From: Microthyrium microscopicum
Taxonomy: Eukaryota
Assembly: GCA_010405405.1 (NCBI GenBank)
Contig: MU004234.1
Coordinates: 2,329,697 to 2,393,696 of the forward strand
DNA: 64,000 bases
Reading direction: 5' to 3'
Below are positions 1 through 64,000 of the stretch, in pieces. The translations under genes were made by a program, and so were the position numbers. The stretch's first letter is position 1; the number at the start of each line of letters is the position of its first letter. Below the pieces are notes generated by a model. That model was not told the DNA's origin. It saw nothing but the letters and a program-made list of their open reading frames with translations, and ran no database searches.

Positions 1-848
1 TCTTTCTCCATCCTAACCTCTGCTCTTCTTCCTCCAACCCCATCACCATCTCTCCATTTCTTCCCTTTCTCTTCAACTCCACCTCTCTACCCTCTCCATC
101 CTCTTCTCACGTCCGTAATTCTTCTTCCAGGAGCTCGGCATTTTTTTACCACCCTTCGAATCTGCAACCTCCTGCTCTATATCCTCCGCCTCTATCGCCT
201 CGCTCACTCCTCTTTGTTCGAACATCTCCTTTCAGCTCGCTGCCAAATTGCCTTCCTTTCTTCCTGCTGGTCGAAGAAATAGCCAACACTTTTACATCCT
301 CACAACGCGCCTGGTACCGCTATCGCGACTCGTTGCGTATCTTAATACTGTCCTGCATACCTCAGTTTCCAACAGACCTTGCCCTGTGTCGTCCAACTAC
401 CAGTCAGACTTCACCTTTGTCGGTATCGCCGTGCTTTGAAAGCACCTATTCGCCTTTACGTCCAACCAACATAGACCGCTTTATTCCCCGCCTTTTCTTC
501 ACTTTTTCGCCTGTCAATACTTTGTTCCTGGAGTCGGCTCGGCAATCAAACGCCCTGCTGCCTATCTATTTTGCTAGTGACCAGCTTGGCCCTTGCGCTA
601 TCAGTCACTTTTCTTTCAAACAGACATTTCAAAAGTCCACTACTTCTGCATAATACTTTGCCTAATCTCTCTCCCCTTGCACACACTCTCGGCCTTCTAG
701 TGTTGTTTCGCCTCAACACTTCCTGTTCCTTTGTCGTTTGGAGTATCCTACCCGGCCAGCCTTTTCTGCTATTGCAGTCTTATACCGTTGCTCTTTAGCA
801 ATTTTCTCTGTCATTTGCCCAACACATTCTACGCTGGCGAGTTTCAAA

Positions 849-2408
849 ATGACTTATAACAACATGAACGGTTTCCCTGCCGGTAATGGTCTTGGCATGC
901 CAGGTGCCGGCTTTGCTGCTCGTGGCAAGAACAATCGCCCTCAACGGTTGAGTCTCGCTTCGCCTCCGAAAGTGGGCTCAATCAGCGAGAATCCTAATGA
1001 CGGCATTCCCAATCCGCCTCGAACTAGCCGTTCGCATCTTCTCGCTGGCTTACGCACTCAACCACGTACTCCTGGTCCTGTTCCTGCGTCCGCTCCTTAT
1101 AACAAGACTTCTCATGGCCATCAAGCATATGGTATGGCTACTCCTCAATATCAACAGAACAACGTTGGATACGGAAATGTTCCGCACACAGCAATCGGTT
1201 CAAACTTTCCATCTCTTGGACGCCAGCAACAGCAATTTTCTCTTAATCCTGGTCAACAACTGTACGGTCTTCCTGAGCAGGCTATGGCTCCACCACAGCT
1301 CGATATTGATGAGTCCGAGGAGCAAATCGATCCTCAATTTGCTGCCCAGCTAATGGCTACCCAAATGTATCTTCAGGAACGCCAGCAGCAATTGCAGAAT
1401 ATGATATTTGCTCAACAAATGGCTGGATTGACCATGAATGGTAACAAAGCTCAGTCTTCGTATCCCCAGACTCCTGTTACTCCTCAGCAAGTCAACATGT
1501 ATCCTCAGGCACAGCTCAACGGTAATGCAACTGTCACGCAGGAGGTTCCAGGGCAGCCAGGAATGTACGTTGTTTACAACATGTTGACCGGCCAGTCGAC
1601 TTTGGCGGTTGATCCTACATATCAACAACAGCAACAAGGCGATCTTGCCAACTCCCCACCACCGCCCACTCCGAGTCATATCAACACCAAGTTCCACGGC
1701 GACCGCTCAACTCCATATGACACTGGAAGTCCATTTGGATCTCGTAGTCGATCTCCCCCAAAGAAGTCTTCCTCACCTCCAGTTGACGTTACTCCTTTGC
1801 CACCACCGTCTGCCAATGCCTTCCGTCGAGGACACAACCGCAATCGGTCTTCGTTGGCCTTGAACCCTGCCAACGGCGCTTCTGTGGGCGATGGTCCCAA
1901 ATCTGCCTTTATCCGCCCAGTCGGTATGCCCGCCACTCCAATGACTGGTACTTTTGGTCCAGGCCATGGCCGTGCTGGGGAACATCCAATGCGTCAACCA
2001 ATGGGACCACCATCATTTGATGACCTCAAGAAGGCACCTACATCCAAGCATGAGGGAAGCAAGAACTTTGCAACCCGTCAACGTCGCAAGGCACTCAATA
2101 CTCTGGTCCGCGCTGGTCTAGAGCGCCGAGTTCGCCCTGGCAGCGGTACTGCTGGTAGTGCTGGCAGTGTGACCCCTGTGTCCGAGACTGAGCTCACCTT
2201 TTCTGTTCCATCGGACAATGACTCGGACAGCGGACGTAGTCTGTCCGGACGCCTGAGCATGGGAAGCTTGAGAGCTGCTGCAAGTGGCGCGATTGGATCT
2301 GAACGCAAGCGCAATCTATCCAAAGAAAACCTACATTCTGGTTCTGTAACTCCATCAGAGAGTAGATCTTCGTCTGCCAACTTCTTGGTTGGCCTTGGAG
2401 CTGCTTAA
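849..2408 (+). CDS. Conserved-looking fungal low-complexity protein (Q/P/S-rich), function unknown
   Basis: Long intronless ORF. ATG at 849 in AAAATG context after a CT-rich leader. Contains motif-like blocks TSRSHLLAGLR, RQPMGPP and KNFATRQRR. Confidence 0.8.
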   Translation: MTYNNMNGFPAGNGLGMPGAGFAARGKNNRPQRLSLASPPKVGSISENPNDGIPNPPRTSRSHLLAGLRTQPRTPGPVPASAPYNKTSHGHQAYGMATPQYQQNNVGYGNVPHTAIGSNFPSLGRQQQQFSLNPGQQLYGLPEQAMAPPQLDIDESEEQIDPQFAAQLMATQMYLQERQQQLQNMIFAQQMAGLTMNGNKAQSSYPQTPVTPQQVNMYPQAQLNGNATVTQEVPGQPGMYVVYNMLTGQSTLAVDPTYQQQQQGDLANSPPPPTPSHINTKFHGDRSTPYDTGSPFGSRSRSPPKKSSSPPVDVTPLPPPSANAFRRGHNRNRSSLALNPANGASVGDGPKSAFIRPVGMPATPMTGTFGPGHGRAGEHPMRQPMGPPSFDDLKKAPTSKHEGSKNFATRQRRKALNTLVRAGLERRVRPGSGTAGSAGSVTPVSETELTFSVPSDNDSDSGRSLSGRLSMGSLRAAASGAIGSERKRNLSKENLHSGSVTPSESRSSSANFLVGLGAA

Positions 2409-4985
2409 ACGCTCAAACAGCTCTATCTGGAGAATTTGCTTGGAATAGTCCAATCTCCTTACGAAACTTACGACACAATTTTTACGTTTCATTCTGTTTT
2501 CCTGTTTCAGCTTGTTATTGTCATCATTGCTCTCGGCGTGGGAACCTGTTGCATCATTAACATTGCTATTTTTTCTGCATCTCAGGCTTCCGGTCGAATT
2601 TCTATCGCCCTTGCTGGCTATGATATACGCGCTGGTGTGTATCGTACTCGCTGGCTACATCTTATCAGCTGGGGGCGATTAGAGCGGCCGGGAGATATAC
2701 GCCTGTACTACACTATGTCTGCACATGAACACTATTTCAGTTCTGACGACCATTTACAAACCATTGGATGGCCGAAACAACTTCTATTCTACTCGACTTC
2801 CCAGCTGTAATTGGACACATGATGCGATCCGAACCACGGGTGGGGAACGACGCACTTTTCCAGGCTGGTTGAGGTTTTATTATTGCTTGAGGAGCAGTGC
2901 CCCTGGTGCTACTACGATTATTGTAATGGATTTTTTCCCTTTTCTTTTTTTTTCAAACATCTCGACTCGTATCGACAGCCTCAGTGGTATGAGTGCGAGC
3001 GAAACAGCCGCGAGGAGCAGGTGATTGGGACGAACAAGTGCGATTGGAAGCCTGGTGGTTGCATGTTCTCGCCGAGCGGAAGATGTATAACTATGGGTTT
3101 CTTGATTGTCACAAACGACAAAAAGCGAAAAGTACTGTGCTACTGATTGCCAAGGAAGACGAAGGGGAAGATATTGGGAAATGGACCACATGCTTGCGAA
3201 CGATGCCTTATCCTTTCTTTTTGGGTAGGCGGTGGTTGGTAGCTAGTGATACTTTATCTCCGTACAAATGATGAATTGAGGCGTTTCCATGAGAATATAT
3301 TGTGCTCTATATGGTGATGTTCTATTGTTCATGTGAATTTGAACACCTTCCGCAAGATCAATGGGCAGTCTGATCTCAATCTACGTCATGTTTCTCTGTG
3401 GTGTTTTACGCTCTCATATTGGTGAAACTGGCGTTGATATCAGATGCGGAAACCACGGCTCGTCAAGGAAACGACCGATTGGCGACATTCAATGAGCAAT
3501 GGGACACTAGGAACATTGTTTTTCGTCTGATTTATAGTTCCGAACGACCGCCCATTATTGCCTTGAGTGTGTTCCCTCTCCCATACTAATTGGCACTGGC
3601 GATTCAGTATCATGGTCTTTGTTGAATCTGCCTTGTGAATGTTGTCGCCTGGAGCACTAGTGATGACAAGATACTATTTTTTTCTGACTACTGGTGGATA
3701 TATGAAAGTTATACTTGCTGCCTATTATTGTGCGTTCTTGCAAATACAAGCATATCGATCCCATCCTGGAAAGCTGTTAGGGCTGATTGGCTTGTCTCCA
3801 GCTCTGGAACTGGGGCTGAATTGGCATTTCCCATGCTTCAGCCTCCCTTCCTGCGTAACTCGCAAACAGTCAGTCCAGTTTGATCCTAGCATCCTCTCAA
3901 AGGTTTATTCCTGATGCTGGATCACAAGTCAATCGCCACATAGGCAGCGCTTTTTGACAGTTCTACCTTTAAGAGATTGAAGAGATTGCTCCGCATGGTC
4001 TCAAGGGTCCAGAATGCGGAGAGCTATCGACAGCTAACGGCCAGAAGCAATTCGATGCTTGTTTGGCGAGGTAGATTGCATGTCAGCTCATGCACCTTGT
4101 GCTGCAAGCTCTCAGCAGTCGTAAAAATTCAACTGGTTTGGGCATTAGACTGGTGAGAGGCGCTCTTGGACTGCCTGTTCTGAGATAAGTGACAGGCGTG
4201 AGTAAGCTTCTTTATGAAGCTTATTCGCGCGTGTTCTAAGTTCTCGCCAATCACACAGCATGGGCATTCAGCCCCAATTGTGGTAGCACCAAGAGGGACA
4301 AGGTTTTGGGTGTGGAGCGGGAAGGGGAAAATGGCAACACAGCAAAGCACCGCCTTAAAGCTGGTCGTCAGCATTGCCCATGGGGGTCTACTAATCCGGT
4401 CGTCTTCCGCTTCGTCTGAAGAGATTCTGGTGATCTCCTTCTCCTCGTTTTTGTCCAACCTCGATCTCTTCAACTTTGGCAGTTTTCGACCGTTTGATTG
4501 AGCCCCAAAACGAGAGTGTGTCAGCATTGAGTAATCTCAAGCCGGCGGATACAACGTTGAAGGCCAAAGCGTGTTAACGAAATTAACGAATCATCCGCTT
4601 GCAAGTTACCTGACCCTACAGCGCTGGTTCCAGCGGAAATTGCGGTTACGACACTCTTCCCGCCGTTGCTGCTACTGCCCGGTTTCTCGCTACGCTTGAC
4701 TCTGCAACTCGACTTTGCTGACGGATCGCGCTCAGTCCTTTCTTCAACTTGCTTCTTCACCGCGCTCGAGCCTTGAACGCGCCTACCGTTACTCAGGACT
4801 CGACACGTTTTTTCTGGATTCCCGTTGTTCGATTGAGATCTGGAGCTGCCATTTTTTCGCATACTTGCTTGACCTTGTTTGTCTTGAGCTGCAGATTCCC
4901 GCCCTCGAGGCCCGCAAACTCTATTGTAACGCCATTGTATCGCCATTTGTAATATCTGTAGCATTCTTCCCACGCAATCCTCATC

Positions 4986-6105
4986 ATGTCCAACTACAAC
5001 CAAGGCTACGGCCAACAACAAGGCTACAATCAGCAAAGCGGCTACGGCGAGCAACCAGGCCCATACGCTCAACAAGGAGGATATAACCAACAACCGCAAG
5101 GAGGATACGGTCAGCAACCTGGCCCATATGACCAAAACGCTGGCTACGAAATGCCCTCGCAACATGCCCAACAGCCTCAAGCCGGAGGCTACGGCGCCGC
5201 GCCTGCCAACGTCCGCATCCTGACCCAAGCCGAGTTCCTCGAAAATGTCGACGAAGTCAGTAACGCGATGAAGGAGCTCGACGGCAACATCGCCCGTATT
5301 GCGGAGCTGCACCAGCGCGCCATTTCGTCCACGGACCAGAGCATCACGGCCCAGCTCGAGGACCAGGTCAGCAACACGCAGCACCTCAACCACACGATCC
5401 GCCAGCTCATCCGCCGCCTCGAGGAAGACTCGGCGCGCCGGCCAAGCGATGATTTCAAACGCAAGCAGATTGCGCGCCTCAAGAACTCGTTCAAGGACCG
5501 TCTCAACGAATATACTCAAGAAGAGCAGCAGTACAAGCGCCGCTATCAAGACCAGATTGGGCGCCAATATCGTATCGTCAATCCACAGGCTACAGAGGAG
5601 GAAGTGCGCGAAGCGCAAGAAGCCAACTGGGGCGACGAGGGTGTTTTCCAGACTGCTGTATGTTCTCCTGCTCCTATCCCCATTCCTGGCTTGTGACTGA
5701 TTTTTTCCATAGTTGAAATCCAACCGCGCCGGAGCCGCGACGTCCGCACTCGGTGCCGTGCGCGCCCGCCACAACGACATTCAACGCATCGAAAAGACCA
5801 TTACCGAACTCGCCGCCATGTTCACCGATCTCGACCAGATCGTCACACTGCAAGCCGAGCAGGTCAATCAAGTCGAGCAACAAACCGACAATGTCAAGAC
5901 GGACACGGAAGCCGCAAACGTACAACTCACCAAGGGCATTGACCACGCGCGCCGAGCACGTAAACTCAAGTGGGTATGCTGCGGAATTATCACTGTCATT
6001 GTGTTGGCACTCGCTCTGGGCCTGGGAATATACTTTGGCGCAGTCAAGCCTAACAACGATAAGAACAACAATCCCCCAGCCGCGACCAAGAAAGCAAAAC
6101 TATAG
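4986..6105 (+). CDS. SSO1: Plasma-membrane syntaxin t-SNARE (Sso1/Sso2-like)
   Basis: Two ORFs joined by a GTATGT..TAG intron at 5658-5712. Habc region ([15 protein letters not shown]), SNARE motif ([23 protein letters not shown]) and a C-terminal TM helix. Confidence 0.92.
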
Positions 6106-6645
6106 AGAAACCAATGGAGCCACAGGGTGAAGATGGAGACGCAAGATGGAGAAAATAATGGTGTGCTGCTTGGACGTTAAAGTTGGAGACTTTTTGATCT
6201 GGCGAAACGCATTATTGTTATGTACACACGCCTTTTGCTATTGATTTTGTTTGGCCTGCGACGCGCAAGGCGGCCATTGTTGACGCAAGAGAGGATGGTT
6301 TTAGTCTTAGCTTAATACGTAATTTGGACTGCTGTTTGAAGACTTTGTGCGTGTTCAAAATTGACGTGCTTTGCCGCGCTATCACTATCGCCTAATACTA
6401 TGCTATATGGTGGTTGTGGTAGTAATACAATGCAATGTAGGAGTCAAGATCGGGTATATGTACTCCGTAATAATACAAGCACTGAAATGGCTCCTGGAGT
6501 TTCGTGGGAGATAACTATGCGCGTGGGATTTGAGGTCTTGGTTCGCTAGAGGATACAAACAATTCCAGCAGCTTGGATGCAATGGTCATGGTCTAGCGCA
6601 ATGACTCCAAGGCTAGTCAGCTCAGAGAAGTCTCGGATATTCGTC

Positions 6646-7779
6646 CTAACCATCCATAGAATTGAGCCACGATGTGAAGTCGTCATTGCCATTGCCGCTG
6701 CCGTTGCCATCACCAGTCTGTCCACCTTCACCCATAGTCGTGTCATTTGTGAAGCCCAGATCGCCAAAGATGTCATCAAAGGTACCGCCTCCTCCGGCAT
6801 CCATGGATTGGCCACCTATGCTCTCTGCAGTAGTGCCCATTTCAGGCAAACCGCTAAAGTCGAATGGCGTCTCTGCTGGCACATTGCCTGAGGTGGCTGT
6901 AGCATTCGCGGCTGGCGATGTAGTGGTAGTTGGCGCCATCTTAGCAAAGTTTTCGATACCAGGAATGAGCGACGCAACATCCGTCGATGGCGTGCCAAAT
7001 GCTTCCGTGCTCAAATCCATAGCCGTAGATTCCGCGGCATTGGTGCTTGTCAGATTCGATATGAATGTATCGAAATCAGCCAGCTCATCCGTCGTCGAGT
7101 TTATATTCTGATCCGATCCAGAAATCCCCGACTTGCCCGGCGTCGACAAATTCTGCCCAGTCAACTCCATAGGCGCCGGATTATCCTTCTTCTCCGCCTC
7201 GCGCTTCGCCTTCTCCTGCTCCTCAATCACCTTCTTCTCCGCATCCTCCTTCTGCTTGCGCGCCTCATCTTCCTTCCGTCTCTCATCCTCCCGCCTCTCC
7301 TCCTCTATCCGCCGCCGCTCCTCCTCCATCTCTGCCGCCCGCCGCTCCTCCTCCTCTAATTGTGCGCGCTGAGTCTGCAAATGAAGCGCATACCGACCAC
7401 GCAGCACAGCCTTGGCATGCGCAACCTCGTCTTGCATGCGGTCGAGCACGTTTTGGAAGTACATACTACCTTCGCCATATCGTTGCTGGAATGTAGCCTT
7501 ACGTTTCTCCCAGCTGGCAGGACTGGTGAAGACGATGCCGACTTCGCCTTGCATTTTCTTGTAGGCGCTCTCGAGGCTTTGGATGTATTGTTGGGGTTGC
7601 ATGGGAGCGCGCTGGAGTTGGGCTTGTCGTTGCTGTAGCTGCGCTTGCTGCATCTGTTGTTGCTGTTGTGGAGTCATGGCTGGTCGTTGTTGTTGTTGCG
7701 GTTGGGAGGATTGCGGGTGCGGTTGTTGTTTGTGGACTGGTGGGCCCGTAGGTTTTTGGATGCGCGCGTTGGATTGCAT
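6646..7779 (-). CDS. Q-rich, charged coiled-coil protein with acidic low-complexity tail, function uncertain
   Basis: 377-aa intronless ORF with polyQ N-terminus, E/R/K helix and D/F/G/M-rich tail. Confidence 0.75.
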   Translation of the reverse strand: MQSNARIQKPTGPPVHKQQPHPQSSQPQQQQRPAMTPQQQQQMQQAQLQQRQAQLQRAPMQPQQYIQSLESAYKKMQGEVGIVFTSPASWEKRKATFQQRYGEGSMYFQNVLDRMQDEVAHAKAVLRGRYALHLQTQRAQLEEEERRAAEMEEERRRIEEERREDERRKEDEARKQKEDAEKKVIEEQEKAKREAEKKDNPAPMELTGQNLSTPGKSGISGSDQNINSTTDELADFDTFISNLTSTNAAESTAMDLSTEAFGTPSTDVASLIPGIENFAKMAPTTTTSPAANATATSGNVPAETPFDFSGLPEMGTTAESIGGQSMDAGGGGTFDDIFGDLGFTNDTTMGEGGQTGDGNGSGNGNDDFTSWLNSMDG

Positions 7780-10700
7780 GGTGATAGAGAGGGGTGGTGA
7801 ACGGTCGAGGGATTGGTAGGCTATTTCATGAGTAGAGGGGAGATATCCGGAGGGGTTGAGGCGAGATGATGGTGGTGGGGCGACTGTTGGTGGAAATTAG
7901 TATCTTAGTAGGTGGTCATGTCAGGTGGCATAATGAATAGGATCAATATAATAGATGTTAATTGTTGTGTAAGGCAGGTTGCTGGATGAAGAAGTCGCGA
8001 AGTCGATATTGGGAAGTGGAGAAGGCACGACGGGCGGAAAGGGCAAGCGGAATGAGCCAGTGGTCCACTTGCAGGGAAGGTCCAAAGCTTCTACCCTGCT
8101 TAGGCTATTCGGGAACCAATCGGGCCGTTGAATCAATTAGCAGGGGCCTCCTTGAGCCTCAGCCTGATGCTTTAAGCTTCCATCATTTGACATTCGTGAG
8201 CTTACTTGAGAGAGGAATAGATGGAAACGAGAGATTTGCAGCTTTTGAAAAGACGTTTTATTGGGCCTGTTGCTTCCATCTAAACGCCGACCGTTCACTG
8301 GGCCATTCATATCGATGAAATCTACCTTTGTCAGATACCATCGAGCATTAAGATATCTATAGAATTGGAGATCACTTCCAAAGCGAACAATAGCAGAGAT
8401 ACATCACTTCCTCACGGAAACGATCTAATGCACCAAAAGTCAAGATCTTCTGTACTTCGTCAGCACTACTCCAAATCTCAATGAAAGCTATCTATGGAAT
8501 AATTGTATTGCTTACTCGGTGCATCAGAATATCATGAACTCCCTCTGATTGAAAAGCTATATCATGAATCAATTTCGGGCAATGGCTGATTCTCTTCAGC
8601 TAGAGTGCATGTTCACAGCAGCCACGTATATAGTTAGTCCCAAAGAACCAGAAGCCAACAATGAAGAGGACAAGAGCTTTTCGAAGCTGTATTAGGATGG
8701 AAGGGGCCCCAGTCTTCACCGTCGTATGGAGCACTGATGGGATCGAAATCGTGACGCAGGAACTTCAGTTAAGCCTTTCAAATTTCTGCACGTTTTTTTC
8801 TGTATAAACAGATCATCCTGAATTGGGAATCAATTTCAGAAGACGAGTACTGTGCGCATCCCACTTGAGGGAATCATTATGTGAACTGTGGACTCTGGAG
8901 AGTCCTGCAAGTACTAGTAGTCTGTGTTGGCTATTTTGTCCAGCTGGTCCAGTGAATCGGCTAAGATGGGGAAAGAGATCAGATATCCTGCTCGACATGG
9001 ACTCCTCTCTTTCCGTTAAAATACCGAAAACATAAATTATACTTAATCCTGTCAGCAAGGAAATTTTCAGTGCGCCTGAAATGGAAACGGCGAGAACCAT
9101 CCCACACTTGTGGAAAATCCCACTCGCGGAACAAGCCAGAAAACCGAGACGTCACAATTCCCGTGGGGAGGTTTGAGTTTGGACCTTTCCAGAACTCAGG
9201 GTCGTCGGCAAAGTGTGAACTCACCGCAACATCTTTAATATCAAGCTGTTAAGACAGTGGAGCTTTGTCCGCATGGTATCTCGTCTCGTTTTCACACCAG
9301 GCGTGACCGGTCCGGCATGTTGAACCGCATATGCCAAAAACGTCATTTTTGCAGCTTCATAAGGCCGCATGAGGTTTATAGGCGAACGAACCTTGGCCAG
9401 ATGGGGACGCGGTCCTGCAGCCCCGAAGACTATGAACACGCCGAGAGTACGAATTCTTGGAGACAATCGACGCCGGTCAGAAAGTTCGATCAGCGCGCAA
9501 AGAAACCACAGCAGATGAAGTTGCGCATTGTGGAGTTCGAGTGGCAATTTATACATGTCGAAATCATGATACACCGCACCTCGGCTCATTGCTCAGCTTG
9601 GAACTCCTGTTACTCAAGATTTTGGACGATTGGACATTTGATCCATAATTTCATTCGACCCCACGAGGACAGGCTGACAGTTGTGGAAAAGGAAGCTTGG
9701 TCGGGGAATTGCGGCTCGGAAAGTTTAGCAGCATACGCGCGATTCGTTGAACCACAAACCGTGAGCATGGCACTGGGAACCGTTGTTACAATGGCATATG
9801 AACCGGCGTGCGGGAAGGGTGGCCTTCTTCCCCGTCTGCAGTCCGGGAGACTTTGGACTTTTTCAAGGACAAGGGAGTCGCCGTACAAGGCATAGTCGAT
9901 GGCTTCCCGGTGCCTACCAGTGCGGACACTTGCGCATTGGTTCACGCAGCTAGCCTGATGGAGTAGAGTGTATGTAGGCCTTCGCTGACCGTCACCAAAA
10001 TCAGTTGGTGAGAGCTGTAGAGAGCGAGCAATCGAGCAGAATGGACGTGCAGGACGGCCTTGCTGCAAAAGAGAGAAATCTCCTCTCATTCCACCCTGGC
10101 TGCAGTGTTGCTCGTAGCCCTGCCAGTTGCTGTGCCTTGATCTGGTGCTCTGGGATCACAAGCACGCTGAGGAGCTCGAGCAGATGGTAGGACATTTTGC
10201 TGCGGTAGCCTGTAACCTTGTTAATTTTCCGGCCGTTTTGCTCAAATGCTGTGGAGTTGTGGAGCATGGGCACTGCAGACCAGCCCGCTTGAAAGCACAA
10301 AAGTACTCTCACGGGGCAAACAATATAAGAGTCGTAGCCAATCATTTCCAAAGGAAGTTGATCAACAACCCCACTGGACATTGACGCAGAGTTTCCCTGA
10401 CTTCAAATGGATGCCGAGCTGATGAGCTCCTCTAGATAAACGGTGACGATAGAAGAAGACGGTATTGATAATCAATTACCTGGGGTAGATAGCACAGAGA
10501 AAGCGCAGTTTGAAGGGAAAATGAATGGATATACAGAAAGAATTAGAAAGTGATATAGGTTGAAGATAGATGCCTACGGTACAGTAGAAGGATTGAGTTA
10601 TGTTTCTATCGCTTACCTAAGAAGACAGCAACATACAGAAAAGGCAAGAACAAACAAACAAATTGGATCGCCACTTCCTCGTTTTTATGCTGTGGTGGTC

Positions 10701-11465
10701 GTACCTGCTCTCATCGTTCTTGAAGGTTGGTTGTGCTTGCCCCCTCTTCAGTGCCTCACAGTCGCTCCTGCCTTTTGGCTTGCCAGTTTACTCGCAAAGC
10801 CCAAGGCTCCTTCCCAGCACTTCCTGGGTGGCTACTTCCACAATTTGCACTGCGCTCGACAGCTCTTGCCTCGACTAGCTTGCGCACTTGCATGGTTATT
10901 TTCTCTAACCTGTAAACCCACCCAACCAAGCCAGTCCACTCTGAGCCTAAAGCAACTTTTTGATCATCGGCTCTCTCCAGTGCTCCCAACTCTACATCTT
11001 GCTCTATTCTTTCTCAACACCAACATTCTCTCCCATCATCTCTTTCCAGCTACCCATCGCGCTGGACTCCTTTATCATTCTCCTCGTGCTGCGTCTTCCT
11101 CTATTCATCTGTCTTTCAATGCCGTCCTGATTTTCCCTTCCGCCGCGATATCTCTTTCCTTGTCCACCGGTTCCATACGGCGTTCGAGTTGACCTGTCCC
11201 TAGGCTTCGCTGCTCTGTTTGCCTTGCGCCATTCTGCCACCCTTTACGTCGTCTACTTCTTTTCGACGACCCTGTTCTTTGCGAGCTTCTTCAGCTCCTC
11301 TCTATTACGTTTTCGACTCGTTGCTACACTAGCTCCACAGTTTCGCATTGCTTGCTTTCATTAGTATCAATACTCGTCCAGATCACTTGCGCCACGAGAT
11401 CGCTATTCTTTCCCATCTTTTGGCCCCCCGCTCAGCTGTCTGTCTGCCCAATCCCGCTGCAAACC

Positions 11466-13133
11466 ATGGCCGACCAACACTACGATGGTCCTCCACCCCC
11501 AGGAGCTGCCCCTCCTCCAGGCGCTGCCGGAGCTCCTGGAACCCAATTCCAAGACCAACATATGCCTCCTCCGATCCCTCCACTGAGCATTCCTACCAAT
11601 ACAAATCCAATACCCACCGCGATCTCCTCCCCGATGAACAATGGCCATCGAATTCAATCGCCCCAAAGCGCTGGCGGTTTCGTGCGGCGAGCTGCCCCCG
11701 AACTCAATAAGCGAAATTTGTACGTCGGAGGCTTAGACCAAGGTGTTAAGGAAGAGTTGCTCAAGCAGATCTTCGAGACTGCTGGCCACGTTGTCAGTGT
11801 CAAGATCATCCCGGACAAAAATGTAAGTACATTTTCTGCAACAGGCCTTCAGCCTCGTGCTGTGGCCATCAACGCTGACTTCAGGTAAGGCTGATCCAGC
11901 TCTGCAGTTTCAAGCACAAGGCATGAACTACGGTTTTGTTGAGTATGATGATCCAGCTGCTGCAGAGAATGCCATGAACACCCTTAATGGACGAAAAGTT
12001 TTGGGAAAGGTGAGTGCATTTTACTAGTGCGCGATTTATGTTAACAAATGTAGGAAATTCGCATCAATTGGGCATATCATCCTAATAATGCGAACAAGGA
12101 GGACACTTCTAATCATTTCCATATATTTGTTGGCGACCTGTCCAACGAAGTCAACGATGAAGCTTTGCAACGCGCATTTTCAGTCTTTGGGGAGGTCTCT
12201 GAAGCTCGGGTTATGTGGGATATGAAGACCGGTCGCTCCAGAGGTTATGGATTCGTCGCCTATAGAAACAGAGAAAACGCAGATAAAGCTATTGCGGCGA
12301 TGGATGGAGAGTGGCTAGGTGCTCGCCAAATTCGGTGCAACTGGGCAAACCAAAAAGGTCAGCCATCCTTTGCGCAGCAACAAGCAATGGTGCAGATGGG
12401 TATGACACCGCCACAGTTCAACCATCCTCCATTCCCTACGGATGGTATGCAGTCCTACCAACAGGTCATTGCTCAATCACCACCTACACAAACCACTTGC
12501 TACTGTGGCAACCTTACACCATACACAAGTGAAAATGATCTTACTCCTCTGTTCATGAACTTCGGTCGCGTTCTCGAATGCAGAATGCAGTCTGATCGAG
12601 GGTTCGCATTTATCAAGATGGAATCACACGAGCAAGCTGCGCATGCCATTGTAAGTCTGTCATTCAAACAGAAGCCAAGTCAGTCTAACAGCAGTAGTGT
12701 AACTTGAATGGCTACATGGTAAACGGCCGTCCGATCAAATGCAGTGTAAGTCACGATTTCATCGCTTTAGTGCTCGGTATTTCTAATACTCTCACAGTGG
12801 GGCAAAGATCGACCGACTTCGACAATCGCTTTCGATCCTGCACAATCACCATACTCCCCGTATTCGCCACAGCAAGCTCCAATGTCAGGAGGCTATCCTC
12901 CGTCCGGCTACCCCCAATCCGCCGGCGCCGCCTATGGTCAATTCCAACAATATGGCCAAATGGGATCCCCTCAGGCTCAATCCGGGTACGGTGGCCACCC
13001 GGCCCCTTATCCTCAACATCCGGCCAGTGCGGGCGCCTACAATCGCCCTCCAGGACCGCAAGGAGGTCATGGGCAATGGCAGCAACAACAACCTACAGGC
13101 GGCTATCCTCAGAATTTTGGTTACCAAGGATAG
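11466..13133 (+). CDS. PUB1: Three-RRM poly(U)-binding protein, Pub1/TIA-1 family
   Basis: RNP motifs LYVGGL, NYGFVEY, HIFVGDL, SRGYGFV, RGFAFIK and CSWGKD. Introns 11823-11907, 12010-12053, 12651-12697 and 12746-12797. Q/G/P/Y-rich tail. Confidence 0.93.
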
Positions 13134-14114
13134 AACCCTAGGCAGCAAAAGGTTTTGGTGAAGCCGCAATATAATGTTAGATCACTTGTGGTATAAGACT
13201 GGACTGTTCCTTTTCATCATGGGATTCTAGGGTCTACCGGGAAATGGAAATGGAACGGAGGTCGCACTGTGGAGTCATACCATTTGCACCTCCAAGGGAT
13301 TCATGCTGCAATCTACTGCAATCTGACTGCTTTTTGGCGTTGTCGTTACACCGCATTGTTTTTTTACCACTAAAAGCAAGATCCCCCTTGATTACTGCTA
13401 TCGCTTTCTTCTATGACCCAAGATTGATTCACGAAAGTCGTTCTTTATGAACGTCATTGTTATTGTTATATCGCTACTTGGTGTTTTTGCTGTTAATGTC
13501 AAATGATTCTTTTCGCTTATTTACAATTCCCCTTCTAGCAAATCATGTCGTTTGGAAGCTTTTTTCTCATGACTCGCAACCTCCTTTACTCGTCATTCCT
13601 AGCATTGCGTTGTCGCATGACCAGCGTTGCATCTACCTTTTGAAAATAGCTTGTTGCAGCGTGTCCAGGAGTTTTGTCGTAAAGACCCTAGATAGGTCCG
13701 CTATCTTCAAGGGTTATACTTGGGATTTCTAGCGTCTGCTGCGGGAATCTTTCAATTGTTCCTCATGTCGCTCCTTTGTATTCGTAATGTGTTTTTGATG
13801 ACAATAGCTGATACATCAGCATCAAGCAATGAGAAAATTCGTAATTAGACTGCGTGCGAATGCTCATCACATAATTAACACACGGTGTTTTCAATGAAAT
13901 GGTACGACACTTCTTGAAGGCCTAGATTGTTGAATCTCTTATATTATAGCTACCGTGTCAGCCGAGATCCGCAGCTAGAGCAGCTTTATCTATTGCACAT
14001 GAACTGTACTGATTAAGAGTATTTCCTCGGCCACGAGGCCAGAAGTTCATGCCGCAAGCTTCCTTGTAGAAGAAGTTTGGTCTCCAATATTTATGGAGAC
14101 CAGTAGTCCAATGT

Positions 14115-14594
14115 TCATGCAGTGTTCGCCTTCAAATTTGCAGCTTCTGCTGCCCGTAGTTCATCCATTTTCTTAACGCGCTTTTTGAATTCAGCATACT
14201 GGCACCCTTCGTACGAATGACGTTCGTGCTACACCAACACATTTGTTAGCCTTTTCATAACCTCTCGAAAAGCTGTGCCCATCTCCGTTCGAGAAATTAC
14301 TTGCGTAGGGTACATACATCGCACTTCCATGGCAAATACCACTCTTTTTGCCGGCATTTATTCAATGGTATCAATAGGTGAGCGCAGGAATCTCGATAGG
14401 CAAGTGGTAGACGGGCGGCAGTCATTTCTTCGCGAGTTGCAGCTATAAGGGTAATGTTAGTGCACATTCTTGACGCCTTTCACAGCTTCCATGTTGGTGG
14501 TAGGGAGCCATTGAAGGGTCTACTTACGTCCTTTGGGATCTTCATGGCCGTGGCCAAGCCCAACGGCTGCTTTTATGGTCTCGGTGACTGTCAT
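14115..14594 (-). CDS. NDUFB7: NADH:ubiquinone oxidoreductase B18 subunit (NDUFB7-like), missing from the ORF track
   Basis: Exons 14594-14528, 14442-14318 and 14228-14115 splice in frame to ...PATREEMTAARLPLAYRDSCAHLLIPLNKCRQKEWYLPWKCDHERHSYEGCQYAEFKKRVKKMDELR..., with twin Cx9C motifs. Confidence 0.92.
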
Positions 14595-14809
14595 TGCGGC
14601 GTTGTTGAGCTCGACAGGGCGGTTCAATCGCGGCAACTTTGAGATGAAGTTGGAGCTGGTCAGTCAAGGTCTTGGCAGACTCTAAACCAACCACGGCGGA
14701 GCTAGCAGCGGCGGGGCGGAGATGCACTGTGCTTGGCCTGAATCAAATCTCGACAATTGATCAACCCTACCCTAAATGGAACATGACCTCCTCGCAGGCC
14801 CGTGCTTGA

Positions 14810-14824
14810 ACGCGTTTGACGCGC
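14810..14824. promoter_or_regulatory. MCB-like elements (ACGCGT plus adjacent ACGCG) in the divergent promoter upstream of the APSES gene
   Basis: Sequence aACGCGTttgACGCGc about 320 bp upstream of the APSES ATG. Confidence 0.4.
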
Positions 14825-15131
14825 ACCTCCACACTTCAATCGCGTTCTCCCAATCTGGATCTTAATCTCTTTCCATCCTGCCACACAATTGTGCTCCCGC
14901 TTGCCAAAGCCTTTATCTCTATAGCCCGCTGTGCAACTCTTGCATCACAAGCCCTCAAAACCAACAACACCCAACAAGGCCTTGTCTCCCCGACTCTCCT
15001 GTTTGACATATATCCGGCAAAAGTTTGCTTGCCATTGTTTTCTCGGCTTGCTGCATTGCGCAGATATTAGCCTGCCGGTGTAGAGTTCCGCTACTTCTTC
15101 AAGGTCTTTGATAGACCCCGCTCTGTTCGTC

Positions 15132-17448
15132 ATGTCTGGAGGCAATGTTCCTGGTGGTGGGAATATCTACTCTGCTACGTATAGTAATGTAAGTTTGATA
15201 TGTAGGCTTTGCCGATGCTTGCAACACTGGTCGTCCTCGACGAAGCGGATCTTCTGAGTCCGAGCTAATATGGTATTGTATAGGTGCCAGTATACGAATT
15301 CAACATAGGTCCTGGCGTGCAAATCATGCGCCGCCGGGCGGATGACTGGATCAATGCGACACATATCCTCAAAGCTGCTGGTCATGACAAGCCAGCTCGG
15401 ACCAGGATCTTGGAGCGCGAGGTTCAGAAAGGCGTACATGAGAAGGTACAGGGCGGCTATGGCAAATATCAAGGTAACTATCATCTTGGAATCAGATATA
15501 TGAGGAACCACTCGCTGACAGGTCCACAATAGGAACCTGGATACCGCTGCCTGATGGCCTGGCTCTCGCAGAGCGGAGCGACATTATCAACCTTCTACGT
15601 CCGATATTTGACTTCGTTCCTGGAGATTTTAGTCCTCCAGTCGCTCCAAAGCATGCTACGGCTGCTTCGTCAAAACCTAGAGCACCTCGTCAAAGCATGG
15701 CTAAAAAGCTAGCTGGTAAGCATCTCCGCTCGCAAAGTGACCCAATCCATGCTAACTTTTTCATAGCTGCAAAGGCAGCCGAAGAACAACAAGCTGCAGC
15801 TGCAGCACATCAAGCTCAGCTACAACAGCAGCAATACGAAATGAGCATAGCACCACAGGACATGGACTATCAAGCCACCGAGAGCCAGTCCGTCATGTCA
15901 GAAAGCATAATGGACGAAGATATGTATGGAACCTCACAATATAGTACTTCACGGAAACGTAAACGAGACGAGCCTGAACATAACATGGTTGATTTCGAGC
16001 ATCAGAACTGGGCAGATGCACTTCTCGATTACTTCATGCTTGCCGATTCTGACGACCGCTTCCCCAATCCCCCACCACCTCCACCAGGCGTCAATATCGA
16101 TAAACCAATTGACGATCGAGACCACACTGCGCTACACTGGGCTGCCGCTATGGGCGACACTGAAGTCATTCGCTCCCTCGTTGATATGGGCGCCAAGGTT
16201 GGCAAGGAGTCAAAGAACTTGGAGACACCTCTGATGCGCGCTGTTATGTTCACTAATAATTACGACAAGCAAACCATGCCAAAACTGATGCGGACGTTCT
16301 TCAATACAGTACGGAACACTGATTATTTCGGATCCACCGTTTTCCATCATATTGCTGCCACGACATCTTCGAAATCAAAATATGTCCCAGCCCGCTATTA
16401 CCTCGATACCATAATCAATGCGCTGAAGGAACAGTGGATACCAGACGAGATATCAAAACTCCTGGACATGCGAGATCAAAATGGGGACACCGCCGTTCAT
16501 ATCGCAGCACGGAACGGGGCTCGCAAGTGCGTACGCATATTCATGGCCAACAACGTGTCCCTGGATCTCCGGAATAACCATGGTGAAACTGCCGACGAGA
16601 TGATTCGACAATTGAACGCTCGAAGACGGACTCACCCAGGTGCACGAGGCCGCGACGCATCTTCCTCGCCCTTTGGGCCTGACCGCGCCCCTCTCAATGG
16701 TGATTCCAGTGTCGGTGCCCTCTCAATGCCCGTGCAGCCAGAATATCGAAGTGAGACGGCGAATATGCTTCTCAACCGGATAGGCCCCACATTCATGGCC
16801 AAAGTACGGTCACTAGCTCTCGCCTATGAAGCCGAATTCCAAGAAAAGGAGACCGAGGCGATTGAGAACGAGAACGTCATTAAGAAGCGCAGAACTGACG
16901 TAGATGCGCTAAACAAACAAGCTGCAGAGCAAAAGATTCAACTCGAGACCCTTCGCATGCAGCTCGCAGCATCAGGTGAAACCCACGAGCAAGAAAAGCT
17001 GCGCGAGGAAGATGAACTCCGCGCACTCGAGGCGGAGGCCATGTCACTACTCGAATACGAGCAACGCGAATCACTCGGCCGCGCCATGCACAAAGCTGGC
17101 ATTGCGCCTGGCTCCAACACCAAACCTGCAAGCGCGCGTGCCGGTCACCATCACATACAGAAGCCAATGGGCCCACCTCCTCCTGCTAATGGCATGGGTG
17201 ATATTGAGCAGCGTAAGGCACTTGCGGCTAAGGTCCGCATGGCGCAGATCGAGCGACAGAAGCTCACGCGCGATATTGTGCGGAACATGTCGACTGCTGG
17301 ATTGGCTGGTCGGCATCACGAGTATAAGCGGCTCATTCATGGTGCGCTTGGCATCAAGGAGGATGAGCTGGAGAGTATGCTTGACGAAATCATTGGCCAG
17401 TTGGAAGAGGATCGCCGAGAACGAATGGTTATGGCTGAAGCGGTATAG
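15132..17448 (+). CDS. MBP1: APSES/KilA-N plus ankyrin G1/S transcription factor (Mbp1/Swi4/Res1 family)
   Basis: [14 protein letters not shown]...[14 protein letters not shown]...[16 protein letters not shown], ankyrin repeats ([23 protein letters not shown]) and a C-terminal coiled coil. Introns 15189-15283, 15474-15532 and 15716-15766. Confidence 0.92.
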
Positions 17449-18151
17449 TCCTCTCTTTGCAGGGCCCATAGCTCCATGGCCCTCCCCCCTTTCAGGCTAT
17501 TCAGACGATTTATTGTTGGATATTCGATTGTAGCATATTCTACAAGTACGGGCTGAAAGCTGTTGCCATTGGCCAGGCACGTCTATGGTTGGTGTATCAA
17601 CGAGAGTTACCCTGTGCTGGGTGGCAGCTGGGGAGTTTGCATGACAGAACACAGTATTTATGGGACGTGCATATAAGTTAGTATTGAAATATTACAACGA
17701 AGCTGATAACTCAGACTGTGGGGAATGCTGGTTGCAAGGCAACACGGAAGTGGTGTGTGACACAATTCTTGCCCTATCGACTCATTTTGTGCTCAATACT
17801 CTACAGCGAGCGATACAGATTTCAGGGGCTCAAAAACAGCTTTCATTTCTATCCCCCAACAGACCCAGAGTCCCTTCTAGGCATCGCAAAACAAAACAAC
17901 CCTGCGGCCAAAGCCCATTAGGCAGTCGAGAGTATCGAAAAGAGCACGGAGTATATTGACTCTTCTCCCGGTTGGTGGTACTTAACACTCAATATATATT
18001 GATTGTTGCAGATCGATGCTCCCAGTGAAATTACGATTTCATAATACCGGACTATATGATGTGTACACTTTAGATCGTCTGACGGGCCGTGAGTCTGCAG
18101 CACCTTTGGACACCACGCTTCATTCGAATTTGAGAAGCTCGGCAATTCAAA

Positions 18152-19046
18152 ATGAAGCTTTCAGTAGCAGCAGCGCTTGTGCTGGCCCCATATGGTGTTC
18201 TATCTCACTGTAAGTATATCGGTCAAGATTGCTAAGAACTTCACTAATGGCACACTTAGATGCCTTCTGGCGCATGGTAGTCAACGGCACCACTACCGGA
18301 GAATGGGAATACCTGCGCCGAACCGCTGGTGAGCCAGGCTCGAAACCTCTCGAAAACCCATCAGCACCAGGTATTCGATGCTACGAGGATGGTTCCCACA
18401 AGATCGTGAAGACGGCTACAGTGGCCGCAGGCTCAAAGATCGGATTCAAGGCTTCCAACACAATGGGACATCCAGGACCGTTTACTTTCTACATGGCAAA
18501 AGCGCCGACGTCTGTGGAGAGATGGGATGGAAGTGGAAACGTATGGTTCAAGATTGATGAGATTGGTGCCACTGCAGACAACGCTGGACTGCATTTCAAG
18601 ATGGGTCAGTGGTTTTCTTGAGTGGTTGTGACTCTGAAAAATAGCCACTAACAAGTTCTAGGACTCAGCCAAGTCGATACTGTCATTCCAAGATCGGTCC
18701 CCGCTGGGGAATACCTGATTCGAGTGGAACATATTGCGCTTCACAAGGCTGGCCAGCCACAGGTAATGATACCAGATAATACTCCCACCTATGTATTCGA
18801 GCTAATCATGGATGCCATAGTTCTATATTTCGTGCGGTCAGATCAGAGTAACAGGAGGTGGTTCAGGGAACCCAAGCCCAAAGGTTTCATTCCCGGGGGC
18901 ATACAAAATGTCGGATCCCGGCTTCAGCGGAAACATCTATAAAGGAACACCGTAGGTGTTTCTCACTTTATATGCCTCGATCATATACTAACTGCGATAA
19001 TAGAACGTCTTATCCCATGCCAGGCCCACCAGTTTGGAAAGGATAG
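18152..19046 (+). CDS. Secreted AA9 (GH61) lytic polysaccharide monooxygenase, catalytic domain only
   Basis: Signal peptide followed by His1 (H-Y-A-F), second His in [28 protein letters not shown] and YPMPGP. Four introns: 18210-18259, 18605-18661, 18763-18820 and about 18952-19003. Confidence 0.92.
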
Positions 19047-19235
19047 ATCAGGCTTGAATTGAAGATATGAAATTGGTCGGTACCTTGGTACCTTGATATT
19101 GAGGCTATGTACCAAATTGAACTCTACTTGAGATAAACTAAGTAGGACGCAAAATATCTCATATTATCAAACCTTCTTGTTGCGTGTATTCAGAGGAGGA
19201 GGTATTGACAACCACCAGATGCCAGAAGAAATCAA

Positions 19236-21908
19236 TCAGCAAAAACCTTGAACAATTTCGATTTCCGATTGCCCCCTGGTAGATTGCTTCTCCGCGTTTT
19301 TGGGGCCAATTTCTCCGAATTGCGTTGCTTGTGAATCTGAAGGAACTAGCGAAGATGTAATTTTTCTTGTCCATACCAAACCTTCCCGCTTCGTTGACGA
19401 CCGCCAGCCTAACGCTGTAGCAAAGCTTCTGGCTGCAAACCCAACTACTGAGGATGGGTAACGTACCCAGAACGTGAATCGACGAAATCGACGGGTATGC
19501 CACAGGCCGTTCATGGCATCCTGATAGTTTGCCGTGCTCAAATGCGATTGCAGACACCATTCGAGAACAACATATATGATTCCAAAGCCCACAAAGCTGC
19601 ATGAAAGAACAGTCCCAGCGATCCAATAAACTTCCACCTCTTGGTTGCTACTTTTGCTCCATCGTGTGAAATCAAGGTAGCCTCCGCCAAAACCCCATAT
19701 CGAAGTTTGACATGTGCAGTTGACAAAGGCTCCAACGGTTTGTGCGGCTATGAGCTAGGGATTGTCAGTGTCGATTCGTCACATCACTATGCTTCTATCC
19801 AACACTTTGAGGGGTACATAAGCTGCTGTTCTGCCGCTATACTGTACCTTTCTATCTTGCCATTATAGCACCTTATCAGAAAACCAACAACGGGAGCAGT
19901 TGCATGTAATGATGGATTTACAGAAAGAGTATGAAGGACACTCACGTAGACCAGCCACACCATATTGAAGCCTTCTAGCGGCGCGAAAAATACTCGCTCT
20001 GCCCATTTTCGACCCGGCAGATGATGCAATTCCAAGAAGTGATTTTGAATCATAGATTTAATGTCTTCCAGAGTCTTTTGCTTTCTTCTCATAGGAAAGA
20101 GCTTGACAAATGAGAGCACGACCAAAATCGTGAAGCGTTCTGCCAATTTAAGAGCTTGTTGGACTTTAGTCCTATCCACCGCGAGACCTGTAAAGCTAAT
20201 GTCCCTTCGAGCATCCATTGAGAGCGCACTTACATGATCCCTTTGTCGTCTTATTAGTGACTCCACGGTCCCTTTACGCACCGGGGAGGTTATGACCCAT
20301 GTTATAAGCTCTGAAAGTAGTAGGATTAAGGCGACTGTGATATAGATCAGATATCCACCAGTTCTACAGCCAAGGCCTACCGTTGGAGTGAAGAAGGATA
20401 TGATGAAAGCTCCCAAGGCCGTGCCAGTGACCAGTAGAACAGCACAGGATATTTGCCAAAACTGTCTTCCATCGAACCATACGAATCCTTGGTCCACCTG
20501 AAGATGGTTAGTGCAAGGTCAAGGAACGAATGTTGTCAAAGTCCAACAAGCAGTGGAAGACCAAATAGTCTTTCCAGCATGAAATCACATTGCACCTAAT
20601 GGTGGCCATTTGCTGCCATGGGAGCCATAACATCCGTGGTATCAATGCAAGATGTTGTTTTAAGCAAAAGCTTACCTGGCCAAGTACTAAACTTACTCGG
20701 GCTTCCTTTTCATTGTGAGAAAGCCATCCTCGGCCAATATCAGCAATGTAAGATTTCTCAATGTCAATAAGAATCGCATGTGCAGCGCCATAGTGAAACC
20801 GTGTTCTACCCTGCCCTGCGAAGCCACTGAAGAATTCTCCCTTGATTAATGGTGCTTTGAGGCTGATTTTGTCAATCCATTTTGCCATTCGGTCGGCTTT
20901 TGGCGTGTCTTCAAGCGAATCCATATACAATGCCCTGGCTTCTGGATCTTGCAGAGAACAACAAACAAGATCGACCATTTTATTGAGCTTTTGCCGTATG
21001 TCATCACTGACGATCGGATTACGATCAACGATGGAACAAAGAATCAATATTGGGAACCATGACATGAATAAGCCAAGACTGAGGTCGTGAGCTTGAGCAT
21101 TGTCGCCGAGTTGGATGAACGCTTTTAATGATTAGTATATTCTAGTTACCAATTCTAAGAGATCAAGTTGTTCTTACCTCCTTCAATCGATATGTCAACG
21201 CAAAACAAAAACCACATGGTGGAAATGAACACTGGCACAGCTCCACGTTTTCGATGGCTTCTAAGCGACTGGGCAAGCTTTCTTCGTATCTGAGTGAGGG
21301 TTTTGTTTGTGCCTACCAACCCTAAGTCCTTACTGAACAGACAGATTCGAAGCAGTCCTTCAGCTTCTTTCGTCAAGGAAATCAGCGGCTTCATCTTGTA
21401 CTGGTTGAGATTCATTAGTAGATAAAATGAATCTCGAAGGTCGGCAAAGTCGCTGTCAGGGCCCGGAATAGCTGCATCGTATGGAAGTGACATGTCCACT
21501 ACCGCCTGGTTAAGTAACACATCGTCTTTCCTGTAAGGTTATCTTACCAAACAGTGCACATTTGCCACTGATTTCAATATTCCATAAGACATACGAAAGC
21601 GTCGCCATTGGACTCCCCAACCACCGATTGATTGCCTTGACAGTTCTCCAGAATGCGTTACTTTCAAACGGTGCTTGAAGGAGATTTCCGATCATTGGCA
21701 AGACCCACGTGAGAATTGTTGAGGATGAAGTGCTCCATGGGTAGTAACTATTCCCATGCCCGCAGACTGCTTTGCATCCTGCGGTCGTGATTTGAGTTTT
21801 GGGATCTGAAGGTATCAATCTCGTTGGGCCTGTGTAATTCCATTTTGCAATCAGATCCGGATCATTCATGTATCTTTGGCCACATTCTTCAAAGTTTGTA
21901 GTCCTCAT
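19236..21908 (-). CDS. Multi-exon integral membrane protein of unknown function; start approximate
   Basis: Five collinear minus-strand ORF blocks separated by GT-AG introns. Several TM segments and motifs LLQAPFESN, GFAGQGR and FFTPTVGLGCR. Confidence 0.75.
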
Positions 21909-22890
21909 AGCTGCACGGTAATGTGCTCTAGCAAATCCTGATTGCTGTCGGTCAGGAATACGGCTGAAGGTTTTCGTGGCAAACCTTGATCCTGGATATG
22001 TCGGATATTTTTGGACGTGGTGAGATAGGACTCAGGAGAAGAGAGCTGTACATCAAAAAGTTCTCAGGCTTGAGAACTACCAGACCAACATCAGCTTTCA
22101 ACCTGTCCAATCCTTTATTTTAAAGTTCTAACGAGCCGTAGACACGAAATCCGGCGGAGAGGCGTTGTTCACATGCTCTCGGTTGAGACATCCACCTCAG
22201 CTTGGAATCCAGCAGGGCGGTATTATGCTTCCTAGATTGCCACTTGACGAGAAATTCATGTCGCAAACAAAGACCATAAATCTTGGAGTGAGAAAACTGG
22301 CCCGTTCAATATGTGCCAAGGCCCAATACACGATGCAGATGATGTTTTAGTTCCGCCTGCCAACGAGCACTGCAGATCGAGTGCGTCGCGAGGGTCAATC
22401 ATGGTCTTTGATTCGATTGTCGAATTATGCAGACTAAGTACACCAACATCGAGATCTGATCCGCCTTGAAGAGGGGACCATCCACGACCTAGCTCTTTGA
22501 TAGTGCATCTATTTTCCAAATTGTACTGTATGTAGCAACTGATTTTGGTAGTCACCTATACCGAAATCGCCTATTGTCATGCATTGTATACCGCGATTCA
22601 AGTTGTCACCGTTCATACTTTTGTTTTGCATCCCTCAATCTGACGTCTTATTCTCCCTTTCATAGGAGTTTGCCACAGACATCACTCCGTAGAGTAAAGA
22701 GCAAGTTACAGCTGATCGAAGCTTTCAAGTGGGGATATTAAGTGAAAACATGCGCATGTTATTTGAGAGACTAGGATAGTAGCCAGTTCTCAAAGGTTTA
22801 GGAAACGGTCAGGTAGGTCTCACGATGGGCGAGCTTATCATATGTGGAAATTGCTAAAGCATGGATTCGCTCGACTACAGTAAACCTACA

Positions 22891-24052
22891 TCAAATTCCA
22901 GAACTACGTGTCGCATTGACATCGCATCGACTAATCCAACCAAAGTACGAAACATGCCATGCTGCCAGAACAGCTACATCCATTCCTGCTCCTCCCGCAG
23001 GAAGAGGCACATTGACTTCGTTTCCAGTAACAATCTGAATATCGTTCTGTGACGGAATTGGAAATTGTGGAGGAACCACATTATTTGTGATATAGTAACT
23101 TGGTGAAATGTGATAAAACCCCGAGACACCTGGGAACCCGCCTGGAAGCGTGCTCGGGAGATTGACAATAGCATCAAACATACGAGTAACCCGATAATTC
23201 CGTCCGCGCGCTGGTTCTTCGCTCTGAATGAATGTTGCGAGAGCCATGTTGGATAGGCGTGGTGAAGCATAACTACCTAGATCAACAACTCGATTGGGGA
23301 TGAGCCGCCGGAGCTCTACGGCGGCGATTGTGGCCATGGCAGCGCCAAAAGAATGGCCGGTGGTGACGATTCGAAAGCCAGTGTGTGCTTGAGCTTGAGC
23401 CTGGACGGTTTGGATTATGGGAAAGGTCGAATTCACCTCTTTCCAAGCCAGTAAATCACCGGTGGCTACTTCGCATCCATTGCACCATTCTGGGACTGGA
23501 GAGAGCGTCACAGATAATGCGTTTGCTTTACAGTTTCCAATGGCTACATTTGGGTCCAGCTGTGAGTTATCGCAGAAGGCGGTGCCTCGAAAGCCAACGA
23601 CAATAAGGCTTCGAGTGATATCGACTGCCACATATCCGCTGACTTGATAGGTTGTTCTAGAAGATGTTAGCGGCGTTACAGCTTCTGGATGATCAAGAGT
23701 ACATACCCAACAAATTTGAGGACGGTTTGTACATTTCCTATGTCTGGGCAGTTGCCAGAATCTCCGCAGGTTAAGGCGGTTTTGGAGGGAGTGTTTAGTT
23801 TGTAGTTCTGATTGCAGTATGCCGCTGACGTGAACTGTTTATAGAGAGAGATTGAGGCATAATCGGTGGCATTTATTGTCGCTGGAGTAAAGATTAGTAC
23901 ACGGAAAGCATAAACGGTGCGTTGACTGTGCGAAAGTCAACTAAAAAAAACATGAACTTACCTCGCTTAGCAAGAGGTGAAGCATCGACCCAGTTGTTCA
24001 GAGCCAAGAGACCATATATGGCCGATGTAAAGTAGGATCTGGTAAACATCAT
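22891..24052 (-). CDS. Secreted class 3 lipase
   Basis: Signal peptide plus KR propeptide, SAAYC, IVVGFRGT, nucleophile elbow TGHSFG, RVT..FDAIVNLP and WHVSYFG. Two introns near the 5' end. Confidence 0.88.
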
Positions 24053-25368
24053 GATCAATATGTCGAAAGTAAAGCAATGTTTCAATTGTATGATGATGAT
24101 GGTATGGTAGTTCAAAGGAGATATGATGCTTCAGAACACAATCTTGTCCTGAGCTTATATGCATCTTGAACATACTGTGCTTCATGGAATTCTATTCTTG
24201 ATGCTTGGCCAGAAATAGTTGGAGGTGGCAGTGACACTGGTAGGAATCTGGGATTGTGAGAATTGGGTGTTACTACAAAGCTCTATACCCAAGAGTTTAG
24301 GCACAGTGAAATTAGGATTTGAAGTGGACATCCAGGTCAATCCGCAAGCAATGACAGCAGGAACGAAAAGGACTAGGGATTCTGAGGTTCACGACGCTGC
24401 CTGCCGATGGAGCAATAGCTGCATCGCAGTGCTATTAACCATTTTGAAAAGAGAATAATGGCTGGAAAGGTTCAAGCAACAATAACAGTTTGAAAGGCTA
24501 AATCTAAGCATGCGACTGAGTATACCGTCAGGCGCAAGATTCTACAGTCATTGTGCATGCTAAGCTCGATCTTTACTATCATGAAATTCAATAGGGGCAG
24601 GATTCAACTGTCACTGTGCAGGTGGAAGTGCCACTGGAGAAGACAAAAACAAGGCCCATTGTAAAGCATCAACACGCCAGCAGTTTTCTCTACGGTTAAA
24701 GGTGCATCCTTCGGATAATCAGATCTCATCTTGGCGACACAGCATATTGGCAGGTAAATCAACACCAGGTGTCAAAGGATGTATGGATGTTGTATGAAAC
24801 TAACAACGACGAAATACTAGAAGGCGCAGCATAATTCAAGTCCTTCAAGCCTACTAGTCACAGACTGTGCCAGAGTCGCCAAATAGAACAATTGGTTATG
24901 TGAAGGACGTTATAGGCTACATTACCAGGCAACCAGCCACACCAGTGGGAGAGTTGAGCCTCAATTTAGACGCCAATATGATTTGGCATTACAATGCCCG
25001 TTTTTTCGATGGATTGAAAGAAAATTCAATAGACGGTGCGAACCATTCTCTAAAACAGTGCGGCGAAACCAGGCTGGTGGATATCAGGAGCCATGTCGAA
25101 TCCTTCACAAGTTCACATCATCCTTTGGGAATAGATGGGAATGGGTAATCTTTAGGCCGAGATGCCACAAGGGGTAATCTTTGAGCCGAGATTGGGCTAG
25201 TTGGTCTATATAAGTGAGTACCTGTGGAATTCGTACGGTACAAAGCCGAACATGAAATTTAGTTTCGTATGGTTGTAACTTGTCCTTCGTCAACACATTT
25301 TGCAAAGCGTTCTGATTGGCCAGAAGATCTGCCACACACTAACCTAGCACCGACCAGCGCTTTTCTTA

Positions 25369-25853
25369 CAGTGTTATCAGGGTTATCTTCACCCCCCCCT
25401 TGAAAACGTAAAATGGGGCTTCAGGCCGTAATTGGGTGGATCTTCGGGGCGGGATGGACGTTACAGTGCAAATTTGTAGGGCGTCTCCTAGTCGCGGCCT
25501 ATTAGCAGCCCTTGAAAATTATCCTTCCTAAATACTATATCTTGGGTCGCTTTTAAAGCCATATTAATAACGTAGAAATTAAATTTTGATATTGAATAAA
25601 TACTTACTACTAACCTGAAGATACATTAAAATACTAAAAATTAAGATATTTGATAAAGATTTGGCTTTAGAAGAGATAATAATGTGATTTGGGGAAGAAG
25701 ATGGAGTTGGTAAGTTTGATCTAAGGGGCCTTGGGGGCTACGCCAACAAATTTGCATACTAACGCACTCTTCAGATCCTTCCGCCCTCCAATCAGGCCCT
25801 GAAGCGCCATTTTATAAATTCAGGGGGGGGTGAAGATAACCCTGATAACACTG
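25369..25853. mobile_element. Non-autonomous DNA transposon (MITE), Tc1/mariner-type ends
   Basis: About 30-bp perfect TIR CAGTGTTATCAGGGTTATCTTCACCCCCCC at both ends. TA on each side (25367-68, 25854-55). AT-rich non-coding interior. Confidence 0.9.
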
Positions 25854-26683
25854 TAACCTCAAAAGACTTTCACAAGAGTAAGAGCAATAGCCATGGTTCA
25901 ATGGGTTGAATGGCGAGGTCGGTTGCTTTTCGAGGGTTGTCTATGGTATCGCTATGTTTTGACTACTTCTTTCCTTGTCAAGTGCCAGTGTCTAAAGGCG
26001 CAAGAGCGTGTACAATGAGGATTGCAACAGGAGAATAAGCTTAACATCACTCTAAGATACGATGGGAGCCTTGGAGCCATCAAACTTAACGGCATCACAA
26101 CATATATTTTGTTCACCAGTAGAAGGTATACGCAGGATTTAGGACACTATGACCATTCTCGCACCACGCTCCCTATTTCATCTAGCCTCTAGAATACAAC
26201 TTTACCACAATACACTATCTAAAGTAGCTGTCAACTGCAGTGCATATAGCAAGATCCGCAAATAAAAGCATATTTCTTCTGTGTGCAGCGACAAATTTTC
26301 TTTTCCCATCCCTATTGGACTCCAGCAGAAGCCGAATAGGCCCCAAGAAGCCAATAAGCTGATCCAAGCCATCAATATGTAGGCCGGTAATAACAAGCAA
26401 CTGAACAAACAACCAGGGCCCGCCCCCCAGAACCCGAATTTTGTAAAAGGGGAATCAAATGGAAAGAATCCGACGCCGATTGAAAGTTGCAAATAGGTAT
26501 ATCGAACTCGATGGAAAACAGAAACAATCGATGTTTTGTGAAAAGGTAAAAAGAGGCCTAGTGAATCCGTACACACCCCGCCGGAATCCCAATGCTCGCT
26601 AGCCATGGTGCAAATGATTTACTGCTTTTGTTGTGTTCGTTTTATACACCAAGAATTTCCTCCAGAGTCGGCATTGCGTACTA

Positions 26684-28853
26684 CTAGTTAGCATCGGCGC
26701 TCGGAGGAGCAGGTGTAGACGAGGCGGGTGTTGCGCTTTCGCCCTTGGGAGTACCAAAGCCACCGCGACCACGAGGATTGCCGCGGCTGCCACGTTCGCC
26801 GCCACGACCGCCACGACCACGGCCGCGAAAGCCACCACGTCCAGTCTCCGAATCGCTGGCTCCGCCGCTTCGATATCCGCTAGTTGTTCGAGTATCGGTA
26901 CCCCAGCGATCAGCGCCTCCACGTGGACGCTGCTGATATATGGAGATGTTTGGCGATGTACCGCGGGAGTCCTTGTGTTCCTTCGCAATGTGCTCGTAGG
27001 CAGCTGTCTGGTCCTCTTGGGACTTGAAGTGAACAATGAAGAATTGACCGCTTCTCACCACTTTTTCGACCTTCGACTTGTCCTCTTCAGCAATCATTGC
27101 ACGAACTTGATCCTCTTCGGTGACATTTTTGACGAAGAGACCATAAATCGGTGATTGGGGTTTTCTCTCTACTGGAGTCTGAGGCTTGTCGGCCGCCTTG
27201 TCCTGGGCCGCTGCGCCATTTGTTTTGACATCGGAAGTAGAAGATTTCTCAGATGGGCCTGTCTTGACATCATCCTTAGGACGGTTTGGGATAGCCTGTG
27301 GACCAGGTCCGCGAGTCGCCGGGGATTGGGATGGGTTTTGTCGAGTTGGTGGCTGTTGACTACGTGGCTGAGATGGAGGTCCTTGTGGTGGTTGACTTGC
27401 GGTCGTAGCTGGCTGTGCAGGTTGATGGGGTGCAGCTTTACCTGTACGATGGGCAAAGTTGAACCCTTGAGCTCGCATTTCTGTACCAATTCGACCACCC
27501 TCGACGTCAAGGACCAACCAGCCATAGGCCGCGTCTGCAAGATTGAAGTTCCACATGTTCTTGAACGCACTCTCGTCAATCTGTCCCGTACCTGGAGCTC
27601 CACCTGATCCTCCAAATGGATTTCCACCTTGAGCTACACTCGGCATCTTGGCAACCAACTCCAATGCATGAGCAAGAAGTTTTTGTTGTGAATCGTTTTC
27701 AGCAACGGCTGGTTCGACTTCCTGTTTGACTGTTTGCCAGACGTCATCGAACGACGCCTTGGAGGCTGCCAATTTGCCGCGGTAATGATCCAAGGTCGGA
27801 TTGACACTGAACTCGTTGTAAGAGCTACCGTACCTAAAATGCAGGCCAGCAGAGATTGAGAAGTCCGCCTTGAGGGTGACGGAGAGCTGGTTAAGCAAGC
27901 CTTCACGAGCAGGAGAGGCATGGGTAACGAAAACTCGGGTTTCCGTTGGATCGTAGACACGAGAAGCTGTGTCTACTAGCTCACCCATTTGAAGCAGGGT
28001 GGTCCACATGGTCCCTTGCCCACCTGCGATAGTTGTTCGGCCTTCGCCATTGTCGAAGAGCTTGTGCATGACTACAGCTCCACCAAGACCAAGCAGACGG
28101 AGCTTGACTCCACCAATATCTAACAGTCGAGAATGGGCTTCGTCGATGATGTGAAGGTTGTCAACCTTGTACTCTCCGGAGCGAAGTTTTTCCAGCACCT
28201 GGACATCTTCGCAAGCTCCCCAGACTGTATATACAGGTACCTCCAGGGAATAGGTCTTGTTTAGAAAGAATGGCAATTCGGATAGTGGGAGTTGGTCTCG
28301 GCTGAAACGCTCCTTGATGGATGGTTGTGCCGGGGACTGGCCAATCTGGCGCTTGACATGATCGGTTAAGAGAGGTGAGTATTGCGCAACGTGACGAAGA
28401 GTTCTGTAGAAATTAGTACATGGGTGTATTCGAAATGGTACACAGCAAAACCTACTTTTCCGCAATACGGTCCAGAGAATTTTCATCATAGAAGCCAAAA
28501 TCGCCAGTGTGAACAATGTAACTCGCGCGAGCTTCCCGAGCTAGATCATTGAGGGAACGAAGATTTCCTACACTGTCAGAATTTGAGACTGAGAGTTTGA
28601 TGTGTATTAACGAACCTCGAACATCGGCGATGCATAGAACACGAATTGAACCTTGTTGGATTACGCGACCTTGATTCGGGAGTAGAGGGGCGGCGCCAGG
28701 CTGAGGCACGGTAGGTGCTCCTTGTGCGCCGTTCGACATGCTATAAGCAACTTGAGAATAGGGACGAGCTGTGTTTGGGGCCTGTTGGAAGCGAGGCATG
28801 GTTAGAGAGGGTTGATGAATGGACTGAGATGGGTGTGGACTAACGGAGGCCAT
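26684..28853 (-). CDS. Calcineurin-like metallophosphoesterase (DUF2433-type) with C-terminal RRM-like region and RGG tail
   Basis: RVLCIADVRG, IVHTGDFGFY, VWGACED, FVTHASP and SAGLHFRYG. Introns 28568-28615 and 28404-28455. RGRGRGGRGG tail. Confidence 0.85.
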
Positions 28854-31109
28854 GAAGGGAATATTGGCGGTGGAAGGTTGTTGATATGACGGAGTGGATG
28901 AAATGATGGTAGGTAAAGGGGTGGGTCTGCAGGCAAAAATAGCAACAGCAGGTAGAGATGAGCTGATGGCGGGTGAAGGAGAAGAAGGAGGAGGTTGAAG
29001 ATTAAGTGATGAAGTTGAGAGGATGAAGGGAGGTTGCGAATGAAGCTTGATTGTTGGTGGAGATATGATGGGAGGCGGTACTTGCAAAATGGAAGGCTCG
29101 ATCAAAATCGCGGATAGAACAGTTGCCTTTCTGGGAAGGTTTACTTTGATGGTGCATCAACGCGCTAAGTTCTCGGTCACTTTAGCGCTTTCACGTGACA
29201 CAATCATTGCCGCGCGCGTAGCAACTTTCTTTCTCTCCTAGACCTCCTACTCAACTGGCCTTTCCCATGTTCTTCTCATCTATTTTGCAAAATATTGTTG
29301 GATTTCCTACCACTCTACAATAGCGGCCTGTTAGAGTACATCACCACATCAAACTTTCCGGAGCGCCCGTTTTACCTGATGCAATCTCAGAACTAGAATG
29401 ATCTTGCAGCCCGCTGGATAGCTGTATCTTTGTTATTTGGCCGTCAATCTACAGGACAAAGACGAAATAGCTGGACGTCTATCGTACAAGTAGATATCGG
29501 ATGCAAACTAGCAGCTCAGTGCTGAGTGTGGACAAACTCATTGTCTCGACACGCTCGAGCATTTTCTCGTCAACCACATTCCGAGATCATTTCTTGTACC
29601 TTTTATCTTTCGTCAAAGTCTACGATCGCTTCATCGAACCTTTTCACGTGGGTAGCTTCTTTGGGCTCCGCTAGCTGAATCTCCGATGTTATTCGCTGCA
29701 ATGATCGACCATCGAGCCGTTGATGTCAAGCGTGTTCACTTGTCATGATTCCTGTACCGCCAATCAGATCGCTTCTAGTTGTGAATCTACTTGCTAGTTG
29801 TTTCAGACGCCCAGACTGTACTCAATCTTCCTTACCTCGCTGTAGCTACCTCACGTCTTTGATGGCCTGAACTCTCGTTCTTGTTTGGAAAATGTTCGTT
29901 TCGAAAATCGTGAAATTGATCTATATACAACAAGGGAGGCTGGCGAGCATATGAGCTTGCAATTTGTCCAATATCACCAGCCTTGGGTGATTTGCAAATG
30001 CAGCATCTTCAAGACGTCGGTATCGGAGCCAAAGAACGCCGATCAAGCATAAGTAAATGGTAAGACAAGATCAACACAGCTTGACGGTGGCATTTGCGAT
30101 AACATTTCGATGAGCTCGCAAAACATATGGCATGCTTCCTTCGAGTGCGTGTCTACCACACGATCGTCTGGGAGCATACTCTCTTGATTCGGGATACCAC
30201 ATCGTTTTCCTACCTACTTGATGAGAAATACAAATACTAAATAACAAAACGCAGCAGATGGCAGCGATGAAAGCTCATGTGAGCTCGTAGCTTGATCTGT
30301 CGACATTCAGGACAGGGATTCCAGCTGGAGACTTCCGTGGGTACTTTCTGAACGCAAAGACACCATCTTACACCTTTTACCGAACTTGATATATCCCGGT
30401 TCCGCTGCCTTCGAATAGCAACAAGACAATGGATTATTCCCACAAGCTATCTTTAAACATGTATTCTGAATACTGGGCGAACGAATGTAAAAGGTTCGAT
30501 GTCAGCAACAAAGTCACCTCCAACCACCAACTCTGTCCAACAACCCATCATCGCAAGCAATCTGTCTCGAAGCTGACGTCGTGCATCTTACGCAGTCGGA
30601 CCCTGGCCCAAGCAAAATCCAGCCTTGCCATTCTAGTGCTCGTCCAATCACATCCTCCTGTTTCACATCCCAGCCTTGTGCTAGGGAGCTCTCAACGTCT
30701 CCGCTTGCAGCTGAACGCGCCACTACTATTGTGTCAAACCACCTTAATCCCTGGGTCTATCCCCTAGAGACTACCGCTGAGCTTCAATCGTCGAGTCACA
30801 AACGACTTGATTGGAATGTTGGTGGGGTTTTTGAGACCAGGGTCGCCTGTTTCTGGTCTGTTGTCTTTCCAATCGGTCAAAAAGTGCTCGCTGACAGCTG
30901 AAAGAGATCGAGCTGTGGAGCATGAATCGTGCAATGACGTCCAGGTGTCTGGGGAGGTGGAGCGATTGTTTGATTGCCAAACATATAAGCTCCCATGTCC
31001 CTCGAGGTATGAGGAGAGGCTCTGGTTATCCTTATCTGCTGGTCGAACAGTGCCTCCTCCTGGCCAATACCGCGGCCATTTATATTTTCTTTTATTAATT
31101 CCTTCCATC

Positions 31110-32086
31110 ATGTCTTTTTATACCAAATCTGTCGCCATTTTTCTTTGCCTAGTACTAAGCGTCCTCGCTCAAGATGTTGACGAATGGTGGATTCCCGAAA
31201 ACACTGGGCAAGGAAGCTCTAGCAGCTACGGAAAGGGCGGTGATAATGATCCGTTAACATTCTTCAATGGCAACGGCAACAGTGGTGATGGCACATTCCC
31301 ATTCTACCCTATCAATCTTGATGGATTTAGATCGAACATCAATTGGGGCAAAGCAGCTCGTGCTCGCATCGCACATGCGGCTTTGGCTTCGGTTGCTTTT
31401 GTCTTCTTGTTTCCAGCTGGAGCTATTGCTGTTCGAGTCCTGCCAGGACGATTAGCTCTTTTCGTCCATGTATTGTTCCAAGTACTCGCCTTCGTTATCT
31501 TCATTGTCGCAGCCGGGATTGGTCTATGGCTTTCAGTGTATGCCAGCGGCGCCGATTTTGAACTTGTAAGCAGATCCCTAAAATATTGTGTACAACTTGC
31601 AGCTAACATAATCAGACACGACTATATCACCCAATCCTAGGAATTGTCATCTTCTGTCTCCTCTTTGTACAGCCATTGACTGGCTTCTTCCATCACCGAG
31701 GATACAAGAAAAGCAATGAACGCACCCCAGTTTCTTGGTTCCATATCAGTTTGGGCCGCTGTCTCATTGTTATGGGAATGATCAACGGTGGTCTCGGTCT
31801 CATGCTCTCTGCAAACGCCTCCAAAGGACAAATCATTGCCTACAGTGTCGTTGCTGGTGTCATGTGGTTGCTTTGGACTATTACTGCCTGCATGGGTGAA
31901 TTCCGATATATGACCAAGTCACAAGCACACCAGAACGGCATCGCACACCAAAATGGCACGGAGAAAGGCGTATCACCAACAAATGGAGCCAATGGAACGG
32001 CTAAAGATGTGGAACGTCAAGATACCAATGGAACCGCTGGCACAACGGGAACCAAGGAGGTTGAAGGCGAACGTAAAATGTCTTGA
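31110..32086 (+). CDS. Cytochrome b561-like membrane protein with signal peptide
   Basis: TM helices with spaced His residues (IAHAALA, FVHVLFQ, YHPILG, WFHISLGR, GMINGGLGL). Intron 31566-31615. Confidence 0.8.
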
Positions 32087-32400
32087 TCGGCTGATCTCCA
32101 CCACTAACGGAAGAGCATGAAGAACTTAAAGGTACTAGGCATATTGTACATAATTTCTTTGGCTTCGCTTCACTTGTTAAACAGTAATAGTCATAATTTG
32201 TCCCTGCCCCAGTCACCTCACATTACACAACTGATCCGGTTATACCTTTCTCAGTAAATAACACTTATTAGGTGAAGACATTCGTATTCATTGTCTGCGC
32301 CTAATGCCTATACCTACCTTTTCGCTATTGCATTGATTCTCTTCAACACTACACTTGTATTTCTCCTCTCAAAAAATCTTGAACGGCTATCCAAACCAAC

Positions 32401-34466
32401 ATGCCAGACCGCCCCGAGGCCCTAGCAAGACAAGACACTTGGAGACCAAAACGGTCTTCGAATGAATCCGAATATAAATATGGTCCAGAAAGTCCAAGAT
32501 TCATGCCATCATCGGCCCGCACCTCAGGTTCCATAACATCCTCAATTGCCTCCGCAGGCCACGCCGTACACCGCGCACTCACGAACACAGACTCCTCTCC
32601 TATCATCACACAACTGGTACGGAGTTTCGCGAGAGAGCACAAAGACGATTTGATGCAAATGAAAATCATCAAAGGTCGGAAATACAACCTGTCAAAGCAA
32701 CGAAATGTCCCGCTAGCTTTCAAACTGGAGCAGATAATGCTCAAGATCCGCCTCTTACCGCTACTAATCGAACAAATCCCACCGGGAGAGCCATTTGACC
32801 ACTGGCGAAGCCGTGATGAGGTCTCTGAGACGGTAGCTGAAGCGGACATCATGGCCATGGAACTTCTTGAAGGCTTCAAGACTGCTTTCTTTGGGCCTTC
32901 CAACCAGGCTGATCTGCTGGCCGTTCGAAATATCCTAGCTTTTATAGAGAAGAAAGACTTCTTCGGCACAGTCAAGATGCTGCATCGGGTTATGGATATC
33001 TTGATGTATGCTACTTTGAGATTGGAACAGTCATTGTAAGCATGTTGCCAAGATACGGTATATGTCTTCTAGCTAACTCATCGCAGAACTAGTCCGCCTG
33101 GCTCTCAGATACCGGGGCTAGAATTGAAGGATTGTATTGCGCAGCTGGAGGAATTGAACATGGTCATGCCGCAAGCTGTGACGATGGCGAAGCAGTATTC
33201 CAGGTCGAAGGAGAGGTCAGATGATATTTCCGACTTTCTGTGTTGTGTATCTTTTGGTAAGTTACTATCTGTTCTATGTAATGGGCAACTCTTGGAATTT
33301 CACAACCTGGCGTGGAAGTTCGGCGAGAGCATGTTCAATTTTGCTATGATTTGCTGAGGACCTGGAAATATACTAATTGGCGTGCAGATGGAGAAGGCTC
33401 AAGAACATACGCGTCCATCCTAATTATGCAAGCTATCAACGACCGCTTCAAGCAGCTGACATTCGAGGCCTCAAATTCCCATGACATGAAAACTTACGGC
33501 GACATGAGAGCTAGTTCAGAATGGAAGACAGAGCCTGGTCAAGTATTTGACTACATCTTCGGCACAGGAAGCGGAGCGTGAGTGGTCACGATTCTATCAT
33601 TAAGTGTTTCCCACTAACATTGTGCTAGAATCTTGGCTGTCATGTTAGGGCGTCTCCAGCTGCCTCTTGATAGATGTAAATGGATGTTTCGCACAGCTGC
33701 GCCGGAACTTCTTGCCAACTTGTCTCGAGCAAGAGGCGAGCACTACCTCAAACAGTACACTGCGGAGAGTATAAAGCTATCGTATGGTCTTCCACACGTC
33801 GGTCACCCTGTCTCTTTGGCTCGTCAACCCCTTTTTAGACGCCGCGATGGCCAGAATTGTACGACGTAAGTTCCCATAGTTCTGCAACTGTGACTGCGAC
33901 TAACCTCAAACAGTCTCGTACTGGCTCCAAAGATAGATGAAGACAAGAACCCGATACCCAGAACCTACTACTGGATGCGAGACGACCAAGGACAGTCGGA
34001 CATCATCCCAAGTGCCACCAGTACAAAAAGATCTTCCTGGGCAAATAACGCCTTATATATCTACAACGCAGTGTATGCCACCTGCCATCCAGATGGCACC
34101 ACACAGATTGGAAACCCCGAAGAAGAAGCCTGGGGTGAGATATTTCGCGACCACCGAGACATGGAGATGGACCAATGGATGATCATCAGTATCGGAAGCG
34201 CCCCCGATTTGCCGTATCCCATTGAAGATCCAAAGAGGAAGGCTGGCTTGAACAGTTTGGCTCAGACCAAAGGCCTCAAATACTTTCGCTTCGATGTGCC
34301 CGGACAGGTTTCCATGAATGAATGGAACGTGTCCACGGTCGACAACCAGCTTGGAACGGATCAGTGGCTAGAGATGATAGTCCAGAAGTATTTACGCGAC
34401 CCAGAGATCCAGGACAAGATTGAACGATGTGCAAGGCTTCTGTGGCAGCATCGGAGATTGAAGTAG
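32401..34466 (+). CDS. Degenerate patatin/iPLA2-like protein with unique N-terminal region
   Basis: Spliced product gives VSFDGEGSRTYASILIM, FDYIFGTGSGAILAVMLGRL, DGTTQIGNP, IISIGS and KYFRFDV. Four GT-AG introns. Confidence 0.7.
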
Positions 34467-34788
34467 TTTTTAAACCCTTATACTGCTTCAGAGATAGTTA
34501 CTTGTCTATTGGCTCCAGCCTTCAGCAACTTCAGGGCGACTTTTGTGGCCGTGTGTTGTGTAGCTTTAGCACTGTCATTGTAGACTTGTAGTTGCTATTG
34601 GCGATAAGTTTGGGACTGCTGTAGACCAGTACCATGAATGAAATAAACGTTCTAAGGCTACCAGGAACTTCAATGATGCCAACAAATACCAAGAGCAACT
34701 ACTCCAACTGAACAGATCTCAAAATGTTCGGACCTTCTTCATCCTACATACAACTTTACTTGCCCTGAATCTGTTTGACCAACGGACT

Positions 34789-35748
34789 ATGACAGAAAAG
34801 AGAACAAAGCCTGAAGCTTCTTCAGGAGACCTGGCCAACCCGTCGAAACGTAGAAGAAACTGGCAGGAGGTTGACACCTCTCTTCGACTAGAAAATGATG
34901 ACTGGAAAATCGACAATATCAAGCCAGAAACCTCCTCATGGTGTGCGCCACAGGAGTTACCACTCTGCACATGGTCAGATCGAGCCAACAATCGATACGA
35001 CATCAGCAATGCACCAACCCCAAGAAATTACTCGGAGCTGGTTCAGATCTTGCATGACTACAAGACGCTTCGTCGCTGGTGGCAGATTCCTCATGCCATG
35101 GCATTCCCAGAATTTGCAGGTTATCGATGGAATCACATTCGACGGTTCGTCATGCATTGGGGACAAAACACAATGACCACATTTGATTTCGCCAAGGACG
35201 ATTGGATCTTCTCCAGAATCGTTGAAGGCTCTTGCAGAACGGGAAGAGCACCTTTGTGTGCTCCAGACTTTTTCTACCTCAGTATGAGGAAGAAAGCTGA
35301 TATGAGAAATCTCCTCTTTTCTGAAAGAGCTAACATACTCGGCATAAAGTGGCATCTTGATATCAACACGAAGAAGATGGAAGATCATATCGACTGGCCC
35401 ATATGGGAAGACTATATCAAGAATAACTTACCGACAGGCAATTTCTTATTCCGTAATAGTTATTGGGATACAGAGCTGTGTAAGAAGAACATAGTCTGGG
35501 ATGAGCTATCTTTTGTACGAAGCGTGGTGGAAATAGAGGGATATCTGTATCGGATTCCAAAACGTCAAGAAGTTGTGGACTTTGCAAGCAAGTACGGATG
35601 TACCATCACACTTCGCAGTGGATGGCGACCATTTCAAAAGGCGAAGGACTGGACGATGACGGACCTCGAGGCGATTGAGGCCGCGGCGCGACAGCACTGG
35701 GTGGAATGGCGAAAGGAAGCTGAGCGTCAGTTGAGTCAGAGAGAGTAG
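34789..35748 (+). CDS. Hypothetical protein, 319 aa, Trp-rich, with NLS-like KRRR
   Basis: Long intronless ATG-initiated ORF; no family recognised. Confidence 0.6.
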   Translation: MTEKRTKPEASSGDLANPSKRRRNWQEVDTSLRLENDDWKIDNIKPETSSWCAPQELPLCTWSDRANNRYDISNAPTPRNYSELVQILHDYKTLRRWWQIPHAMAFPEFAGYRWNHIRRFVMHWGQNTMTTFDFAKDDWIFSRIVEGSCRTGRAPLCAPDFFYLSMRKKADMRNLLFSERANILGIKWHLDINTKKMEDHIDWPIWEDYIKNNLPTGNFLFRNSYWDTELCKKNIVWDELSFVRSVVEIEGYLYRIPKRQEVVDFASKYGCTITLRSGWRPFQKAKDWTMTDLEAIEAAARQHWVEWRKEAERQLSQRE

Positions 35749-36174
35749 GATGCTCTCCCTAGTCTTTGACATCGCATCGGAACGTATCATTCTTCGGGTT
35801 CGTGTTGTGACACTCATGTAGGCATATTGAATCTGACAGGAAGTAGAGTAGCTTCACTCCTAGAGGGACGACGGCCAATGAATATTTTCAGCGCAGGTTG
35901 TGTAACTATTGATTACGGAGCTGCCACGAGAGCAAATAGCAACCAAGACGCCATAGACACGGGATATATAGTTGCTAAATATACAGATCATGTTTTAAAA
36001 TGAAATAGGACGGTTTGTTGATACCTTGAAACGCCTCGCTGAATGACCATGTATAAAAAAAGGCGCTAAGATGACAGTATATTTTCATGGGGTCTTCAGA
36101 AAGTTGAGAATCGAGCCGGATCAATGTGCGATGTTAGTCGCTGGCTACCATAGCACTGGGTGGCTCCCAGAAAG

Positions 36175-38150
36175 CTATTCTATGCTCATCTTCTCTGTTA
36201 GCCCCTGCATGTCCGTCATGCCTTGCAATCCAACTCGCTTGGGCCCTAGCGACGGGGTGCCCATGACCACGCTGCTCACACTGTTGGAACGTTCACCAGC
36301 AGCATGCCCCCCGCAGCCACTGCCCATGACAGAGCTTTCACGTGACAGTTTCGCTTGGTTGGCCTGTTGACCCCACAAGTCACCACGCGCGGCTGGGCTC
36401 TGCGATAGAATGGGGCTGTTGGCCACGCTAACGCCTGGAGAAACCGCACGGCGTTTGAGGGATGTTGTATCGAAATCATCATCACGACGACGCTTGTTGT
36501 TCTTGCGCAAACCGTCTGCAGCAGAAGGTGGGTGGACGCCGATGGTGTTAGAGGTAGCTTGTGGAGTGGAAGCCCGCGAGTGAGGGTATGAGGGGTAGGC
36601 GAAAGGAGTTTCGTAAGGATCTTGCGACAAGATTGGCGAGCCCATGTTAATATCTTCGCTGATGGAGCCAGCACGTGGAAATGTGGCAGGTGGTGGAGTG
36701 TGTTTGTCAAAGGTGTCCCAGAAGTCTTTGGGGCCGGAATTACCGGCGGCAAATGCACCAAAGAGACCTTTGCCAGGTACAATCAAGTTGTTTGTGGACG
36801 AAGTGGATCCGTTAGAGTCAAGTGGCATGAGAAGTCCGTCGTTGTGTTCAGGTATATCCTCCAGACTATTAACGGGTTGCATAGATGGTGAGGAATGGGT
36901 GGTGTTGGCATTTGATGCGGGAACGGGATCGCTCTCTCGAACCTGTCGGATAACTTCTGCTTCACGCTTGACTTCCGTGTCGACTGGAGCAGACTCTTCT
37001 ATGAGCTCAGCTCGAATGCGACCAAAAGCACGCGTTTTAGGCTAGAATGTGATTAGAATAATGCAGGTTTTCAACGAGTAAGCAATGAACATACCAGAAG
37101 ATTGCCTCTTCTCGTAACCGGCCGCCTGATGACGCCTGGGGTGTGTTGACCAGGAGCGCTTGCTTCGTCCCCGCTATCATTTCCAGAGGAGATGGTTAAC
37201 TCATTAGTAGTCATGGATAAACTCTCTCGCCGAGCTGCGGTATTGCGCAGGTTGGCATCTCGTGGGAAAAAGCCGCCTTCCCCGATTTTGCCAGGAAGCG
37301 GTGAGGTCGGTGCAGGACTAGCCAGATTACTATGTCCACTAGCACTACTTGAGCTTTTTCGGCTCTTACGACTGTCCAGTCGTCGTCGGTAGCTTAGGAA
37401 GTTGCTACCAGCTGGTGAGAAAATGCTCGGACCCCAACCTGTGCTGTATATGGAAGGACCGTTGTTGCTTGAAGATGTTTTCTTATGAAGATTCGGCGTG
37501 GCTAGGATTGCATCTTCCGTTTCCTCTGGGTCCACAGGTTCCATGTCATCGTCACTGCTCGAATCTTCAGATGCAAACATGTTGACACTGCCTAATGAGC
37601 TGGATATGGTACTTCGTTCAGCATTCCAGGAAGGTGGATCCACAGACATGGCATTAACAGACTGTTTTCTCCCGGGTATCATCATTCCTCTTTGAGCAAT
37701 GGTAGGTGAAGAATCAGGAGAAACTTCAGCCAAAGTTGAGTGATGTAAAAGGGTTGCGGCTCTTGAGAAGTCTAGTCCTCTTGAGTGTCGCGGAAGGACA
37801 GAACTTGGGGAACCATACGGGCTGCGACTTTCTACCTTCGGTGAAGGTGGAACACGTCGATTAAAAAGTGTTGATGATGTATTGGTGTTGGTGGGAGGTA
37901 GACAGAGGGACAATCCACGTGGTGGAGCGGCTCGTTGAGGTGTGCTTAGTACATCGCGCACAGCGTTATCATCTTGTGTACGGTTCTTGGCGTATTCCTT
38001 GAGTTTTGGCGACGGCTCAAGCTTTGGAGTCGAGTCGGACAGCGATCGCGATTTCAGTTTGGTAGGCGTTCGGATGGTCAATTCGTCGCTCGCCGGAGGA
38101 TCAGGAAAAGTTTCCTTTATCACAGCTTCAAGCGAGTAATGTGAATTCAT
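36175..38150 (-). CDS. Ser/Pro-rich conserved-looking fungal protein of unknown function
   Basis: Two long exons joined by intron 37042-37094 (RRGNLL/PKTRAFGRIRAEL). Motifs PRHSRGLDFSRA, KRRAVSPG and GPKRVGLQGM. Confidence 0.8.
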
Positions 38151-38565
38151 GGTTGCGGTAACACACGATAATGGTGCATGGATATATTTGAGGTGTCTGA
38201 CATACTCTAGGATGTAAGTGTCAGTATATACGGCCGGCGGAATTGAAGAAGTCGGAAGCGCTGTAATGGTGTTGAGAAGTGAAATGAAGTTGCGGGGCTT
38301 GAGAAGTTAAGATTGAACGATCACAGTCCGTGCTCAGGAGACGCTAACGGCTAATCTGCTGGGATTATGACGCTAGCTGAGACTAATGCAACCTTAATTT
38401 AGGTGATCGACCAGGGTCTCAAGTCCACCAACACGTCTGCAACATACTTGGAAGTTGGCAAGCTCCCATCGACTACAATGTCTACCATCAACCGCTCTCA
38501 CAAATCGAGTGCTCTATCCGCCATCTACAGCGTCGTGTCAAGCTTGTACTCAAAATTTCAGCTTC

Positions 38566-40445
38566 TCAAATGATATTGCTCACTTCTAGTAAAGTGATCA
38601 ACGTTTGCATCTCGCCTTTCCCGGTCTCCTTTGCCGCGTCGAGGTTGCCTTTGGCGATCATATCATACATCTCGCTCTTGCTAACTGTCAATCTCAAATC
38701 CGCGAAGCTACTGCTCAAAGCAGTCCCAAAAGGCCTACTCCGGTATGTCAATGTCCCATTTCGCAATGTTAAAGTCCACGTTGTCTGATCGTCCGGTATA
38801 TCAATTACGATCGCCTGGACAGATATTTCGCAAGCCTTCGGTCCGTCTATCTGCAACGAGAGAGCGTCGAGCCAATCTTCTACAGTTGATTGCGGGTTCA
38901 TGGCGATCACACTCTGTGCTGCTCCTTGAGTCTCGCTTCCAAGTTCTTGTGCGGCAGTGAGGTAGAAATTTCGCCAGACTGCATTTTCAGCACCGAAACC
39001 GAGCTGCTGGTATACCGATGCCAGTTTCTGTCGTCCTTGTTCGTTACCAGGCTCCGCCGCTACAACATGATCAAGCAGTGTGGCAGCGAAACGAAGATCG
39101 TCTCTGTTGACGAACTCCTTTGCCTTTTCAATAACAGCATCGGCGCCACCCATACATTCAACATAGCGTTTCCCCTCCTCCTTTGGAGGATGCTTCCACA
39201 TATTGGCTGGGTTCCCATCGAACCAGGTCATGTAACGCTGGTAAATACCCTTTACGTTCTGCGACAAGCAGCCGTAAAACTCGCCGGCATACCATTCTTG
39301 TTTTAAAGCTGATGGGAGCTCGAGCTGTTCCGCTATTTCAACTCCAGTCATCCCTTGGTTCATAAGCCTAACCGTCTGGTCATGCATATAGCCATACAAG
39401 TCTCGTTGATCTGAAATGAACCTGACGATGTTCTCGTGGCCCCAGGTCGGCCAATGATGACCGGAAAATACCACATCAGAATCGAATCCATACAAATCGA
39501 GTGTCTCGTCCAAATGCTTAGACCACTTCTTTGCGTCGCGAACTTGCGCACCGCGTAAGGTGATCACATTATGCATCGTGTGAGTTGCACACTCAGCGAT
39601 ATAAAGAGCACGCTGATCAGGAAAAAAGACGTTGATCTCGCATGGCGCTTCTGTTTCAGGCACCATCTGGAACACCATTTTTACGCCATCGATAATTCGC
39701 TCCTCGCCAGTGTCGTTGATACTGTCATTCGGCGGTACAATTCTTGTGGTCCCGCTGGAAGCTGCCATCCCTAAGCCACAACCCCTACGAGTAATTGATC
39801 AGTATGCTGACCGACTAATCACGCGTGATAGAGGAATATTTACACATGGCCATCTGGTCCAATAGGCAAAGATCCGCCAAACATAAATACTGCACGTCTT
39901 CGCATCGCGGGACCGGCTACAATATTCTCTTTGAGCACTGCATCCATGAAGCCAGCTGGAGCGATAATTGGTATTTCGCCCTGATCCCCACCAGCTGCTG
40001 AAAGAACACCCTGGGCACCGCCGAAGTGATCGTAGTGACTGTGAGAATACAGTACAGCTTGAACTGATCGTGGTCCGCGATGGGCGCGATAGAACTCTAG
40101 TGCTGCAGCTGCACACTCAGTTGATGCAAGAACGTCAAGCACAATTACACCAGTTTTGCCTTCTACCAGCGTCATGTTTGAGATGTCGAAGCCGCGCACT
40201 TGATACACGCCCTTGGTTACCTCGAATAGGCCATGCTTGCGGGTTAACTGTCCTTGTCGCCATAACTTCGGATTGACAGTCGAAGGACAATCTTCATTCA
40301 CAAAGTTGTAGTCCTCGTTGTTCCAGACATTGTGTCCAGCTTCATTTTTAATAACACAGGTGTCGAGAGATGCGACGAGACCTCTGTCAGCATTTATGAA
40401 GTCGGCTTCGTCCCGGAACGAAGGCTGAATGATCGGAGTGGACAT
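38566..40445 (-). CDS. Alkyl/aryl sulfatase, metallo-beta-lactamase fold (SdsA1/Bds1 family)
   Basis: TVNPKLWRQ, YQVRGFDISNMT, YSHSHYDHFGG, PETEAP, HNVITLRGAQVRD and HHWPTWG, plus an SCP2-like C-terminus. Intron about 39787-39843. Confidence 0.92.
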
Positions 40446-40946
40446 GGCCTGAACATTAAGACGCAATTTGTTCTCGAGAGATGCGGGAAATATGCTTATC
40501 AATTCGAAGGAGATTGACAAGGACAAGGTCACAAATTCACTTATTAATCCAGTGTGTAATACAGATATGGCGATAAGCTTGATGTTGACCGCAGAGGTTG
40601 TGATTTTAGCTGATTCCTAATCAAGATCTACAACAGGCCAATGAGACCGATTTCAATTGTAATATCTGGTATATAGATTGATAGATCTGGACCAAACTTG
40701 ACAGATATCTCCCTTTTGGGCCATTTTTGACACCATTTGGCAGGTCAATATTCTGTCAATTGGCCGTTTAGATTCTCATACAATGTTTCAAATTCTCTGC
40801 CACAACAACATTCAGGCCATGGTATTGCAGGCACGCGCATTTACACAATTCGACGATAACGTAGGGAGCAATCTTATAGATGCAGCAACCCGCGCTTCTG
40901 GCGACAAATAGGATCAGAATCTCAACAACCACATCGCAAAGACTTT

Positions 40947-41635
40947 CTAGCAGTCTTGCCCCTCGGCAAGGACCATGAAGTCAGCAACAGTTGCTTGCCC
41001 GACACTGGAAAGTGATTAGTTCGCGTTCGTTGCAGCTGTGAGTTCAGTCCATTCTTGACAATACCACAGACCTGCTCTCCCTAGTTCCGGTAGAACGGTG
41101 CAAGGGAATGTCAGGATGTAACTTCAAGCGCATGAGAAGACTTACTGGCCGATACCACATTTTCGCTGAATTTCAACAAACATATCAGCCACTTCACTCC
41201 ACGTATGTGTGATTTCATCCGAGCTCTTCCATAAGTTAGCTCTGATACCAGGCGAGAACCAAGGAGGGTACTTACAGTTGAGCATAAAAAAACGCCAGTG
41301 TTCCAAGAACAACTGACTCTATCACAATGGTTATCACCTCCGGCCCTAGTCCAGGTGCCTTGAATACCTCGCAAGTAGTCGATTGCGTCGGAAACGCCGC
41401 GTGCAGTCATCGTTCCCCACTGTGGTCTATCACAGTCCGTATCAATCTTCTACTGTCAGCAGCAGCTTATCTGTCATTTGTGATCGAGTTCGAGACTTAC
41501 CAGGTCGTACGTCCCAACCTCTAAATTTCGCTTATAGGCTTCCATTCCATCAGCGGCCACTGTTGGATTAGCAATTACCAATTGACTGAAACGGATCATG
41601 AGGGCGATCGCAACGTAAAACGGTGAGAGCATCAT
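40947..41635 (-). CDS. Small secreted cysteine-containing protein (effector-like)
   Basis: Signal peptide MMLSPFYVAIAL..., KR site, core AIDYLRG...CDRVSCSWNTGVFLC and last exon VGQATVADFMVLAEGQDC*. Three to four GT-AG introns with branch sites. Confidence 0.75.
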
Positions 41636-42691
41636 GTGAAGAGCAGACAATCCAATACTAGATAGGTTCGTCTGATTACGCAGTCTGAAAAGTGTTGACT
41701 GACGAATGTTGATCTGCCTAGGTAGACTTGTGTCAATACAAATGCCTGTATGAGCCTCGCTCGTCTCTTATACAGAGATCATCAATGCATCGTCTTAAAG
41801 AGCTTTCTCACCGCAATTTACACTGCGATACAGATTGTTGTATTTTTGCGCTACTCAAGGTAGCAATCAGAGGTCGAAAGATACCGGTCTATCCACGGTT
41901 GCTAGATAACCACACAACTTATTCACAACGCATCCAGTGAAGTTATGAGGCTTAGGTAGATCATACATAGGATCGAAAGGTCAGCAGACACTTTCGCGAC
42001 CATTCACACGACCTTTGAACGTAAGCTAGCAGTTTCTTGTTTCTTGATATTGATCAAATGATTTTGACTGTGCCACCCAACGTAAAGTAGCGTTATCTCT
42101 ACCGTGATCAACAGTGCGTGGAATACAAAAGCACGGAATGTTTCCAAAAGCACGGAATGTTTCAGATAGCATTTAGCTCTCGACGTCCGCGAAACATCAT
42201 CACGAATGCCATGTTCATGCAGCTGACCTTCGGACACTGGGCCAGATTCGCACAAGAAGAGAGATCAGATCGCTGGAGGTTACCGGCCAACACTACGCAT
42301 TACTTTGAGTATTTGAGAACTAAATAAGGCCAAAAAATTCTGTTAACTCGGCATTCACGTTTCATGGTGCTCAGTTCGCTTCGGGAGTGACGCTACGTTG
42401 TGAAAACATAACTCCACTTCGCCTTGTATCTGTGTAATAATTAATACGTCTTTGCTATAGTTCGTAAAACAGTAAAGCGCTGCCGATAGTATTCATTGCG
42501 TTTAGCAATTAACAGGGTATTCGATAGCCGTCAAGACTGTGTTTTACGAAAGGTCACAATTTCCCTGCAAGGCGAAGGTGGCCATGTATTGATATTAGGA
42601 TTGATATTTGAGATATATGCATACAAATCGCGCCAAACAATGCCTCTGCTATTTACTCAAGGGGTATCATAAGAAAATAAATCCATGCACA

Positions 42692-44266
42692 CTATTTCGT
42701 ATGTTGCTTTCTACCTGATGCCGGCTCGCCCAGCATATCATCTGGCACATCATTCCAACTGTCCATCACCCTCGTACCTGGATGAGCATTTCCACTGATC
42801 CCTTTTGGCAACTTCCGTAACAAAGTAGCCTTGCCATCTGTCTGCTCCTCATCACTCGAGTCATCGTCCAGATCCAGGTCCGGCGGTGGCCGCCTCCTAG
42901 GCGCGGCGGGTCCATCATAGAATTGATTTGGTGTACGTCCAAGAACCTGGTCAGCCTTACTGAGCCCGTGCTCGACGTCTGGTATGCGGGGATCTCGAGC
43001 GCCCCATCCTGCAGCTCGCTCAGTTTGAGCTTGTCTTTCCAGTTCTCGCTCTCGTTCTTGCCGCAGTTGCGCGTGCTGATGCTCCCATCGATGATTCTTC
43101 TCCCACCGCCAGCCGTCTCCGATCGAATTCATGATGGGAAATGGCCAAAGCCAAACATTCGGTCCCATCACTGCGTGTAAATTGCGCTTCCAGCCAAGAT
43201 CAAAAGCGTTCGGCAGTTTCTCATTGTCGCGTTCATCAAGGTAGTCATTATATTGATCATATTCCCGTCGACGAGATTGTTCTTCCCAGCCCAGCGTTTG
43301 CCGAAGAGAGTTTTGGGCCGCAGATCCAGTTTCCTCGCCTTCCTCAGGTCTGGTTATTCCAGGAAGAGCGTTTACATGGATTTTGGCAATCTCGTGTCCG
43401 ATATCTCGGAGTTGCTCGCCAAACGAATGGTGCTCTGGGTCCTCATAGGTCTGATTGTGATTGAGTTGGCGGGAGCCCATTGATCTCAGTGGACTGAGAT
43501 ATCTAGTCTTTTCCAAACTTTCAATGGTTGTCCGGTTTCTTGTTGTCAAGTAAATGTGATAGCCGGTAAATCCCGTTATGACTAGTCCAATGATGCCAGA
43601 CACTACTGACAAAACGACAAAATGTACTGGCATCATTACCTCGCCTGTTCTTGTATCTTCAACAATCTCTGACCATAACCATGTCGCGCTAACCAAAAAG
43701 CAGAGCCAGGAAAATAGTGATGTATAAGTGAGAAACAGAATAAATGCTTTGTAATTGTGAAGTCCAACGCAAGTGGCAAGCCACGGACAGTGATGGTCCA
43801 TCTTCAACACACAGCGGCGACAGCTCGAGCAGTGATGAGTGCGATCTGGTTTGAGGCATTGGCACTTCTTGCAGTACCGTAGCTCGCCCCTCGAATTGAC
43901 CGTGATCGAAGAGAGATGAACATCTTCAGTATGGGGAACGGCGACCATAGGTGATCCGGGGTCTGTAAACACCGCGGTGTAGTATGACCAGTTGAGGAGA
44001 ACGTAAAGGGTAATTCCGGCTAGAATATATACGGTTCCTACCATCTGTTAGCAGCTAGCTCTTCATCATGCTCTGCAAGATGTCATACCAAAGCGTTTCT
44101 GAGGAAGCATCCCTATTTGAACCTCTGTCCATACAGCCCATGTTGTAAGACTGCCAACGAAAACCAGAGGGAAGAAAGTGAATATACTACAGCACATTCG
44201 CTCCAGCGTGTGTAGACATGAGCGTCGTCCTCTCCGAAAAGAGATGCCTGTTGGAGAAGGCAACAT
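42692..44266 (-). CDS. PFA3: DHHC palmitoyltransferase, Pfa3-like
   Basis: RYCKKCQCLKPDRTHHCSSCRRCVLKMDHHCPW, TTIE, NAFDLGWKRN and four TM helices. One intron near the 5' end. Confidence 0.88.
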
Positions 44267-44812
44267 GTTCGTGTTTCGGAAAAGGCGGAGAAGTGAGGGA
44301 ATTGAATGACCAGGTCAGCGCGTTCTGTTGCAAGCAAGGCGCTGGCTCTGGACTAAAAGACATGTATGGCCATGATAGAGGACTAGAAGGGAAATCAGAA
44401 AGCGGAGAGGCACGAAGGGTGAGACGACACGACTCTTGGATCAATGTCGTCGTAGATCAAGGAGGCACGAAATGAGGCTCAGCGCGCTAATCGCGCTAAC
44501 CGTTCTTGGAATAGGATGGTTTGCGCGCCCTTCGTTCGCTCTGAAGTCTGAACTCAACTAGTTGCTTTCATTATTGCGAATATCCCTTTGACGCGAATAT
44601 CTCTGCACTGTATTCACGAGCGCGCTTAAGGGACCTTTCAGATGAACTGATGATTAAGTCTGACTCCAATTATCTCCACCCGATCCGTCACCAATTGCGG
44701 TCCATCTCAAGATCTACCGCACCATACCTCTTACTCCCACCGATGTCTCTAGAATCATACAAACTGAATCGACACGCTTTCTCACAATTCCGATGATAAT
44801 CGAGGCCCCCAT

Positions 44813-46053
44813 CTAGGCTAGCTTTGCAAGCCCGACAGTCTCTTCTCCCACATTGAAGTCGATATAATGGGTCTGAAAGAATGCTGCAATTTGTCAATGT
44901 GAGGATACACAGTTCGCTGCAAGGTACATACGATGTCCGACAACCCACAAGTCAGGCGTCAGAGAATTGTTGAAATCTTGCCCAGACACAATTGCAGTGC
45001 AGTTGTTATTCCCATTATCCTTGAACTTGAACGCCTCCACAGGAATGTTGAAGATGGAACTTCTTTTGCTCACACCGACAGTCTGGTTGGCTAACGTTGA
45101 TTCTGGTGGAAAGCTATATCCAACGACTGGCGGTTCGTTGCACGGGTAGTATCCAACAAGGGTTGGCAAACAGCCGGCTTCGTTGACCATGATCCCTTGG
45201 ATGCCCGTGGCCTCGAAGATTTGCTGGACTACACTGATGGGCCTGAAATCGCGTCAGTCCACTCCATCCTTTCCGAGGAATTTGAACCTACCCAATTACG
45301 GTTGACTACCCAGTGTCAAGTTCGATCAGTGCGTCTTTGGACACGATCTTATTGTTGACTGCAATATCTCCATTCAAGAACCACTCTCCAATAACCGGTG
45401 TCGTAGTCAAGCTGCCCTTGAACTTGCTCTTGTCCACAAATCCAAGCGCAACCTCACCTTTACCTTTAGTACCTAGCGACACGCCAAAGCGGCATTCTTT
45501 GGTCTTTTTTTCGTTGCAGAGGGTGTGGAAAAATGGAGTACTGTTGAAGCCCGATACGATCTGGCCAGCGAAGCCGACTATGCCATCATGCGGGATGCTT
45601 GAGTTGTCCAAGCAGGCTACGACCGAGCCTATTGTTTAATTATCGGCGATCAGCCCTCCCAGACCAATCTGGTCGAGATATTCGGTGGCATTGATCTGGG
45701 GGTGTAAGCTTGGGCTGCTATGAAGAGAAGATCCTTACGCTTGAGCTTCCGCATCCGTTGGACTGAGTGGTGCCATAGCTGAGCTGCCCGACTGCACTTA
45801 AACCGATTGAAGCTGAACTAGGTCTGTAATTGCCAGTGTTGAGGACAACATCAGCTGATCCAGAATCAAAGAGGAGACTAAGGTTCTTTGAAGCACCAAC
45901 TGCGAAGCTTGCGAACCAAAATCCTCCGTCCAACGTCAAGCCAATCTTCGATTCCCCTTTGTGGATGTATGATATAGAGCGATCGATGAATCCAGTTTTC
46001 GGCGCTGCCTGAACAAGCAGAAAAGCAAGGCCAAGCAGTAACAATCTCTTCAT
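44813..46053 (-). pseudogene. Secreted pepsin-like (A1) aspartic protease with two in-frame nonsense codons
   Basis: Signal peptide, FDSGSAD, YG, DGIVG, LDTG and WVVG..FF. TAA at 45636-38 (ADN*TIG) and TAG at 45306-08 (DTG*STVIGP) fall inside otherwise intact exons. Confidence 0.75.
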
Positions 46054-47049
46054 TGTAAGAATCGCGTGGAAGTTATTGAGAAATTTGCTATGATTGAGAT
46101 ATAATAGCTAGCTCCATTGCATAGGTATGCTAAGGTCTATATACTTCACAGCTGCTCAAGGCAGCAAAACAAGAGAAGGCTTGGTTGGCGGCACCTTAAT
46201 TTAACGCGCAATTCAAAAGGCGATGAGCATTATGTCCTTACCAGACCCAGGTTGGTAAACGAAGTCAAGCTGTTGGTATTGGATGTTGCTCTAACCAAAA
46301 GCAGCCGGATAGACGAACATAACGCCTCGATGCAAAATTAGGCACCCTCTCGCTATTTGGGGGCTGGGTGGCTAGGGACGATCCCTACACCTTTGGCAGA
46401 GCCTCCATCCTATTACTCCCACGGAAGTTGGACATCAAGCTGACCTGAGCCATCTCCACAGCAGTGTGTCGTTATCAAACTCTGCTGCCACCAGGTACTG
46501 TATGACGTGCGCGGAAATGAACCCACGAGACCGCTCAGAGCGACCAGGATCAGAAAAGCTCGTCTAATGACGCGAGTTACCATAACATTGCCTACATTTG
46601 CTTTAACGAGAGGAGAAAAGGACCGACTGGACAGCTAGCGTGTTGAGGTTTGGTCAGTACATAGCGAGTCCTGAAATGGCCTGACAAACCTCATGCCTTT
46701 GGCTTCATAATCACAAGCACAGTGCAAGAGCTAGGGCGAAAGGAAACATATGGTGATGGGATCCGACCATTTCATGTTACTCTTCAATACAACAACATCA
46801 TAGATTGCACTCTTCTATCAACGGCGATGGCTACCATCGCACTTCGTAACGAGAGTATCCTTATCTTCTCGCCTTGATTGATATCTTTGGCTACTATACG
46901 CGCACTCCATGGGAGGTCAAATATTCTCAAAGAAAGCGTAGTACGTGGTAAACATCACACTCGACGGGAGCGCGACATCCTGTCGTCCAGTTGACAATCA
47001 TTGGTACCATTGAATATCTAAACAAGCCCAGAAGCTCACTACTAATACA

Positions 47050-48280
47050 TCATGCCGTGCGATCCTCTCCGAAACTTCCTCCTCCGGCCCGACCATCCAA
47101 GTCTGTAAAGTCGTTCAGTCCGCAAACTTCGAATATCTTCTTTGGCGTAATTTCACTCGGCGTACCCATCAGTCCAGTTTTCTTTAATTTGACCAGGGCA
47201 TCTCTGATTCCTACGTAGGCAGGTGCAACAGATGCAAGCGACAAGATCATGACCTTGAAGCCCATCTCCTTGGCTTCGTCATGAGATACCGTAGGGGTGG
47301 CACCGTGCTCGATAAGGTTCATTAAGGTTGGCATAGGTGCTAGATCAGCAACTGCGTTCCTCATTTCCTCTTTCGAGCGAAGACCTTCCAGGAAGAGAAC
47401 ATCCACACCAAGCTTTTGAGCTTCTTTCAGTCTATGGATAGCGTCATCGTATCCTAGCGGTTGCAAAGCATCTGTTCTCGCCATGATAACAATATCTGAG
47501 CCTATGCGTTCTCTGGCTTCAACTGCTGCTCGTATACGTGCAAGGTATTCGTCCAAGGGAACAACTTCCTTTCCACCAAGATGTCCACAACGCTTTTGTA
47601 GCACTTGGTCTTCAATGTGAAAACCTGCGATGCCCTACACTCGTTAGTGGAAAAACACATTGATGTATTATTGTTTTCAACACGCATAGAAAACCTCATA
47701 CATGATAAAGCCCCATCACACTCGGTAGTAGCCTTATGATGCTATGGGAGCGGCCCAGTGCTCTGATAGTATCGCTCCGCCGCTAAAGAGATCGATGAAG
47801 TTGGATTTAAATGGAAAGGACTTACAGCTCGAGCGTATGCTTCCACTGTTCGGGACACCATTATTGGGCCTCCATATCCCGTGTCCATGTCGGCAATAAC
47901 AGGAACGGAACGATCAAGATTGGCGATCATTGTGGCATGCTCTATCATATCCGTTTGAGTGCATAGACCCAAGTCTGCGGTGCCTAGCTTAGATGCTGAA
48001 GTGCCTGCGCCAGTCTTGTAGTCATGGTGAGTACCAAACTCTTGGGATATTGTGGGTTGAAACTTACCATATACAAGCAGTCGAAGCCAACTTCCAACGC
48101 GGTGCGAGCCGATAAACCATCATACACTCCCGGTGCGAAGACGAAACCGTTGGGATCGTTGAGCATTTCCCGCAACTTGGCTGCTGCGGAGACTGTCACG
48201 TCCACATGGCCATTTGATCCATTATGATCTCCATTACCATTAGTGGCATGAGAAACATCCTCGGTGAGTTGTAGAGGCAT
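47050..48280 (-). CDS. oahA: Oxaloacetate acetylhydrolase-type enzyme (isocitrate lyase/PEP mutase superfamily)
   Basis: APGVYDGLSAR, YMTGAGT, ADMDTGYGGP, HIEDQV, KRCGH, ARTDA, and MGFKVMILS with Ser at the OAH marker position. Introns 48015-48067 and 47635-47825. Confidence 0.8.
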
Positions 48281-49229
48281 TGCTTTGAAATTTAAACGTG
48301 TAAGTTGGTGCTGATTGCAAATATTTGTTTGAAAAGTTAAATTATAATGTAAGGTTCAAAGCAATAACCAATTTGCCAAGCAGATAGTATCATTTTATGT
48401 CATCCCTGAAGATATCGTGTTGCCATTTGTGTCTCGGAATATCTTTCTCTTGAGTATAAAATTGTCACTTTTGAGTAGCACTAACGTAGTACTTACGCAC
48501 CTTGACGAAAAGGCGCAGCGCAGATCCAATCTAGATAGTCTTTTTGCACCCAATCGGTGTACAAAAGCAGAATGTGAATCTGGTTCCGGAATCTGTACTG
48601 AGGCATTTCACCTGTACCATTACCGCATTGAAGAATTTTTGTATCCATTTCCGGGAACAACATGTGAGTTACAGATGGACATCGGCGACAAGCTGTAGTG
48701 CATATCAGATCTGCAAATCGGATCTGCATGTCCCATCGACTTGACATGGTTGCATCGACCCAATAACCGGGCTCTCACATTGATCTCCATCCAATTATTC
48801 GAAATCTCGAAATGCCATGTCAGATAAGCACCGTGGGCATTACAGCATTTCGCATTTCTAGTGCTGCTACTAGCGACGAGACAACAAGCAACAGGTTACC
48901 GTGATCCACAAAAAATAACGTCACTCTTGACTACCTTTACGCATTGCTTGACATTGCAACCGAGCTGTACCTTTTAGCGCGATGTAGATAGGGGTGTTGG
49001 ATGTTGTTGTCTTACTCCAGCATGAACATGGAAAGAAACTCCATCGACGTAATGTACCTCACAGCCTAAGCGAATTGGCCTGCTGGTTTCTAGTCCATAT
49101 GCCCTTTTTCACATTTCATCAGAACATAATTTTACAATTTCAGTGTTTCCGTGACTGTCCTTTTGCAATAGAAGTCGTGTTTGTTTATCTATTCAAAGCG
49201 ATCCCAGTGTTCGCTCGAAGTTCGTCGCC

Positions 49230-50124
49230 ATGATGGAGCCAAAAGCAATACCTGACGAAGCCCATCCTCGAGATGTAGAGCAAGCAAGTGAGGATTCGTC
49301 TGAACATGTATTCAAGGTTGTTCCGAGCCATTGGTCCTGCAACGTGAACACGTCCTTGACCTCGATTCCAATGATCCTCTGCTGTTTCTGCTCAGGGTTA
49401 ATCGATTCTACTGTCTTCAATGCTTGGGGTGTCTTTGCGACCATGCAAACTGGTATGTCACTTGTCATTCTGTCGCGTGCTTTGGCATATATCTGGACGA
49501 ATGGACCTGATGAACATTTTGCTTGTAGGCAATACCGTGATTCTCGCACTAGGTGCAAGTTCGCAGCCTTCAGGCCATCCACATGCCTGGCTACAAGCAC
49601 TACTCGCCTTATCATTCTTCTTCATCGGCGCTCTATTCACGTCTAGAGTAACAACATTCCTCGGACCACTCCGCCGAACGACTCTCGCCCTTTCGTTTCT
49701 CCTCCAGACGTCCCTCATCGTCACCGCGGCAGCCTTGATCCAGTCGGCAGTGGTTCCTGGCATCATACCACAGGGCCAGGAGTTCTTCATTCAGCTAGTG
49801 CCCCTTCCGATGCTGTCATTTCAAGCAGCAATGCAAAGTGTCACTTCACGACAACTCAAATGCGAACTGCCCACCACCGTGCTGACAAGTGTCATCACTG
49901 ATATCGGAAACGACAAAGACCTCTTCGCGGGACCAACAGGTAATTGGGCAAGGAATAGACGTATTGGCGCGGTTGTATTCTTGCTGCTTGGTGGGATCAT
50001 CGGTGGATGGTTGAGCAGGACATCTGAGGGTATGCCAGCCGCGCTTTGGTTCGCTGCTGGCGTGAAGGCTTGTTTGACCGTAGCATGGCTTTTCTGGCGC
50101 CCTGAAACTGCTGTTGTGGAATGA
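49230..50124 (+). CDS. DUF1275/YoaK-family multi-TM protein, candidate oxalate exporter
   Basis: SGLIDS, FATMQTGNT (across intron 49453-49528), SFQAAMQ, ELPTTVLTS, RNRR and GGIIGG; about six TM helices. Confidence 0.85.
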
Positions 50125-50776
50125 TAGTCTAATATACCTACCCTACGAAAGTGTGCTAGATTTTTCGCGGGGTTAATTTCATCGAATGGAGTCTGTCTAA
50201 TATTACCATCGTACGCAGTAATCAACAATAGCGGTAAGAGTTCTCTATGACAAAGGATTGCTGCCAATGTGTATTCAGGATATCCGCTTTGTATCGTGAT
50301 TCTCTTTATGCTTATTGGCTACATTCTTTGTTCAATCTCAGCTTCCACTGAACAATACCTTTCTATTCTCATGTCTACATCTCAAACAAAGCATCATCCC
50401 AAGTCTCCAAACTCATTTATGAAACTGTCCCGTCTCCCCTAGACCTCTTCTTCTTTCTACCAAACCGAACTCACACTCCCCCAGTCCCAGGCCAAACGTA
50501 TAGCCATGGATTACTGGTGAGATTGGTGACCAAAAGTTGACTGCTAAGAACATCGCACATTCCCACAGTCCCAGGCTGCACGTTATTGCCATGGATTACT
50601 GGTGCTGATGTCTCATCATCCTTATAAATCTTGTTGGTAAGTTCTCCGACCACCCTTTTTTGAAGGAAAACTCACATCTCCACACGATGTCCAGGATTTC
50701 TCCTACTTGCACAGCAACAAGCCTGGTACGTTGGTGAGTTTAAACGTCCTCAATGTTTCAAGTTATGAATAATGAC

Positions 50777-50888
50777 TTGACGATTGACGATTGACGATTG
50801 ACGATTGACGATTGACGATTGACGATTGACGATTGACGATTGACGATTGACGATTGACGATTGACGATTGACGACTGACGACTGACGA
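50777..50888. repeat. Heptanucleotide microsatellite (TTGACGA)14(CTGACGA)2
   Basis: Direct reading of the tandem array. Confidence 0.95.
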
Positions 50889-51044
50889 TTTTATGACTAA
50901 TGATTTTGTGACTGATGATTTCCAAAACTTGCGACATCATTTTATATATAAACCCAAAATCACCTTATATACCCCCAATACGTCTTATATAGAGAGACAG
51001 GACCATGCTCAAACCTCTTTAAGGGTTTGTGTCATTAGTGTCCC

Positions 51045-51382
51045 GACGACCTCTTTACGAGTTTCCATTGGGATCTCTGACGACCTCTCCACGAGTTTCC
51101 ATTGGGATCTCTGACGACCTCTCTACGAGTTTCCACTGGGATCTCTGACGACCTCTCCACGAGTTTCCATTGGGATCTCTGACGACCTCTCTACGAGTTT
51201 CCACTGGGATCTCTGACGACCTCTTTACGAGTTTCCATTGGGATCTCTGACGACCTCTCTACGAGTTTCCATTGGGATCTCTGACGACCTCTCTATGAGT
51301 TTCCATTGGGATCTCTGACGACCTCTCTATGAGTTCCCATTGGGATCCTGACGACCTCTCTACGAGTTCCCATTGGGATCTC
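51045..51382. repeat. 34-bp minisatellite, 10 copies (GACGACCTCTCTACGAGTTTCCATTGGGATCTCT)
   Basis: Units start at 51045, 51079, 51113 ... 51317 and 51350. Few substitutions and no spacers. Confidence 0.95.
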
Positions 51383-51936
51383 GATGCAGCCATTGCTCTA
51401 GCAGATGATGCTCGCGCAACTGCAACTCAGCAAGCTACTACTCCTCGCACAACTTCAGCCCAGTCTAACCAGACCTAGATGACTACGGCTCAGTCCCATG
51501 TATATATGAATTTGAATTTCTAATCTTCCTCTAAAATCTCTCTCTCAGTATTAGTGAATAGTTTTTTGCTTGCAGGCTCTTTGGCTTCCAATTGGCGACT
51601 CAGTGTGATGTAATGGCCGAATAGCATATGCCATCGACTAACCACCTGGTTGAGCACCATGGCGCAGTGATTAAATCATCTGAGCAGCTAAGTTTCCTGA
51701 CAAGGTACTTTGAGCTATCTGTTTTCGAAACTTCAATTGATTCCATAGAACAAGAAAGATGGTACATCATTACAAGCCACGCCGATAGTGTAATTTCAGA
51801 ATATTGATAACACAACACAGTGTTCGCCAACGGAGCTCGTGTATTCCTGTGACGTGAGAAAACTCCTCAATCGTCTCGTTATCTCATGTCCACGTTCCGT
51901 ATCAAACACTGATCGCCATCTCACATATCTACTTAA

Positions 51937-52420
51937 CTAAACAGATACTGCCAGGAAGAAAGCCGCAGCGACCAGACCGACAGACAGCGTGAACGAGCTA
52001 CCAGTGTTGGTAGTTTGCTGAGGCGGAGCTGTCGAGTTCGCTGGTGACATAGAGTACGTCGTAGTGCCAACATGTTAAGCCGATGCAGTCGAGGTATATG
52101 TCAGGGTAGCAGCATCCGTCATCGAAGACCTAGTGGTAGTCGAATTGTAGTAGTAGCCACCAGTGCTAGTGGTATCTGTCACTGAGGAAGCTGGGCTGGC
52201 CTGAGATTCGTTAGCGTTGAATTATGAGCAGAGGGTGCCAAAGCCAGCGCTAGATAGATCAAATGATCTTCGTAGCACGGCATTCCATCAGCGATTATGG
52301 TAGCCATGTAGTGCTATGAGGGCCATAACGCGCTATTATATGGACAGGAGATGTTCTTACCTTCGCGGATGCGCTCATCATGCCTGAGATGAACAACAAT
52401 GCGGCACTCTACAAGAACAT
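51937..52420 (-). pseudogene. Small Ser/Thr-rich GPI-anchored-like protein gene with two nonsense codons
   Basis: Exon 1 MFL*SAALLFISGMMSASAK, GTAAGA..CTAAC..CAG intron, exon 2 S/T-rich with TAA at 52075-77, ending in the GPI-signal-like NTGSSFTLSVGLVAAAFFLAVSV*. Confidence 0.6.
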
Positions 52421-52674
52421 ATCTTGATATAGATCAAGATCTCGGTGATAACAGCCTAGGAATAATCAAAATTATAGCGAGGAAGTTGATGTAGAATCTA
52501 GGCAATCGCTTGTAACCTTTATTGACCTTCCAACCCTCCCTTGATTGAAGATATATCGGTGAGCTCCACTTTTAGCCTTCCCCTCCAAGTTGAAGATACT
52601 GTCTTGCCTGTAACTTCATACAACCACAACCAACTTAGAACAATCTCAAAGAAACTCCAATAGCTCGATTCAGA

Positions 52675-53688
52675 ATGTCACCACTAGACGGCATGGGAAA
52701 CGGCATCAAGAATCCAACCGGGTTCGACATCGATAAGAGCATTCCGCCCCTCGACGGCAAAATCATAATTGTGACAGGAGGGAATGCTGGAATTGGCAAG
52801 GAAACCATCCTTCAGCTATCGAAACACAATCCGCAGAAAATCTACCTTGCCGCGCGCTCAAAAGCCAAATATGACGCGGCAATGGAAGATGTGCGAAGCA
52901 AGGTATCTGACGCGAAGGTCGACTTCCTGGAAATGGATCTCACGAGCTTCGCAAGCATCAAGACAGCAGCCGAGCAGGTCATAGCGGATAATGATCGCTT
53001 AGATATCCTTGTTAACAATGCTGGTCAGTATTCCATTCTTGTTCCTGAGACATCGTGTTGATGTTCTGCAGGTATCATGGGCGCCCCAGCTGGAACCACT
53101 AAGGAAGGATATGAATCCCACATCGGCGTCAACCACATGGGCCACGCCCTTTTCACCAGACTCCTTCTACCACTTCTACTCAAGACAGCCGAACAGCCAA
53201 ACTCCGATGTGCGCATCGTTACCGTCTCATCCGCCGGCCAGATGTTGGCGCCATCGAAAGGAATCATTTTCGAAAACATCAAAAGCGATGGCAAAGGAAC
53301 CCACCCATTCGTTCTCTATGGTACTTCCAAGCTAGCCAACATCATCCACGCTAGACAGATTGCGAAACGATATCCACAGATCCTGGCTGTGTCGATTCAT
53401 CCTGGACGCGTGCAGACGACGTTGTTAGACGAGTACACGAAGGGTGGTGGATTTATGGCGCGATTTCAGCAAGTGTATGACTGGGCTATCGGTGTGCTGA
53501 GTGTAGAGAAGGGCGCCTGGAGCCAGATTTGGGCTGCGACTTGGAAGAGGGAGGATGTTAAGAATGGTGCGTACTACACGCCTGTTGGAGCCGAGGGTAA
53601 GATCGTTCCCAAGGGAATGGATGATGCTTTGGCGGATCAGCTGTGGGATTGGCAGGAGAAAGAATTCAAAGATCTTGGATATGTTTGA
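52675..53688 (+). CDS. Short-chain dehydrogenase/reductase (retinol dehydrogenase/WWOX-like)
   Basis: TGGNAGIG, LDILVNNAG, NHMGH, YGTSK (YxxxK) and HPG. Intron 53024-53071. Confidence 0.92.
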
Positions 53689-53901
53689 TCGTGGTTGAAG
53701 CAATGCCCATCAACTTCATGTTCCAGCTTGTTGAGCATGTTTCTGGTGGCGGCGTTTTCGTTCAAGATGTTGAATTCTCCTTCCGTATGTTGGAATGTTT
53801 TCATTGCATGCAGCATTTTGATGATAGACCTGGATGCATGACAAGTTTTATCAACCATTTGTTGTTGAAGCAATGTCTTGATGACCGTGGATATACAATG
53901 T

Positions 53902-55069
53902 TCAATCCCACATCTGCCGAACGTTGAGGTTGACTCTCTTATTGGCCATCCAGCCTCTCCACTGCTCATATTCGGGTTCTGTTTTCTCCTCAATCGAGGC
54001 TGGCCAATCCTTGAGAAAGTCCGGACAAGTCCCTGGAATAATCTGCGGCACACCATGCCAGGCGAAACGTGAGCTTCCTCCCATAAAAACAGCATCCCCA
54101 GATCTCAGCCGTATGACAAGCGGCGGTTTCATCTCTATCGCACTACCATCGTTTCCAGGTGAAAGAGCCGCATTATCAGGCCCGAGGCCAATGACGAAAA
54201 CAGCTTCGCAACCAATGCTAACACTGATCAGTCCCTTGTCCGACTCTTCTGCCACATCGCGGTGCATGCTTAGAAAGTCTCCGGGGGTATACAAGTTGAC
54301 AATAGCAGCTTCGGCTCGCATCTGAGGGAAGAGAGTTTCCAGAAGTTGGGCGGTATCTGGAGGGAAAGCGGGTGGTTTAACGTCTGGATACTTTTTTGCG
54401 GACCAGTCATATTGGCCTCCTAGTGTTGCCCATCGAAGCTTTTTGTTAAGAAGCTGGGCCAATGGTATAGGCCTATGGGTTGTCGGATCAAGGGGCTCGC
54501 ATTGATGAGATTGGATGTCTAGAGAGAAGAAAGATTTGTGAGGTTTTGGATATGGCAGTCGATGGTGGAAGTGAACATTGGTTAGATGTTCTGGCTTGGA
54601 AAGATCTCGATGTAATAGCTTGGATAGGAGTATCTTCTGCGTCCTTGGTGGTAGTAGCGATGGGATGATCAAGAGTCCTTGGATATACTTAGATGAGGTC
54701 AAAATAAAAACAATTCAAACTGGAATATGGCCGTTGTTCAGAATGGCAAAATGAGTACTAGCTGCATCACCTACCTGGAAGATCAGAGCTTTCATAGATC
54801 GGCTGAGTCTGTATGGCGCTCATGATGACTCGTCTTGCAGACTCATCATAGTAATGGTTCTCGATTGCGAGACAAGCAGATAGAATTGTTTCACGGTCTA
54901 TCGTGGAAATCTGGCGAACAGATGATGACAATGAGTCAACTTGAGTGAGGTCTACTAGCGTGTCGTCCTGGTAGTTGGTCCAGTCGCGTTTTTTCTGGTA
55001 TTTCTTGTAAGTATTCTGAATGATCGCAGGAGGCCTTGCCCGAGGATCTAAAGATTTGTGCGCTGCCAT
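53902..55069 (-). CDS. AlkB-family Fe(II)/2-oxoglutarate dioxygenase (ALKBH1-like)
   Basis: KLRWATLGGQYDW, AEAAIVNLY, HRD, LRSGD, AWHGVP and RVNLNVRQ. Intron 54678-54774. Confidence 0.9.
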
Positions 55070-55229
55070 GGCGTATTGTCAATATATACCGAGCTGGAGT
55101 GGGAAAGGACGAGGAAGATTTGGGTCCTGAAAAAAGTTGAAAAGCCTCAACTTCAAAAGTCCAAGCTTCTTGTATTCCAACAACATCGATGACCAGACAT
55201 CTGCAACATTCCCTTCACATCCACCCACC

Positions 55230-56312
55230 ATGAATTCAATATCAATATCCAGGTCATTGCGACGCCTTGAGCGCTTGCAAAGGCTTCATTCCACCACTTT
55301 ATCACAGCAATACCGATGTTTCTCGTGCTCAATACGCAACCAACATGAGACTACCAAACCTCCAACCTCCAGCTCCCAAAGCGCAAACTACACACATTTC
55401 GGTTTCGAGACAGTAGCAGAGAATCTCAAACAAGGCAAAGGTACTGTACCCAGAGCCCATTGATCATAACAATTCTAACCCTCTCCAGTCGCCGAAGTCT
55501 TCTCTTCCGTCGCATCCTCCTACGACACCATGAACGATCTCATGTCACTCGGCATCCACCGCCTATGGAAAGATCATTTCGTCCGCTCCCTTGATCCCGG
55601 CATAAACCCCATCCTCTTCTCCGCACCTACTTCTTCCCCCTCTACATCGTCACCCGCTGCCTCATCCCCATCAACTCCACAAGGCCTCAACATCCTCGAC
55701 ATAGCAGGCGGCACCGGCGACGTAGCCTTCCGCATGCTCGACTACGCATCACGCATCCATAACGACTCCACCACGCGCGTAACAGTCGCAGACATAAACC
55801 CCGAAATGTTAGCTGCGGGCCGCAAACGTGCCGCATCCTCCCCCTACTCGCGCGCCAACCGCCTATCTTTCGTCGAAGCCAACGCCGAAACACTCACCAC
55901 CGTTCCCTCCTCTAGCGTAGATCTATATACAGTAGCCTTCGGCATCCGCAACTTCACCAATATACCCAAAGCGCTGGACGAGGCGTATCGGGTGCTTAAG
56001 CCTGGCGGAGTTTTCGCATGCTTGGAGTTCAGCAAGGTGAATAATGAGGCGTTCAATTGGGCATATAAAAGATGGAGTTTCAGCGCAATACCAATCATTG
56101 GGCAGTTAGTGGCGGGTGATCGGGATAGTTATCAGTATCTGGTAGAGAGTATAGAGCGGTTCCCAGATCAAGCGACGTTTGCGAGAATGATTCAAAATGC
56201 TGGCTTTGAGCTCCCTGCAAAGGTGGGCGAACTTGGTGGTGGATACGAGGATTTGAGCGGCGGTATTGCATGTATACATAAAGGCGTCAAACCGCTGGAA
56301 GACACGAAATAG
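55230..56312 (+). CDS. COQ5: Ubiquinone biosynthesis C-methyltransferase, mitochondrial
   Basis: Mitochondrial presequence, THFGFETV, YDTMNDLMSLGIHRLWKD, LDIAGGTGD, AFGIRN and YQYLVESIERFP. Intron 55441-55488. Confidence 0.95.
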
Positions 56313-56473
56313 AGACCAGGGTTCAATGTTTTGAAAGTATTTAGACCTTGAGAGGTAATGCTTTGATTCGTGTCACGTAATATGTATAAATAGACAATCT
56401 AGACAACAAATTCATCATCAGCACGTAAATTATCCAATACGGGCTATTTCTGCCTTTCAGACATGGCCTAATC

Positions 56474-58408
56474 TTAATCATCCATTTCTAGGCTCTCCTC
56501 CTGCCATACTGGTGGAGATGGGAGGTCGGAGTTCATTGCGCTGCTTGGTAGAAGCTGGCTAATGCCTGGCGGTCGATCCGGTTTCGATTTGCGAATGGGT
56601 TGTGTCCCAGCTTCTGGCAACTCTTGGCTCTCTGCAGGAAGTGGAAGAGATTCAAGGCCTTGTAGGGGAGGCGACGTGCCGAATTGTTGAGAGGAGGAAG
56701 AAATGATGATAACCTCGCTGTTGTTATTGGGGATGCGTATAGGTTGGGGTTGAACGAACTCCACAGATGCCGGATCATTTTGAGTCAATTGTTGAGTTCC
56801 GGGGACTGTTGTAGCTTGCGATGGATGTATTGGTGATTCGTCTTGGTCATGTTGCCTGGAATCTGTTGGGATCAAAAACACAGGTTCCTTGATTGGTGAT
56901 TCGGGAAGTGAATCTTCTTCGTCGTCAGGGCTTTGACTCGATCCAATTACCCGTGAAAAGACCTTGGAAAGTATAGGGGAGTCTGGATTATCTCCATTTT
57001 CAGGAGATGATATCTGAGTGCTTTTCAAGATCTCTTCATGAGTTGGGATCTCGAAAGACCGTTCAGATCGAAATGACGCGGGCGGAATGTCAGATTCATG
57101 TCCAGTTACATTGTCTTGAGAGTTCGACGTTATTTCTGAGGTCTCGTTCGACAGAGCGAGCTGCGTTTCTTCTCCTAGAGTGAATGCATCATCGTCGAGA
57201 GACATTTGTTGATGGGACTTTATGGCATCATGTCTGGGTTTAAATTGTGGAGGTGCCATGGGCCGCCTTTTGCGGTTGATCTCTGCCCAGCGGGCATTAA
57301 ACTCTTGGATCTTTATCTTTGTTCGAGGTGTTTGTTGAGTCTGTGTCTGAGTTTCATGGCTTGGGAGCGTTTGAGTCTGGAGATTATTGCTATAGTGGTT
57401 CGTTCTGCCAGTTTGACTTTCCGGATTTTGAGAATCTTTTGGGCCTCGATAGTGGTACATATCGATTTCCCCTGGCTCCATAAGTTTGGGACTTGATAGG
57501 GTAGCTCTTGTTGGCGACTTTTTGGGCGCCTGGAACATGTATGCGGCTGCTACAGGCGATGACTGAATTTCTTCTTCCCGCTCGTTCTCCTGTATCGATG
57601 CGTTTGTTCGAACTCGAATTGGTGTCGGCGATGCTTCATTGTCTGCATCCCTTGCCCTCGCCACTCTGCGCGAGTGAATGGAAAATGGAGTCCCTGAGGG
57701 TGTCTGTGACGAAGGAATTTCGAGTTTGTGAGCCTTTTTCGGGGTTTGAGGATCTTGTGGATTTATGACTTTAGACTGTGTTTGCGTTTCCATCATTTCT
57801 TCAGAGTCTGGTATGACTCTCAGATTCTGCACTGGTGAAGAAACAGATTCTACAGCACAAAGAGCATCTCCGTGCCCCTGATCGCTTTCTATCATGGGGT
57901 CCACGTCTCCCATAACTTCCTCATAACCCTCTTCATGTTCTTGCTCGTGCTCCGAGCCATTATCTCCACGTCCTTCTTCGAACGGCTTTTCTTCAGGAAA
58001 GGTAAGGTTGTCGTCATCTTCGTCAGACCAGAGAGATTTACCCAGTTTGACGAAATCCATTTGTGTCAAGGTATCTTGCTTCTTCAAGCCGGGCTTGAGT
58101 CGCTTCGCAGGTTCGATTTTCCGTCGCTTCTTACGACTTGATTCTTCATAATCGTCATCGGTCTCGCTGTCGGAAATTTCTAGCTGAACTCGTGGACGCC
58201 GTCGAGAAGAAGGCAGTCGAGATGAACGAGGGGTAGGGAATTCCATTTGTGTGAGAGTATTTTGTCTGGCCAGACTCGCTGGCGTACTCGGTGTTGCTCG
58301 AGCACTGCGGCGCATAAGGGTAGAGGGGAATCGAGTCTGGATGGATTTGGGAGTCGACTTGTAGACCCGCTCGGCAGCAGGAGTGCTGTTGCGATATTTG
58401 GGAGGCAT
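56474..58408 (-). CDS. Disordered acidic SQ/TQ-rich nuclear protein, function unknown
   Basis: 644-aa intronless ORF with NLS RKKRRK and a repeated QxTLTQMxF motif. Confidence 0.75.
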   Translation of the reverse strand: MPPKYRNSTPAAERVYKSTPKSIQTRFPSTLMRRSARATPSTPASLARQNTLTQMEFPTPRSSRLPSSRRRPRVQLEISDSETDDDYEESSRKKRRKIEPAKRLKPGLKKQDTLTQMDFVKLGKSLWSDEDDDNLTFPEEKPFEEGRGDNGSEHEQEHEEGYEEVMGDVDPMIESDQGHGDALCAVESVSSPVQNLRVIPDSEEMMETQTQSKVINPQDPQTPKKAHKLEIPSSQTPSGTPFSIHSRRVARARDADNEASPTPIRVRTNASIQENEREEEIQSSPVAAAYMFQAPKKSPTRATLSSPKLMEPGEIDMYHYRGPKDSQNPESQTGRTNHYSNNLQTQTLPSHETQTQTQQTPRTKIKIQEFNARWAEINRKRRPMAPPQFKPRHDAIKSHQQMSLDDDAFTLGEETQLALSNETSEITSNSQDNVTGHESDIPPASFRSERSFEIPTHEEILKSTQISSPENGDNPDSPILSKVFSRVIGSSQSPDDEEDSLPESPIKEPVFLIPTDSRQHDQDESPIHPSQATTVPGTQQLTQNDPASVEFVQPQPIRIPNNNSEVIIISSSSQQFGTSPPLQGLESLPLPAESQELPEAGTQPIRKSKPDRPPGISQLLPSSAMNSDLPSPPVWQEESLEMDD

Positions 58409-58540
58409 TTTGAGATTCTGTGAAGCAGAACTTTAGTAGAACTGGGCGCAATTCCATCTCTAATGTGAAATCTAACCCCGCCACAAGATCGGTGAAGCTC
58501 GCGATGGCTGGAAGTTGGGAAGTGAAATGGAAGTTGCCGA

Positions 58541-58555
58541 ACGCGTCAAGCGCGT
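58541..58555. promoter_or_regulatory. Tandem MCB-like boxes (ACGCGT and GCGCGT)
   Basis: ACGCGTcaaGCGCGT about 135 bp upstream of the ATG at 58408. Confidence 0.45.
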
Positions 58556-60636
58556 CTATGGTCAACAACACGGATCGATCGCGCGGTCACTTGACCTCGT
58601 ACATTTACTTATTGATTTAATGGCCATTTTCTTCTCGAGACCTCTGTCGCATCCATCAAGTCATTTGCGAAATATCTGCATCATTCATTTCTCCATCTTG
58701 CAGTTGCGACCCTATCGCCTTCGTCAGCTCGTCACTCGTAGTAGACTGTCGTACGCAATTTACTGCATCAGTCCAGGATCAATCTGATGAGAAGGAGAGT
58801 CAGAGAAGCCTCACTTTTCTATGAGTATGAACAATATCTGGTGTTTTTGAACTGCTGTTAAGTGCTCTTACAAGTACAATGAAGGTTGCCTTCAGCAGTG
58901 TTCTTCTCATGTTATGCCTGCAAATCTGCGTGTCTCAAATTCTCAATGTTGATCAATGATCATCGGTGTTCATTGCAAACCCAGAATAGCGGTACTACTG
59001 CAATGCGTGGTAAAAACGTGTCAAGACAACGTGGCTGCCATCTTGATGATCTTCACTTCCTTTCAGAAATCCAGCATGCTTGCAAGCCTTGTACAGGAAA
59101 GCAGCCAGGCCTAACTTCGTGGACTCAATTTTAAAAGTCGCGCAACGTTAAATCAAGCATTTATTAGCAGATATATACACACGAACAAGCATCGGCACTA
59201 ATTTAGTGAATCTACTCCCATTCGCGCTAGGAACTTTGTTTCGATTCTTAAATGAGATCGCGCTCGTTTGGTCCTTGCCACCTTGGGAGTCAGGACCATC
59301 CGACCAGGTACAGAGATTTTGATTTAAGCAGAGATCGCGTATCCTACCGAAAGGTTTCGCGCCTTGGTGCAAAGTCTACTCTAGTCTTGACGTTCCGAGG
59401 TCAGGACTATTGAGGCCAAGTGACGGAAACTTCCACTTATGTCAGATTATCGTTATTGGACTTATCAAGGGGTACACCGTACAGTACAACTGAAGGATTT
59501 TCCAACTCCCATCAATTCAAATTGCCAACTCTTGTGGAAAAACATCTTGTTGCTTGTTGCCAGTCGGAGTCAATTCAGTCAAGTCCATTAGCGAAGTGGC
59601 AGAAAGCTGGGACCTGAGAGGTACCACAGTTCTAAGTAAGAAGAGTTTTGGGAATGCGCCCGAAATCATGGCTTTCTGAGCGCGAAATTTTAGCTTTTCA
59701 TGTCTCAACTTTCCAGAAACAAACTTCCCAAAATCTCACGCGACTGCAGTGCTGCACTCTCCCCTCCTGACTGGACCAGCCTATCTTGACAGCCTTGCAG
59801 GCTCAACGTCTGTGCCTGCCATCTGCGGGCTGCCCAAGCAAGAGATGCAGCAGTCACAGTCATTGCATATCCAAGACTGGCATCCAGACTTCTTAGAAGT
59901 TGAGCTTGAATCTTATTCTTGGGCACATCAATGACGACAAGACTGAGTACTGTCTCTGTACCCAGATTTTTTGGCACCGTTGCCAACGGCACGATGCGCC
60001 AGGTACACCGGAAGGCAAGCTTTGAATCCAAATCAGAACGCCATTGGAGAGGCATTTGCCACGGCGCAGACAATGGTCAGAATCAATGCCACATTGCCAA
60101 GGCATATGGCTTGGCCAATTCGAGATAGAAGGATTCAGAAGAGAAAGGGGCAACATAACAATTGACAGAGGAACCTTGTACCGCCGCGAAGAGATATGAA
60201 TTCCGCAGTCCACAAGATTGCTCCAATTCAAGCCTCCAAAGATATCGTTGATTCCGCAAGATTTGGCAGAAATAATGTTTTGTCTGGCATCGCACGGAAG
60301 CTGCCCAGGTACTCTCAAAGGTTTAAGGTTTTGGCCGCGGGATAACAGGTAGTAACAGTCCACAGATGTGGAGGCATTTCGCTGGGCCGTTCACATGAAG
60401 TTGAAAGAAAAACTGGATTTCGACGATCAACGCGTGAATTGCGGTTTTTGTTTGGAACTTTTGATTTCACGCGACCTGGAGCGAACCGTCGACTCGCCCA
60501 ATCACGAAATCAGAGAACTTGCAAAGAGGCCAAGCCACCTAAAAATAGAGCTGAACTAACAGCACATTTTGAGGCTTAAAGCTGATCCTTTGCTCTTTCA
60601 GCACTAGACCGACGAAGCTAACAATATTGGCTTGAT

Positions 60637-63570
60637 CCCTTAACATCTGAACGACCTTTGGGCTTGCCGCCACCGTATGGATTCCGGGCGACTAATACTA
60701 AAGCGGTTACTTTATATGCAATATTTATAGGGAATGTCTAAGAGGCTATTTACTATAGGGGCTTAGGAATTATCTTAAATTATGCTAACTATGGCGTCTG
60801 AAGAGCTTTTGGAATAGGAATTTTGGTATTGTTATAGTCTTATTTAACCTCTCTACTAATATCTATGTAATCCTTTTCTAACACTGTAAGATATCTTTAT
60901 TAGTTCTTATCTAAAATGTGTATAAAATATATGCTTACCATGGTTATAAAATGCGCTCTAATATAGTAAATAAAGAGGATAAATGTTGAGATACTTTAAA
61001 TAGTAGTATCTAGTTTTGGTAACATATTTATTAGGCATATTTTGCACCTTTTGCCATTAATAGTAGAAGTATATTATTCTATCGTTACGAGGAAGCTTTA
61101 TATAGTGGTATCTACCTGTAAAGAGTTGAGATATAGGTAGTAGAGTATGAATAGTAACCTTTTTATATATCTTATAACTATGGAGCTAATCTACCTTACT
61201 TTTGGTATAATTATTAATGAATTTAGCGGTTGGTATAGGTCTAATATTATTAGAATATCCTTAAATAACTAAATTCTAAGCTAAAGTAGTTTAAAATTGC
61301 CTTAAATTTAATAGATGTTGTGGTAGGTAGTTACTAGTTATTTTGGTAAGATTAGGCTGTATTATTAGCTTAATCTTTAGAGCTAATGTATGTATATTTG
61401 TGCTAACTTCGTTAATGTTAAAAAAAAGTAGTAGAAATTAATTTCTTAAGGCTTAATAAATATATATTAGTTTAGAAAGAGGAGAGCTTTTTAATGGTAC
61501 CATTTTTAGGATGAATAGACTTAAAATAAGAAAGTTATATATAGGAAGGGAAGAACTTACTTATTTAATATAATGTAATATAAGTACGTTGCTAGTTAGC
61601 TAAATTAATACTATTTATGTAAGCGTTATAATTTATAGCGATAGTAGGCTATTTAAGCTCTTTTTAAGGATCTTTACTCTAAATTTAATCTATCTTGCTC
61701 TTCTTATAACATATAGTCTTCTTTATAATAGTAGGGCGAGTTCTTTAAGTAGTTTTAGTACTATAGATATTGTAATACGTACTTAGGAATCTTATAAGAA
61801 CATAATCTCTCTATACTATAGAAACTACATCTTAAACTATTATATTATCTTAATGACCTTATTCCTAATAGTTCTTCTTCTTATTAAGTAATTTATACTA
61901 TTAAGGGTACTTAGATTATATTAAATAAGCTATACCTACTATAGTAATTCTATAAAAATGAAGCGCACTAAATAAGCGTATAGAACTAAAGAAGTTATTA
62001 TAATAAATAACAAATTTCTTATTATTAGGTAGCGTTAGATATATTTAAATTACTACCTACGCTATAGTAGTTAATTTAGTAAAGAAACTAGGTCCTTTAA
62101 TAGGTAAAGTTCATTATAGCCTATAGGCTAGAATATTAATATTTTTACTTATTAATTAAGGCCTTCTTATGCAAGTAGTATATAATAGGTTATAAATATA
62201 CTTACAATTATATAATATAAGTATTTTATACCCCTTTAGGATTAGTTTATCCTTAATGTAGAGTATATTAGCTAATCTACCCGTAAATTTCACTATTATC
62301 TTATTAACTACAAGGTAGCTAGAAGGGATAATATATAATTTAAAGCGCTAAGAGATATTTAACGCTAGTGGTTCTAGTTTGTTAAAAACTAACTCTTATT
62401 TATACTACGGATTCCTAGTAGTAGAAGTAGAATTTAATTCTCCTAGTAGTCTAGTATCTTATGTTTGAATATAGCTTAGGTAGAGATACTTCTTAATATA
62501 CTAGAATTTATATTATAGCATAAAATACTATATAGTATAATATAAATTTATGCTATTAGAGCACTAAAGATCTAAAGCTCTAGTAATTAAGTAGGCCCCT
62601 ATATAAATATAGATTCTAAAGAATATCTTAATATCGCCTAATGTAATTAGTATAAGAATAGCTTTATTAGGCTAAAGACTAAGCTAATAACGTATATATT
62701 CCATAGTATTAAAAGTAATCTCTTCATAATCTTCTTACTAAATAAATAGGCTAAAGAATCATAAAGGCATATTAAAGCGTATTATTAGATTATTAACATT
62801 AAGAGGAGAAACGTATTTTACTAAAGGCGTAATATTAATAGTTCTAGAACCTAATTTAATATAGAGTTCTTTAGGTTAAGAAGTAGTAGGGTTATAGAAG
62901 TTAATAAGTAGTTAAATAGATAATTTAGTATAATTTAGTAGTAGTATTAGCTTAAATTTAAATCTATTATAACCCTAAATAGTTATTTTAGTGCCTTTAA
63001 GTTGTACGTTAATTACTTCTCTACCTCTAGGAAGTATTTACCTACTATCTAGCAGTAGCAGGATATAAAAATCTTCTCTCTTAGTATCTATATCTAAATC
63101 TTCTTCTTTGCTATCTAAAACTATATTCTCTATATTTAGCTCGTTAAGACTATTTAATTCTACTCCTTAAATCTTATATTTAGTATCTAATAGTAATTCT
63201 AGCTTAAGATCTTATAGTAGGTTATCTATAGTAGTAAGGAAGTAGTAGGGTAAAGGATAATTAATTATAGAATAAGAGAGGGCTATAAATAGGTAGTGGA
63301 CTCTAAAAAATATTAAAGTTTCGTTACTAAAGTACTAAATAACTAATTTAATACTAAAACTTAAGATAATTTGTGTACTAACTAAACTAAATATAGCGCA
63401 TCTAATAATCCTATTTTTAGTAGGGGGAACGCCTTAGGGGTTAAGAACGCTTAGTTAATCAGCAAAATATTAAGGTTTATAATTTTCTTGCGACCCATAA
63501 TATTAGGCCTAAAAGGGTAAGGGTCCCGTACGCTAATGCGAGGTCCTATTACAGCTTCAGATGTTAAGGG
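60637..63570 (-). mobile_element. RIP-degenerated piggyBac-superfamily DNA transposon
   Basis: TIR CCCTTAACATCTGAA / TTCAGATGTTAAGGG and a very AT- and TpA-rich interior. Minus-strand relics VVNKIIVKFTGR..KLILKGYK (VDEMMxxFxGR..KPxxxGxK), NNFFSS (DNFFxS) and YNAYINSINLAN* (YNxxMGGVDxxDQ). Confidence 0.88.
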
Positions 63571-64000
63571 ATAGCTGTGGGGTACAGGGTTGCGCTGTTC
63601 CGTGCCTTCTCGTTGGGCCAAATGATCGCCGGCTATCAATTCAGCAAGCTCTTTGAGCTAGTCTAGACTTTCTCTAGACAGCCTCGTATCGACAGGCCGT
63701 TCAAGCCAGCTCATGGCGTCCATACACTGATACAGTACTGTGCCCCGAGAAAGCCGCTTCGTATATGCAAGCTACAATGGCGCAGGAGCTTGCTTAAGTC
63801 AAAAGTTGCCGTCCGAGGCTCTGTGATGGAAGAACGCGAGGAGAAACATAAATAGTTCCTGTTCTCTCCCTGTTATTCGATTCATCATCTGAATATCACT
63901 CTCGTTTACACCTATTCGACATTCAACTGACACGACTCTTTCCTTTCGAAGAACCTAGTCACATACTCAACCTACCTTAGACATGTATTTCTCAAACGCT

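Follow-up and report, generated by a model that had tools for sequence, protein, structure and literature searches.

The 64 kb stretch of Microthyrium microscopicum DNA analyzed here (hereafter, the window) contains a divergent two-gene unit, in which a lyase of the OAH/DMML (oxaloacetate acetylhydrolase/2,3-dimethylmalate lyase) subfamily that carries the marker serine of OAH stands opposite a DUF1275 membrane protein. This pair is probably an instance of a recurrent, little-noticed association between OAH-type lyases and DUF1275 proteins. The reading we tentatively prefer, at somewhat less than an even chance, goes further and holds that oxalate is made by the lyase of this unit and moved by its DUF1275 protein. 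Mechanistically, the window lyase may be a source of oxalate, as a cytosolic C-C lyase that would cleave oxaloacetate into oxalate and acetate; the two genes may be co-regulated, with the spacer between them driving expression of the DUF1275 protein; and DUF1275 may be an oxalate transporter that would move this compound, or another small carboxylate of the lyase reaction, across a membrane.

In Sclerotinia and Botrytis, the secretion of oxalate is a driver of acidification and virulence; it also underlies mineral weathering by fungi, and oxalate is the main unwanted by-product of Aspergillus niger fermentations. DUF1275 is a testable candidate for the ascomycete oxalate exporter, for which the co-induced neighbor of oah offers a concrete gene; if the candidate proves correct, this would be the first function for a widespread, uncharacterized membrane family. 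The presence outside the canonical clade of the Ser marker used for calling OAH genes is, in addition, relevant to annotation.

The divergent gene pair

The features of the unit, in the coordinates of the window, are the following:

47050..47634, minus strand: lyase exon 3, 194 amino acids plus stop, including the KRCGH gating-loop motif and the marker Ser
47239..47241, minus strand: codon of Ser266, the marker of OAH (Ser) versus DMML (Pro), within VMILSLAS (47230-47253)
47581..47595, minus strand: KRCGH catalytic-loop motif (residues 148-152) in lyase exon 3
47826..48014, minus strand: lyase exon 2, 63 amino acids, including TGAGTSAS and IADMDTGYGG
48068..48280, minus strand: lyase exon 1, 71 amino acids, ATG start; the junction (CLYM, then TGAGT) is continuous with relatives
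48281..49229, no strand: divergent intergenic spacer, ATG to ATG, 949 bp, presumed bidirectional promoter region, GC 0.42-0.46
48375..48380, plus strand: GCCAAG, a PacC-consensus-like hexamer, the only GCCARG in the spacer
49230..49452, plus strand: DUF1275 exon 1, N-terminal tail and first helix, ending in MQTG; PF06912 E 1.7e-05
49529..50124, plus strand: DUF1275 exon 2, 197 amino acids plus stop; PF06912 E 1.5e-27

The lyase gene consists of three exons, with a coding sequence of 987 nt (stop included) that translates into 328 amino acids; both introns (53 nt and 191 nt) have GT..AG ends, and the alignment of the protein to its relatives is gap-free over both exon junctions. Exon 3 matches the Pfam families PEP_mutase (PF13714, E 2.1e-17) and ICL (PF00463, E 1.3e-10), and exon 2 alone matches PF13714 with E 6e-07, at 29.7 bits, under the 31.5-bit cut-off. 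The KRCGH motif is present in every listed lyase sequence that covers the respective stretch. The Pfam matches and the motif at 47581-47595 corroborate the assignment of this protein, in the initial annotation of the locus, to the KRCGH-bearing lyases of the ICL/PEP-mutase superfamily, and the gene models on the minus and plus strands corroborate the head-to-head arrangement of the lyase and DUF1275 genes over 949 bp.

The DUF1275 gene has two exons separated by a 76-nt intron and encodes 272 amino acids. The splice and the N-terminus are backed by orthologs, the N-terminal part being common to P0390, P0394, and P0396, and exon 2 is 100% identical to P0385, 'DUF1275 domain protein [Microthyrium microscopicum]'. 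Exon 2 scores 97.1 bits against PF06912 (gathering cut-off, 25.4), the hydropathy profile contains about 5 strong segments, and the AF2 model (pLDDT 85.9, pTM 0.84) is all-helical, with 6 long helices of 18-26 residues and 3 short ones; on this basis, the protein can be called a DUF1275 membrane protein, as originally proposed. The TCDB counts the DUF1275 family (TC 9.B.143) among the MFS superfamily, describes it as a unit of 6 TMS (PMC7778945, PMC8154325), and classes it as uncharacterized, with no member for which a substrate has been demonstrated. A fold search with the DUF1275 model against the PDB gave no matches at E <= 0.001; the weak top matches, at TM-scores of 0.37-0.51 on the query, are to MFS transporters, which is compatible with the TCDB view without being evidence of it. 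The search of the ESM Atlas returned further DUF1275 clusters only, and no NCBIfam model had a match. In the DUF1275 tree, the window protein belongs to a group of 14 of the 21 sequences (99/96) that spans Dothideomycetes, Leotiomycetes, and Sordariomycetes; P0495, the only Aspergillus protein among the 120 DUF1275 relatives listed, falls in the other DUF1275 group.

Two props of the initial interpretation of this unit give way on closer inspection. One was the identification of FpOAR, a small polytopic membrane protein of Fomitopsis palustris that is said to export oxalate (PMC9738940, PMC10576180), as a DUF1275 protein: the BLASTP relatives of FpOAR, which include HbOT1/2 and AtOT, carry the SNARE_assoc domain (PMC9738940, PMC10003554). 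Assignment of the window protein to the FpOAR type (SNARE_assoc, or DedA-like) was likewise rejected, PF06912 being its only match at E up to 0.01. Within the literature surveyed, FpOAR, a basidiomycete protein, is the only fungal oxalate exporter named, and the matches for OAH together with an oxalate exporter membrane protein concern only A. niger citrate export or secretion. The other prop was the GCCAAG at 48375-48380, cited as a PacC consensus. The hexamer is indeed there, but the window contains 70 GCCARG sites, about one per 914 bp, so that about one is expected in 949 bp, and the shuffled window contains 62.0 +/- 7.35 such sites, with 17 of 100 shuffles reaching 70. The single site in the spacer thus matches the chance expectation and carries no weight as regulatory evidence; with GCCARG not enriched, the spacer lends no support to PacC regulation.

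The marker serine and the lyase phylogeny

When aligned to solved structures with HMMER, the query has its marker Ser within LSL, where the OAH of C. parasitica reads MIFSFAT and the DMML of A. niger reads IIFPFAA; alignment to both structures (3lye and 3fa3) thus confirms the initial observation that the lyase has an OAH-type Ser in the place of the DMML Pro. The marker corresponds to Ser281 of A. niger OAH, in the numbering that PMC3256194 gives with a citation of Joosten 2008, and in the fungal set, its alignment column is the only one that, under strict thresholds, distinguishes the Ser clade, in which 97% of residues are S, from the Pro clades, in which 98% are P. The same Ser is, furthermore, found in lineages outside the main Ser clade, for example, P0017/P0025, so that Ser alone is no proof of OAH. 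The remainder of the protein is mixed in character. Exon 3 scores nearly equally against the OAH and DMML structures (228.5 bits to 3lye and 219.8 bits to 3fa3); at the 21 clade-typical positions, the query is Ser-clade-like in 7, Pro-clade-like in 11, and neither in 3; and its loop reads EHGATP, as in DMML, versus ENGHSP in OAH.

In the maximum likelihood tree (42 sequences, 315 columns), the 17 sampled Ser-clade sequences form a 100/99 clade that does not include the query, which groups with four Pro-bearing proteins (96/89), apart from P0116, the ortholog of A. niger DMML, which sits in another Pro group. P0116 is tied to DMML by a score of 596 bits to 3fa3, and the OAH clade is anchored solely via P0273 (478 bits to PDB 3lye), because the 'longer' homolog search gave no named classical OAHs; the library of representatives (50% clusters) merged the fungal subfamily too far for phylogeny. 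When the fragment P0003, a metagenomic ortholog that is 77-80% identical to the query and has kept the marker Ser, is added to the tree, the two make up a lineage of their own (100/100) inside a polytomy. A tree in which the query is constrained to the Ser clade is worse by 17.05 lnL (AU p 0.077), so that this placement is disfavored but not formally rejected, for a group that was named post hoc. The comparison with characterized OAH and DMML proposed in the initial annotation cuts both ways: the query does not go with the DMML ortholog of A. niger, and it falls outside the Ser clade, sharing only the 7 of 21 positions with it. As judged from sequence comparison, the query and P0003 appear to represent a distinct Ser-bearing lineage among Pro-bearing relatives.

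Pairing of the two families in other genomes

The two Pfam families of the window adjoin at bona fide OAH genes of other ascomycetes. According to the available part of PMC8224569, in A. niger N402, the OAH gene g6378/ATCC64974_63780 (PF13714) is followed by g6379/ATCC64974_63790 (PF06912) as the next model; the flanking genes 63770 and 63800 are present only in another sheet of the supplement. The same part of this source gives, for the citT deletant on glucose, log2 fold changes of 2.02 for OAH (padj 3.9e-67) and 0.91 for the DUF1275 gene (padj 1.2e-8); both genes are also up on citrate, and surplus citrate goes to oxalate in this deletant according to the authors. In S. sclerotiorum, PMC5372324 places SS1G_08218 (oah1) before SS1G_08219, 'duf1275 domain protein' (IPR010699), with 5.63 and 3.57 for the two genes, respectively, values that come from the last infection time-point column only. 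In B. cinerea from infected tomato, the log2 fold change is 8.65 for BCIN_12g01020 (oahA) and 5.04 for the neighboring BCIN_12g01030 (PMC7214349), and the latter is probably the DUF1275 partner in an equivalent adjacency. The available portions of the A. niger and S. sclerotiorum sources contain no comment by the authors on the pairing (PMC8224569, PMC5372324). Nevertheless, the initial assertion that the linkage had not been described has to be softened, given that PMC3256194 credits Joosten et al. 2008 with conserved synteny at the OAH locus. The initial proposal of a co-regulated oxalate unit is similarly retained in part: the two families, their divergent orientation, the Ser, and the adjacency with co-induction at the OAH genes of A. 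niger and S. sclerotiorum speak for it, whereas FpOAR and PacC no longer do, and the lyase lies outside the OAH clade.

The contigs of the database relatives add little to this picture. The Coleophoma DUF1275 protein P0438, a member of the group of 14, and the Ser-clade lyase P0313 are found on contigs that are both 2,943,000 bp in size, their linkage resting on this equality only; in Verruconis gallopava, two different contigs carry the nearest relatives, one of 339,384 bp with the lyase P0004 and one of 734,237 bp with the DUF1275 protein P0420. Comparison of contig sizes between 120 lyase relatives and the best 85 DUF1275 relatives, out of 119 listed apart from the protein itself, yielded 3 exact matches, 2 of them physically impossible, where chance would give about 0.8-1.0 among all pairs and 0.45 among the feasible ones; being near chance, such matches are not evidence of linkage. 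The pair P0071/P0391 (2877 bp) is a candidate lead only.

Among bacteria, 80 DUF1275 loci, the best relatives of one Novosphingobium protein obtained in a scan seeded with two plasmid YoaK proteins, contained no ICL/PEP-mutase lyase and no recurrent oxalate genes. The neighbor families present in at least 3 of the 80 loci were Alginate_exp, DoxX, LysR, Pirin, GNAT, and amidohydrolase; Pfam names were assigned only to clusters found in at least 3 loci (20 representatives of 471 ORFs), so that a lone oxc or frc would be missed. The scan of genome contigs with the fungal DUF1275 alignment gave no confirmed relative.

How do these observations bear on readings other than oxalate synthesis and export? 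Conceivably, the lyase is DMML-like or otherwise distinct from OAH and acts on a substituted malate or an oxaloacetate analog in catabolism, having gained Ser independently, and DUF1275 is an old partner of the entire OAH/DMML subfamily that handles another carboxylate, performs an organellar role, or is not a transporter at all. Such a reading, which we consider unlikely but deserving of serious attention, would account for the position of the query outside the Ser clade, with Pro-bearing proteins as its nearest full-length relatives, for the 11 of 21 Pro-clade-like positions, the EHGATP loop included, for the scores of its Pro-bearing Verruconis relative P0004 (415.3 bits against DMML and 378.2 bits against OAH), and for the sampled bacterial DUF1275 contexts, which are unrelated to oxalate. 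It is at odds, however, with the strictly diagnostic residue, which is Ser and is kept in the ortholog P0003, with the separation of the query from P0116, and with the fact that a DUF1275 neighbor is documented only at genuine OAH genes, those of A. niger and S. sclerotiorum; the Pro-bearing relative in Verruconis is, moreover, unlinked to the DUF1275 ortholog. A more sweeping possibility, one that we view as rather doubtful, is that ascomycetes export oxalate by means of DUF1275, which throughout Pezizomycotina would be genetically coupled to lyases of the OAH type and would here be associated with a noncanonical lineage that gained Ser independently, so that the transporter neighborhood would be a better predictor of oxalate formation than clade membership.

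It seems improbable that the adjacency is a mere coincidence of gene order, with unrelated functions and independent regulation. There are, to be sure, several DUF1275 paralogs per fungus (four in A. fumigatus, PMC3576715; two seen in M. microscopicum among the relatives listed), no shared regulatory element was found in the spacer, where the PacC-like site is no more than chance would give, and relatives of the lyase are not overrepresented on the contigs that carry the closest DUF1275 relatives from metagenomes. Yet, both Pfam families adjoin, and are co-induced, at OAH genes in two other ascomycete classes, and chance adjacency would, by our rough estimate, be well under 1% per genome, given that, of roughly 10^4 genes, only a few encode DUF1275 proteins or lyase paralogs. 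It is even harder to believe that the lyase gene is a paralog in decay, or a silent one, without a deposited protein, next to an ordinary, independent DUF1275 gene. This idea draws on the lack of a 100% match for exon 3, in either length class, in a set of 5.8 billion proteins that does contain a 100% match for the DUF1275 protein encoded next to it; but the frame is intact, the intron ends are canonical, the catalytic motifs are all kept, the junctions are gap-free against relatives, and the sequence is conserved in P0003, and a missing gene model is the simpler reason for the absent protein.

Relation to known systems

Under the preferred reading, with oxalate made by the lyase and moved by the DUF1275 protein, the window unit combines features of several known systems. 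With the OAHs (EC 3.7.1.1; A. niger OahA, S. sclerotiorum Oah1, B. cinerea OahA, and C. parasitica OAH, 3lye), the window lyase has in common the fold family, KRCGH, IADMDTGYGG, and the marker Ser; it departs from them in reading LSL for FSF and EHGATP for ENGHSP, is about 52-55% identical to the Ser-clade members P0273 and P0313, and falls outside their clade. DMML (A. niger, 3fa3; ortholog P0116) resembles it in the EHGATP loop, many Pro-clade residues, and 57% identity to P0116; unlike DMML, the window lyase has Ser rather than Pro at the marker and IADMDT in the place of IADADT. The partner protein aligns with bacterial YoaK of the same DUF1275 family (PF06912) via the motifs GL(V/I)D, (M/Q)TGN, R-x-L, and TTVLT, from which it differs in belonging to a fungal branch. 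FpOAR would be a functional analog of the window DUF1275 protein from a different family, set apart via the domains of its relatives.

At the level of gene order, the uctB-oxc-uctC-duf1275 region of Acetobacter aceti, as given in PMC3720670, has a DUF1275 gene beside oxalate-catabolic genes and is thus similar to the window in that DUF1275 adjoins genes of oxalate metabolism; unlike the window, this region comes from a bacterium and serves catabolism, with genes for oxalyl-CoA decarboxylase and CoA-transferases, and no similar array was recurrent in the 80 bacterial loci. In the A. niger and S. sclerotiorum pairs, the lyase is a proven OAH, unlike the lyase of the window, and the likeness is at the family level: the two Pfam families are those of the window, they adjoin each other, and they are co-induced under oxalate-producing or infection conditions.

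The divergent gene pair and its surroundings

The lyase and DUF1275 genes are both intact and divergently oriented, and everything that the initial annotation had read directly from the sequence, namely, the two families, the KRCGH motif, the marker Ser (Ser in oxaloacetate acetylhydrolases, OAH; Pro in 2,3-dimethylmalate lyases, DMML), the divergence, the spacer length, and the GCCAAG, was borne out.

Features of the gene pair and the surrounding region
38566-40616, minus strand: alkyl sulfatase, upstream, with metallo-beta-lactamase, dimerisation, and C-terminal domains
42692-44047: DHHC palmitoyltransferase
~44.9-46.1 kb (about 44900-46107), minus strand: secreted aspartyl protease, multi-exon, in pieces, just downstream of the lyase
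48280..48068, 48014..47826, 47634..47050, minus strand: lyase exons (introns of 53 and 191 nt, GT..AG; 328 aa)
47581-47595, minus strand: KRCGH motif of the lyase
47230-47253, minus strand: VMILSLAS of the lyase, containing the marker Ser
Between the two genes: ATG-to-ATG spacer of 949 bp, with a single GCCAAG at 48375
49230..49452, 49529..50124, plus strand: DUF1275 exons (intron of 76 nt; 272 aa)
50777-50890: tandem array downstream of the DUF1275 gene (7-bp unit, 16 copies)
51045-51382: tandem array downstream of the DUF1275 gene (34-bp unit, 10 copies)
Downstream: SDR, AlkB-like 2OG oxygenase, and COQ5 methyltransferase

In Pfam, exon 3 of the lyase matches PEP_mutase (PF13714, E 2.1e-17) and ICL, and the DUF1275 product matches PF06912 (E 1.5e-27); both lyase exon junctions are gap-free in the alignment to full-length relatives. 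Exon 2 of the DUF1275 gene is 100% identical to P0385, deposited as 'DUF1275 domain protein [Microthyrium microscopicum]'. The deposited model is 225 aa long and begins at an internal Met; the 272-aa protein with its start at 49230 is backed by the orthologs P0390, P0394, and P0396. A set of 5.8 billion proteins contains no 100% match to lyase exon 3 in either length class, whereas the neighboring DUF1275 protein of the same genome was found there; public annotation seems to carry no gene model for the window lyase.

The remainder of the window appears to hold ordinary housekeeping and secreted-enzyme genes, with no further oxalate-pathway genes seen. The aspartyl protease combines a signal-peptide-like start in the ORF at 45721-46107 with a Pfam Asp match (E 1.8e-10) in 45309-45635; acid proteases accompany oxalate acidification in some fungi. 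The alkyl sulfatase gene is divided between two ORFs, presumably by an intron.

Two props of the proposed oxalate module gave way. The GCCAAG in the spacer had been taken as a PacC site, but GCCARG occurs 70 times in the 64-kb window (about once per 914 bp; 62.0 +/- 7.35 in shuffles, with at least 70 reached in 17 of 100), and one site per 949 bp is what chance would deliver. The Fomitopsis oxalate-efflux protein FpOAR had been put forward as a DUF1275 protein, a link that finds no support in PMC9738940 and PMC10003554: there, FpOAR served as the BLASTP query and the relatives found and aligned carry the SNARE_assoc domain, whereas PF06912 is the sole Pfam match of the window protein, which lacks SNARE_assoc.

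A Ser-bearing lyase outside the main Ser clade

Aligned to solved structures, the marker position reads LSL in the window lyase, FSF in the C. parasitica OAH (3lye), and FPF in the A. niger DMML (3fa3). Across 384 relatives and the window lyase, Pro occupies this column in 199 sequences and Ser in 140, another residue in 26, and a gap in 20; at strict thresholds this is the only column that splits the Ser clade from the fungal Pro clades (tree groups named by the marker residue). At the 21 clade-typical columns obtained under looser thresholds, the window lyase agrees with the Ser clade in 7, with the Pro clades in 11, and with neither in 3; it also shares the EHGATP loop of DMML, where OAH has ENGHSP.

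FastTree analysis of the exon-3 region (330 distinct rows; rows with less than 90% coverage, including P0003, were excluded) placed 121 Ser-bearing and 4 Pro-bearing tips in a single large Ser clade (125 tips; support 0.998), with the window lyase outside it. As clade anchors, P0273 (A. wentii) scores 478 bits against OAH 3lye and 383 bits against DMML 3fa3, and P0116 (A. uvarum) 596 bits against 3fa3. The closest full-length relative of the window lyase, P0004 from Verruconis (66% identity), scores 415 bits against DMML and 378 bits against OAH. The maximum-likelihood tree comprised 42 rows and 315 columns, with rows picked by coverage and less than 72% mutual identity (the window lyase with its 4 FastTree clade-mates, samples of 17 from the 125 tips of the Ser clade and 12 from the 94 of the Pro clades, and 8 outgroups). 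Here, the Ser clade is supported at 100/99, and the window lyase groups with four Pro-bearing proteins (96/89); forcing it into the Ser clade changed the likelihood by -17.05 lnL (AU p 0.077), for a group named after the tree had been seen. When P0003, a 166-aa fragment that is 77-80% identical to the window lyase and has the same ILSLA, was included in a tree of 30 rows picked by hand, the two paired at 100/100 on a long stem; the unresolved polytomy around them also takes in the OAH clade, the Ser pair P0017/P0025, and several groups with Pro.

Of the initial assignment to OAH, the marker Ser stood; membership in the OAH clade is not favored by the 42-row tree, although the AU test does not reject it. 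Judging from these alignments and trees, our reading is that the window lyase would represent a Ser-bearing lineage of its own within the OAH/DMML subfamily, an ortholog of neither canonical OAH nor DMML. Marker Ser is also found outside the main Ser clade in several lineages (P0017, P0025, P0134, P0197, and P0231) and marker Pro in 4 of the 125 tips within it, so the marker changed more than once.

Lichen-forming fungi and Leotiomycetes contribute many Ser-clade lyases (P0276-P0312) that are 400-520 aa long, with long N-terminal extensions that are absent from classical OAHs. Two other lyases, P0296 and P0364, both with marker Pro, are fused to the fungal transcription-factor domain PF04082. 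The lyase P0275, labelled Quercus suber, falls in the fungal Ser clade and looks like fungal contamination or a mislabelled assembly.

The DUF1275 family and its bacterial branch

The literature on DUF1275, as far as its accessible text goes, assigns the family no function; TCDB, as cited in PMC7778945 and PMC8154325, lists it as 9.B.143, an uncharacterised 6-TMS family within the MFS superfamily. The AF2 model of the window protein is confident and all-helical (pLDDT 85.9, pTM 0.84); a fold search against the PDB returned no match at E <= 0.001, and the weak top matches are MFS transporters.

The Acetobacter aceti region uctB-oxc-uctC-duf1275, named in the methods of PMC3720670, provided a bacterial lead. 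Two plasmid genes of the YoaK/DUF1275 family (L001, L002) lie within amidohydrolase-DoxX-YoaK arrays. One plasmid YoaK protein has at least 568 relatives, and none of the genome loci of the best 80 (L003-L082) contains an ICL/PEP-mutase lyase. The neighbors present in at least 3 of these loci are Alginate_exp (38), DoxX (20), LysR (17), Pirin (12), GNAT (11), amidohydrolase (10), and others, with no oxalate genes among them, in a survey that names only recurrent clusters, so that a single oxc or frc would escape. Within the bacterial branch as sampled, nothing speaks for an oxalate role across the family. In Alphaproteobacteria, YoaK/DUF1275 is recurrently arrayed with an amidohydrolase, DoxX, and the outer-membrane protein Alginate_exp, which may hint at the function of this branch.

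The OAH-DUF1275 pairing in ascomycetes

Linkage in other fungi was taken from published tables. In A. niger N402, those of PMC8224569 list the OAH as g6378 (ATCC64974_63780, SPB48756.1; PF13714) and, as the next model, g6379 (ATCC64974_63790, SPB48757.1; PF06912). In the citT deletant, which according to the authors converts surplus citrate to oxalate, the OAH is induced on glucose with a log2FC of 2.02 (padj 3.9e-67) and the DUF1275 gene with 0.91 (padj 1.2e-8), and both are tabulated among the genes with raised expression on either carbon source. Among the supplement rows listed, 63770 and 63800, the models on either side, turned up solely in the wild-type citrate-vs-glucose sheet. In S. sclerotiorum, the gene after SS1G_08218 (oah1) is SS1G_08219, a 'duf1275 domain protein' of 241 aa (IPR010699); values for the two, 5.63 and 3.57, respectively, are tabulated solely in the last infection time-point column (PMC5372324). 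In infected tomato, B. cinerea BCIN_12g01020 (oahA) is up by a log2FC of 8.65 and its neighbor BCIN_12g01030, for which the table gives no family, by 5.04 (PMC7214349). An OAH-type lyase and a DUF1275 gene are probably a recurrent, co-induced neighbor pair in ascomycetes.

Conserved synteny at the OAH locus is credited to Joosten et al. 2008 in a passage of a secondary source (PMC3256194). The terms 'adjacent' and 'oxalate transporter' are not used in PMC8224569, the literature naming DUF1275 together with oxalate does not discuss the pairing, and An10g00810 and An10g00830 are not mentioned in the main text of the searched literature. That on OAH, oxalate, exporter, and membrane protein yielded only A. 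niger citrate export or secretion.

As for whether the window holds the same pair, its DUF1275 protein and P0408, a second paralog from M. microscopicum, fall together in a clade of Dothideomycetes (100/100), and this clade is nested in a group of 14 of the 21 rows (99/96) that also includes Leotiomycete, Sordariomycete, and lichen proteins. The Coleophoma DUF1275 protein P0438, from the 14-row group, and the Coleophoma Ser-clade lyase P0313 come from contigs that are both 2,943,000 bp long, which is at most suggestive of a single contig. In Verruconis, by contrast, the nearest lyase (339,384 bp) and the nearest DUF1275 gene (734,237 bp) lie on separate contigs; of the 120 DUF1275 relatives listed, a single one is from Aspergillus, and it falls in the other DUF1275 group; and among metagenomic relatives, lyase/DUF1275 pairs on equal-sized contigs occur at chance level. 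P0405, labelled as the chytrid Rhizophlyctis rosea, nests in the Dothideomycetes beside Verruconis and looks like fungal contamination or a mislabelled assembly.

The full module, in which the window lyase would make oxalate and the DUF1275 protein would export it, both steps being ones that we infer, is a tentative reading, with the balance tilting slightly against it. The initial interpretation is partly supported, on better grounds than those on which it was proposed, namely, A. niger and S. sclerotiorum, and, set beside these systems, the window pair is probably a variant of the OAH-DUF1275 pairing built on a non-canonical Ser-bearing lyase.
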